64,000 nt of DNA from Cladosporium halotolerans (taxonomy: Eukaryota). Both the position numbers and the translations under genes were made by a program. The DNA is taken from NCBI RefSeq assembly GCF_011745625.1, contig NW_027191457.1:558001-622000 (forward strand), given 5' to 3'. Below are positions 1 through 64,000 of this stretch, piece by piece (the first letter of the stretch is position 1; each line of letters opens with the position of its first letter). The notes beneath the pieces were generated by a model. That model worked only from the letters and a program-made list of their open reading frames with translations, was not told the DNA's origin and made no database searches.

Positions 1-2
1 CG

Positions 3-2965
3 CTGCTGTCCCGCCTTAGAGCAGGCTCGATGCCGCAGCGGAGTAATCTCATGGGCGGGGGGAGCCCTTTTGGTTCCTCCTTGTTCGCTAGTAACTGGAT
101 GGCGGGAAGAGATAGAGCGAGCACACTGCAGAGCATCAGGTCCTCTGATGGACCCTCCTCGCCCCGTGATTCGCCTGCGGATAATGACGTGCGTACCTTG
201 GATTATCTGGGTCTCGTCGATACTCCTCAGCAATCAAGAGGAGGTCTGACGCAAGCGGAAGCCAACATCCTCGCGAGCCAACAGCGTCAAAGGGGCAACT
301 CTGGCTTCAATGTTGCTGACATGGCTGCTCTCAACTCCTTTTCGAAGAACCCTGCGAACAGGTTCCGGTCTTATTCCGTCAACGCGAAGGAAAAGTATGC
401 GGACGGTGAGGACGACGATGAGCTCACCGAGTATGAGCAACTTCAACAGATGTACGGTGCTGGCGGATCCATTCCCCAGTCAAGAGACGCGGCAGCTGCG
501 CAGGCTGCGGCAATTCACGAGGCGGTCAGGCAGCACAACCTTGACGTCCAAGCCTTTGCCACATATGCCAGCTCTAACCGGCCCAGGGCTCGAACTGCTG
601 GAGTTCTCGACTCTCCAGCAAACCGAACCCTTCGAAGCTACCTTCCCACGCCCTCGCGATTGGACAGTAGCATCAGCGCAGCGGATCTACAAGCTAATGA
701 TGCCAACGACCTGAACGGTCTGACCAGTGCCGTCCAGGGCATGAATCTCGCGGGAAAGCCTTCCTATGACAGCGGCCTCGAAGCGCCGATGGAGTCGCCG
801 ACTCGCTCGTTATGGCTCGGCAACATCCCGTCTTCAACTACCGTTTCTTCGTTGAACGTCATTTTCAGTCAATTCGGCGCTATTGAGTTCGCTCGCGTGC
901 TCACTCACAAGAGCTGCGGCTTTGTCAATTTCGAGAACATCCAGAGCGCAATCACCGCCAAAGCTCAATGCAATGGCAAGGAAATATTCCCTGGTTGTGG
1001 TCCAATTCGCATCGGCTTTGCAAAAGAGCAGAGCGCTTCCAACACCCCCGGTGCCAACGGGATGTATCCCTCGCCCAGCCCGGATCCTTTTGTTGCCAAA
1101 GGAAACGCCGCTCCAGGTACAATCGGCCAAGCAAGCAACAACATCAACGCTGAGACTGCGGCCGCGGCGCTGGTCACGCCAGATTTGCTCCAGCTGCGCG
1201 AGGAGATCTCCACCATCGTATCCCAATTCGGCGCATCTGCAGAGGAGCAGACCAGAATCGATGGAAATCTTGAGAAGGCAATGAAGTTCGACGATTACGC
1301 GCCTGAAGTGCCTCCGATTGGCGAACCGAGTCATAACCGTGTGCATGATGCTCCCCGTTTGAGGGACATCCGCAAGCGAATCGACAACAACTCTTGCACT
1401 CCCATGGAAATCGAGGGCATCGCCATGGACATGCTGCCAGAAATTGCTGAGCTTTCATCGGACTATCTCGGAAACACCGTCGTTCAAAAGTTGTTTGAGC
1501 ACTGCAGTGAAGATACCAAGGAAGCTATGCTTGCAGAGATTGTACCGCATCTTGCTGAGATCGGCGTCCACAAGAACGGCACCTGGGCTGCTCAGAAGAT
1601 CATCGACGTTGCTCGTACACCCAAGCAGATGACTATGATTGCCGAGTCGCTCCAGCCACACGGTGTCAATCTTTTCCTTGACCAATATGGCAACTATGTC
1701 ATGCAGTGTTGCCTGCGTTTCCAGTCACCTCTCAACGACTTCATCTTCGAAACCATGCTTAACAGGCTCTGGAATGTGTCACAAGGAAGATTTGGTGCAC
1801 GTGCTATGAGAGCCTGTCTGGAAAGCCACTTTGCCACCAATGACCAGAAGAGACTCATGGCTGCAGCCATAACTTTGCACAGCGTTCAACTTGCAACCAA
1901 TTCGAACGGTGCCTTGCTTCTCACCTGGTTCTTGGACACTTGCACATTCCCGCGCAGACGATCTGTCCTGGCACCACGTCTGATTCCTCACTTGGTCCAC
2001 CTGTGCACGCACAAGGTTGCCTACCTGACAGTCTTGAAGATCATCAACCAGCGTAATGAGCCCGAGGCCCGCGACAGCATCTTACGCGCTCTGTTCGAGG
2101 ACCAGACCCTCCAGTCCATTGTCAGTGACCAGGCTTGCGGTGCGACTTTCATTTTCAAGGTTCTCACCACACCTTTCTTGGAAGAAAGCATTCGCCCCGA
2201 ATGTGTCGAGAATGTGCGCAACGTTCTCCTCCGCTTGAAGGCTCAGCCCTCCCAGGGCTACAAACGCCTGATGGACGAGGTAGGACTTTCAACTCGCCAC
2301 GGCGGCACACCCGTCAGCCACGATGGCCGCTCGAACTCGAAGAATCGCTCAATGAACGCTCACCTGACCCAAATTGACACGAACCAGAATGGTTACCAGC
2401 GTCCGCCATACAACACTATGACCCCCCAGCATCCCCATCAGCATCAGCCTATGGACCCCTCCCTTGGTGCCACTGGACTCCAGCGCACTATTAGCATGGA
2501 CTCTACCTCGTACGACCCTTACGCTCCTAACGGCCTCATGACACCTCAGTACACGCATAGCCCTGCCGTATCCTCTGCCGGTATCTCTCCCATCAGCCAG
2601 CAGCAGCTTCAGTATCAGCAAGCCCTACTCGCTCAGCAGCAACAGCAAATCCCGCGTCCCACTGGCTTTTACAACAGTCCTGGTGGCCCTTACGGACACG
2701 CCTCTCCTATGATGGACCCCTACCGCCAAGGAAGCCAGATGGTTCCTCAACCTCCTCCCGGTATGACTGGCGCAGCTTACCCACCTCCGCAACAACAGGG
2801 CTACGGTGGCGTCCTGCCGCCACAGATGGCTGCATATGGTCAATACAGTGCTCCGCCACCGGCACCGCAGTTCGTGCCCCAGCAGGGAGGTGGTAGGAGG
2901 GGAAGGGTACGTTAAAGTGGTCGTGTCCTGAAGAACTCATTCGGTGCTGACTGAACTAGCGTTAG
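3..2965 (+). CDS. JSN1: Pumilio/PUF-family RNA-binding protein with an RRM (JSN1/PUF1-PUF2-like); 5' end lies outside the window
   Basis: Frame is open from base 3 (LLSRLRAGSMPQR...). It has an RRM (RSLWLGNIP...KSCGFVNF), PUF repeats (SDYLGNTVVQK, HKNGTWAAQK, DQYGNYVMQC) and a Q/P/G/Y-rich tail. Predicted intron 2907-2959 (GTACGT...GCTGAC...TAG) and terminal exon CGTTAG 2960-2965. Confidence 0.9.
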
Positions 2966-3668
2966 AGAGTTTGATCCAATGCACACGCCGCTGGCTTCAC
3001 TTACTCGTCGTCTTGCACGCTGCTTCTTCTACAATAACGAATAAGGCTTTCTCCCATGTTCTTTACTATTTTGCAGATCACGGTGGTAGGCCGATTCAAA
3101 AGCAGGAAAAGGGTGTACTAGGAATTGTTAGGTCTTCTTTGTTGAATTCTTATCTTCTTCTTGTTCTCTTCCCAAATTCTGATTCTTGCAACTGTAGCTC
3201 ATGATTACCTACCGTTTCGAAACATTGCACGCGGGGAGGCTAAGGAAGAGTCACTTGGCTCGTCCTGCCACGCAACAGGTCTGTCCGCCTGCCGCATCAT
3301 TGGGTTTTATGGACGAGATTGTTTCTGCCAGTACATTGCTGCCTCATCTTTCGTCTTTCGAAAATTGCCTCTGGGTTGTCTTGTCTCATGTTGGGGGTTC
3401 CATGTCAGCGGCACCAGTATCGGACCGGTGAATATATAGCACGGGTGACCGGGCTAAGAACTGCGTGACGATTTCATTCGCTTATAGAGCTGAATTGCTA
3501 TTGACCTTATCCGAGCCCTCATCGTCACATCAACGCCAATCTTCTCGATCACACGTGCGTAAATGCAACGCAACCTCTGGTTTCCTATTCCTTATTGCCA
3601 ACGAGCCACCCCACAGCCATCCAACCCAAAAGACCTTCTGCCAAGCTTGATGAACCCAGTGGCTCGAT

Positions 3669-4391
3669 CTAGAAGCGAGGCTGGTCCCTGTCGAAATAAG
3701 TGGAGTTGCCACGGCCACGGGCATCACCGCCGCGAGGAGCAGCTCCACGACCGTGGCCTCCACGGCCACCACGGCCACGAGCAGTATCGCCACGGTCACC
3801 CCTAGCGCGCGCATGACCACCCTGACCACCACCTCTTCCACTACCACGGCCAGTTACACCATGCCCACGTCCAACACCAGCACGGCCATCGCCTCCAAGC
3901 CCATGGCCACGACCAGCCATCCCAGCCCCAACCCCCCCGCGTCGAACGCCACCATCGCCATTGCCACGGCGAACATTTTCACGGAGCTCGCATTCGATCG
4001 TCTCTTGAACCATCCAAGCCTTCGGCCCTCCCATCCAACCACTCTTCGCAAAACGCGCTGAAAGCTTCTCATTCGCCATCGCAGCATTCATCATCGGCAC
4101 AAGCTTCGCCAAGTACTTACAGTAGTCGTCATCCCAGTTGCGGTAGCCATTGGCGATCAGGACGCGTGAGCCGTCGCCGCCGCGGAAGGTGTGACGGCCG
4201 TGCAAGTGGAGGTCGAGGGCGGCTTCGATCGGCTTCTTCCAGTGCTTGAGGGAGAGGCTCTGGAGTTGCTCTTGCGGTGTGGACTAGGTGAGGTCAGTGG
4301 CTGGGGTGGCAATGGGTTTGGCCTAGAGTTTCACCTGGTCTGGGTTGGCAGCGCCGTCATTGCCGTAGTTATTATTGTCGTTGCCGGCCAT
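3669..4391 (-). CDS. Hypothetical 223-aa protein with a C-terminal RG/RGG-rich tail
   Basis: Exon 1 4391-4335 (MAGNDNNNYGNDGAANPDQ), intron 4334-4284 (GTGAAA...CTGAC...CTAG, 51 nt), exon 2 4283-3669 in frame (STPQEQLQSLSLKHWKKP...RGGRGGHGRG...DQPRF*). Confidence 0.7.
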
Positions 4392-4771
4392 CACTGTTGA
4401 ATGCTTGATGTAGAAGAGGATTGAGTAGTGTGTTATGAGTAGCAGTTGATTGAATAGTGTGTTGTGAGTGAAGCTGGGTCGATGAGGTTGATGTTGTGAT
4501 TTTTTGGGAGTAGGAAAACATTGCGGCAAAGAGCAGCGCATGGGTTCTGAAGAGGTTGCCGAGTAACTGAGAAGGAGGAAGGCACGTTGGTCGCTCTTGC
4601 CTCGTTCAGACTTCTCAGTCAGTCGTCGTCACGCGCCGCTGGATATCACTAAGGATTGTTTTCAACATAGGGGAGGATGCTCAAAATTTTGCTGCCAAGA
4701 ATAACTGAGCAGATCGATTATCTTTCCAAAGCTATCATAATACATCAATGAAGTGGGACCTAGGGGTCTTC

Positions 4772-6343
4772 TCAGCCGAGAAACCTCCTGATTTCACCAC
4801 CCACGCCCTCTAGGTCAAGGAGGAAAGTATCATGACCAAACAACGAGCGGTCCTCGCCCAGCTCAACGTGGGTCACACGCCTGTTGCCGGCTTTGCGCAA
4901 CGTGTCTGCGATTTCACGCTGCTGGAAGGCTGGGAACAGGATGTCTGATGCAACGCCCAGGACCAATGTCGGTGTGTCACGAAGGGGCAAGAAGCCCTTG
5001 ATCAGATCTTCGGGTGGTTCGCTGGAGACCGCAGAGCCGGACTGCGCAGAAGAAGACATGATGTCAGAACTGCTCGTCTCCTTCTCCTCGTATGGCTGCT
5101 CCGGAAGGGTCAGGTTGCAGACATCAGCGCCTGGCAATTGGTCCGTAGGAATGTTCAGACGGCCAGAGTTCTCCTCGCGACGTTTCAGCGTATCTTCTTG
5201 CACACCTGCGCCGAGGTCAAAGAGGTCCATGGCCTTGGAAATGTAAATCAGGCTGTTCGCGTCGTACTCAAGGCACCACTTCTCGCCGGCGTGGTCGAGG
5301 TACGTCTCAATCAAGAAGTCTGCACACAAGGCCGGGGGTTTGCTGGGATCTGCCCTCTGGCGACCAAAACGCTTTTCCCACTCAGGTCCAGATCGGTAAG
5401 TAATAGTGGCGATCTCGCGCGCGAGCTTCATTCCGGCGTGTGGTGGGATGGAGTCATAATAGTTTCCGCGGGTCTTGGACCAAGCCGCGTCATTCATAAG
5501 GACTTGGCGCTGGGTATGGCGCATCGCAATGCTGTAGGGGTGGCTTCGCGCACAGCCGGAAACTGAAATGATACGCCCAACTCTATCGGTAGCCATGACA
5601 CCGGCAGCCAGAGACTGCATGCCGCCCATACTGCTACCAACGCTGGCATACAGCTTCTGGATCCCCATGTCATCGAGCAGTCTGAACTGTGCCCGAACCA
5701 TGTCCTGCATTGTCAAGATTGGGAAGCTTGTACCGTAGCGCTTCTTGCTGATGGGGTCGATGCTACTCGGGCCAGTGCTTCCGTAGCAGCCACCCAGCAC
5801 GTTCGTACAGATGACGAAATACTTGTTGGTATCAATAGGCGCGCCAGGCCCAATGAACTTCTCCCACCATCCAGGCTTGGGGTTTGCTTCCGTGCTCTTT
5901 GCATGACTGCTCGCCGACAATCCGGTGTGAATCAATATAGCATTGCTCTTGTCCGCGTTCAAGCTACCCCATGTCTCGTACGCAATGTCAAAGGAGGGCA
6001 GGATTCCGCCCCAGTCTAGCAGGATAGGCTCGGAGCTGTGGAACTTTTGGTGCGCACCGGCTGTGTACGAAGGTTCAGGGCCGGAGAGGGATCGTTTATT
6101 GTTCAGGTTCTTCGTGCGATCCTCTAGATTATCGAGACAGGGGAACGAGAGCGGTGGATTCGAGGATGGAGGTGTCACGGGCTCATTTTCGGCAATCGGT
6201 TTTTGAGCTGCTGCTTGCGATGATCGTGGTGCATTGTTGTGAAGGCCTCGGTTCGTCGCGGGGAAACGGGTTCGAGGATTCGTCTTCCTGGCAGAGCGCG
6301 CGAGACCCCGACCGAAAGCGGTCAGAGGCTTTGAAACATTCAT
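4772..6343 (-). CDS. cys2: Homoserine O-acetyltransferase-family alpha/beta hydrolase, Cys2/CysA type (serine O-succinyl/acetyltransferase), probably mitochondrial
   Basis: GSSMGG nucleophile motif, [21 protein letters not shown] and GHDTFL triad motifs. The [10 protein letters not shown] signature differs from the HALTG of Met2. Likely start [20 protein letters not shown] (Arg-rich, presequence-like) at 6343. Single exon. Confidence 0.85.
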
Positions 6344-7756
6344 AGTTGCAGCAGCTCTCCGGTTGCTGGTAAGTCTGCCTTGATAATGAGAGAGATAGAG
6401 AAAGAGCAACGCATGAAATGACCATGACAACAGCCCGATTTGTAAGGGCGAAGTCGGCGAGCTTGAGCACGCAATTATTGTGGGGCAGCTGTGAAGACAA
6501 GCCAAAGTGCCCTTCCAAGGCCTCTGCCGCATCGCCATTCCGTATCTTTGCACCATGCCTCTAACATCGAAGCTTCCGAATCCATCTGCTATCGATCACA
6601 TTTTCAGGCCTTTCCAGAAGAATTATTGATAGGTTCCTCGGATATGAAAGTAACGACTGACAATTGGTGACAATACTGGCGCACCAGTTATCAAACGGGA
6701 TCCTCCCTCGTTCAGGCTGACTCTACATTTGCGGTGATCTGCATCTGAGATAGATTCAATTCCCTCGAAACACATGACACGAGAGGGGAAGGCACGCAGC
6801 TTGTTATCGGTCCAATAACATGATTTTCAAAGGTTTCCTAAGTACTCTGCAGACACTTTGTTGGTTAATCTCATTAGGGTTAGGGTTGGGGTAATGATCG
6901 CTTCATCTATCCTGGTTCTCAATCCAACTTCGAAGACAGGGCACGGTGCACGGCTTGAGGCTTGCATTCGGCATCGATGGGACATTATGAGACTTTGAAA
7001 ATTGATACCGCAATCATAGATACTTGTGTTCACCTCTGGTGCAGGCCGTCAACCTTCCGATCGAGCATGTCTTCCAGCGGACTTCTGGAGAGGACGAGGA
7101 CGCTGACGCTGACCATACACAGACGACATGTTTGTATGTTACCGGTTCTCGATAATCACTCCATTGAGAATCTATTTCAAGAATTCAGCCACTGTTCTTG
7201 CCGGCTGAGTCGCCGTCTCGGAAGATTGCGAGTCGAGGGTTCTTCAAGCGCGTGGACATGGTCATGGGGTGCGAACATGGATCTGACCCAACAGCAACCC
7301 ATGCGCTTTGCTTGACCGTGAATTCCGGCTCGGACGGCAGCCATGCTTCCTTCTCGCTTATCTGGGAAGGATAAAAAAGCTTTTCTCTGAAGTCTGGAAG
7401 ATCGATCATCCGTCGATTGAGCATGGGCACCTTCGAGCTCACCAAACGACCTGGAAGAAGCGACACTTTCAAACGGATTCATGAACTCGCATCCGTTTTC
7501 ACAGCCCCAAGGCCTTACATGACACACTGATTGGTTCCAGTGGGCAGCATAGTCGGCCCTGCTGCCGAGTACGCTGATGGTCGCGTGCATCCGGCAAGGC
7601 AGAAACGTGGAAGGGGTGGGGTCATGGCATGTGCCGACTCAACGTATATCCTGTGAAGAGGGAAAGCCAATAGTGTCGAGACCATTAATTGCTAGTGTTC
7701 GACTTTAACGAGAATGGGCGGCGACTCCGGCCAAATTCTGGCCAGTCCTGGCTCCC

Positions 7757-7836
7757 ATCAAGGTGTTTTACTTTGCACGCGAGAAGAACGGCGCCGACTA
7801 GCAATTTTTCTGGCAAATCCTACGAACATCAAGGTG
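7757..7836 (+). promoter_or_regulatory. Pair of ZafA-like zinc-responsive elements (CATCAAGGTG x2)
   Basis: CAAGGT cores at 7759-7764 and 7830-7835, each within an identical 10-mer, ~200-280 nt upstream of the ZIP transporter ATG. CARGGT is the described Aspergillus ZafA core. Confidence 0.6.
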
Positions 7837-8036
7837 CTTCTTCCGTCGCTGTCCTCGCGGATAAGTATTGGAGCGATCGACAATGACAAGCCACCCAAGC
7901 CTCAAGCAAAAGCTTCTTCGGGGTTGCCCAGAGGCCTTGTCGTTCTTGTCTTCAGCCTTACACATCTTCCTTGGGAATCTCCACTGATCGATTCGATCAA
8001 TCATTGATTGCTTGCGGCCAGCAAACAGACTCCAAG

Positions 8037-9237
8037 ATGTCTTTCGATCCTCACAATGTCGATCTCGACACCGCTGACCAGCGCGATGTCGTGTGTTACA
8101 TGGAAGCCGGTGAAAACGAATACGACGGCAGACTGGGCGCTCGCATCTCGGCGCTCTTTGTCATCTTGATCGTTTCTTCGGCCGTCACCTTCTTCCCGGT
8201 CGTTGCGACGAGGTTCAGGAAGCTGCGCATTCCGCTCTACGTTTATCTCTTCGCCCGATACTTCGGCACTGGTGTCATTGTGGCCACTGCGTTTATTCAG
8301 TACGTATTATCGTCTCAATCGATCATGTCATACAACATTGCTAACAGCTTTTAGCTTGCTCGCCCCAGCATACGAAGAGATCGGACCAGCGACCTGCGTC
8401 GGCCTTACAGGCGGCTGGGCGGGCTACGCCTGGCCTCCCGCCATCGCTCTCGCGTCGGGTATGATTGTCTTCCTTATGGACTTCGCTGCCGAGCGCTACG
8501 TCGAGAAGAAGTACGGCTGGTCACACGGCGGGCACGACGAGGAAGCCTTCGATGCGGCCAACAAGCGCTGGGCTCCGAACGGCTGCTCCAACCACCAGGC
8601 TCTCCACTCCGGCGAACAAGACGGCACGATTCCTGCCTCTTCCAACAACCATGCCAACGACAGCACCGCAGTCGCTGAGGGCAAGCTCGGCCACGCCAGC
8701 GAGAGGTCCTCCATCGACACCGAAGACACTCTCGCGACCGAGCGTTCATTCCAACAACAAATCGCCGCCTTCCTCATCCTCGAGTTCGGCGTGATCTTCC
8801 ACTCCGTCATCATCGGCCTAACCCTCGGCTCCGCCGGCGACGAGTTCCCGGTGCTCTACCCCGTGATCGTCTTCCACCAGTCCTTCGAAGGCCTCGGCAT
8901 CGGCGCCCGGCTGTCTGCGATCCCCTTTCCCAAGCGCGTCAGCTGGATGCCGTGGGCGCTGTGCGCGGCGTACGGTCTGACGACGCCGATCGCTATCGCG
9001 ATCGGGCTCGGCGTGCGCACGACGTACAACGAGGCCAGCATGACGGCGAACATCGTCTCCGGCGTGCTGGACTCGGTCTCCGCGGGCATCTTGCTCTACA
9101 CTGGTTTCGTCGAGTTGCTCGCTAGGGACTTTCTGTTCAACCCTGAGCGGACCCGCAAGGATGGCCAGTTGGCGTTCATGGTCATCTCTGTGCTGCTTGG
9201 TGCGGGTATCATGGCTCTCCTTGGAAAGTGGGCCTAG
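8037..9237 (+). CDS. ZRT1: ZIP-family zinc transporter (Zrt1/ZrfB-like)
   Basis: Exons 8037-8299 and 8355-9237; intron 8300-8354 (GTACGT...CTAAC...TAG) restores TAFIHLL. Motifs ARYFGTGVIVATAFIH, LEFGVIFHSVIIG, HQSFEGLGIG and C-terminal MALLGKWA; His-containing loop. Confidence 0.95.
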
Positions 9238-9789
9238 AAAGATCGATATTTGTAAGATAGGAGATGGCCAGAATCTGTCAAAGTGCTGGCTTGGACATGG
9301 CTGGTCTGGCATACCAAAGCTGTAATTTTGCCATAGTAATCCAGGAAGGAAAACGGAAAGCATTTCTTAGAAGGCGACTTCAAGATTTTGCGTTCGGATT
9401 CGTCGCGACAGTTCTGTAGATAGATGAATATGATTTCGTTCTCGTGCCGCGATCGCCTTGAACATGTTCAGCAGCTCTCACAACGGCCAGACCCAGAAAA
9501 CGAATGTAAGTCGATAAGTACGACGTGTGCGTCCTTGTCTCGACGGCTAAATGTACTTGCTGTATTAGATCAGGTAATTCCCCGGAATGAGCCTTTCGTT
9601 GATTGAAAGATTGAATTGTGACTCCAGTTCTTCACGCCAAACACACTCTTGAAATGAAGCCAGATAATGTACAGGAAGACGCTGATGTGAAACTGAAGAT
9701 CATCCTATGCTTTTGATTCGTACAGTAAATGGTAGTAAAACACAGCCCACGCTAATATGCAGACAAATTAAGAAGCCCACTCCTGGCTT

Positions 9790-11541
9790 TCAACCGAGCC
9801 AATTGAGCACCTTGCCCCACCAAGTTGTAGGCTTCGCCTCCTCAACCCACATCTCTTCGACCTCCTTCCGTCCAGACAAGAGATCTGCATCGTGACGGGA
9901 GACGAACTTGCAGCGCGACCAGGCTTTGTGGCCGACGTACAGGACGACGAAAAGGATCAAGCTGATGTACGCCGTGAAAAAGCTGGACGTGTCCCAAGGC
10001 ACAAAAGCCTCGAAACCCTGCGTGATGATGATGAGGATGTTGAAGCCAACGCCGTAGTAGGTGAAATAGGGCTGCAGAGGGGCGATGTAGGGGAGTGTGC
10101 TGCGAGGAATGCCTTGGGCATCGCAAGCGCGCATGAAGGCAATGTGCGCGATGCCGATGCAGGTCCAGGAAATGAAGCCAGCAACACCAGAAATGTTGAC
10201 GAACCAGTCGAATACAACACCACCACTGCTCGACTCGTTGAGGAAACCGAGAAGGCCAAATGCAGCAGTGAAAGCGACAGCATTGTAAGGCACGCCCCAG
10301 CGGCTGGTCTTCGTGAGGAACTGAGGCGCTGAGCCTTCGTTGGCGAGACCAACAAGGATACGGGATCCGGAGTAGACGTTGGAGTTGGCAGCGCTGAGCA
10401 CAACGGTAAACAACACAGCGTTGATAATATCGGGCAGCACAGAGACACCAGCAAGGTTCGCGGCGACGACAAGCGGAGAGCTGCTTGCGTCGGTGGTGTC
10501 GTTGAGAAGGTTCGGGTTGTCCGACGGGATGAGAATGCCGATAAAAAGGATGGTCAGGACGAAGAAAAGCAGAATGCGCCAGAAAGTCTGCTTGATGGCC
10601 TTAGGCACATTCTTGCGCGGGTTGGCGGTCTCACCGGCAGCGATACCGACCAACTCCGTACCCTGGTAAGAGAAACCAGCCTGGATGAGGACCGCCCAGA
10701 AACCCACGAACTTGGCAAGCGGGATGTTGTTGGCGAGGATGCTGCTAGCGTCGGTCAAGTGAGGGGAGAAAGCTCCAGGGTGATTCCAGTATTTGAATCC
10801 AATGTATCCCTCGCGTCCAGCGCCAGCGTTGATGCAGATACCAAAGATCAAGAAACCAATCACCGTGACGACCTTGATGCTGGCAAACCAAAATTCCACC
10901 TCGCCGTAGATCGAGACGGGAAGGAAGTTTGCGGCGGTGATAACCACGAAGAAGATGGCGATAAAGATGCCGATGTTGATATCCGGAACCCAATATTGAA
11001 TGATCAAGCCCGAGGCTGTGAGCTCAAGCGCGTACGTGATCGCCCATGAAAACCAATAAATCCATCCCATCGAAAATCCAAGACTTTGATCCACGAAGCG
11101 GCTGGCGTATGCTGTGAACGCTCCAGATACGGGAATGAATGTGGCCATCTCTCCCATGGCTACCATGACAGAGTAAACGAGGGATCCGACGAAGGCATAG
11201 GCAATGAGTGCGCCGGCAGGACCAGCTGTTGCGAGGGCACCACCAGAACCGATGAACTAATACGCTGTCAGCTCTGCACCCGGAAGTGGCTTGGGACCGG
11301 TCGCGAGACGTATTTGCGCATAGCAAGCCGGTCCTTATGGAGATGTACGCACCAGACCTGTACCAATCGTTCCTCCAATCGCAATCATCTGCAGGTGACG
11401 CGACTGCAGGCGGCGCTGCAGCTGCACCGTGGTGCCCTTCTCGACATCATTGTGGCTTCCAGACATTGAGGAGCCGTCTACAAACGGCGCGCCTTTGGGT
11501 TCTCCAACGCTGGTGGAGGGCTTCTTTTCGAGGTCGGCCAT
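9790..11541 (-). CDS. CAN1: Amino-acid permease (YAT/APC family), CAN1/LYP1-like basic amino acid type
   Basis: Exon 1 11541-11353 (MADLEKK...LQRRLQSRHLQMIAIGGTIGTGL), intron 11352-11257 (GTGCGT...CTGAC...TAG), exon 2 11256-9790 (FIGSGGAL...FSYQGTELVGIAAGE...). The substrate assignment is tentative. Confidence 0.88.
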
Positions 11542-12789
11542 GTCGCGAGGTCGCGTGCCAAACCGAAGTTTGGGTTGTGGCTGCAGCTCAGACGTTTCAC
11601 AGACCAGAACAAGGTTTGCAGAGAATCGCGGAGTGCTGGGGTCGCTGCGTAATATAACGTAAAACAATCGAAATGGAAAGAAGAACTCCACCAGCTTACC
11701 AGTCGGACGTGAGCAAGGACAAAAGGGTGGCTCCAGACATAAATACGACCGCGGCAGTCAAACGGTTATCGCGTGCAGTGACATTTGCCGCCGGCGCACC
11801 AGTAATCTGGTCGCCGAAAAATTCCTGTCACCCAACAAGCGGAGGGGTCAACGCCCGCCGAGGGCCGGCCTTGGCGAATGAGAGCCGCTTGAACCGCCCA
11901 AACCCGGTCGAAAGTGGGTGCCATTACCATGACTATGAAGTAAAGGTCGTATAGTTGCTTATCCAGGTGACATCCGGAGGATTAACCCCTCACTTCGGAT
12001 GCGATGCTGGCAGCGAGGGCCCCACGGCGTTGGCTGTGAATATCAGTTAGACAGCTCTTCACGTAACTCACGGTGGTTGGAACATCGGATGGCTTGAGCG
12101 CAGGTCTTGCACGGGGTGCCACGGGTGCAGACCTCGACGGGCCGCCGCTGATAAGGTAGCGCATCGAGACCACCAAGAGGACGGCCAGAGTTGCTAAGTC
12201 TTTTAAGTGTGCTGTAGATCGCGACTGGTCTCATCCGTAGGCGAAGGCCGACCGCTCCAGACGCACATTTGTTGAGCCGTTGTGCTGCACCCTTCACGCA
12301 CTTAGTAACCGACAAGACATGGCCAAGATGCTGCACGCTGCGCTGAGTTTGCGCTTATAGTTTTCCGTCCGATTTCTGCGACGCCGCTCGGCGGCTTTCT
12401 CGATGGTAGTAGTAGTGGCGCTGCGGGCCGAATCGTTTCATTGAGACGAGTGAATGTTACAGTAGGCATATTGGTGCATGTTGGCGTGTCTCCTCGCGAC
12501 ATATATTGCCATTCTCTCAGATTTTTGTGAAGTCACGGACATGAGGTAAGTAGTGGTGAGGTTCAGAGATGATGTGCAGCAAGGCTCGCGAGGCAGCCAC
12601 TGAAAGCTTGAGTCGGCTTGGTTGGAAGTCATCCGTGGCGTCACCTATCGCTGAGCCGCCACGCCGGCTTCTGGCATCATCTATGGCATGCTTTGGTAAT
12701 ACCTCACCCTCCAGCAGAAAACGACCTGCTTTGTGTTCCTGCGCGAGAGTGGTGCGGCCTTTCCTCCTCAGCTGATAGTGGACTCTGCC

Positions 12790-15700
12790 ATGTATCAGTC
12801 CTTCACCGGCCAGTCACGCCGCCCGAGGCAGGTCAACCTCAGTGGCCGACCATCGAACCCGTTCGCTGCCGCCAACCCGAGCACCGGACCACAATCCACC
12901 ATCGCCTCTGCGCAACAAGAGCGCCTCCAAAGACAGCAACAAAGGGAAAGAGTGCAGGCTTCCGGGCGCATACAGAGAGTGTGGAGAGGGCACTCCGCGA
13001 GGCGCAAGGCTTTCAAATCATGGCGAGAGATCTGGGATGCGGCTGAGGAACAGCCTCGCGCAAACGGCGTTTACGCGTCAGCCGAAGAGTCTCTATCACA
13101 GTTGAATAGACTATTGTTGTTCTTCTCACCGAAGAGAGAAGCCTCGGACATTAAGAGACTGGGGTGGTATGGAATGAAACAGATATCAACGTCGGAAACA
13201 GTTCCGTGCAACGACGGACCATGGCCTGATGCATACTCGAAGCTCCGGAGGGCATGTCTTAGGGCATTAGGCGCAAGAGGCGAAAAGCAAGATCAAGAGC
13301 TAGATCACACGATACTTAATGTCCTTGCTTTCGCCGCGAGACGCTCAACCTCGATGCAACAGGCCGACGCTGTGACGTATTACGAAGCACTCACATCGTT
13401 ACAGCGTGCGCCAGAAGACGCCATACAAAATGCGCTGATTGCACCACTTGGCGATGAAGGCGCATATGCTGGTCTTGTGGTACTGCTAGGGCGTCCGCTC
13501 AGCCAACCGATGCTGTCGTTGCTCAAATCCGCCGTGTATCGTCCATCTTTGATCCATGCCCTTTCCCGCGCAGACTTCCTCCAAACGAGCGCTCGCAGCA
13601 GGCTGTGGTTGCTTGGTAACTTCAACTTTCTTTGTGGGGACACACGCGTCGGTATCACAAACACGATCGCGCAGCTACTCGGGTCGCTGGCGGACTACGT
13701 GTATTTTGAAGACAAGCCAATCGACGTCGACAATCTGCAATTCGACCGCGAATATCTTTCCAAGGATCCAGCTTATCTGCCGCTCAATACCTTCTTGCAC
13801 GAGCAAACAAGCTCGTTGGTCAACCAGGAGAGCGTGCGGAACCTCCTGGTTCGCAACAGCACCGCTGATAGCTCTTACACAAACGGGGAGCAATCAAATA
13901 CGAATGCACAGGTCTTTGCGAACTACGCCCTCACACTGCTCCGCTGCTTCACGAGAAAGGCCGATGACATCCGAATGTGGCTGTATCTTGGTCCAACGAA
14001 ACCACATGAGATTCCAGCCACGCGATTTTTCTGGAACGCAGCCAAAACCACTTCCGTCTTTTCCGTCGTATGCAAAGACTCTCGGGCTGTTGTGCCTTTG
14101 ATGAAGTCGTCAAGTGCGGCCGATCAAAGAGAAGACTGGACGGTCGTTATGGTTTTCCTCGAGCTGTACACCTTCTTGCTCAAGATTATGGATGATGAAG
14201 AGTTCATGGGTCGATCCACTTCTGGCCCGCAAAGCGCAATCCCCATCGAGGACGTTGCTATATTGGTCACGTTCCTGAAAAACCTGGGCTTCACACTATA
14301 TTTCAATGCTGCAGAATTGAACGAGTCGTCGCTGCCCGTCGCTCGCGACTCTGGCTCTCTTAGCTCACACTTCGGTGGACGCATTGCCTCGGAAACTATT
14401 GCGGAAGACGCAGAGCCCAAGCCTCTCACTGTGGCTGGCATGCCAGGCATGACTGCGGATTACCTCAAGGGCATTGTGACTGGCCTTCTGCGCTCGATAT
14501 ATGAGCGTGACAGTCGTCGAAGTTTCCTGCCAGCAGATCACTGGCTAATGACGTCCCGCTTCGATATGACTGCGTTCATTCCGGGTGTTGTGGCAGAAGA
14601 GGAGAACAGGCACCGCATTGCTGATCAGGAGGAAGAGGATGGAGATGCCGACGACTCAGATGATGAGATGTACGACTTCTCATCTCGTGGTCCTGCTAGC
14701 TACCACCGCAACCAAGAAGCACGGGCGAGAGCACAACGCAAAGCGTCTCGCCGCCGATACCTAGAGTCCGTCGCCCCACGCCTGGAGATCTTGCAGAACA
14801 TGCCTTTCTTCATCCCATTCCATACTCGAGTGGAGATCTTCCGTCAGTTTGTGCATCTCGACCAGTCGAAACGAAGAAATGGCCTCGTTGACCCAGACAC
14901 TTGGCGGGCCAACATGATGTTCTCTCCGCAGGAACCGGGTCGCAATATGCTCGCTCGACATCATGCTCAGATAAAGCGAAAGAGCGAGTTCGAAGACGCA
15001 TTCCAAGCTTTCTACGAGCTTGGCGCAGATCTCAAAGAGCCGATACAAATAACTTTTCTGGATGAGTTCGGACTCCAGGAAGCTGGCATCGACGGCGGCG
15101 GTGTGACGAAAGAGTTCTTGACTTCTGTCATCAACCAAGCATTCAATCCTGCCAACGGCGGTCTCGAGAAGTACTTCATTGAGAACGAGAAGCATCTACT
15201 CTTTCCCAATCCAACAGCCATGGACGATGCAATTGCTATCCTGCGGGAAGCAGGTCTCAAGGACGGACATATGAAGCCATTTCTGCGGGAAATTTTCCAG
15301 AAATATGAGTTCCTTGGCCGCATCATCGGCAAGTGTCTGTACGAGGGCATTCTCGTCGACGTCTCGTTCGCAGGATTCTTCCTGAAGAAATGGGCTTTGA
15401 CCGGCGGACACGGCTCCGCGCCTAGCGAAAGCGGGTACAGGGCCAACATCAACGACCTCCGCGATTTCGACGAAGCTCTCTACAAAGGCCTGTTGGACGT
15501 CAAGTCGGCTCCAGACGCAAGCGCCTACGGTCTGACTTTCACGGTGGACGACCTTGTCGGGTCCAGAGACAAGAAACAGGTCGTTGAGCGCGAGCTCATT
15601 GCGGGCGGTGCCGATACACCAGTCACCAACGAGAACCGTCTGATCTACTTGAACCGTATGAGCTGGTACCGTCTGCAAGGGCAAAGCGCGCCGCAAACCA

Positions 15701-16158
15701 ACGCTTTCCTGAAGGGCCTCTCATCCATCATCCAGCCCACCTGGCTCTCCATGTTCAACCAAGCCGAGCTGCAGACTCTCATTGGCGGTGCGCAGGCCGG
15801 CATCGACGTCGGCGACCTCCGCCGCAACACTCAGTACGGCGGCGTTTATGTCATCGGCGACGACGGCCAGGAGCACCCCAGCGTGCGCCTGTTCTGGCGT
15901 GTCATGGAGGGTCTTCCGGACGAGGACAGGCGCAAGGTGCTCAAGTTTGTCACGTCGACGCCACGCGGCCCACTGCTGGGTTTCAGCAACTTGAACCCAC
16001 GCTTCTCCATTCGCGACAGCAGCAGCGACGAGGGTCGCATCCCGTCTGCGAGCACGTGCGTGAACCTTCTCAAACTGCCCATGTACAAGAGCGAGGATGT
16101 GTTGAGGGAGAAGTTGCTGTATGCGGTCAACAGCGGAGCCGGGTTCGACCTCAGCTGA
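12790..16158 (+). CDS. HUL5: IQ-motif and HECT-domain E3 ubiquitin ligase (Hul5/UBE3C-like)
   Basis: Start MYQSFTGQSRRPRQVNLSG; IQ motif IQRVWRG; HECT motifs EAGIDGGGVTKEF and KFVTSTPRGPLLGF; catalytic PSASTCVNLLKLP; ends AGFDLS. Single exon. Confidence 0.93.
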   Translation: MYQSFTGQSRRPRQVNLSGRPSNPFAAANPSTGPQSTIASAQQERLQRQQQRERVQASGRIQRVWRGHSARRKAFKSWREIWDAAEEQPRANGVYASAEESLSQLNRLLLFFSPKREASDIKRLGWYGMKQISTSETVPCNDGPWPDAYSKLRRACLRALGARGEKQDQELDHTILNVLAFAARRSTSMQQADAVTYYEALTSLQRAPEDAIQNALIAPLGDEGAYAGLVVLLGRPLSQPMLSLLKSAVYRPSLIHALSRADFLQTSARSRLWLLGNFNFLCGDTRVGITNTIAQLLGSLADYVYFEDKPIDVDNLQFDREYLSKDPAYLPLNTFLHEQTSSLVNQESVRNLLVRNSTADSSYTNGEQSNTNAQVFANYALTLLRCFTRKADDIRMWLYLGPTKPHEIPATRFFWNAAKTTSVFSVVCKDSRAVVPLMKSSSAADQREDWTVVMVFLELYTFLLKIMDDEEFMGRSTSGPQSAIPIEDVAILVTFLKNLGFTLYFNAAELNESSLPVARDSGSLSSHFGGRIASETIAEDAEPKPLTVAGMPGMTADYLKGIVTGLLRSIYERDSRRSFLPADHWLMTSRFDMTAFIPGVVAEEENRHRIADQEEEDGDADDSDDEMYDFSSRGPASYHRNQEARARAQRKASRRRYLESVAPRLEILQNMPFFIPFHTRVEIFRQFVHLDQSKRRNGLVDPDTWRANMMFSPQEPGRNMLARHHAQIKRKSEFEDAFQAFYELGADLKEPIQITFLDEFGLQEAGIDGGGVTKEFLTSVINQAFNPANGGLEKYFIENEKHLLFPNPTAMDDAIAILREAGLKDGHMKPFLREIFQKYEFLGRIIGKCLYEGILVDVSFAGFFLKKWALTGGHGSAPSESGYRANINDLRDFDEALYKGLLDVKSAPDASAYGLTFTVDDLVGSRDKKQVVERELIAGGADTPVTNENRLIYLNRMSWYRLQGQSAPQTNAFLKGLSSIIQPTWLSMFNQAELQTLIGGAQAGIDVGDLRRNTQYGGVYVIGDDGQEHPSVRLFWRVMEGLPDEDRRKVLKFVTSTPRGPLLGFSNLNPRFSIRDSSSDEGRIPSASTCVNLLKLPMYKSEDVLREKLLYAVNSGAGFDLS

Positions 16159-18344
16159 GTCATGTTTGTCTGTCATTCGCGATGTTTGAAAGCATAGCGT
16201 GCGTTAGGGAACGAGTTTTTAGCGAGGTGTCCGTTTAGGGTATCCTTTGGGGCCATGTTGCTGAATGACACAAGATAGAGGCGCACGTGGACATGGACAT
16301 GACAATGTAGACTTTCCACCCCGCCAACGCCGTGGATCGGCCTTTCTTCACCCTGACAATGACCGTTGTTATCACGAGGGTCACACGCACGAGATCGTAT
16401 GTGAGCGTATACTCCGAATCGGTACCGCGAGAGCCAGGCACAGACTCACCACTAGCTACTGTAGGCAGCGCCAACCACTGTGATCTACGGCACGCTTCTG
16501 ACGTGGCACTCGTGATGAGCTTGACTGTGGGCTTGCCAATTGGTGGTGCCTCGCAATTCAGCCTGATTGGCAGCGCATCGCGTCGAGTCCTGTCTCAGAC
16601 TGACGCAAAGTTCCTGGTCTGCCCACTGCGTCGCTGAAACGTCGGCGAGGATGAGTACGCACGATTCAGGGAGGCTCTGGGCATGTGTTTAGGGCCTCAG
16701 GCGTCCTGGCTGCCACATGGCGCTGCTAGCTCGCGCTGGGGAGGGAGGGCTGGAGCAGCGACAAGGGCATGAATGAGGGCACGAAGTTAAATGAGTGTTG
16801 CTGCTGTCGCGTTGGTGGAGGTTTGACGGCGGGCGGAACGGTAGGCAGCAAACCACCCGTCGAGCCTGTCTCATGCTTACACGGCTTCACGGCTCGGAAG
16901 CCTCGCTCCGTGAAGGCGAGTATTGTTAACAGATTACATATAGCGATCTTGCTTAACCGACCGCAGACTATAAGCGAGGCACAGCTCTGACGAAAGACCC
17001 CGGCAGCAAAGAGTTTTTCATGGTCACAGACGTTGCAGCGAAGCAGGCATTTTCAGGAGAACTCGAGCCCTCCCCTACGATGCCAGTGCCACCGCCGATG
17101 CCTTTCTGCCTGCAAGCATGTCATCGCCACTACTGGTGGGCAGGTCGCGCAGATCGACGTGCCAATCGCAAATTGGCACAATAGGGCACTGCTCAATTGG
17201 CGATACATGGCGTTATCTACGGCATACAACAGATCAACAAATCTTGCCAAACCCATCGCTCGGCTTGCAGTCCGGAGGCCAGTCATGCCAATAGACTTGT
17301 CGGCAGATGTTGATGGAGACATTGCGAGACGGCGTGGATGGTACTACACTACCTGAGGACTGGCGAAACAGTCCGCACCCTTAGACTTCAGGGTCTGCCT
17401 AATGTACGACCTAGCCACAATCGCGAGCCGTCCCAAATCGGCCCGAGACTTTGCTGATATTCTTCCCTCCCCAAATTATAACACACTTGTTAAGACCGAT
17501 CGTCACCTATTATAATATCGAACCACTCAACTCCAACTGATTGCCACCATCTTTCGATAGTTCAACTTGGAGGAATGGCGGAACATTTGCGCTACTCCTG
17601 CGATCATCTACCGGGTACGCGGCCACCTCAAACCGCACAGACATAGGTCGAGTCATGTCCATGCGTGACGACTTACCGGGGGTCCTGGCCCGTCTTTGGC
17701 GCGCCCACCACAATGCCACAATTGATTTGGTGGAGGCACTCCAGACGGCAGAACGATGGCTTCGAGATGGGCTTAAGAACGCCATCTTAGGTTCCGGTAA
17801 AGCGGCTCCCATCGCCAGCAATCTGGCCAACGCCGCAGATCCTAGTCTGAGGTCCGGAGACGCTTGGTTTAGGATCTTCGTCCCATTACTCGATCAATAC
17901 GTCCTCTGCTCGCCCGGGCGCTGACGGTTCAGTGTAGTCGCCAAGCGAGGTAGGCTGATGGAGTCTGTGGGAAGATGATCATCAACTGTTCTCAAACCCC
18001 TGCGTGAGTAGTCTTCCATCCAGCGCCGGGGATCCATAGCACTGGGATATGAATGGCCCGTAGCGCTTCCGGCTCTACCGTTGCGGAAGAAATGGCCCGG
18101 TGGTCTCCTGCCAAACCGACAATCACCACAGACCCCAGCGCTGATCAACCCTTACAATACTGGGCCACCGCTCGTCCCAAATACGCCGCCCGTACCTGCG
18201 TCAGCCGTGATCCCCGCGGTTCTCCAGGACACTTAACACTCTCTTTTGATCCCTCCGCTCGTCGACCAGGGTTTCTCCTGCCTGGTTGCCTTTCCGTTGA
18301 CTGTTGAACCTTACTCTCTGGTTGTGGAGGATTCCTTTGATGCA

Positions 18345-19682
18345 ATGGCGAATGGTGGCCATACCTCTGGTGACGCCGTCGTCGGTGTGACGGTGGCTTT
18401 CACCGTTCTCGCGGTAATCAGCACCAGTATGCGACTGTACACGCGAATCTTTATGAGCCAAATGGGCGGCGTCGATGACTTCTTCATTGCTGCGTCAGCA
18501 GTGAGTTTACAACATTCTTCCTGTCGTAAACATTACTCATCACTGACACAACTCGCAGTTTCTCGTAGTAGCGCTGACCGTTTCGATGTGCCTCGAAGGT
18601 TTGTCGTGAACACATCACACGCACCCAGAACATATGACCTAACCACGAATAGTCAAATACGGCATGGGACAACACCAAGATAATCTTACAACTCACGACA
18701 ACATGTGGCTGAATACATGGTTCTGGGCCTCCCTTTGGCTATACTACCTTTCACTCTTTTTCGCCAAGCTGGCCATCTTGTTCCAATATCGTCGCATCTT
18801 CCCGCAACCAACGTTCCGCAAACTCAACTACGCACTCATGGTATTCATCACCGCTTACTCGTGCTGGACCATTTTCAGCGCCATATTCTCTTGCTCCCCG
18901 GTCAGCTATTTCTGGATGCAGGGCATCGACCCCGAAGCCGATGGAAAATGCTTGAACCGACTGGCCGTCTGGTAAGAGACCACGATCGAAGCACGCCGCA
19001 AGTTCATCACTAACGACACGCCAGGTTCGTCAATGCCGGCCTGAACATCTTCACCGACATCGCCGTCACCGTCCTCCCCTTGCCCGTCATCAAATCCCTC
19101 CAGCTCCCCAAACGCCCCAAACTCGCGCTCATGGCCGTCTTCTGCCTCGGCGGCGTGACCTGCATCGTCTCCCTCCTCCGCCTGCAATCCCTCTACGCCG
19201 TCTCCGTCTCCGAGGACATCAGCTGGGACAACCCGATGGCGGCGCTGTGGAGCAACCTGGAAGTCAACATCGGCATCCTGTGCGCCTGCCTGCCCACCCT
19301 GAAAACCTGCATCGTGCGCTTCTTCCCGCGCATCTTCTCCTCCAACCGCGGCACCAGCTCCGCCGGCGGCGTGCGCACCATCGGCACCGCGGGCTACACG
19401 CGCGACAGCCGCAAGAAGAAGCGCGACAGCATCGGCATGCACTTCCTCGGCCGCGGGCCCAAGGTCGCGGAGGTCTACGAGGGCCGCAAGGCCGAGCTCG
19501 AGACGATGGGCGGCACGCAGATCCGGCCCGGGTCGGCGCAGGGCAGCGACAGCGACAAGGAGGAGGACGGCATCCAGGTCGTCACGGTCGTGCAGCAGGA
19601 CAGCACGCCGGCGCTGAGGGTGGATTCCGGGCGCAGCGACACGGAGAGCACGCGGAAGCTCGTGCGCGAGTTCCCGGCGTGA
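18345..19682 (+). CDS. PTH11-like (fungal rhodopsin-domain) integral membrane protein without CFEM
   Basis: Exons 18345-18500, 18559-18598, 18653-18971 and 19025-19682 with canonical GT-AG introns. Motifs RLYTR...GVDD, KYGMGQH, AKLAIL, CSPVSYFW, NIFTDI...LPMP and WSNLEVNIGILCACLP. Confidence 0.88.
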
Positions 19683-20584
19683 GGGACGGACGGACGTCTG
19701 TTGGCGCTTTCGGAGGGTGTTTTCGGCTTTGTGCTTTTTTTTTTTCCTTCTGTCCACAATTACTATTATTGCTGGTTTTCACAGGATACCCACGGCTAGT
19801 TCAGTCTTTACTTTTACGTTACGCTTAACCAAGGCCATGTCAGAGCCCCCCAACGAATGTTAATCTTGTCTAATATGTTTACCGAGCGTCGGCGCCTTTC
19901 GCACCCACCCTCTCTCATTTCCAGCCAATCCATTCCAAACCGCCTCTTTACCCCCACCAGCCCGTGCCACCCCAAACCAAGCCCATGCTCCCCCATCCAA
20001 ATCAACTCTAACCTTAACCTTCCCCTCACAACTCGCACCTTCCCCAGCTTGAAACCCAAGCCGGCGGAACTTTCTCCGGGCCCGCAGATTACCTCGGAGC
20101 CCAAGCAAGCCGGGGTGCGACTCCATCGGCTCGATGATCTCCAGCTCTCTGGGAGTGCTCGCGCGCGCGGGGTTGGATCGCCGGACCTGGGGTGAGTGGA
20201 TGATGTGAGATGGAGGGGGGAGGTGGTGAGCGTGGGTTTGCTACGATCAAGGTACGTAGCAAGTGACAGCACGTGATGGGTGAGATGGATGGTCACGTGA
20301 TGGGAGACTGGCGGCTGCACGACGCAAAGGCGATCGGTCGGTCAGGAAGCGAGCGAGTTATTAGGAGGGTGATCTTTGAAGGCACTGTTTACTCTGAGCG
20401 CTCTGCGTAACGTCATGTCCATCATAAGTATGCACATTCTACACATTAGAGAGAGATTTCTCAGATTACTCTTTGGAAAAGAATCGTAACATTCGTAAGA
20501 TCCAATCGAGCGAAGAAAGCATCGCCGTACGCTCCCTCTCGCGAGAGAGAGAAAAAGAAAGCCGTTCCCAAGCCTCCGGAAGCC

Positions 20585-22761
20585 TCAAGTCGACAAGCTT
20601 CCCCTCCTAGGGTCGTTGCCGCCCTTGACTTTCCCAATGCCGACGAGCTGGACCATCTCGCGCCAGAAACTGACGGGCGGGCCGTAGAAGGTCTCCTCGT
20701 AGGCGTCGATGCCAGGGCGCTCCCAGATCAGGTCTGCCTCGTGGGGCTTGACGAACTTGGTGCGGTTGAAGAGCTTCCAGCCGAAGAAGGTGACGAAGGC
20801 TGAGGAAAAGTGTTAGTGGGTGGTTATCGGAGTTGGGCTGGCGACGACGAGCACTTACCGACGATGAGCATGGTGTAGTAGATGAAGAAGTTCTGCACGC
20901 TCCACGGCCTGAAGGAGGAGTAGCCGTAGAAGAGGATGATGAAGATCATCCAGCCCTGGGCGACGTAGGTCTGCATGTGCGTTAGTACTGCAATTTTTGG
21001 CAATATGAATTCGCCAGGGAGACTTACGCCATACGGCTGGAACCATCCGGTGTAAGGGAAGGACTTCCTGTCGATTCCCTGTGCCTTGACGGAGCGGTAG
21101 AAGAAGATGTAGGTGAGACACATGACGTTGAAGTTGATGATGCCGCCGCCAGTGACCAGGTTGACCAGCCAGTTCAGGACCTCGTTCGAAGCACTGCTGA
21201 CTTGCAAGAAAGACAGGCAGGGGAACAGCATGACAACGAAGAAGCAGAAGAGAGGGACACCGTTCTTGGTGCAGTAACGAAGCACCTTGGGCGCGCGACC
21301 CTCGAGGGCCAAGCCGTACAAGCTGCGAGTGGCGCAGTAGGTGTAGGTGTTGCCAGCGCTGAAGATGGAGGTGCACATCAAGGCGTTGACGATGTGCGGA
21401 AGGACGTCGACGCCCAAGTTGGTCATCGCAATAACGTACGGCGAGGCGGCCGCAGACTTCTCGCCCTCCTCAATGACGGCTGTCAATTGCGGGTCCTGAG
21501 ACGGGCAAACGATTCCAGCGCAGAGCGCACCAAGGATAAAGAAGAGACCAAAACGCCAGTAGACCGTCTTAAAGGCGTTCTTGATGTAGATGCGAGGGCG
21601 CTTGGCCTCCGCGGCGACCATGGAAATGTACTCGGGTCCGACAATACAGAACGCCGCGCTCCACAAGCAAGCCAAGAATCCTTCGAAGCGTCCGATGCGA
21701 CCGTCGGAAAGGTACGCGATGAAAGGAGCGGGGTTGTTCCAATTGCGGAAGCCGTAGGCATCACCTTGCGGGTTGCCGCCGACCATCGTGACAAAGGTGA
21801 AACTGAAGAGGATAAAGATCAGGATGACCTTGCCGCCAGATAACCAGAATTCAGCCTCGCCATATGCTTTGACTGCGAGGATATTGAGAAGGCTATGGGT
21901 GTGTCAGTTCAAGCTCCATCAATGGTATTTGCAGGAAGCTGGAAAGGTGTATAGGTTCGGGCATTTTAGGAAGTGGGCGCGAGGGACTGGGTGCGTGGGG
22001 CAAAGCCGCAAATGGATGGGCTCCAGTGGGCGTTGTCGCATTTGGAAGAGCTGGATATATGGAGAGGGGGAGGCTGCAAAGGGTAGGGTGATTGGCGCAG
22101 TGGGTAAGGAAAAGGGCGCGATGGAAGGGGATCGCGAGGCGCATTGGGGATTGTGGAGTCGCAATGGGATTTGTCGCACTGGGAATCTTACCCGTAAAGG
22201 ATCTGTGGAGCCCCAGTTAGTTGCGGGTCTCATGCCTAGATTGCTCGGTCTGGCACTCACGATACACGCGATTGGGATAGCCCAAGCCGGGATGTTGTCA
22301 CTCCAGAAACCGAGGACCAGTGTGAGAGCAGTGATTTCGAAGGGAATCAGAAGTGCTTCGTAGATGAAGAAGTTCCAACCAGCCATGAATCCAAAAGCGT
22401 CGTCAACAAAGTGACCCGCCAGACGAACGAATCCACCGGAGACCGGGTACAGAACGGTCATTTCCGCGATCGAGTTGTTCACCAGGGCCAGCATGCAAGC
22501 GTAGATGAAGTAGGCAATGAACAAGCTGCCTGGTCCACCGCTGTGAAGGCCGCCGCCGATCGAGACGAACAAGGCAGTACCGATACTACCGCCAATGGCG
22601 ATGAGCTGGATCTGGCGGTTGTTCAGCCTGCGCTGGAGGTTGTCGGCATTCTCAGAGATCTCGCCATCCTCGTAGGTGACGATGTCGTGAGCGTCCGGCG
22701 AGTTCGAGACGTATTCCGCCTTCTTCTCCTGGGACGCGCCGCCCTTCTCCCAGAAAGGCAT
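20585..22761 (-). CDS. AGP2: Amino-acid permease (YAT family), AGP2-like; 5 exons including an 11-nt microexon
   Basis: Exons 22761-22261, 22202-22192 (ATCCTTTACGG), 21892-21028, 20970-20859 and 20799-20585. Motifs LNNRQIQLIAIGGSIGT, VKAYGEAEFW, GPEYISMVAAEAKRPR and ADLIWERP. The frame is only maintained with the microexon. Confidence 0.88.
21976..22183 (-). repeat. Dispersed degenerate motif CCCANTGCG(A/C)C repeated inside intron 2 of the AGP2-like gene
   Basis: Plus-strand copies GTCGCACTGGG 22173, GTCGCAATGGG 22158, GGCGCATTGGG 22138 and GGCGCAGTGGG 22094. Looser copies at 22115, 22035, 22005 and 21976. Confidence 0.7.
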
Positions 22762-23104
22762 GGCGGAGGGTGTCGCGGAGGGTGGGGTCGTCGGAGAGGG
22801 CCAGAGGAAGGGGAGGGAAGGTGGGGTAGAGGTCGCAGATGCGGTGTCAGTAGAGCGAGAGCAAGCGAGAGACGCAGAAGGTGGACGAGGCGGATCACGA
22901 GAAACTTTTATGCGGCGAGATGGGCGCTGGAGATTGGCGACCGTCGAGACCCAGACGAGGAGCGACACGCCTAGCGTCCGTCCAAGACGCCCTGAGGCAC
23001 ACGACCAAGCGCAGGGTGGGCACCGGGCGGTGCTCTTCGTCTGGGCTGAACCGCTCTCGCCGCCGGGGTGGGAGTCGGGCAAAGGCTAAGGTGCGCGCTG
23101 CATG

Positions 23105-23129
23105 CTGGCCCTGCTGGCCCTGCTGGCCC
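23105..23129 (+). repeat. 9-bp tandem repeat (CTGGCCCTG)x~3
   Basis: ctggccctg ctggccctg ctggccc upstream of the AGP2-like gene. Confidence 0.7.
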
Positions 23130-25417
23130 ATGAAGTCTCAACCCGCCCTCAGCTGCGGGGACGCTCTCCCACGCGTGCCCTTGGCGCCTCACGTCCGCGG
23201 GCTAGATCACCGAGCCTCGCAACCTTGCACTGGCTGCCGCCCTCATCGCCCAGCCGCGCGCGGCGACGGTTTGCCGCAACGGGCAATGGTCAGCAGCACC
23301 CCAAGGCGCAAAAGAAGCAAGCAAGCACGCTGCTTCGACCTCTTGGTCGCCGTTCATGCACCGCTGGGCCTGTATGCTTGGTTGTTGCGGCCTGTCTATC
23401 CCCGTCTCAACATCACTGGTATTCAACGGTGCCAACAACGACGCGACCATGTTCGAATCCAGAGATCTGAGAGACATTGCACGAGGGAAGTCTCAGCTTG
23501 TACCACCCCAGTACCGCCCTGCCACTGGGACAGCGCGGCGTGGCCGATTGGACCTCGCCCAGAACCTGCAGAACGTCACTTCGCAGGCGCTCCCATGTGC
23601 CTATCCACACACGATTTTGCGCCTCGACCGCTGGCGCGGCCGGCATTCCGTTGAACTACGACCCTATTCTTTCGCCCAGGCCACTGCGGACCTCTAAGAT
23701 TGCCTGCTGTCCCGCCTCTGCGCCAGCTCCGCTGTCCCTGGCAGCGTTATTGCCGGTAACTGTCACCACGTCGGGACATTCGTCACCGTGCCTGCGCGCT
23801 TCCCTTTCTCCGGCACAGGATCGCCTGTGCAGGCGGCACGAGGCCGTTGGCTGCGCCATGCTGTACGGATCGCGCCTGCAGCATCCAACACGAAGGAATC
23901 CGACTGCGCCAACCTCATCACTACTGGCCGAGCGAGACTTGCGACACGCACGGCGGAACGAGGACGACTAACTCGATGCAGCCATAGCGTTCCAGCGCTA
24001 AGGCGGGCTAGCAATCTTGCCTCCAAAACCTTCTCCAGCGCTAGGCACGTGGTCTGGCGGAGGCCCGCGTGGGTTTCGCCCCAAAGACGAGGTTCCTTGA
24101 CCGGCGGAATTCGTTCTCGGACCGTCCTAACCGGCACCCTTGTCGTTGGCTTCTCAGAGTACAATGGGTCTTGTAATCTTAGTGAGAGACCTCGCTGTGA
24201 TTCTGCTCGGATTGTGCAAACGGCCCGGATCTTCAGTGCATGGACACCGGCCGTGTTCTCGAAATTGACTCGCTTGGCGCCATTCGGCGACCCGCTTCTG
24301 GTCCGCGGCGGCACTTGACCCAAGTGACATGCACCCTACCGGGCCTACTTTCACCACTAGTTAGACACCCTGGCCAGGGTTTGCGCGCAGTAATATTATC
24401 AACATCGCTGATTCTCGATAAGAGCAGCTCTACATGCGACGCCCTTGGGCTTGTTTACTCTGTATAGCGCAGTGACCCGGCGGATGGATTGGTTGACTTG
24501 CGCATCCAATTCCGCGAAGGACGGCGTGCATAGCGGATGGCATGGCAGCGGAGATCCCGTTCGTGATAAGCATTGTGCACATTGGCGACACAATCACTGA
24601 TAAGATGCTGAACGTGCTCAATCAACTCGAACATCGTTGGATTATTGAAGTGCCCAGAAACGATACTGGATTCGAAGCACGGGGCTTCATTCCAGGGCAC
24701 TCTTGGATACCAAGCCCTTGTTGCGTTGATGCGAACACGCAGAGTCGTCTTTCTTGACCACATGCAGTCTATCTTCACGACATCCGCGATACATCCGTAC
24801 CAAATCATCAACAAGCAAAGTCAGAAGCGACTCGAACTGATGGTATCTCAAGCGGAGAAGTCAACATAAGCAATAACGCTCAAAACGTGAAACACAGACT
24901 GTTTAGGCGAAAAAAAACCGGCACCCACGGATGAGCGGAGTTCCACCTGGAGCCATCCGTGTATAAGGCTGTGAACTGCTGATGGCTTGAGGTCCTGGAG
25001 CTAATCCTTCTTTGTGATGAGGCTTGTGTCTTTGGGGGCTGAGACCAGCGCCGTTCATGCACTATGGTTTTGTATTCATTGCTTCGTCGAGTCCTCCAGT
25101 GCTGGGGCCGTCAAGCATGGACCGCCATCGAGCAGGCGGAGTCTTTTTGCCCTCCTTGGAGCGTTGAATAGACCTTCAAATCGCCAAAAAATTGGCTCCT
25201 TTGACGCTAGTCAAAACGTACTTACAACGTAACACCTTGCCTTCGGAAGTTTGAGCTATTGGCAGGCCACGCGCCGCTGGCCGGTATCCCACCAAAGCCA
25301 GGCTGCCGTAAACAGAGTCGCGTCATGTCTTTCTGTCGGGAGGTCTGAAGTGTGCTGCTGCTTAGCCCAGACAATTGGTCACACAGCCCACAGAGCAACC
25401 GAGATATGACCACGCTC

Positions 25418-26555
25418 TCAACTCTGGACTGGCGACACCCCTTCAATCTCAGCGCGTATAGCCTCCCTGAGCATGCTGCCTATATCTCCAATCCACCACA
25501 GATTCCGCATCGAGTCCATTACTGTGCAATAGTGGCCCAGAATCTGCATCGCGACCCCGTCCCGATTCCTCAGCAATTGGTTGAATTCGTCCGACAGCGC
25601 TGCCGGCCACGTGCCCAGCAACCGATACTCGGAGTTAAACGGGTTCTCGATGACGCCTTTGAGCAAAGAGATGGAAGTCCTGCGGACGACATCCTTGGTC
25701 GTGTCGTGCAGCTCGTTGAGCGCGAAGGCCGTGCTGCTGAGATCCGCTCTGTATTCTGCGGGAGGCGGGTCGAAGAACGCGGCCGCTACGTCGCTGGTTT
25801 CGGGCAGGCCGCTGCTGGCTCGCCAGAGGGCTTGCTTCCCTCGCAGCACGCTCAGCACGCCGAGCGCATCCTCGTACGTGAGCTTTTGCTGCTGGCTGCT
25901 TGCGTCGGAGAAGGTGAGCATCCCGATCATGGCGGCGAATGTCAGCAGGATGCCTTGCGAGGTCTCCTCGCTGGGAGCCTGCAGCTGGTGGCGAAATAGC
26001 TGCAGGCCGAGCTGTTGATGGTGCAGCGCGCGCGTGCGGTACATGTGCAGAGCCGTTGGGTCTGTTGTCTCTTGTTTCACGTGGACGTAATGGTTCGCGG
26101 CGAGAGTCAGAAGCCCATGCATGAGCATATGGTGGTCGTAAGCTTTCTCCGGGACGATGAGCCGCCAAACTTGTTGAGCTTTCGGAGAGAAAGACATCGC
26201 TGAAGCTGTCGAGGTACAAAAGTGATGCAGCAGTCTCATATCCAGGCTGTCGAACAGGGGCCCAGACGCTGTTGCCAGCAGTGACCCGCCATGATCTGCC
26301 GCAATGCCATTGCTGGCATCTGGTGCTGGGGAGGCTGAGCCTACACCTCGCGGCTTCACGCGCTCGTAGACACAAACCTTCTCATGCCGAGTGCAGTTGT
26401 TGCAGGTCGGATGTGTCTGATCGCACTACAAAGCAATACATGTCAGCAGGCAGCTGTGCAAGAGCTGAAGACGAGACAAGGCCTGCCTTTACGCGCCGCG
26501 CCTTGCAATTTTTGCATCCGAGGCGACTCTTACTGTGGGCACGACGGCTGGGCAT
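25418..26555 (-). CDS. Zn(II)2Cys6 transcription factor, Upc2/Ecm22-like architecture
   Basis: Exon 1 26555-26487 (MPSRRAHSKSRLGCKNCKARRVK) and exon 2 26425-25418 (CDQTHPTCNNCTRHEKVCVY...DMRLLHHFCTSTA...LMHGLLTLAANH...WWIGDIG). The 61-nt intron must start with GC to give C-X2-C-X6-C spacing. Confidence 0.88.
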
Positions 26556-27041
26556 CGCTATGTAAAGTACTCCTGCGTCAGGTCGGGGGCTCGGGGCACA
26601 GCAGGACGGGGCACGACGGGGCGCAGAGCCTGATACGACGGGGTACGAAGTGCGATGAACGACCAGGCAACCTCTGCGCTGCTGACAAGCAACGGCCTCG
26701 TCGGCGGGCTGAGAACAGCAGCGCTGATTGGCGCCGGCGCCCGCCAAGCACGGTACAGATCTCTTCCGGTCCGTGCTCGCGGCCTCGCGTGGGTCGAGAT
26801 ATTGCACGGCACTCTAACCGAGCCTCTTGCCTCACCATTACTGGCCGCGCTGACGATGACAGGATCGAGTAGTGGCGACGCACGCGAATGCTCCGGCGGC
26901 CGTCGTCTAGAAGCCTGCCCGTTCTTTAGGTCTCACTGCCGCCGGCGATCTCGAAGTACTTACTCTTTCGACTCAAGGTAGGCAAACGTGTTTGGAGGGT
27001 TTCGTCAATTCCGCTTGTTCTTGCACGGGAAAAATTCAATC

Positions 27042-28197
27042 ATGTCTTCCCGCTACTGCACGGAGGTGACGCCGGAGTGTCCCGTCGAGTACACGACATA
27101 CGGCTACTACCCCAATCTCGGCGGCAACATCTTTCTCCTGGTCGTGTTCGCGCTCTGCTTCTTCGGCCAGATCGTCGTGGGATGGATAACAAAGGTCCGG
27201 GCGTTCACGATCGTGGTCGCGATAGGTTGCGGACTCGAGGCGATTGGCTATGGAGGTCGACTGATGATGAATGAGAACCCCTGGGACTCGGACGGCTTCA
27301 AGATGCAGGTCTGCTGCCTGATTCTGGCTCCTTCCTTCCTGGCTGCGGGATTCTACTTGACTGTCAAGCACCTGGTCATCTACCTGGGCGAGGAGAGCTC
27401 GAGATTGGCTCCCCGTTGGTACACCTGGATTGTAAGTCAGACCGACAGACACAACAGTCTCTTCCTCTGGGACTGAAGCTACCGTTAAGGATCCATGCTG
27501 ACCGTCCTTAGTTCATCGGATGCGACGTCGTCTCGATCATCACACAAGCCGCAGGTGGTGGAATTGCCTCTGCGGCTACTGACGGCGATAACCTCCTGGA
27601 TGTCGGTAACGGTCTCATCATGGCAGGTATCGCCTTCCAAGTCGCAACTATGGCTACTTGTATCATCCTTACCATCGACTTCGCGATCCGCCACGGTCGC
27701 AACAACCGCAAGCATGTACAGACCAGTGGAACCCCGGGCGCCATGAGTAGTACCAAGTTCAATTTCTACCTTGGCTGCTCCGCTTTCGGTTTCCTGACCA
27801 TCTTCATCCGTTGCGTGTACCGGTACGTATATATTATTACTTGCCCTCTGTGAGCTTATGCTGACGTTTACTGCAACAGTCTCCCTGAAATGGCAGGTGG
27901 GTGGGGCGGAGAGCTCATGCGTAGGGAAGACGAGTTCCTCGTCCTCGACGGAATGTGAGTATCCACTGCCGCGACAATGTGGCGCGTAACCTTTACTGAC
28001 GACACTCCTCCAGGATGATCGCCATCTCCGCCATCTGCATGACAGTTGCACACCCAGGCATCTACTTCCCTACCATCAGCTCACGCAACCGTCCCGTCGC
28101 GGCCGAGGAGAAGGCCGAGGCGGGCGAGAAGTCTTCCATGTCTTCTCGACAGGGCGACAGCCAGGGAGAGGAGTCGGTCATGGCTGAGCGACCGTAG
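27042..28197 (+). CDS. RTA1: RTA1-family lipid-translocating exporter (Rta1/Rsb1-like)
   Basis: Exons 27042-27431, 27512-27822, 27880-27954 and 28014-28197. Motifs CPVEYTTYGYYPN, LEAIGYGGR, ILAPSFLAAG, FIGCDVVSIITQAAGGG, IRCVYRLPEM and HPG. Confidence 0.9.
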
Positions 28198-28492
28198 ATG
28201 AGTCCTTTTGATTCTGTTTCTTTTCGTTTTTCTTGGCATTTGCAATCCTTGCGTCGGAGCGAATTTTTGAAAGTTGTTGCCAGCGTTCACGATTCTTAAG
28301 AAGATAGATTTTCTTTGCTTGCGCAGCCAACGTCATATACAGATCACTCGAATGTGATTCCTGGACGATTCCCAGATTTCGTACATTTCACATCCTACTG
28401 TTACTTCTTGGTTTGCTAACTAGACATGCAGCTTAACACGCTTGCTCTCGATTCGTCAATTATGTACAGTGTATATGTCAGCACATCTATGT

Positions 28493-29503
28493 TCAGATAG
28501 GCACCTTCTGCTTAGCCTTCGCAAAAGCCGGATTGAGCAGGGCAGCTGCCCACTCATACGTCGTGAACAGAATGCCACCGCTAAACACAGTCCGGCCCAA
28601 CCGCATGCTCGTTCCTTTCCAGAAACCCTTCATGCCGTAGTCGGCGATAATACTCTTGAACGCCTCAACAGTGCTGGCACCTTGGCTACTCTGGCACCGC
28701 GTCTTGATCGTGTCGAAAGGCTGCGTCGCCAACGTCGTCACAATCCCCGCCACGCAGCCGTTGGCAAAGTTCGTCACGACCGTCTGCGGAATCTGCCGCG
28801 TGCGCTCGTAGTCCTTGAGGATGTTGTACGTCCCCATGCGGAACGCCGTGGCGCCCGCCTGCTTGAGCGTCGTGCCCGCGAAGCCGCGGTACAGGCCGAG
28901 GATGCCGTGCTCCTTCCAGACGGTTACGACGGCGTGCGTCGCGCCCCGGAAGCGCTTCTCCGTCCTCGCGTCGTCGATCAGCGCCGTCTTCATGCGCTCC
29001 GTCGGCGTCACGGCGAGCAGGCTCGCGACGATGCCGCTCATCATGCCGGCGCCCAGGCTGCGCAGTGGCGTCAGCGTGTCGGTCTCCGGATCCTTGAAGG
29101 TCTCCTTGACGTAGTCGAAGCTGAGGAAGCGGATGCCGTCTTTTGCCACGCTGCCGACGGCCAGCGTCGAGCAGCCCTTGTAGAGCGCCGCAAGGCCTTC
29201 GGTCTTGTAGACATTGGCGACGACGAGGAACGGATTCCGCGGCGTGGGCACGCCTTTCTGCTCGCGCAGTTGCACGCGCGTCTTGGCGAACTCGAACGGG
29301 TACTGTCGTGTGTCAGCTTAGCGGACGGTGAGATGAGGATTGTACGCTTCTTACTGTTGCGGTGGCTTCAACGGCACCGGCAATGCCGCCGGCGAGCAGA
29401 GACACTATGGCCGGTGTCGAAGAGTCCTACACGACGCGTGCGTTAGTCGCGGGGAAGGCAATAATGGGAGCACCCGAGCAAGGAAACTTACATCGTGGCT
29501 CAT
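28493..29503 (-). CDS. Mitochondrial carrier, tricarboxylate/citrate transporter (Ctp1-like paralogue)
   Basis: Exons 29503-29492 (MSHD), 29426-29355 and 29302-28493. Three carrier signatures: YPFEFAKTRVQL, TPTERMKTALI and QPFDTIKTRCQ. Confidence 0.88.
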
Positions 29504-29843
29504 ATTGCTAGCACGCACTAGTCCAATGAGCTCAGCTACGCCTGCTAGTACTGTACATGTGCCCACGGGATGAGGGCTGAAGGTGCACAAAGGGTGATGT
29601 GCAAAGGGCTGGCTGGGCGCGGCAGCCGAGGTCGTGGAGCCAACAACCACCCCCGCGTCTTGTGTGGAGCTTCAATGGATCTTATGACCGGGGACCGACG
29701 TCAATTACAAATTTAAACGGAGCATTGGGGATCATGAAACTTGTTCCAAGCAATACCACTCCGATCATTGTATAAGAGATAAATTTATACATCATAGGAT
29801 TGACATAGTCGTAACAAGGCACCGATTACGCTGCGGAAACACA

Positions 29844-30917
29844 ATGGCAGGCATCCCAGACTTTGACGACCTCCCCAAGGTCGACGGCATGCCTCAAGGC
29901 TGCGCCTGGGGAGTCTTCGATAAAGACGGCAAGAAAGACCCGTACGGAACCGTCAACCTACTTACCCCAGAAGTCGTCAAATCCGCCTACTCCGAACTCA
30001 AAGACGGCGTCTCAGTCTCCCTTAACTGGCCATTGGGCGCCATCGCCACGCCGGGCTTCGGCCGCAAAGGCCTTAAGCACACCGTGTTCAGCTTCCTGGA
30101 CACGCCGCTAGCAGCCCACGGCTACGACGACGAGGTCGAGTTCAACACCCAGTGCTCGAGCCAGTGGGACAGCCTGTGCCACGTCCACCACCAGGAGTCC
30201 GCCAAGGGTTACAATGGCGTGCAGACGAACCCGCAGGAGCTGACGCAGACGTACGGCAACGATGACCACGACCAGAAGCTGCCGACGCTCAACCACTGGC
30301 ACAAGCGCGGCGGGCTCGTGGCCCGAGGCGTCTTCATCGACTGGAAGCGCTATGCGGACGAGAAGGGCCTCAAGCTGAATCCGTTCGACGCCGATACCTT
30401 GACCACGGACGAGATCGAGAAGATCGCGAAGCACCAGGGCGTCGAGTTCAGGCCGGGCGATGTCATCATCATCCGCTCCGGTTTCACGGAGGGTTTGACG
30501 GGTGTGTCTGCTGAGAAACAGGCTGAGCTGATGGGCTCGCACCGTGCCTGCGGTGTCCTAGGAAACGAGCAATCGGCCAAGTGGTTTTGGAATAAACACT
30601 GTGAGTCCGCTCTGCCCTTTACAATCATCTTTATTGAAATACTGACTTTGACAGTTGCGGCCGTGGCTGGCGACATGATCGCTTTCGAGCAGATGCCGCC
30701 CAAGAGGCAAGATGGTAGCGAGGGCACGATCGCTGAGCTGGTCCTACATCAGTACTTCTTGTCTCTCTTTGGAATGTGCATCGGCGAGCTGTGGGATCTG
30801 AAGGCGCTGTCGGAGAAATGCAAGGAACTGGGAAGATACAGCTTCCTGCTGACGAGCGCGCCGCTGAATGTGCCGGGAAGCATTGGATCGCCGCCGAATG
30901 CGCTTGCCATCTTCTGA
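29844..30917 (+). CDS. Cyclase/kynurenine-formamidase-like metal-dependent hydrolase
   Basis: Motifs GCAWGVF, GTVNLLTP, FNTQCSSQWD, RGGLVARGVFID, GDVIIIRSG, IGELWDL and PPNALAIF. Intron 30601-30654 (GTGAGT...CTGAC...CAG) restores HFAAVAGD. Confidence 0.88.
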   Translation: MAGIPDFDDLPKVDGMPQGCAWGVFDKDGKKDPYGTVNLLTPEVVKSAYSELKDGVSVSLNWPLGAIATPGFGRKGLKHTVFSFLDTPLAAHGYDDEVEFNTQCSSQWDSLCHVHHQESAKGYNGVQTNPQELTQTYGNDDHDQKLPTLNHWHKRGGLVARGVFIDWKRYADEKGLKLNPFDADTLTTDEIEKIAKHQGVEFRPGDVIIIRSGFTEGLTGVSAEKQAELMGSHRACGVLGNEQSAKWFWNKHCESALPFTIIFIEILTLTVAAVAGDMIAFEQMPPKRQDGSEGTIAELVLHQYFLSLFGMCIGELWDLKALSEKCKELGRYSFLLTSAPLNVPGSIGSPPNALAIF

Positions 30918-32031
30918 GCGTTTGCCTGAGAGTTACTGTGAATAGTATGATGAATGAGTATGACTGTGATGATGTATCTGGATGCCCGATGTCAGGTTGG
31001 CCTCCTTGGATTCCTGGTGCATAAGCGATGTCTGCGAGGAGCTGTGCCAAAGATCTTGGACCTCGCGTCCGCGCCAACCGGCAGCAGTCGTAACACAACC
31101 TCCGACACGAGCCAAAATAGCCATGTCCACACCGTTTGCAGGGTCCCGGCAAACCCCCAACTCCCATCATTCGAACTCGATCCTCACTTAACTTCCTGAT
31201 CAACCCCGTCAAAGCGCAAAGGTAACACGAGGCTCACACCACGCGCATCGGCGATATGCCCTTGCTTAGGCGTGTAAGCAGTCAGGCAGCAGGAGGGAGT
31301 CCGTCGCCGCCGACGGGGTTCGTAGGAAGCTCCTCCGACGGATGCGGCCACCCACTGGCGCCCGCCATGCCGTGGCCAGTGAGACGAGACCTGCATCTCA
31401 TCTTGGGTGGCGCTGGGCGCTGCCATCTCCGCTCATGTGATCGGCTGAACGACTCCGTCGGAGGCGCAGCTCCGACTCCTTGTGTGACTTCAACGCTCGG
31501 GGACTGCGCGACAGCGCGATTGGTTGGTCATGGATGTGATGCTGTTTTCGGGGAGTCGGAGCAATCACAAACCCTCTGGGTGAACGTGGCGATAGGCTGG
31601 TCAGACCGCTCTACGGGCGCTTTCATTCTGTCTCAACCTCCTCAGCGTCGGAGCCGGACAAAACCGCCGTACCCTGCTTGCGTGACATGCGCAAACCCCT
31701 GGCGCTGGAGTGATTACCGATGCAGTGTTCAAGGCGTGTAGCCGTGGCAGACCTGCAGGCAGAAGTCGTGGATGTCAGCAATGCATCCGGTGGTGTGACA
31801 AGCGAAGCCATGGGATTGGACGATTCATCAAATGGGGAAGTAGGTGCGGCTACATCGTTAGGGCGTGGAAGTGAGCAGAAGGGTAGACGTTTCAGAACTC
31901 TCATTGACAAAGCGAACATTCACGCACAATGGCACTTGTTTCGCACTGAATGCAGAATCGAATCTTGTAGATACAAAAGTCATCGAGAAGAGTATACCTT
32001 GCCAACGCTATGCACCGGGTATCCCCGCATC

Positions 32032-32049
32032 AAGAAGAAGAAGAAGAAG
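32032..32049 (+). repeat. (AAG)6 microsatellite
   Basis: aagaagaagaagaagaag just downstream of the VPS13 stop. Confidence 0.8.
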
Positions 32050-32122
32050 TAAAAGATATTATGCAAAACGCAACGCAGAATGAACAAATGCAAAACTTAA
32101 ACATTCATCATCACCAATCTCC

Positions 32123-35100
32123 CTAACCCTTCGCATTCCACCTATCATTGTACGCATTCACCGCAACGGCGACTTGCCTGTACAGCCAATTCCTGCTCGT
32201 CTCGTCCGCGATAGGGATGAAAGGTCCATTCGTGCCGCCCTTGAGCACGATACTCATGCCCGTGCGCTCCTTAGAGATGGTCTGAACATCCTTGAGCGGC
32301 ACGTCCCACTCGGTCGTCAGCTTCTTAGCCCGCACGAGCATGATGCTGTTGTAAGTGATCATGACGAGCATGCTGGCCTCGGCGCCGCGGCCGCCGTTGC
32401 CGCCGGCGTTGCGGTCACCTTGCGAGCCCGAGTTGAGCTCGAGGTGCGCGATGTAGTTCTCGTTGAAATACTTGCCGTTGTCGAGGGTCTTGAGCCAGAA
32501 CTGGCCGAGAGCCTCGCGCTGCGAGTACGGGCGGACGATGCCGTCCATGCCGATGAAGCGGGTCAGGCGCACGCGGTCGAGGCCTTCCTGGTCGAAGACA
32601 GTAGTTGTGTTCTTGACGCCTTCGGCCATGTTGGAGGCGAGATCGAAAGCGCCGATGGCGGGCTTTGTGGCGAGACCGAGGATACCCTTGCCGACGCCCT
32701 TCATGAAACCTGCAGCGCCCTCTTTCTCGGCACCTTGCAGAGGTTGGCGGGCAAGTCCGCCAATACCGCTGGCAAGACTGCTTGCGAAAGCATTTCCGCC
32801 AGAGGTGATACCGTAAAGAGCGTGCTTTGGCCGGTTACGGGAGCGCGACATGCGGCGTGCGTCTTGGAACTCTTTGTCCATACTGGCCGCAGCAAGACCC
32901 TTGCTGATGGATCCAGTGAACTTGGACACCGAGTCTGAAAGACCAAAGACGGACTTCTTGACGAAGCTACTAGCTCCCTTCGCGATGCCGACGCCGAGAT
33001 CTTGCGGGCGATCGGTGACGAGACCTTGGTAGGGCTCGTAGAAGATGTCTGCCACACCCGAGCTGATGTTGTTGAACAGGCCGACCGGATTGCCGAGGAA
33101 GTCGGCAGAACCAATGACAATGTGCACCTGCCGGAGAGACTCTTGCACGTAGTGGCTCTGGATGTTGCTGACGAGGGCAGTGACGGAGACACGAGCATTT
33201 TCCAACATAAGTGCGTTGTAACGGATTGGTGCGTCGTTGACATTGCCAATGGACATGGTCAAGACGTTGACAGCAAACATGAACGGGTTGCTGGAAGAGC
33301 TGCCAGTGTCCTCTGCGTTGATGCGCTCCGTGCGGACGAAAGACAAGTCGAACTGCATGGGCTGGAGGTGGAGCAGTTCGAAGTAGATGTCCTGGCCTGA
33401 CTGTTCCTGTTGAGGCTCTGGAATGTCGAGAGATTCAGGTGCCAGCTTGCCCTCGGTCTCTTCGCCCCAAGATGCGCCAGGGACCTTGGCAAAATCTAGC
33501 AGGGCGAAGATGAAGTCTTCGTCGATCTCAATGGTCATCTGCTGCATCAAGAAGGTGAAGTACTTGATGTAAAGCACACCGTAGGAGTCATCCTTGACCC
33601 TGGTGACAGTGGATCTGAAAATGGGGTGAGCCTCCATTTCTTTGCCTGTCTTGGGGACGACACTAGGATAGAATAGCAGCGGGAAGATGCCACCATAAAG
33701 TTGGTTGTCGATCTGGATCCACTTGACGGTCAAGGCAACAGTCTGGTATAGCGGCGAATCGGTGTACTTGAGCTCGATATCGCGCCAGGTGACGTACACC
33801 AGCTCTCGCAGCTGGGAGTTGATGAGCGAGATGCCAATACCAGCAAAGCGGATTCCAGCCCTCATGGTGACGTCGTCGTCTTGTTCCTTGACTTCGAAGC
33901 CCGCAGTCGTAGAGGCGCTGGCAGACGCAGACTTCTGTCTGTACAAGCTCTTGGACTGCTTGTAGTTGGAGAAAACCAGAGTCTGCGTGGGGCCGTCGGC
34001 GACGACGTTCAGGTCGATGACCTTCTGTCTCGCCTGGCCCGATTGTCCTGCCTGCGGGATGCGGAAAGGAATCAAGTTACCGATTTCTGCAATCTTGACA
34101 TGACGTTCCTTGCCGTTCGCACTCAGGATGATATTCTTGTTCTTCGAAGCAGGATAGTCCCAAGCGTAAGGCATGATGCTGCGAGCAGGCAATTTGTAGC
34201 GGATGGGCTTCCAGCCGGACGAGCGGTCTTCTTCATCATCGTCGATGTTCGGGTTGGCCTGCCAGAAGAGGAACTCCTGGTCACTTTCGTTGCGCATCGA
34301 GTACGGCCAGTGCTTGGTCTCCTTGCTGAGGTGCAAGAAAATTGTCGCATCTTCCATCAGAATTTCAATGCGAATCAGCTGCTGCCTCTCGCCTGCCTTC
34401 GCAAGCTTCACATGGACACTGCCAGTGTTGGCGATGTTGAAAGGCGAAGACCAGGAGTTGTTAACTCCCGGGTAGCACAGACACAGTTGCTGGCCGGTGT
34501 TCTGCTTCAGGAAGCGCAGAGGATGCAGCTCGCCGGTCTTGAGCGTGGCGACATCGGGAGAGCCAGGCTCGCGGATCTGAATCTCTTCTGCGAGCTTGTT
34601 CTTGACGACGAAGCGAGGTGTGATAGTCACGACCTTGGTGAGTTTGTATTTGCCCTCGCCTTCCTTGACGGTAAGGCCAGCATGCATCTCCGCTCGGCCA
34701 GATTCCGCAGGTAGCTTGACGTCCACCGTGGCACCGATAGCGTCGAAACTGACGGGCTGGCTCCAAGAAGAGTCTCCGACCTTCACGAGCGCACGGTTCT
34801 TGCGGTCGTCGGTAGGGAAAGAGAACATGAACGGTGTAGCCTTCGACGCCTCGGTATCGGTATTCGCCACAGTCTGTCCGGCAGCGGATTTTGCAGAGCC
34901 GAAGTATGCTTTGCTTCGGACATCGAGCTCGAGTCCAGTGCGGTTGAGGATGACGTACGGGCTATAGATAGTGATCTTGAAAGCGCCGCCACTGTCGGGG
35001 ATGTTGTAGTAGTGGATCTTGAGCCTGAGCTCCAGATTGTTGTTGTCCTTCACAGTCAATGTCTTCTCACGGCGGAAGTCCTCCTTGTTGCCAGGGTTGA

Positions 35101-38100
35101 TAATGGCAAATTCGCTGGCCTTGAAAGGTGTGTCTTGCATATCTACACTCATCAGAAGCAGGTGAGAGAGCTCGACAACATGCACAGGGCTAACACCACC
35201 CTTGCGCAGGAAGTTGGTCCAGTCCTTCTGGGTGCTCTTGTCGTAGATGCGGTACTTGAAGTCGTACGGCAGCAAGTTCTGCACCTCAATGGGGGCAGAA
35301 ATACGGATACGCATGTAAGGGTAAACACTGCCATACCGTCAGTCACGTTACGAGGCCAAGAGTATAGGCCTGAGCTTACCTTGTGAGAGGGTTGTTCTTG
35401 TCAAACGAAGCTTGCATCTGGAAATAGAAAGGAGGCGAGTGTTCATCCTGCTCCCCCTGACACTTCAGCGTTCTAATCGGACGCTTGAGCAGATCCTTCC
35501 AGAACAGACGCTCGTCAGACCAAGTGTACCCGAAGCCTTGGTCGGGCCTGACCACCAGCGAATGCATGAAAGCCGCACCCACAGGTGACGGCCTAGCCTC
35601 GCCAGGCGCAATCTTTTCGATCTTGAGCAAGTGGCCCTCGTCAGGGCTGAACACACCCAGCTCGACAGGGATCTGCGTGTGGTTCTCGACGAGCAGCGGC
35701 GAACGGATGGTGATGTACTTGACGTTGTCAGTGCCGAGCTTGACCTCGACGAGCATGCGGTGCTGGATCTTGTCCTTGCGAGGCTTGAGGTTGTAAAGAG
35801 ACTCGCCCTCACGGCTGACGGGAATGCGATCGACGCTGTCGAATCCACTGCCCTCGAGCTTGACGCCGATGAGGCCGAGTTGTCCCTCGGGAGATAGAGT
35901 CTCACGCGTGGTAGTGGGATCCTCGAAACGCCACGGCCTTTCCTCGCCGTCTGTCAGCTTAGCGGCCTGGCCTTCATCGTCGACCTCTCCACTGCTCCAG
36001 ACGTTGAGATCGAAGCCAGTGTAGTTCCGAATGCGGTAGGGTGCGTCGTTGCCGCGCGGCTTCGACAGAACGTCTTCTTCAGAAGACAAGAACTGCGCGG
36101 ACTTGGACGCCAGCGCGATAGTCGCCGCAGTGACGGTCAGCTCGAGGCTCTTGCGTGAGTACAGCTCGACAGCAAGCTTGTCTGGGTTTGTCTCCTTCGC
36201 CATGTGGAATCCGAGCTGCCAGGGTTCGATCAACGGCTCCCAGGCAGACTTGGAGAAGTTGTAAACATTGATGAAAGTGTCAATGCTGGTGTCCGCACTC
36301 ATATTGCCAGTCCAATCGCGCACCTCCACGCCGAACTTCTTGACGCTCCAATCGATCATGGGCAGCTCGTGGAGGTCGCCAATCAGGACGACGCGGATGC
36401 CGTCCATCTGAATGGTCATCTCCTCACGCTTCAAGACAGCAGAGCCCTCGAGCTGACGCTGCTCCTCCTTCTTAGCTTGCGTCTTGTGAGTCTTGATCGT
36501 CTTCGCCTGCACCTTCTGCGTGGAGTGCACAGTCTTCCTCATGGACTTGTTGTCCTTTGCTTTGGTTGAGGCCGCCTTCACCTGGGCGATCTTCTTGGGC
36601 CCCTCTTCCTGAATCTTGGCATCTTGGTTTGTAGACATGGCAGACGCTCTGTTCACGATTTGCATCGCGAGCAAAATGTCTCGAAGAGAAAGACGCAACA
36701 CCAGAGGCCCAATGTCGACGTTTATACTCATGAGAGACGAGCCCTTGCCACGAGACTGCATATCCAGCGACGTCTGAATGCTGAAGTCGTCGAGGATGCG
36801 GAGTTGAGTAGTCTCAAACTGGTCCATCCGGCAAAGGAACATGCCAATCTTCTCCACCTGCAGTGTCATGGCGTGCTGCTGCGATACGAGCACCTGCTTT
36901 GTACCAAGGACGATTGCCTCCGAATTGCTGATCGCAGGGTTCGCAATGAGGACGACTTGGGCATCCACGACATTGACGCGATAAGAGATGCTCATCCCAC
37001 TCTCCGCCGGCTTCTGCTCGCCCTGATCGGAGCCACTGCGCTTCGATTGCTGCTGAGTCACGAGGCTGGCGTCGTCTTCTTCCTCTTCTACCGGATCTTC
37101 CTTCTCCTCTTCGACAACAAGAGGCTCGTCTTGAGCTAGACCAGCATTGACGAAGTTCAGGACAGCAAACAAGTAGTCGAGCGCAAGGATGACTCGTGGG
37201 CTGTCGACTGTGAGCAGTGCAATCAGATTACGCTCTTCGCCGCCAGAAATTGACACAGAGGCCATGAACTGCTGCTTGACGTCTGCGTTGATGAGCGACA
37301 TGATCTTCCTGTACTTGATCTTCTCATTGCGTGTGTCGGTAATAGTAAAGGACTGGACGAGCAGCTCGCTCTCAAGCGCGCCGTCGCTGATCATGCGCAA
37401 CTTCACACTTGTCTCGTTGAGTGTGAACTTGGACAAGCTCGCTGCCTCCAGGTCGCCGATAGGCTGGTCGACAGGGCCCGAAATGAGTTCTAAGCCGATC
37501 GCGCCGACCTTGAAGATGAGATCCATCTTGGTCCAAGTCTCGGTATCTGTCCCAAGCTCAGGCCCAAGATGAGATGGCTTCTCAGCCTCGCTATTTGTAG
37601 ACGAGACCTCCGTAGAGGTTTCTGCAGATTGAGAGGGGAGCGCAACTGAGTCGGGGACCTCGTTGATGACTTCCTCCTCCAGCTCCTCGTCGTCTTCGAG
37701 GGCAAAAGCCGATGGGATTGACCTGGTCAACTCCATGACAAACTTCAACTGCGCTTCGGACACGCGCAAGTTAATGTTGCTCATCGCACCCTCAACCTCA
37801 GTATCGGGTCGCTCTCTGCCAGGCTTGTGGTCGGCTTGCGTAATGTTGAAATCGATGTCAACCTTGTCAATGAGTTCAAGCTCTTCGGACTTCTCATCAG
37901 CGTAGTGAAACTTCGACGTCAGGCGAATGTTGCGAACACCCGCCGAGAGCTTGTTGGCGGTATCGGCGTCCTTGGTATCATCAAGCGGAACGAACTTGTT
38001 GTTGGCGTAGATCTCACCAAGGTACGCAGTCATCAGATCGCGCTCTGGGTTCTCGGTGATGACCATGCGAGGGAAGGCAACGATGGGGGTCTTGACGAGG

Positions 38101-41100
38101 ATGTCGAAATGCATCTTGCTCGCGGACCCTTGAACCTTGCTCGCTTGGTTTGCAGCGGCTTCCCGCGCTGCGTTGAAGATCGCCTGCATCTTGCCGAACT
38201 TGACGCCGAACTCCATGATCTTGCGGAAGGGCTCGGTGACGAAGTTGACTTTGAGCGAGCCAGCGCGCAGGAAGATTGACGTATCGTATCCAGGATAAGA
38301 TTCGGATTCCGCGTCAAAGGTCTCGTAGCGGAAGTCTGCAAGCTCGTCACCTTGGATTGAGACGAGTTGCCTCAGGGACGACTTCTCATGCACGCCTTGG
38401 TTGACATCATCAATGAGACTGAGGTTACCAAGCCTGGCGCTGACGTTCATTGTCTTGCCCATGAGGAAGACTCCGACCTCAGCAGAGCTCAAGCTCAAAG
38501 TCGCCAATCTAATGCCATCGTTGTTCAGAATGACGGCAACGCGTTTGAGCTCAGCTTTGATGCGAATCTTTTCCTGCTCGACAGGCTTTGCAACTTCCTC
38601 TTCCTTATGGCCGTCCTCGATCTCATTGGGCTTCTTTTGTTGACTGCTGTCATCAGGGGAAGCGAAAGTCGTCATGACGAAGTCGAGGAGCGTCAGCAGC
38701 GTCTTGCGAGTCACCATGAGATTGATCGTTGAGACCGCAGCATCCAAGTTGGTTGCGATGCCTTCGTACTTGCTCTGGAACTCAGGGTGGTCCTTGTTCA
38801 CTTTCTGGAAAGACAGCGTCAACAGGTCTTCCTGCTTCTGAGCGAAGAGATCCTCGCTGGAAATGAGATTCTTGAACTCCGGCGCCGGTGACTCCTCAAC
38901 ATGGTCCTCCACCACTAAAGTCCGGAGCTTGACATCGGCAGCCATGTCGAAAGGCCTCTGGTAGAATTCGAGCCCGAAGGTTTCCGCAATGAGGTCGACG
39001 AGCAGCTGATCAGGCTTCTTTCCCTCAGGATCAGCCTTGTACAAGGAGCCCTGCAATTTGTCGACGGTGAACTTAAATTCGAAATTGCGCTGATTGGGCT
39101 TGACTCCCGACTGCTTCTGGCCGTGGCCGGACTGATACTGCTCTTGCTCCTTCTTGCGAGCCGCCTTGCCATGCTCTTCGTCGTCTTGCACAAGCTCGGC
39201 ATCGGCATCGGCTGAGGAGATGGATTTCGCCCTTGATCTTCCGGGCTGGTCCATGATGCTCTTCGATCGCGGACGCGACTGCTGACCTGCAGATACAGGC
39301 CGGTTCTTCTGGTCAGGCTTTGGCTCATCAAATTTGGGAATGGCAAAGTCCAGTAGCTTCATCAAAGATTTGTACTTGGCATCAGAGATCATGGCGTGCA
39401 GCACGGGCAAGTGGCCATCAATGCTGAATTTCGTCAGCTCAGACGCCTTGGGCACAATGCAAGCCGCGATTTCGAAGTCCATATTGATACGGTCGACAAT
39501 GTGGAAGTTTCGTGACGAGTCTTTGGCCTCCAAGGTCTTACGTGTCTCCTCGATGGTCGAACCGATGAGGACCTGTGTGTTCTCAAGGCGTAAGATAAAC
39601 TTGTCGTACATCAAGTCCTTGAGCTGTTTGTAATCTTGATCGGTGTATTGCTGCTTTTGCTTGGACTGCACCTCTGACAGAGTTTGTTTGTCAATCAAAT
39701 TGCTCCTCACACTGGCATGACCGGCGTCGAGAATGAGACATATCGAGCTCTTGGCAGTGACGGAATCGGGGACGATGATGAGCGGTGCCTGCAGATCTAG
39801 CTGCACGTCGACGGTCTTATGTTCTGTCAGAGCGTACTCAAGGCCAGCGCGTGTCTGTTGGCGGAGACCTTCGACAGTCGACCCGGCAGTCTCCATGAGA
39901 GCACCGATGGAGTCCATGTGCTTCTCAGGGGGCTTGAAGAACTTCGTGACCTGTACCACGAAGTTAGGATTGTAGATGATCTCCATAGCCTTCAACTTGA
40001 CGACGACGGCCGTGTCGGCGTGGCCGTCGAGAGGGTTCTGCTCGAGTTGCAGGCTGAAGAAGGGCTCTTCATCGTCTTCCTCGTCATCGTCCTTTTCCTG
40101 CTCGTCATCGCCCATTTCCTTGATACGTTGGTCATCTGGAACAGGAGGGGCATCCTTGACTTGAAGCATCTGCTCGTACAAGTTGCCCTCCGTACTGCCA
40201 TCGTACAGTCTCATGCCACCAAGGCTGAGGTCGACCAGTGTAGAGTCAGTTCGCTGGATGAATTCCGTCGAAAAATCGTCGAACAGCAATCGAAGCATGT
40301 CAGTCTTCTTGCCGTGCGGGTCACGCCGCAGAGTGAAGCTTCCTGTCTTGAGGTTCATGTCCACCTGAAGCTTGATCGCTTCTCTCGGCATGTCAACAGC
40401 TTCTGTGAGCTGCTGCTTGTCGTCAAAATCGATGGCCGCGTAGAGCTCCTTCCGTTGTTGGTCATCCATCTGAGTCTCATCCTGAGCTTCTTGGCTCTGT
40501 GACGAGGAGCCCCAAATGTATGAGCCCCAAGTCCGCTTCTCGGGCGCCTTCTTGACTCCGACATTCTCCTTTCGGAGTTGATTGCGAGCCAGTGACCTCC
40601 AGAAACGCAAGTCTTCGTATGCAAGCTTGCGTTCGAGCCGATCGAGGTCCTTGGCTTCATCGGCGGACAGTGTTTCTTCCTTCTTCTTTTTCTTGAACAG
40701 CTCGATGTAGCGTTTGCGATCATCTCTGCGCTCTGCGAAGTAAGCCCAGCTCCAGCGCTTGTTGCGATCGTGAATGCGGTCGAGCACAGCCTTTCCAGCG
40801 AAATGGAGCCACGCCTTGGGGTCTTCCTTGGGCCGTTTCTCTGGCTGGAGCTTCCGGTACTCCTGATGTCTGATGAAATAGTGGAAGAGGTCGACAAGCA
40901 TGAGTGCGTCGCGGTACTGCTCATCATCAAGCACAAAACCGAGCTCGTTGAACAAGAGTCGAGCTTTCGTCTTTGGTCGATCTGTCTTTCCGGTCTTGTC
41001 CATCTCAACACCAGCTCTGCCGGAGACGGGCTTGAGGATGTATTGGTGCTCGCTCACAGCGGGGTCGTCACTCTTGACGATCAATTCGCGGAACTTGGTG

Positions 41101-41828
41101 AGCAGTGTTTGATGATCCAAGCCCTGCTCCTCCGCAGTCTTCTCGCCAGTGCCAGTGCCGAGTAGCTTAGCGTCTGTGTCCCAATACACAGCAAGCGAGC
41201 CGAGAGTTGCAAGTTTGTGAGTCGTGCCGCTGGTGCTCTGAATCCAGGTGGGCCTCCAGTTCTCGTCCGTCGACACCGCACTCAGCTCCTGCAGGGTGAG
41301 ACCTGCAGCGAAGGGGTGTCCAGGGTCCGAGAGAGCGTCCTCATAGCGGATGTGCACGTTCTTGACCGAGATCTGCACGTTGTCGATGATCGTGGTCGTT
41401 AAGGCAGCAGTGAAAGACTGGTTCTTCTGCTGCTCTTCCTTGGACATGCCCTCAGTGTTCCGCTCTTTCAACAACTCTGCCGAGTCCAGCTTCTCCATCT
41501 TGACTGCATGTGCGCGCTTCTCTTCCTCCTCTGCATTGTACTCTTGGTCCTCTTTGGGCGCAGCGAGTAGGAACAGGTCCTCTATGCTGATGCGCACCGG
41601 CTTTCCTCGCAAATTCGACCATGGTATTGAGAGCACGAGCGAACCGATGTGTCCTTCTATGACGTTCAACGGCAGGTGGATCTGATCGAGGGCCTCACGG
41701 CGGAGCTCCAGGTCTCTCAGCTTGACATCTCCAGACCAGATGCCGACGTTGAGCTGCTTTGGATCGAAGTTCCGGACGTACATGCCCAAGAACCTGTTGA
41801 GCAGGTTCGCAACCAAACCTTCCAACAT
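32123..41828 (-). CDS. VPS13: Vacuolar protein sorting 13, bridge-like lipid transfer protein (~3217 aa)
   Basis: Chorein-N start MLEGLVANLLNRFLGMYV...GIWSGDVKL, internal WEPLIEPW, and C-terminal GSADFLGNPVGLF / KGVGKG region. Exons 41828-35380 and 35327-32123; 52-nt intron 35379-35328 (GTAAGC...CTGAC...CAG). Confidence 0.97.
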
Positions 41829-42981
41829 GGCGCAGGTGTGTAGCCGTTACCCGGGCAGGGAAGATTGTGTGTACTGTGTGGGTGGTATTGCGGGAGGTAT
41901 GGATTCCAAAGTTGTCGTCTATATCATAGTATCAAAAGAGGCGGCGGTGGACCTCCTGGAACGGAACCCGCGAGCTGCGCTCTTGCTAGGCAGCTTCGAT
42001 CGCACGTAGATTGAGTCGTGGCTGCGTCAAAAGAAACAAAAAGGTGCCAAGACCGCAGATGGGTACAGGAGCAGCAAGTGAGGATGCAGCCTGCTGTGGT
42101 CTGTGTCTCTCCGACCGATGGCGCGGTGATGGTGAAGAGACGGGTGGGGATGGACGGCGGGACAAGCACACGCTTCACGGCCCACGTTGCGCGTTCGTCT
42201 GTGGACGATCAAGTTTACCGGCGTGGCTGATGACATCACCCACTGGAGGGGCGCATCGCATGTCACCGGGCGTAAGTGAAGGTCGGGCACGTGAGAGAGA
42301 GGTAACAGACATTGTAGGTGGGATGAACATTTTCTTGCCTGGAGCCGATACTGCTGACAGCGCGTCGAGTTGATGACTGCGAGCGAGCGATGCGGCGGAC
42401 TCTGCTGCACCAGACTCACCTGAAGGGTAATGCCGCATAACGTTTCCTCACAGGGATCTCCACGCATCCGAAAGTCTGTGGCTTTTTGGGGAGGATGTTA
42501 AACGTCTATTATTCCGCCGTTCGTGTCATTAGTCGAGCCTGCTAGACCTCTTCAGGGGGATGTCGAAACATGCGATGTGACATAACGTGCTACACCCGGC
42601 CTTGCACTGTCGAAGTATACCTAGGTAGTGATTCCTCGGCGAGATATATCACAAGCCGCACCTTGTGCCACAGACTTTCATCAGATGCTCTCACACCTCG
42701 CTCACAAAGTCGCGGGTAGAGCCGGGAGTCAGCGAGCTTGAAGCTCTGCTCAGCTTCCAGCTCCGAGCGCGCGCGCATCCTGGCACGCCTGGCCGGCCAG
42801 CGCAAAGTTCAGCACGGGACTCCCACGACTTCGGAAACCAGTCGAGGAGCTTGACCTCCTACACTAGCCGTCGCAGCACCACCACTCTCCACTCTACCAC
42901 ATACGAATATCCTCGCTCGCCCAGGTCCGTCGACCTTTCTCGCTACCGTCCGCCCAATCGTCGCGCGCAGCCCCGGTCACA

Positions 42982-44129
42982 ATGCTGCGTTCCGGTGCCT
43001 CCAGGAGCGCCCTGCGCGCCGTCAACACCCCGGCCTTCAAGGTCGCTCAGACGCCCTTCCGCCAGCAGTTCGCTTCGCAGCTATGCACTGCGGCCCGCAG
43101 GCCCCAGGCACTGGCCGCCATGAAGCCATTGGCCCTTGTGCGCATGGCCTCGGGCATGGTTGACAAGGTCGACCTCAAGAAAGAGGCTGAGAAGGCGAAG
43201 GAGACGCTCAAGGCCACCCCGGAGCTCGTCTCTACCGAGTCTTCCACCCGCCCTACTTTCGGCGGCGAGGTCGGTGTCAAGGAGACCCACGATGACCACG
43301 ACATGATGGCTGGTGTCCGCAGCGATATGGTGAGGATCAATGGGTGATAACCTTGCATCAACTCAATACTGATACGAGGCGCGCAGAAAACTATCAAGGA
43401 CACATTCAGCCTGGAGGGCGTCCCCAGGGAGGCCTACTGGATCGGCATGGCTGGTGTCCTGCCCTACATGGCCACCTCTCTCAGCACCGTCTACGCCGCC
43501 TGGGAGATCAACCACGCGGCTGCCACCGGCTCCGGCTTCCTCATGAACGAGAAGTCTGCTGAGCTCTTCCTTCACATCCTCGAGCCTCTCCAGATCGGTT
43601 ACGGCGCTACTGTAAGCATTGGCCCTCCAGCTTGATTTTTCAAACCGAGTGCTTCATATTGACACATGCGCAGATCATTTCCTTCCTCGGTGCCATTCAC
43701 TGGGGTCTCGAGTTCGGTGGCTACGGCGGCCACCTGGGCTACAAGCGCTACCAGATTGGTGTCCTCGCCACTGCTCTCGCCTGGCCCACGATCCTCCTGC
43801 CCGCTGAGTACGCGCTCATCGGACAGTTCCTGATCTTCAACTTCCTGTACTACACCGACTCTCGCGCGACCAAGCGTGGCTGGGCACCCGCCTGGTACGC
43901 CGTGTACCGCTTCGTCCTCACCTTCATCGTCGGTAGCGCCATTGTCGCTTCTCTGATCGGCCGCGGCCAGATCGCCGACCGCATCGGCAAGCTCCCCGGC
44001 CCCGCCGACAAGATCAGGGAGTTCCGCGAGTCCCAGGTCCAGATGATCGAGGAGGAGGAGGAGGCCAGGAGGCAGTTCCTCGGCTCCAAGGACGAGGACG
44101 AGGAGGAAGAGGAGGAGGACGATGAGTAA
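42982..44129 (+). CDS. DUF3429-like mitochondrial membrane protein
   Basis: Exons 42982-43329, 43387-43611 and 43674-44129. Arg/Ala-rich presequence-like N-terminus; motifs GMAGVLPY, YGATIISFLGAIHWG and GWAPAWY...RFVLT; acidic tail. Confidence 0.8.
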
Positions 44130-45718
44130 GCGTCTGCGAGGACTTGACTGTTCTTGTACATCGCGAATGCCATCTATCGAAGGGCCAAACTCCCGGCATT
44201 GTGGGCGCGGGAGACGATCATGGTCTACTTTGGATTGTATATCCTCATGCCACTATACGCGCGGGGGCTTTTTTCTATGTACACTTGTAGCGAAATGGAT
44301 TGTTGTACAACTCGACCCGCACGCATATGCACGCTTTTCACACCGTACAAACGCGCGTTGTCTCGGACGAGAGCAGGTACGGAGCGTTGTGGCGGCCAGC
44401 CGTGTCTTTCAAAGGCTACATTACTCGGACGACCCGGTATAGGCGGTAAGTGTGCCTCGACACGTGGGTCAGAGTCGGCTCAGATAAGATCATGCAGCTC
44501 GGAAAAGGTCTGATAGGCGGTAAGGGGAACTCGGGCGTGCAGACCGGGCCCGACCAAAGTTCATGATTGAATCGATGCCGGCACGTCAGTGAATCTACAC
44601 TACCCGCCAAGCCTCGCAGTAGGGTGAGCCAGGCCCCAATCAAATGACGATTGTGGGAAACACGCCTGCAAGCGTGTGTGGCGTAGGGCAGAGGCGCGCT
44701 GCACTAGAAGAATTCGAGGCAGATCAGAGAGGAAAAAAAGATGATCGCATTGCTCGCCCCATTGCCTTGTGGCCCCGCGCTGTCACCATTGCGTTATCAT
44801 TGCGAGTGTGCGAGGTGGAATTTCTGCGGACGGTCAGGCACGAATGAGCAGCCCCGGCAATCCCGTCCCGGACGAGCCCCAGGCGAGGCGCGCACACACG
44901 TTCGGGAGCGCACGCAACCTCTGGCAGACAGTTCTGGGCCATGCGGAAGAAATGTTGGCGAGCACGGCGCAGAAATGCCGCCAAGCGCCTGCGCCCTCCT
45001 CGTTCCTCCACTCCCCCCCCACTGCCATCAGGCCAGCGAGGCCGCGCACCTCCGCTCCGCTCCTCGGCTGGGGCGACGTGAGGCTTGGGAGCGGAGGCCC
45101 GCCCTCGGCGAGAGCGCGCACGTGAGGCGTGCAGCGCACCGCTCAGATCTTGGTATAGACATTACGACGCCGGCGTCGTCAAACCGCGGCGGACGGACAA
45201 TCTCCCAACGCTTGCGACGCCAAACACGTCTTGGCCGTGGCAGATCAACGCCACACGGTGGGGCGGCGTGCGCACAAAGGCCAGCCCTCCACTGCGCTCG
45301 CAACCCAAACGCGCGCGCTCCACCCGGTCCCGAGGAATAGCGCTGGAGAAATGTGGTCCGCGGGCTCCACCCGCCATTCACTCTGGCATCATTGCTGGCC
45401 CCTCCGAAGAAACTACTCGTTCTGCGCGTGACTGCTGACTGGGCGCAGGATGTCCGTGGCGCCCGCTGCCCGGCACAGGAGGTAGGTTGAGGATTTTTGT
45501 CCCTCGTCGTCTTGTCACTCCTCCCACACCTCATCCTCCGTCTGCCACTGCAATATTCTGTCTCGCTCTGTCTTTCCCGCTCCTCACGGCTCTTCCCCGC
45601 TGCCATTGGGCCCCAAACCGCCTCGCTGCATTGACCACACCCTGCCGCACACTCGCCTCGCCTCAACCACCCCGCCAGAGACCACAGGGACACCAGCGGG
45701 GTTACACACTCAGGAAAT

Positions 45719-47467
45719 ATGAGTGCCGCCGAAGTAGACGTCAAGGATGCGCCGCTGGGCAAGGAGCAGCCGCTCCCGGAGTCCGCGCCGCAGGAACTGA
45801 AGGATGTCGCTAAAAATGCCAACCCTATGCCCGGCAAAGAGAACCAGGGCCAGAAGAAGCCCCAAAGGCCAGGCATGAACCGATTCACCACCTCCAAAGA
45901 AAACGTCCTGTCCACGTTCTTCATCGGCGCAATTGACCAGGGCACCACCAGCACACGATTTATCATTTTCGACGGCGTGGGCCAGCCCGTAGCAAGCCAC
46001 CAGCACGAATTCAAGCAGCACTACCCCGAATCCGGCTGGCACGAGCACGACCCGCAAGAACTCCTGGCCAGTTTGGACCAGTGCATTGAGAAGGCCACCA
46101 CCACTTTCATTGATCTCGGTCACAATGTGAAAGACATCAGAGCAATTGGTCTGACCAACCAGAGAGAAACGGCCCTTGTGTGGGATGCCGAGACCGGCGA
46201 AGCCCTGCACCCCGCTATCGCATGGCCCGATACCAGGACGAAGGCGATGGTCCGTGACTACAAAGAGAAGGAGGATGCAGAGGGACTCGACTTGCAGCAG
46301 CTGACCGGTCTGCCACTGTCGACATACTCATCGTCGGTTAAGCTGGTCTGGCTCCTCGAGAACGTCCCTAGGGTGAAGGAGGCTTACGACGCTGGCCGTC
46401 TGGCTTTCGGCACCGTGGATACCTGGTTGCTGTTCCACCTGAACGGCGGTCTGAAGGGCCAGTACTTCGTCACAGACTCGACGAACGCGTCGCGTACGGG
46501 TTTCATGAACCTGCACACCCTGAAGTACGACGACAAGCTGCTCAGCTTCTTTGGGCTGGACCGTGAGAAGCTGCACTTGCCTCAGATCGTGCCGTCGTCA
46601 GACGCAAAGGCCTACGGCGCCGTCACCAAGGGCTTGTGCAAGGGCATCAAGATCGCAGGATGTCTCGGTGACCAGTCCGCTGCGCTGGTCGGTCAGCAAG
46701 GTTTCACTCCCGGCTCTGCGAAGAACACCTACGGTACAGGATGCTTCATGTTGTACAACGTGGGTGAGAAGCCCGTCATCAGTCACCACGGTCTGCTCGC
46801 GACTGTCGCATACGACTTTGGCGGCAAGCGCAAGCCTGCGTACGCTCTGGAAGGCTCTGTCGCTGTCGCCGGCTCTGGTGTGAAGTTCCTCATGAACAAC
46901 ATGGGTTTCATCACGCACTCGCACAAGATCTCCGACCTCGCCGCCACAGTCGAGGACAACGGCGGCTGCGTCTTCGTCACGGCTTTCTCCGGTCTCTTCG
47001 CCCCCTACTGGATCGATGACGCCAAGGGAACCATCTTCGGTATCACCCAGCACACGCAGCGTGGTCACATTGCCCGCGCAACCCTGGAAGCGACGTGCTT
47101 CCAGACCAGAGCCATTCTCAACGCCATGGAGAAGGATTCCGGTCACGCACTGTCCGCACTCGCTGTCGACGGCGGCATGTCCAACTCCGGCCTGTGCATG
47201 CAGACGCAAGCGAACATCATCGGCATCCCCGTCGACCGCCCGTCCATGGCTGAGACAACAGCGCTGGGCGCCGCCATCGCGGCCGGCTTCGCCGTCGGCA
47301 TCTGGAAGGAGTTCGACGAACTCAAGGCCATCAACCAGAAGGACCGCCAGATCTTCAAGCCCGCCGTGTCCAAGGAGGAGAGCGAGAAGATGTTCGCCAA
47401 GTGGGAGCGCGCCGTCAGGATGTGCAAGGGCTGGCTGGATCCGCAGGAGGAGCGCACCGACAACTGA
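45719..47467 (+). CDS. GUT1: Glycerol kinase (FGGY family)
   Basis: Motifs GAIDQGTTSTR, GLTNQRET, GDQSAALVGQ, AKNTYGTGCF, AFSGLFAPYW, VDGGM and ETTALGAA. Single exon. Confidence 0.96.
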   Translation: MSAAEVDVKDAPLGKEQPLPESAPQELKDVAKNANPMPGKENQGQKKPQRPGMNRFTTSKENVLSTFFIGAIDQGTTSTRFIIFDGVGQPVASHQHEFKQHYPESGWHEHDPQELLASLDQCIEKATTTFIDLGHNVKDIRAIGLTNQRETALVWDAETGEALHPAIAWPDTRTKAMVRDYKEKEDAEGLDLQQLTGLPLSTYSSSVKLVWLLENVPRVKEAYDAGRLAFGTVDTWLLFHLNGGLKGQYFVTDSTNASRTGFMNLHTLKYDDKLLSFFGLDREKLHLPQIVPSSDAKAYGAVTKGLCKGIKIAGCLGDQSAALVGQQGFTPGSAKNTYGTGCFMLYNVGEKPVISHHGLLATVAYDFGGKRKPAYALEGSVAVAGSGVKFLMNNMGFITHSHKISDLAATVEDNGGCVFVTAFSGLFAPYWIDDAKGTIFGITQHTQRGHIARATLEATCFQTRAILNAMEKDSGHALSALAVDGGMSNSGLCMQTQANIIGIPVDRPSMAETTALGAAIAAGFAVGIWKEFDELKAINQKDRQIFKPAVSKEESEKMFAKWERAVRMCKGWLDPQEERTDN

Positions 47468-50400
47468 GGGCTGTCTGTCTCTATCTTCCGCTCCTCCGGT
47501 TTCTTCCCTTCCCTCCCTCTTTCTCTCAACATCCCTACCTTCCATCTCCACACCCGGCCGCGATATTCGGCCGACGGGTTTTTCTGACGAGTCGACGTAG
47601 TTAATAATATCCCATGAGCATCCCGCAGACCCCCCATCGAACTAGCATCCTCTCTCGAAATGAATCGATCTAATCACTTCACTTCCGCCTATCCCACGGA
47701 ATTTACCTAGGTAGCCCTGAGTGGAGCGCGGGACGTCATTTCCATCTATCTCCATAACGGGCTGATCCCCAACGCGGCCAAGCGTCCGGCTCAGTCATCC
47801 ATATAGTTTCACTTCGAACACCATGCTTGATCCGGCGAAGCAGCCGGCTCCGCCATCTAGTCTGCCTCTGTTCTCATAGCACCTGCCACGATCGTCGCGT
47901 CTTCAACGCCGCAGCGCGGCCCTGTCCCTCCTTCGGGGAAGCATTCCGCCACCACCGCCAGCACACACTTACGGTAGGCCGTCTCATTCCCAAACCCGCA
48001 GTGTCAAAATCCCGCACATCGAGCCCTCCTCGGCGACCCAACGCACGCGCGCAGACACGAGCGAACGCTCGGCCAGCCGGTCAGTCACATCACGAACAGC
48101 AGTCTCTCCTCCCTCACCGGCGCCGTAACCCATTGGTCGCCGCCGCCGGAGAAGGCACAGTCACGCTAGCTCCGCGCCGCCCACCGCACGCGAAATGCAC
48201 CTTCAGGCGTCGCAGCGCAGCAGCGAACCCTACGCCGGCATGGACATGGGGCGGGCGCCCGCCCACGTGCACGCTGCGTGCCCGGCAATATATCCCACGC
48301 GAACTCCCCGCCGGGCGCGCGGGTTTGTCAGCGAAGAATAATGGCGCGCGTGCAGGCGGGACGTCTGGTCTAGTTTGCTTTGCGATTGCTGCTCCGGGAT
48401 TTGGCGACGTTGGGGCGAAGGAATGGAAGGGAGGTGTTGTCTATTCGAGACGGCTCGGACGCGTGCCGGCCTGCTGATTTGCCCGCCCTGCAGGGTTTGG
48501 TAAGCTAGGGCTGGATTAGCTACTGCTGCTGCTGCTGCGCTGTGCGTAGACGCTGTATGTACGGTCGTATACTCGAGACGACTGACAGGATGCCGCTGGG
48601 TGCGGAAAACGTGCCCTCAACCGTCACCGTCGGCCTGCGCCACGCGAGGCGCGGGTCGGGGCTGATACTGTTTGTGCTGGTGCGTATGTGACTAATGTAC
48701 ATACTCTACGAGCAGGCGTGTGTCGTGTGAGTGGAGAGAAAATATAGCCCTCCCTCTCCCGGGACCGCTGCGGTTGTGTGCCTGTGTCACCATGGACACT
48801 GGATGTCGTGGGACCTCGCGCGAATGTCTATCTCTCACGTACTGTGGGTACGTAGGCGGTGTGTGCGCCCGTGGAAGAGTCGTGCCACGAGAATGGCTTG
48901 GGGATTAGACGGTTCATGAAGGGCCGCGCAGGCTGGGCCAGGCCATGCGATGCCATGCACCGTTGATCTGTGCTGTCTTCGTCCTGTCAATCCTGCGCGG
49001 GGCTTCCTGACCGCCCTGTCAGAGCTCGGCGCTTGTAGCCCTCGTGGTGCAGCTATGCAGAATACCTTCGACAGCGGCATTCGACGGCGTGTGGGCGCGC
49101 ACGCCCGCTTCTTCCAGGTTCCTCCCTCCACTCCATATCTTTTGCCTTGGTCGTTATTTGGTTTGGCTTTCAATCGCGGCCGTTCGTTCCCCGCTAGAAA
49201 GCGTTCGCCGCGCAAGCCACGCACAACGGCTGCCGGAACCCGGGGCCCAGAACTGTGGGTGGGCCCAAAAGCGCGTCTTGGTTTCACTTCGAATCCGAAA
49301 ACCACATAGCGACAACGGGAGGTGGAGGGAGCCGTGGCATTGTCGCCGCCACAACATACTACCTAAGCAGGCCGGATACCAGCAGCCGCACGATCCGAAC
49401 GGTCGAATGGCCGCGCAGACACCGCTGTCACACCCCATCTAGTCTATGCCGAGAGCTGCGGCGTGCGCTGCAGACACACGCGCGCACACACACGGCCATG
49501 CAGCCATCGCCAGTCGGCCGCCACTACTGGCGCCTTCGCCCAGCTGCACGCACAAAGACATGCAACCCCTCTCGTCCCCCTCCCTCGGCCGGGCTGGCAC
49601 TGGCCTTCTGCTGACACAAGCCGATGGATGCCGGCGCCGGTGCCGGGGTGCTGGACACCCGCCGACCGTTTGACAGGCCATGGGTGCGTGCGGTGCGGCC
49701 TGCGTAGTGGCTGGCCTTGACCTGCGGGCGAGCGACGGCTGCTGCTGTTCCCTGCGGCCCTGCTCGCCTGTCGACGCGGTGGCTCACGCCCACGGGCTTG
49801 GGGGCCTCATCCATGCCTCGCCGCGCGCGCTGCTGAGTGCTGAGCGCGCCCCTCCCGTTCGCCCTCGACACTACCGTCCTGTCTCAGCCCACCACCGTCT
49901 CCTCTCTCACATGTCCGGCGCGCGATGGCGGTGCCCGGCGGTGCCAGTCAGCGGCCATCGCTCAGTAATAATAAGCGTAAGTACAGTGCCGCTTTGCTCC
50001 TCATCTGAACTCGGCGTCCGTGTGTCCTTCTCCTCCCGTTCGCTTCGTTGCTGCCCTTCGTTTCATCCTCCACGGCATACTGGACATGTCGCAGCCCTCG
50101 CCCTAGATACCGCGTCTGCTATTTAGCGGCGAATGAAAGGCCGCCAATTTCTGCCAATGCAACCTTTCCATCGCCTACCAGCCACCTTTCGGCCGGACCG
50201 TACGAGCCAGCACCGCGGTGGATCTGCCAGGCCGTTTCGCGTCGATCCGCACTGCCGGGGCAATCTTCACCTCCAGAGGACCAGCCCGGACGTTCCCTCG
50301 GTATCGCTGAACAATGCGCCACGGCCGCCGCCAGTCACATCCTCAAACTCGTTCGCGGCGACGACCGAGAACGCCCTCGTCCAGTGAAAGAGCGGTGGCC

Positions 50401-50932
50401 GCACGCTCGCGGTCCCCAAATGACCTATCGTCAAACCCGTGGAAATCCGACCCTCGTCCAACCACCATCACGAAAACGGAAACAGCATTTCAATATAACG
50501 AGCATCAATCCCAAACACGCCTCGGCGACCCGCCCGCCGCGGGCCGTCGTCTAGGCCCTGCGTACAGTACATCGCCGTACCACACTTCCAAGGGTTCAGA
50601 CTGCCGGGCGACATCAAACGGCGCCCGATTCCCACGCCCTGCACGGCCGTTACGTCGGCTGCCGGCATAACATCTCGCCCTGCACAGTTCCCGCACCACC
50701 TGACTTGTCCAGGTTCCTAGCAGGATTCCCTGACACCTCCCGGGCCTGCGAACTGTTTCGGCACTCCTGCCCTAGCCTTAGACCTCTGAGTCCGGAAGTG
50801 CACAAAGAGCGAGGCAATTCCCGGACGATCGAGCTGGGAAACTTTCTTGTTTGTCCAAGCTCCATTGTTTATCCAGTATCACTTGCCTGCTTTGCTATTC
50901 GATTGAAGATTCCGTGAAGAAAGACGTCGATA

Positions 50933-51310
50933 ATGTGCGATTACACCCAAGTCGAGTATGCTTGTGGGCATCTGCGGTTCACTGTTAGGGCTTGGTGTAA
51001 GTTGGCATCTCGGCGGGAGGCTCGACTAGACGTATCGTCAACTGGCAATTGATTGCTGATCAACTCGGTTCCAGGCATCAAGTACCAAGAGACGCACAAA
51101 CGATGCCCTCCTAATGTCGTCGCCATCGAGTACAGGCTTAATGAGAAGTGCGGTAGGTCATCCTCACGTCACCGCGTACCATCTCATGCACCCAAGGCTA
51201 ACCGTTCACCACCAGGCGACTGCAGGGACTCGACGTCACCTTTTGCATCGAAGAAGAAATCAAGCTCGAGCTCCAAATCCTCATCTGGCGCCGACGCGCC
51301 GAGGAAGTAG
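50933..51310 (+). CDS. 78-aa Cys/His-rich microprotein of unknown function (putative zinc-binding)
   Basis: Exons 50933-50996, 51075-51152 and 51216-51310. Introns GTAAGT...GCTGAT...CAG and GTAGGT...GCTAAC...CAG. Product MCDYTQVEYACGHLRFTVRAWCIKYQETHKRCPPNVVAIEYRLNEKCGDCRDSTSPFASKKKSSSSSKSSSGADAPRK. Confidence 0.8.
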
Positions 51311-54026
51311 GCCTCGCTTTCCGAGCCCGACTCACAAACGATCAACGGCCCCGTGAACGACCCTACAACAAACGACATTTCTACGCACCATAACGACCAG
51401 CATCGATACCCCATCTTCAGCTCTGCTCCAACGACCAAACAACTAGCATAATCGCACGCAAAACCGCCCGCGTCTTAATCCCAAACCAGCCAAATTCCTC
51501 CCCCGCGCTGGTCGCGGGAGATTGATGAACGAGGCGCGCAAGGACTTTCCCCTCCCCCGACATCAGCACGCAATGCCATCTTCGCCCAACGTCGCACTTC
51601 CCCGATTCTGCCATCCCTGTTCCACGCGCTTATGCCGTCGGCCGGCCGAGTCGCAGCGCGAACACTCGACGCCTGACGTCCACGGTGGCGGGAGCCTGGT
51701 GCTTCCCGAATGCGCGGGAGCCGGGGTGCGCAGGTAGGGCTCCAGGATCTTCCAGTCGGCACTTATTAACGTTGCCCTCTCTTGCGCCATCACGCCCGCT
51801 TTAGCATTTAACCAAACACTGATCAACCTCACTGCTTTCCAGCGCTTCAACAGCCGCGATGCATCATCTTTGCTTCTTCGGCCGAATCCATCGACCACGA
51901 CTTCGCGCCACGCTAGAACCCCCCAACTGCCTACAAGGTATCAACCCCGCACGACCAAGCGACCAGCATCCCATCCCATCCCGCGCCCACCAAAACAAGG
52001 GCCCCCACACCATCCACCTCACCAACCACAAAGCCACCACCCGGCGCCCTGCAGCAGCTCTCGCCTGCACCCAATCTCCCCCAAACGCCCACCTGCAACC
52101 CGCCGCGCCCTCCCACCCCACGCCGGCGTCCATTCGCACGTCGCACAAAAAAACCGCAACCCCGATCTGGGAACCGCACGACAGCCCAGTGCTTTTCACT
52201 CGCTTGCTTGCTTGTTCGAAGGAGCGGCGCCGACCGAGAAGCACGTGGCGTGTGGGCCTCGCTTGATCTATCCGCGACTGACGAACTGCGCGGACGGCCC
52301 GAATGGGGCAGTTCTGCGCGCCAGTAGCGCTTCATCGATTTGTGCGTGCTACGGCGCGCTGCGCGCGCGAGAGAGATTGATTGGTTGATTGATTGATCTA
52401 TAGAGACGGAGGAAGTGCAAAGGCCGGGCATCGGCGTCCGAGGGCGGGCTTTCTCGGCGCCGTGAGGGATTCGAGAGTCGAGGCTCATTATTATCAGAAA
52501 GGGCGCTGGGCCAGTCCGAGGCATCGATAGAGGAAAGCGCATCGCATACATGGTCGTCCGTGAGGTCTGACCAGGTGCTAGCAGGCATTCGTGGGCTTCT
52601 GGGAGACGCGAGGAGGGGCCAAGACAGAGCAGAGATAGAGGGCGCGGACTGCAATTTCGAATCTACATACTATCTCCCTCCTCCGTTCGGCGTTCTCCAC
52701 AGTCGTGGCAGGCTGCAAGCACGTTGTTAGGAGAGCAGCACGTACAACCTTGGCCTCTCACAAGAGCGCGATACCAGACGCAGCCTTCCACAACAGGAGC
52801 GGCAGTCCGGCGCAGTGCAGGCGGCTATCGCGGTCTTGCAAGATCGCGAGGCTTGCCGGGGTCGTTCACGTACATAGAGTCCAATCAATCGATCAATATA
52901 TCAACGGGTGGTGAAACGTCACGTTGGATTGTACCTAGGAATGCGTCAGCTAGGCGAGGGAGTCGGTCCGTGGAGGAATTGAGTGATTGATCAACCGCTG
53001 GGTTATCGCAGTCAATAAACAGTCCCGCCTAGTGAAACGTGACGTCACATGGAGCCACGACTAAGCATCAATTCCATCAACCAGGCACACGCCGCTCTGA
53101 CCTTTGATTTTTGATTGTATTGAGGGAGGAGGGATAGTCAGACGAGCGGATCGACAACACCGTCGGAAATCGCAACGTCGCCCTGAAACCCCTCCTCCTC
53201 CTCTCCTCTCTCCCTTCCATCCCATGCTCCTGAACCTTCAACCCTGTATCGCCCACCACCGCCGACGAGGACGCGCCACGAACCCAGTTGGCCTCGCACC
53301 ACAGCACCACACATACTCATCACATCACAGCAGAACCCGAAATCAGAAAAATTAAAAAAGATATTGTACGCTCAAGATCCATTTCATTCGAACATCTCCG
53401 TTCCCACCTCCAATACTTATTTATTTATTTCTTCCCCCCCCCCGATATCATCCCAGCACAGACCAGACCAGACCAGTGCGTCTAGCCACCTTCCTCCCTC
53501 TCTCCCTCGCTTCCTCCCCACGCGCGCAACCCCAGTTCCAAAAAAGGTCAATTCGCCTCCCCTACCCCAAGGCCATCGCTCCCCCTTCTCCCGCGCGCGC
53601 GCGCGCGCCTCCCAAAGGGGATATTGAAGTTTTTTTCATTGATCTCGTCAGTCAACAGGAAAAGAAAGGAAAGGAAAACAGATAATATGAGCCTGGTGAG
53701 CTACTTGGGAAAGCAAAAAAAATCAAGCAAAATGAGCAGACTCCGGTCCGTGTCAGAGGAAGCAGAAGACAGAAGACAGAAAACACTAGATGAGAGATTC
53801 GCCGTGATCGCCGGGTGCCCGTGGCGAGATGAGAGATAGTTAAGCAAGAGAGAGTCGAGCCCGAACAGAGAAGATGCCGAAAGAGATCGCAAGTGAGGTG
53901 TTTTTGTGGAGACCGCTCCGGGGCGCCGATGAGGTTCGGGTTCGGGTCCGAAGGGGTTGAGTTGAGTAAAAGAGGGAGCATGATCGGAGCAGGGTTGGGT
54001 GAGTGGTGACAAAGAGGATCGGGTTC

Positions 54027-54073
54027 GAGAGTGAGAGTGAGTGAGTGAGAGTGAGTGAGTGAGGGAGGGAGGG
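54027..54073 (+). repeat. (GAGT/GAGA/GAGG)n microsatellite in the probable CDC24 3' UTR
   Basis: gagagtgagagtgagtgagtgagagtgagtgagtgagggagggaggg. Confidence 0.7.
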
Positions 54074-54599
54074 TTTGTGGGTCTTTCCCGTGCTCGAGTC
54101 GTGTCGGTTCGGGAAACCCTCTGTTGTTTGGTTCGTGATATTCCGCGGTCTTTGCTGCCGCTCTCTGTTCTGCTTCTGCTTCTTCGCGCTTCGTTCCTTC
54201 TGTCGTTATAGCTTCGCGGTAATGATGTGCCGTCGACGAGCAAACAAGCAAGCACGCATTCCGTGGCCGTCTATGATATGGTTGTGATGAATGCAGCATT
54301 TGCAAATAGATATGACTTTGCGACTGCCGTTCGTCTCGTCTCGTGTCGTGAGGTAGATGTCGCTGCTTCGCTAGAAGGCCGTTATTGTGCTGATGATCTG
54401 TATCGTTGGAGCGCGCGTGGGTCGGGCCCTAGATGATGAAGCCTGCGAAAGACCACCCTTTTCACCGAGCATTTGCGCGGCAGATTGTGGTCCTCGTCCA
54501 AAGCGAGTCTCGGCGCGATAAGGCCGGCTCGTAAATCGTGATAGCACTCGCGAGCGCTTCTGTCCGACTGAGTTCCTTTCTCAAAGACGCGGGCGGACC

Positions 54600-57500
54600 T
54601 CAGCGCTGGCAGAACAGCTCGATCTCGCCCATGCCGCCCATGCCGTCGCCGCCGAGGTCGCCGCCACGCTGCTCACGCCAAGTCTCGAAAGCCTCCAGAA
54701 CGTCTTCGTCCGTTTGGATGGTGACGTAGTCGTCTTCGTCCAGGTACTTGAGCTTGACGACGTTGTCCTTGCTGGGCGGTGCACCTCCGCCGCTTGTGGT
54801 ACCAAGCGTCAAGTTGGTAGATCGCTGCAGCTTGGCGTCGATGCGGTCCTTGAGAGTCTGGTACGAGATATTCAGAGGTACGACGAGAGTGAGAACCTGA
54901 GCAGCGGATGGTGCGTGAACCTTGACCTTGAGTTGAGTTGGTGGGGGAATATCAGCCGGCAAAGGTGTCCCAGATGATGGCGGTGGGACCGGAGTTCCTG
55001 CTGCTCGTGATACTGGGGTGGCAGTGCGAGAGCTCGGGTACTGAGCGCCACGAAGATCAGGACGCGCCATAGGATCGTACGCTTGCGAAGTGGGGCTCGG
55101 ACCATTGTAGCCTCCACGAGGATCATTCGAAGGTGAGTGCGCGGGCTGACGGGGAAGGCTGTTGGGTGAATTGTTCTGGCTGCGAGGCACCATATTGTTG
55201 AAGCCTTGATAATTCGCAGGCATTGTGGGCACAGGAGGCTGTTGTCCGTTCAGTGCCGCACGTTGAGCATTCACGATGTCGGGACTGCTTGCTGAGCGGT
55301 TGCGGTGGGCCATGGGCATCTGCTGTGCGCTGTGCATCCCTGCAGCACCTGCTGGCCTCGGGCCCGGTCTTTGAGCTGCGCCGGCTGGGTAGCCGTTTGA
55401 AAGAGAGCCATTGGTGTCACGCTGGTTGGGAGGGGGTCTGCCCATAGCAGGGGCCGTGAAACGGGTCTGGCCATGTCCTTCCTCGTAATAGCCATTTTGC
55501 GGAAGTTGCTGTCTCGGGAACGGGTACATGCTGGAGTTTGAACTAGTCCGTGAAGAGGAAGCAGTCATGGGTGATTCCGGGGTCGGGGAGAAGTACGAAT
55601 CACCGAAGCGTTCCGCGGGAGACGTCAGAGCCTGCGGCAGGCCCCTTGTGCGCAAAGATAGCTGAGGTTGATTCGAGAATGACCCAGCAGCCATACGTGG
55701 AGGCTGTGCTCGAGATTGCGCTGCGGCACTTGGAGGAGGTCCAGACAACTCGCTCGCAATGCTTCTAGAGCGTAATGAAGAAGACGAAGCGTTGCGGCTC
55801 TGCGCGAACTCACTAGAGCCCGAAGGGTATGGCTGGCTGGGTCCAACCCAGCTGGGTTGCCCACTGCCAACGAGCGTCTCTGAGTCGTCTTCTTCTTCAG
55901 TCTCTGCCTGACGGGCGTAGGGGTTCTCCAGTTGAGGCTGGTTCCGCATGAACTCAAATTCGGTCTGGCTTGTACCACCGGCTCGGCTGCCGTCGGAGTT
56001 CCTTGTTCGTTCGCGGTATCGTCTACGCTGGGCTTCGATCTGTTGGGCCCATCGCTTCATCATGTCTTCAGAGGTGAACCGAATGATGAAGTTCTCGATG
56101 CCTGGGTCGCCTTTCCAGAAAATCTGGCAAGTGTATGAGCCTATCATCCTCCAGCATTAGTTCACGTACTTATAACATACCCTGTCACTGCTCTTGATAG
56201 ATAGCTGACTGCTCATACCTGGTTTGGCCAGAGACACTAAATCCGTCACGTTCTGCATGAAGATGCGGCCCTTGAGCTGGAGCTTCGGTTTGCCGCGCTT
56301 GTCGACTAGGGTCTTGGTTGCAATCTTGTTCTTGGGTTTACTGAGGTCGATGTCCTTGCAGCACAACAGGATCGTCTCGAAAAGATAGACGTGATACTTG
56401 GAAAAGTTAGTTGCGCGTTCAGCGTGTGAGCACCTGTGAAGACGCATACCTGTCTCTCGGCGTCTTTGCCGTTCGCAATGTTCTCGCTCTTGAGCACGGT
56501 GAATGTCCCGTACATCAGAAGCTCACCAAAACCTTCAACGCGGTGACCCTTCCAGTCTTCAACTCTCATTTTCAGTTCTTGAACTGCTGCGGCCTTTTCC
56601 TCGCGATCGACAGCATGGTTTGTACGGCTGAGCACGCTCGTAGCGGCTTCTTTACCGACCAGCAAGTCACTCTTGCGCTGCTCGTCCAGGTCACCCTTCT
56701 TGTGCAAATCTCCGAGGAGCAGAGGGTACTTGGACAGACGCTGGAAAGGCTTCATTAGGAAACCGTAGAGCGAAGTGGGGCTTTCAACCATCTGCCTCAT
56801 CTCGTTGCTACCACCGGCTTCCTTGAGCTTGTTGAATTCGGCGACCACAACCTTTTCGCATCTGCGCTGGTTGGCAATGTAAGGTTCATAGACCTTGAAT
56901 GCGTCGTTGTACAACACGAAGAGTTTGCCCCAGTTTTGCTCTTCTTCCGACAGAGCGTTCGTTTGCTCAACACGGATCAGAAAGCGGCGCTGGAAATCCA
57001 AGAGTGCATTGAGGTTGAGGAAAATATCATGGACTGCGTCACCGGGGATGACTCCTTTCTCCTCGACGAGATGCTTGAATGCTTGCAGAAGTTCGAGATG
57101 TTGGACATATGTGCGCTCGGTCGTGACCAGTTCACTGATGATGTGCTGGCGCTGCGTGCGCTTCAGCGAAGTTTTGGCGCTCTCGAAGTCCGATGCTGTC
57201 GGTTGGACATCCTCGACTAATCCACGCTGCACAAGGATATCGAGCACTCTGTTCACGACCCGCGTGACTTTGACAAAACCGGTGGTGTCGTCGCCGTACA
57301 AGTCTGTCACAATGAAGCATTCGTCGGATGGGAATTTCAAGTCGTTGAGGCACGCCTGGAGGAATTTGAAAGTCGCAGCCTTGCCTCGCTTCTCTTCTTT
57401 GAGCGCCATGTTGAGCTCCAGAGGCTGACTCGGGCGAAGGGCATTGTAGAGAAGTTGCAATGGATATCCTCGGCGGAACGTCCTCCAAAGAAGAGTGACC

Positions 57501-57955
57501 GGGTCTGTGTCCTGATCGGCGTATTCCTCTTCTTCCTGCAAGGAGTCTTCAAAGCCAGGCACGCCGAGTAAGCGCTGTCGCAGCGATACGCATATCTGAA
57601 ACAGGGAACTGGAAGCGTCGGCCACGGAGTTCATGATGTTCTCGGTCGGCGCGACATCGCCGTTATTGGGCGGGCCGCCGCTGGCGGGAGGCATGGCAGG
57701 GTTGGATGTGTTGGGCACGTTGAACAGAGTGCTCTGCGCGGTGCCCTGGGTGGTGTCGCTGGCCCATGAAGAGGGCTGCGACTGGATGCTGTGGTTGGAG
57801 GCGGTGTGGGCCTGCGACTGAACGAGCGGGCTCTGGTGACTGGCGCTCATGTTTGCGAGCTTGGCGCCGGCCAGCGGGTGATGCGGTGGAATGTGGCTAG
57901 TCGCGGTGTGGTCGCGGGAGAGGTGGGGAGGGCCATGCGTCGCTACTTCCATCAT
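54600..57955 (-). CDS. CDC24: Rho/Cdc42 guanine nucleotide exchange factor Cdc24/Scd1 (CH-DH-PH-PB1)
   Basis: Exons 57955-56450, 56396-56219 and 56140-54600. Motifs DLYGDDTTGFVKV (CH), ELVTTERTYVQHLE and KPFQRLSKYPLLL (DH), YLFETILLCCK (PH), KLKYLDEDDYVTIQTDEDV (PB1). The intron 1 acceptor is AAG. Confidence 0.95.
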
Positions 57956-57971
57956 CGCTGGGCGGGAGGGA

Positions 57972-58004
57972 TTACTGGCACACCGCGACGGCGGCGGAGG
58001 CCAT
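57972..58004 (-). promoter_or_regulatory. Candidate uORF (MASAAVAVCQ*) 16 nt upstream of the CDC24 start
   Basis: ATG GCC TCC GCC GCC GTC GCG GTG TGC CAG TAA on the minus strand. Confidence 0.5.
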
Positions 58005-58862
58005 GGGCGAGCGGACGAGGGGCGGGCAGCGGGGCGGTGCGGAGGGCGGTGGTGGTTGCGGGCGAGGTGCGGGCGGCGGGCGGTGGAGGAGGAGGAGGTG
58101 GTGGTGGTGGTGGTGGTGTCGGGGCGAGCGAGGCGGTGGCGGTGAGGAGGAGCGGGCGGGCGTGTGATGAAGAGCAGGGGCTGCCAGGGCGGGCGCGGGC
58201 TGTGGTGAGGCGGCGGTGGTGCGGACGCTGAGTCGTCTGTTTCGTTTCACAAGCGCGGACGGGGTAGGGCGCTGGAGCGCTGGAGCGTAGCAGGCGCGGG
58301 CGTGTGCGAGGGCGATGGGCTTAAGGTTAGGAGCGGGTTGGGGACTGGCGGCTCGGGGCGGACAGGGACCGCAGGGCGCTTGCGAGGGAGGCGTGCGAGG
58401 GCCCTGGCGAAGAAGAAACGGGAAGGCTCAGAAGGCTCAGAAGGGTGCTGGTGGCGCCGCGGGAGGGGAGGGGAGTGGGTGGGCGCAGGGTGCTGGGGGG
58501 AGGATGCGCGGTTATTGGCAGGGCGGCGGACGTCGAATGGCGGTGCTGGGTGGGTGGGTGATATGGGAGCGCGGCGAGTAGTGGGAGGGGACGCGTGAGG
58601 GAGACGCCGGTGGACCACTGCTACTGCTACTACGATGCAGCGGCGCTCTTCACGGCGAGGTGGTGGCGGGCGGCGGCGTGACTCTATCTCTCTCTCTGCT
58701 CTCTGCTCTCCCTCTCCTCTCTCTATCGTCGGCGGACAAGGCAACCAGGCACGCCAGCGCCGCACGGGCAGCGCTGAGGCTCAGGAGCAGCGACAAGCCC
58801 GCGCTGCCTTTGTCTAGCGCCGCGGCCCAGAGCCTTCCACAAACCTACCGGCTGAGGCACCC

Positions 58863-58896
58863 ACCAGCCCGACCAGCCCGACCAGCCCGACCAGCC
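58863..58896 (+). repeat. 9-bp tandem repeat (ACCAGCCCG)x~3.7
   Basis: accagcccg accagcccg accagcccg accagcc in the CDC24/FWD-1 divergent spacer. Confidence 0.8.
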
Positions 58897-59194
58897 AGGG
58901 CGCGCGCTGCACTGCCGACTCCCTCCCACCCACGCCCCGAAACGCGCGCGCTGCCTGATCGTCTGTCTGCCGTGCCTGCTCTAAGACCGCCTTAGTCAGT
59001 TATGCATACAGTACATCACCACCACCGCAGAGCCGAACTTCCCGCGCGACATGCCGGCCTTGCTCCGTCTGCCCGGATGCGTCGCCCGCCCTGTGTGCCT
59101 GTCCACGCCTGCCCCTCTGCCGGTCACTGACTGGTGGCCCGCCGCAGCCCTGCGCCCGTCCCTCCGCGCGTTTCATGTCTCTGCCGTCCCATAC

Positions 59195-59227
59195 AGTAGC
59201 TCCAGTAGCTCGAGTAGCTCGAGTAGC
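59195..59227 (+). repeat. 9-bp tandem repeat (AGTAGCTCS)x~3.7
   Basis: agtagctcc agtagctcg agtagctcg agtagc. Confidence 0.8.
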
Positions 59228-59747
59228 AGCACCCTACAAGGCGCATAGGCTCATCTGCGGCCGCCTCGGGCGTATCACGTGGCTTTGTCGCCCAGTGCTG
59301 TCCACCCTTACCTTATGTACCGCCGGCCGCTTTAAGCTCGCCCAGGGTCGAACTCTCCCGCAGCCTCACGCGGGGCGCCTTCCAAGAACGACCGCAAAGC
59401 CTTTGTCACGTGCCTGCGCCTCCCCGCGCCTCGGCTGCGGGCAATCCCGCGCGGGTGGGCCCACCGACACCCGTGCGCCTGGGTTTGTTGGTGGACGGCG
59501 TCTGGAGGATGATCTCCATGTCTAACATCACGCAACGGTAACCTAACCGCCCTCAGCCAGCCGACGCGCGCGACATCTTACCACCTCACGCCCGTCGCCG
59601 ACCACGTGACACCGCCGACCTCCTCACTCCGACACCGTCATCCGCACGAGCAAGGGCGGCCACCGCTCGCCGTAAGCCCGCAACTGTCCAAAACAAATCG
59701 CCTGCGCATGACTGGCCCTCGCGCCGCACAACATCCGCCACCTCACC

Positions 59748-62601
59748 ATGGCGCACGACGCCCCTGTCTCCCCGACCCGTTTCCATCATGATGCGCCCTC
59801 GCCTTCGTCCAGTCTCCGCCGCGCGCCTTCGACCTTCGACGAGGGCTTCTCCGAGGAAACGCAGAGTCAGCTGGGCAGCGACGTCGACATGGCTCGCGAG
59901 GTGAAGGACTTCGCCGCCTCGAACTTGTCGCTCGTCCGCCAGCTGGACTCGCTGTCCCTGGAGGATCGCCTGAGTGTAATGCGCAACACTGCAGGGCTGC
60001 TGTCTCCGGAAGATCAACTGAGTAAGTCTGCGCTGTGAGTGCTTTGGTGATGAAGTCCGCAGGACTGATCAGCTGGTCGCAGGGTTTGTCAAGGACTTGC
60101 TGGGCTACATGCCTACATGGGCCAAGCAGCAGGCCAGCGCGCACCTCGATTCGCTCATGTTCTTCGACCCCGTCGCCTACCTTCCCTACGAGCTAGTCAG
60201 CATCGTCTTTAGCCACCTCTCGCCCAAAGACCTGCTCAGCGCATCCGGTGTCGACCGCGCATGGCGCGAGCACTCGCAAGACGAAGAGCTGTGGCGCAGC
60301 ATATTCAGGCGGGAAGGCTGGCACATGGACATATCAAAGATCCGGGATTATGAGCGCAGGTCGCGGGAAAAGCGCAGGAGGGCTGCTGGCAGGTCAGGGA
60401 ATGCCGGACCGGGTCTGCAGCGCAAGGACAGCCGGAAGAGACGAGCAGGGGAGGCTTTCAGCGAGGGCGAGGCATCTGCGCATCCTGCAGACGCCAACGG
60501 AGCGCCGAGCGCGGACTCTTCCGCTGAGGACTCCAGCAACGAACATATGGAGGGCGTGGAGCAGGATGATGTGTTTGGACCGGAAACCAATACCAGGCAG
60601 CTTTCAAGAGCAACGACGCCGGAAGCCATGCGCCATTCGAGATCTCGGCGATCGTCGACAGACTCGGACATGTCAGCCGACTCGCCTTTCCTCCCACGCA
60701 CAAAGGATTTCAAACTCGCACCCACAGTCCTGCAAGGACACGCGACCCAGGATATCAGGACGGGCCCGAAGGTTAGCTGGGCCTACATGTACAAGCAGCG
60801 GCGACTACTGGAGAAAAATTGGGACACTGGCAAATATCAAATGTTCCGACTACCGCATCAGCAATTTCCTGAAGAAGGCCACGATGAATGCGTATACACG
60901 ATTCAGCATGCAGGAGAATGGCTGGTATCTGGCTCGCGCGACAGGACAATACGTGTTTGGGACTTGACAACCTCGAGGCTTAGAGCAGAAGCGCAACCCA
61001 TCCTGAGAGGGCATGTGGCCAGTGTGCTCTGCTTACAGTTTGATGCGTCCCCGGAGAATGACATTATCGTCAGTGGAGGCAGCGACAGCTGGGTGATCAT
61101 CTGGCGATTCTCGACCGGCGAGATAATCAAGAAGATGACTTCCGCTCACACGGAGTCGGTACTGAATCTTCGCTTCGACCACCGATACATCGTCACTTGT
61201 TCGAAAGACAAGACCATTAAGATCTGGAATCGCCACACGATCGCCAGCGACGCGCCTATCGTCCCGGCGTACGTCGTAGATCACTTCGACAGGCCCAGCG
61301 AAGGCAACATGATCAAAGAGCACACTCTTCTTTCCACACTCACAGGGCATGGCGCTGCTGTCAACGCCGTCATGATTCACAACGACACTATCGTCTCTGC
61401 TTCTGGCGACCGAACTATAAGGGCCTGGGATATTCAGACCGGCAAGTGCACGAAGCAATACCTGGGTCATACCAAGGGTATTGCATGCGTGCAGTACGAT
61501 GGCCGCCGCATCATCTCGGGTTCGTCAGATAACACGGTCCGCATCTTCGACGCCGATCGTCAAGCGGAGGTCGCATGCCTCACGGGCCATTCTAATTTGG
61601 TGCGCACCGTACAGGCTCGTTTTGGCGACCTTGAGACGGTGACCGACGAAGAACTGCTCGACGAGTCTCGCGCGGCTGATCAGGTATTCTACGACGCCAT
61701 CGCCAGTGGCATGAACCCTGCTTCCGTCTCGCGCAACGCCACCCGCAATGCAGGATCGAGCAGACCTGAGCACATGCTTTCGACAGGAACGAAGATCCCA
61801 CCGGGAGGAGGCGGCAGCCGATGGGCGAAGATTGTCTCCGGCTCCTACGACGAGACGATAATCATCTGGAAGAAAGACAAGGACGGCAAGTGGGTTCACA
61901 GACATCGCCTACACCAGGACATGCTGCTCCGTGGCAGCCGCCCCACCAGACACCGCCGCGACCCAGCCGCCGCCGCCCAGACAGCAATCCCGATCCCGGC
62001 CCACAACCACGCAATCACTCTGCAGAACGCCGGCCAACCAGGCCCGCAGCACCAGCACCAGCAGAACAGCGTCGCCCAGCAGGCTCTGGCCCAAGCAAAC
62101 GGCATGGCGACGCAGCTGACCGCCGCCCTGCAAACCAGCCAGCAAGACCCGCAAGCGCCCGTCCTGACCCCGGCGCAGCTGATGTCAATGTCCGCCCAGC
62201 AACGCCAACTCCAAGCCGACCTCCACGCCCTGCAGAACGCCAACGCGCAGCGCAGCGCCGAAGCGTCGTCGCAGCACGCACCGGAACAGTCCTCAACACC
62301 TCCAGTTCAACAACAACAACCTCCCCAACCCACCCCTCCCACCGCCCACCCGCCCCAACTCCAACCTCACAACCCCAACGCCGCCGCCGCTCACGTCCCC
62401 GGCCCGCACCATCACCACCACCACCCCGCCGCCGCCGCTCCTGGAGTCCACCGCGAGAGCAGCAACCGCGTGTTCAAGCTGCAGTTCGACGCGCGCAGGA
62501 TCGTCTGCTGCAGCCAGAACAGGGTTATCGTCGGCTGGGATTTCGCGAATGGAGATCCGGATTTGAAGAGGGTTGGGGCGTGGAGTGTGGAAACTTGTTG
62601 A
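59748..62601 (+). CDS. fwd-1: F-box/WD40 SCF substrate adaptor, beta-TrCP/Pof11/FWD-1-like
   Basis: Exons 59748-60021 and 60083-62601. F-box LPYELVSIVFSHLSPKDL; WD40 repeats GHDECVYTIQ...SGSRDRTIRVWD, GHVASVLCLQFD, GHGAAVNAV, GHTKGIAC and GHSNLVR; terminal RVFKLQFDARRIVCCSQ. Confidence 0.9.
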
Positions 62602-62917
62602 ATGTTTGATGGGTTCTGGTGAGGGTGGGGGCAAGGCCTTTGGAGGTCCTTTGAATGAAGGACTTGTGGAGACGGGGAGGTAGAGAGAGGAGCGTATTTT
62701 CCAGCCTTCTTTGAGATTACTCACTCATGAATGGGAGCAAAGGCAGAGAGGAGGAGCGTATTTTGCATTGTCCGCTTTGCATAGCATGACCACCACTACA
62801 CAGCATTGAAGCATCACGAAAGCCACCGAAATTCCCCTCCACGACGCGCCGAAGCAGTAGAAAAATATCTTATAATGTATCATTCACTCTCCAAAATTTC
62901 AAAACGGCTCCCGAACC

Positions 62918-63723
62918 CTACACCTTCTTCCCATCCCTCTCCTCCAAAAACTCCACCAACCCCTCAACAGTAACGCAAACCAACCCCCACCTCCTCGCAA
63001 ACGCCAAACACCCATCCCGCCCCAGCATCCCCACACTACCCGCCAACTCCCCCTTCCCCTCCCCCCCCTCCCCCTCCTCAACCAACTCCGCAATGACCCC
63101 CACAGCCTCCTCCTCCCCCTCCCCCACCAACCGACAAAACTCCACTGCAGCCTCCGTATGTCCCGCCCTCTCCCTAACACCCCCCTCCCTAGCCTGCAGC
63201 GGCACCACGTGCCCCGGCCTCCTAAAATCCGCCCTTCCTCTAGATCCGTCCGCCAACCACCGGCACGTCAGCGCGCGGTCGTGCGCGCTGATCCCCGTGC
63301 TGACCTCCTCGCTCGCCGCGTCGACGGTGATCGTGTACGCCGTGCCCTTGGGGTCTTCGTTGCTCGCGACCATCTGCGGGAGGTCGAGGGCGCGCGCGCG
63401 CGCGGGCAGCAGCGGCGCGCAGAGGTAGCCGGACGTGTGGCGGACCATGAAGGCGGCGCGCGCGGCGGTCAGCGTGCGCGCGCGGATGATGAGGTCGCCT
63501 TCGTTTTCGCGCGAGGGCGAGTCGAGGACGACGAGGGGGTCGCCGCGGGCTGGAGTGGATGAATTGTCAGTTTTTGGGAATGTTGCGGGGGAGGAGAAAG
63601 CTGTGAAGAAACTTGGGTGAGCTGAGGAGGACAAGAGGACGTACCGAAGGCTTCGATTGCTTCGGGGATGGTGTTGAAGGCGGGTTTGGCGGTGCCGTTG
63701 GGCTGCTGGAGGTCGGGCGCCAT
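62918..63723 (-). CDS. RIB3: 3,4-dihydroxy-2-butanone 4-phosphate synthase (riboflavin biosynthesis)
   Basis: Exon 1 63723-63645 (MAPDL...IPEAIEAF), intron 63644-63550, exon 2 63549-62918 (VVLDSPSRENEGDL, TAYTITVDA, TGISAHDR, FRRPGHVVPL, RAGHTEAAV). Confidence 0.93.
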
Positions 63724-64000
63724 GGTGGTTGGCTGGCGGGCGTGTGGGCGCGCGCGACAGGTGGGTTGTTCTCTTTCTTGTACGATGTATCCTCTTCTGA
63801 TATGTTTTTCTAAAGGGTATCACGCGCTCAGTCTTTTAGCGGGCCAAAGGATGGCGTCGTTCGGCGGAAGAAGCACTCGGCGTGGGATATCCGCTCGACG
63901 GAAGATGCACCAGCAGGGCGGCGATTGTTCGGTCGGTTGTTGCTAGTAAAAAGCAGTGAACAGCGAATGTAATCCTCCAACAGTATCGCAAGCTCCTTCA

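What the first reader, a model, noticed from the sequence alone, without database searches (positions are those of the whole stretch)
50933..51310. Hidden three-exon 78-aa Cys/His microprotein
Seen: invisible as a whole in the ORF track, but two introns with consensus signals join a compact product with C2, C11, H13, C22, H29, C32, C47 and C50 (M-C-x8-C-G-H...C...H-x2-C...C-x2-C), a basic Ser-rich tail (SKKKSSSSSK) and no signal peptide. The N-terminus resembles unannotated small fungal MC...CGH proteins as I recall them; this is not verified. Inference: an intracellular, possibly nuclear, zinc-binding regulator of undescribed function, with up to eight ligands for two metal ions.
Basis: partly seen in the sequence, partly recalled or inferred. 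Interest (0 to 1): 0.72.

Follow-up and report, generated by a model that had tools for sequence, protein, structure and literature searches.

The report
Conserved fungal Met-Cys zinc-type microprotein
This is a real, spliced mould gene for a 78-residue protein whose 50-residue core, with seven fixed cysteine/histidine residues, is strongly conserved across filamentous ascomycetes and probably holds two zinc ions, yet it matches no named family or solved structure and its job is unknown.

Summary
The gene is real. Both GT..AG introns are cut out at the stated positions in contigs of two studies and the first in a third. The 50-residue core is under strong purifying selection (median dN/dS 0.05, 45 pairs). 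Homologues occur in Dothideo-, Leotio-, Sordario- and Eurotiomycetes, all named 'hypothetical'. No Pfam, NCBIfam, PDB or fold match was found. Seven ligands are fixed (C2, C11, H13, C22, C32, C47, C50); H29 is not (247 of 302), so the eight-ligand model needs amending. A confident model of a homologue (pLDDT about 90, residues 1-50) gives hairpin-helix-strand, which puts C11/H13/C47/C50 at one end and C2/C22/C32 at the other. Because Met-Cys is fixed at the start, I infer that the freed alpha-amine of Cys2, or H29 where present, completes the second site. The basic tail is not conserved and is no canonical NLS. Best guess: a non-enzymatic, zinc-braced protein-binding regulator; zinc, location and partner are untested. 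Glycerol kinase lies upstream in 14 of 17 Dothideomycete-type loci and 0 of 13 Leotiomycete-type loci. Undescribed family, moderate interest; this scan has met the superfamily before.

The parts
50933..50996 (+). Coding exon 1 (M1 to the first base of the C22 codon; C2, C11, H13)
   Evidence: homologues
50997..51074 (+). Intron 1, 78 nt, GT..AG, branch-like site at 51056, one in-frame TGA; position (CDS nt 64) shared by 5 of 52 distinct relatives
51075..51152 (+). Coding exon 2 (C22, H29, C32, C47)
51153..51215 (+). Intron 2, 63 nt, GT..AG, branch site at 51198, no in-frame stop; splits the CxxC; position (CDS nt 142) shared by 37 of 52 distinct relatives
51216..51310 (+). Coding exon 3 (C50, basic Ser-rich tail, stop)
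49799..50932 (+). Upstream stretch held in the same spliced contig as the gene (X17 from 49799, X1 from 50043): probable long 5' leader with 5 to 8 upstream ATGs; contigs cannot fix the start
51311..51640 (+). Probable 3' untranslated part (end of the X17 spliced contig; the X1 contig runs further)
49591..49657 (.). Non-coding block kept (78-79% over about 72 nt) in the three closest loci L014, L017, L019
50596..50682 (.). Second non-coding block, inside the leader, kept (75-77% over 88 nt) in the same three loci
45719..47467 (+). Neighbour: glycerol-kinase-type FGGY kinase, same strand, 3.5 kb upstream; linkage conserved in Dothideomycete-type loci

Best explanation
A slowly evolving member of an unnamed Pezizomycotina Met-Cys family. 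The spliced mRNA (shown) encodes a 78-aa intracellular protein (translation not shown; inferred from selection). Residues 1-50 fold into a three-stranded sheet with a short helix (predicted on a homologue); the tail is disordered. One metal site, C11/H13/C47/C50, clamps the hairpin turn to the closing CxxC; a second, C2/C22/C32 plus a fourth ligand, clamps the other end (inferred from topology). The fourth ligand is most likely the alpha-amine of Cys2 after removal of Met1, with H29 as an alternative or second-shell residue (inferred). The metal is most likely zinc (about 0.8). So braced, the sheet shows a conserved surface (Y4, R15, V18, W21, Y25, T28, R31, E40) that binds a conserved protein partner: a non-enzymatic regulatory subunit or adaptor (inferred, about 0.5 given the rest).
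For: Splicing. Selection: median dN/dS 0.05 over the 45 pairs with pS 0.05-0.6 among 54 sequences; window against L014 pS 0.73, pN 0.017; the 4 coding differences listed for run X1 are all synonymous (40 of 76 difference rows were shown). Ligands: C2 277/279, C11 285/286, H13 279/286, C22 288/304, C32 300/303, C47 186/190; C50 in 50 of 52 distinct gene models. The same seven, without H29, align in a distant intronless ORF of the same genome (hhalign probability 90). Model: strands 2-9, 14-20, 34-42, helix 23-28, pLDDT 86-91 for residues 1-50. Top covarying pairs 3-35, 8-41, 20-37, 10-46 fit this arrangement (effective number of sequences only 29). Met is position 1 in 276 of 279, and 46 of 52 gene models have no in-frame ATG upstream before a stop. 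Many non-ligand surface residues are near-invariant, more than a metal store would need. Removal of Met before Cys by methionine aminopeptidase is established knowledge (recalled).
Against: No metal, protein, location, phenotype or partner data at all. H29 is still the majority residue and forms an HxxC with C32, so it may be the fourth ligand in most members. 3 of 52 models have a second ATG just before the start and 3 one 44-70 codons up, which would block a free Cys2 amine if used; N-terminal acetylation could do the same. C50 is present in only 94 of 135 database stretches, which I put down to missed third exons. My gene models were profile-guided and required M-C-x8-C-x-H, so those counts are partly circular. 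The conserved aromatic and basic residues fit nucleic-acid binding as well.
Confidence: 0.45

Rival explanations
1. Same two-zinc fold, but the ligand is nucleic acid or the ribosome: a small basic zinc-ribbon RNA/DNA-binding factor.
For: pI 9.15; conserved Y4, W21, Y25, R15, R31, R42; 73 of 78 tails net basic; the weak fold rows are dominated by one small bacterial ribosomal chain, which I recognise from memory as bL31 (Z 2.0-2.7).
Against: The core is only mildly basic (8 K/R against 6 D/E); the fold rows are at noise level (rmsd 3-8 A, 9-18% identity); the tail is not conserved and has no canonical NLS.
Confidence: 0.2
2. A metal or redox sensor: the three-Cys site with its N-terminal cysteine is open or labile, and loss of metal or oxidation of Cys2 changes the fold or the half-life.
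For: Only three fixed side-chain ligands at the second site; fixed Met-Cys start; long leader with upstream ATGs; weak Foldseek rows to Fur/PerR zinc-site domains (E 0.4-0.9).
Against: No PCO/ADO-type N-terminal cysteine oxidase (PF07847) found in this genome (the search is exon by exon and the genome may be incomplete). Upstream ORF positions are not kept among the five relatives looked at. The Fur rows are not significant.
Confidence: 0.15
3. One reading: eight side-chain ligands, with H29 completing a C2/C22/H29/C32 site; members with Q, N, Y, G or E at 29 make do with water, the amine or a partner. This concerns the structure and is compatible with any of the functions.
For: H29 in 247 of 302 stretches and 46 of 52 models; HxxC spacing; lies at the right end of the sheet.
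Against: Replaced on several separate branches, including syntenic copies (the tree is poorly resolved), and absent from the distant relative that keeps the other seven.
Confidence: 0.3
4. A partner or co-regulated gene of glycerol kinase, acting in glycerol or osmolyte metabolism.
For: Glycerol kinase upstream on the same strand in 14 of 17 loci (11 of 14 distinct genes) of the intron-64/116 type with 3 kb or more of flank; one database record (P0250) reads from a glycerol kinase C-terminus straight into a family member about 40 codons later.
Against: 0 of 13 loci of the intron-125 type, which groups with Hyaloscypha and Botrytis; the genome's second copy has no such neighbour in the ORFs read; shared ancestry alone can keep neighbours; the gene has its own transcript.
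Confidence: 0.08
5. The Cys/His set binds an iron-sulphur cluster or copper rather than zinc (small carrier or chaperone).
For: Six cysteines in a protein with no signal peptide; sequence alone cannot tell the metal.
Against: No CxxCxxC or other ferredoxin-type spacing; no family or fold match to Fe-S or copper proteins; CxH plus CxxC is a usual zinc set (recalled).
Confidence: 0.07

Closest known systems
Uncharacterised Pezizomycotina proteins: N. crassa Q7S297/EAA29502, S. macrospora SMAC_05652, B. cinerea BCIN_05g02180, P. fijiensis MYCFIDRAFT_152346, C. fusiforme Q7P37_008041, T. thermophilus VTN02DRAFT_5641
   Same: Same family: Met-Cys start, ligand spacing, W21, Y25, E40; often the intron inside the CxxC.
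   Different: None has a name or function. Tails differ: Ser/Lys-rich here, a P-x-W motif in 45 of 78 full-length ones. Many database models lack the last exon (71 stop matching after C47, 78 reach C50).
Wider Met-Cys superfamily M-C-x8-C-x-H..C..C..CxxC (e.g. G000:C24:578429; earlier scan notes)
   Same: Seven ligands at the same spacing.
   Different: This branch is far more conserved in its non-ligand residues and is intron-split; the C24 ORF is intronless and 27% identical.
Ribosomal protein bL31 zinc ribbon (chain identity recalled, not given by the tool)
   Same: Hairpin with a Cx[CH] turn, third strand, closing CxxC; commonest weak fold row.
   Different: Z at most 2.7; no sequence similarity; one metal site only; no helix-borne second site.
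Fur/PerR C-terminal domain with its Zn(Cys)4 site
   Same: Hairpin-helix-strand closed by CxxC; weak Foldseek rows, E 0.39-0.94.
   Different: Not significant, rmsd above 8 A, not among the VIA-align rows; no DNA-binding domain here.
Churchill (recalled: Met-Cys start, exposed single sheet, several zinc ions, protein-binding rather than DNA-binding)
   Same: General design only, from memory.
   Different: No sequence or fold hit in any call; different size and ligand pattern.

Membership tests
Unnamed Pezizomycotina MCDYT-type family | Significant sequence similarity over the 50-residue core | tested here: met
   43 of 43 candidates at E <= 0.01 with the intron-bearing read-through; core 98% identical to L017
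Unnamed Pezizomycotina MCDYT-type family | Seven fixed ligands and Met-Cys start | tested here: met
Unnamed Pezizomycotina MCDYT-type family | Intron inside the closing CxxC (CDS nt 142) | tested here: met
   window; 37 of 52 distinct relatives
Two-zinc Cys/His finger (general class) | Eight conserved side-chain ligands | tested here: not met
   seven fixed; H29 in 247 of 302
Two-zinc Cys/His finger (general class) | Ligands gather in two spatial clusters | tested here: inconclusive
   inferred from secondary structure and weak covariation; no coordinates to measure
Two-zinc Cys/His finger (general class) | Zinc bound | not testable with these tools
   needs metal analysis
Any Pfam or NCBIfam family | Score above the curated cut-off | tested here: not met
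   Pfam: 0 of 3 window pieces; 21 members, best E 0.086; 0 of 7. NCBIfam: best E 0.06, 13 bits against a cut-off of 101
bL31-type zinc ribbon | Structural match | tested here: inconclusive
   Z 2.0-2.7, Foldseek E 0.42 at best
bL31-type zinc ribbon | Sequence match to solved members | tested here: not met
   no such row at E <= 10
C1, RING, PHD, LIM, FYVE fingers | Profile match | tested here: not met
   no Pfam row for these
C1, RING, PHD, LIM, FYVE fingers | Structural match | tested here: inconclusive
   not listed; an unlisted family is not excluded
Secreted cysteine-rich protein or effector | N-terminal signal peptide | tested here: not met
   no hydrophobic stretch; Met-Cys is the start; crude test, no dedicated predictor
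Cys/N-degron substrate | Met-Cys N-terminus | tested here: met
Cys/N-degron substrate | PCO/ADO oxidase in the host | tested here: inconclusive
   no PF07847 match in G000; introns or gaps could hide it

The most novel reading that the evidence does not exclude
An unclassified two-zinc finger in which the protein's own N-terminal cysteine grips the second zinc by both amine and thiol, so that N-terminal processing (Met removal, acetylation, oxidation) switches the fold; this slowly evolving branch is a core regulator shared by most filamentous ascomycetes and the prototype of a large Met-Cys superfamily that annotation has left unnamed.
Probability: 0.25. Interest if true: 0.78.

Novelty: new variant of a known kind. 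Interest (0 to 1): 0.5.

Why it matters
A 50-residue module that has hardly changed across four classes of filamentous ascomycetes must do something these fungi need, yet it has no name, family model, structure or paper that I could find. It is tiny, soluble-looking and present in Neurospora crassa, so it is directly testable. It is also the most conserved handle on a wider Met-Cys superfamily that this scan has met several times, and a solved structure could add a zinc-finger class. The limit: nothing here shows what it does, and the genes already stand in databases as hypothetical.

Tried and rejected
Homodimer plus zinc prediction: no verdict (0.38 against a control at 0.19); not used as evidence. 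First structure run on 20 sequences failed (pLDDT 49). Fold searches: 0 matches at E <= 0.001 in PDB and BFVD, 0 at Z >= 5 among 48,161 representatives and among 392 Foldseek rows; the whole 78-residue model was used, tail included, and absence does not show a new fold. PDB sequence searches: none, chance rows only. ESM Atlas: three unnamed Ascomycota clusters, no named one. Papers: four peptide motifs, locus tags from the calls, topic searches and partly guessed tags gave nothing on this family; I saw search listings only, read no paper, and supplements, where such tags would stand, were not searched. The N. crassa NCU number was not found. Chance ORF: rejected by splicing and selection. Upstream-ORF of another gene: rejected, the X17 spliced contig holds no longer downstream ORF. 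Secreted effector: rejected. Conserved uORF: positions not kept in five relatives. Own-genome rows C601 (E 0.23) and C227 (E 0.014) rejected as chance; P0183 rejected as a repeat artefact. Cdc24 linkage: 1 of 80 loci (L020), most with too little flank to tell. Tree: 51 columns, 9 of 54 branches well supported, used only for the intron-125 group. Fused longer forms were not searched with the 'longer' option; one search had no length limit and its best 150 showed none beyond read-through artefacts. One search was uninformative.

Full report
Observation. Both introns are GT..AG with branch-like sites. Of four runs laid, X17 and X1 show both joints and X8, the only one on record as RNA, shows the first and does not reach the second; X15, from the same sample as X17, is one unspliced contig and may be the window's source. 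X1 is another strain (95-99% alike) from another study; its four listed coding differences are all synonymous (36 of 76 difference rows were not shown). An in-frame stop six codons upstream and an unbroken leader in X17 fix Met1 as the start. Translation itself is not shown.

Family. Searches found 43, 185 and, without a word index, 320 clusters at E <= 0.001. Named sources cover Dothideomycetes, Leotiomycetes, Sordariomycetes (Neurospora Q7S297, Sordaria SMAC_05652) and Eurotiomycetes (Thermoascus), all as hypothetical or uncharacterised. Pfam, NCBIfam, PDB sequences and the named Atlas clusters gave nothing. Eight paper searches gave nothing on it (listings only).

Conservation. Over 320 aligned stretches, redundant ones included: C2 277/279, C11 285/286, H13 279/286, C22 288/304, C32 300/303, C47 186/190, C50 94/135, H29 247/302. 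The low C50 count goes with database models that miss the last exon. From 80 metagenome loci I built spliced models, dropped six low-scoring ones and collapsed the rest to 52 distinct genes: C50 stands in 50, C47 in 51, H29 in 46 with Q in 6. These models were profile-guided, so the counts are partly circular; the shared intron position is the independent part: CDS nt 142 in 37 of 52, nt 64 in 5. Median dN/dS is 0.05 over 45 unsaturated pairs, range 0-0.32. H29 is Q in three glycerol-kinase-linked loci, in the genome's paralogue and in a distant intronless ORF that keeps the other seven ligands. So the family has seven fixed ligands, not eight.

Structure. AlphaFold2 on homologue P0010 with 119 sequences gave pLDDT 86-91 for residues 1-50 and about 50 for the tail: strands 2-9, 14-20, 34-42 and a helix 23-28. 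Whichever way the third strand packs, C11/H13 at the hairpin turn lie at the same end as C47/C50, and C2, C22, H29 and C32 at the other. The top covarying pairs agree but are weak. No solved or viral fold matched significantly; the commonest weak row is a small ribosomal chain that I recall as bL31. I had no coordinates, so distances were not measured.

How it most likely works. Shown: gene, splicing, selection, seven fixed ligands. Predicted: the fold. Inferred: two zinc sites, one C3H and one of three cysteines plus a fourth ligand. The cysteine sits at position 2 in nearly every member and 46 of 52 models have no upstream in-frame ATG; methionine is normally removed before cysteine (recalled). 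The simplest reason to fix a cysteine there is that its amine is used, so I favour the Cys2 amine over H29, with H29 a live alternative (0.3). The three models with an ATG directly before the start have an A at -3 for the second ATG, as the window has, so they need not contradict this. Function is the weakest step. There is no catalytic fold, no signal peptide, and many near-invariant residues that are not ligands, which points to a binding surface for a conserved partner. I put a zinc-braced protein-binding regulator at 0.45, nucleic-acid or ribosome binding at 0.2, a metal or redox sensor at 0.15. Nuclear location is neither supported nor excluded; a 9-kDa protein needs no signal.

Surroundings. 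A glycerol-kinase-type gene lies 3.5 kb upstream on the same strand and a Cdc24-type PH/PB1 gene 3.3 kb downstream on the other. The kinase is upstream in 14 of 17 intron-64/116-type loci with 3 kb or more of flank (11 of 14 distinct genes) and 0 of 13 intron-125-type loci, which group with Hyaloscypha and Botrytis (99/97). This is old microsynteny; it does not show a shared function. The spliced contigs begin 890-1134 nt before the ATG, with five to eight upstream ATGs whose places are not kept in relatives. The genome has a second copy at G000:C527:18576 with the same two intron positions, 12 differences in the first 54 residues and saturated synonymous sites; its ATG directly abuts a truncated polyketide synthase fragment, so it may lack a promoter; its expression was not tested.

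Earlier notes of this scan describe similar Met-Cys, seven-ligand proteins in other genomes. They are unchecked AI notes, I could not compare their sequences, and I count them as leads only; they lower the surprise rather than add support.

Verdict. Observation confirmed; interpretation partly supported, with the ligand count corrected and the nuclear claim left open. An undescribed, deeply conserved family of probable two-zinc microproteins: new variant of a known kind, interest 0.5.

Noticed in passing
G000:C527:18576-18860 (L004 1501-1790; L007 6902-9644): Second copy of the gene (65 aa, H29Q, same intron positions) whose ATG directly follows a truncated SAT-KS polyketide synthase fragment in another frame; looks like a rearrangement breakpoint in a patchwork region.
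   Followed up: partly
G000:C24:578429-578690 (L005 1501 on): Intronless distant Met-Cys ORF with the same seven ligands and a Gly/Arg-rich tail; no Pfam match; expression not tested.
   Followed up: partly
window 51725-52800 and beyond: Covered by contigs of both intron-less runs (X17 a separate contig; X1 joined to the spliced gene, reaching about 250 nt past 52800) with no evident coding gene: a non-coding transcript, a long 3' end, or the far 3' end of the Cdc24-type gene. Strand unknown.
   Followed up: no
window 50997-51074 and 51153-51215: Both introns are multiples of three. Run X1 has an intron-1-retaining contig (depth 34 against 107 spliced; may be pre-mRNA or DNA), which would stop at codon 40. 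Retention of intron 2 would put 21 residues into the CxxC without a stop.
   Followed up: partly
protein P0250 (Logan, 111 contigs): One called frame runs from a glycerol kinase C-terminus into a Thermoascus-like family member only about 40 codons later: the two genes may be almost abutting in that lineage; may be a gene-calling artefact.
   Followed up: no
database homologues: Several species hold two to five copies (Mytilinidion, Pyrenochaeta, Lasiosphaeria, Phialocephala, Acephala), and 71 database models stop matching after C47, most likely because the short last exon was missed.
   Followed up: partly
L026, L027, L075, L076, L092 (5-6 kb upstream of the gene): A DUF3429 gene lies upstream of the glycerol kinase in five loci, extending the conserved block; the window was not checked for it.
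   Followed up: no
window 53180-53600 and 53650-54100: A pyrimidine-rich stretch followed by a purine-rich, repeat-rich stretch between this gene and the Cdc24-type gene.
   Followed up: no
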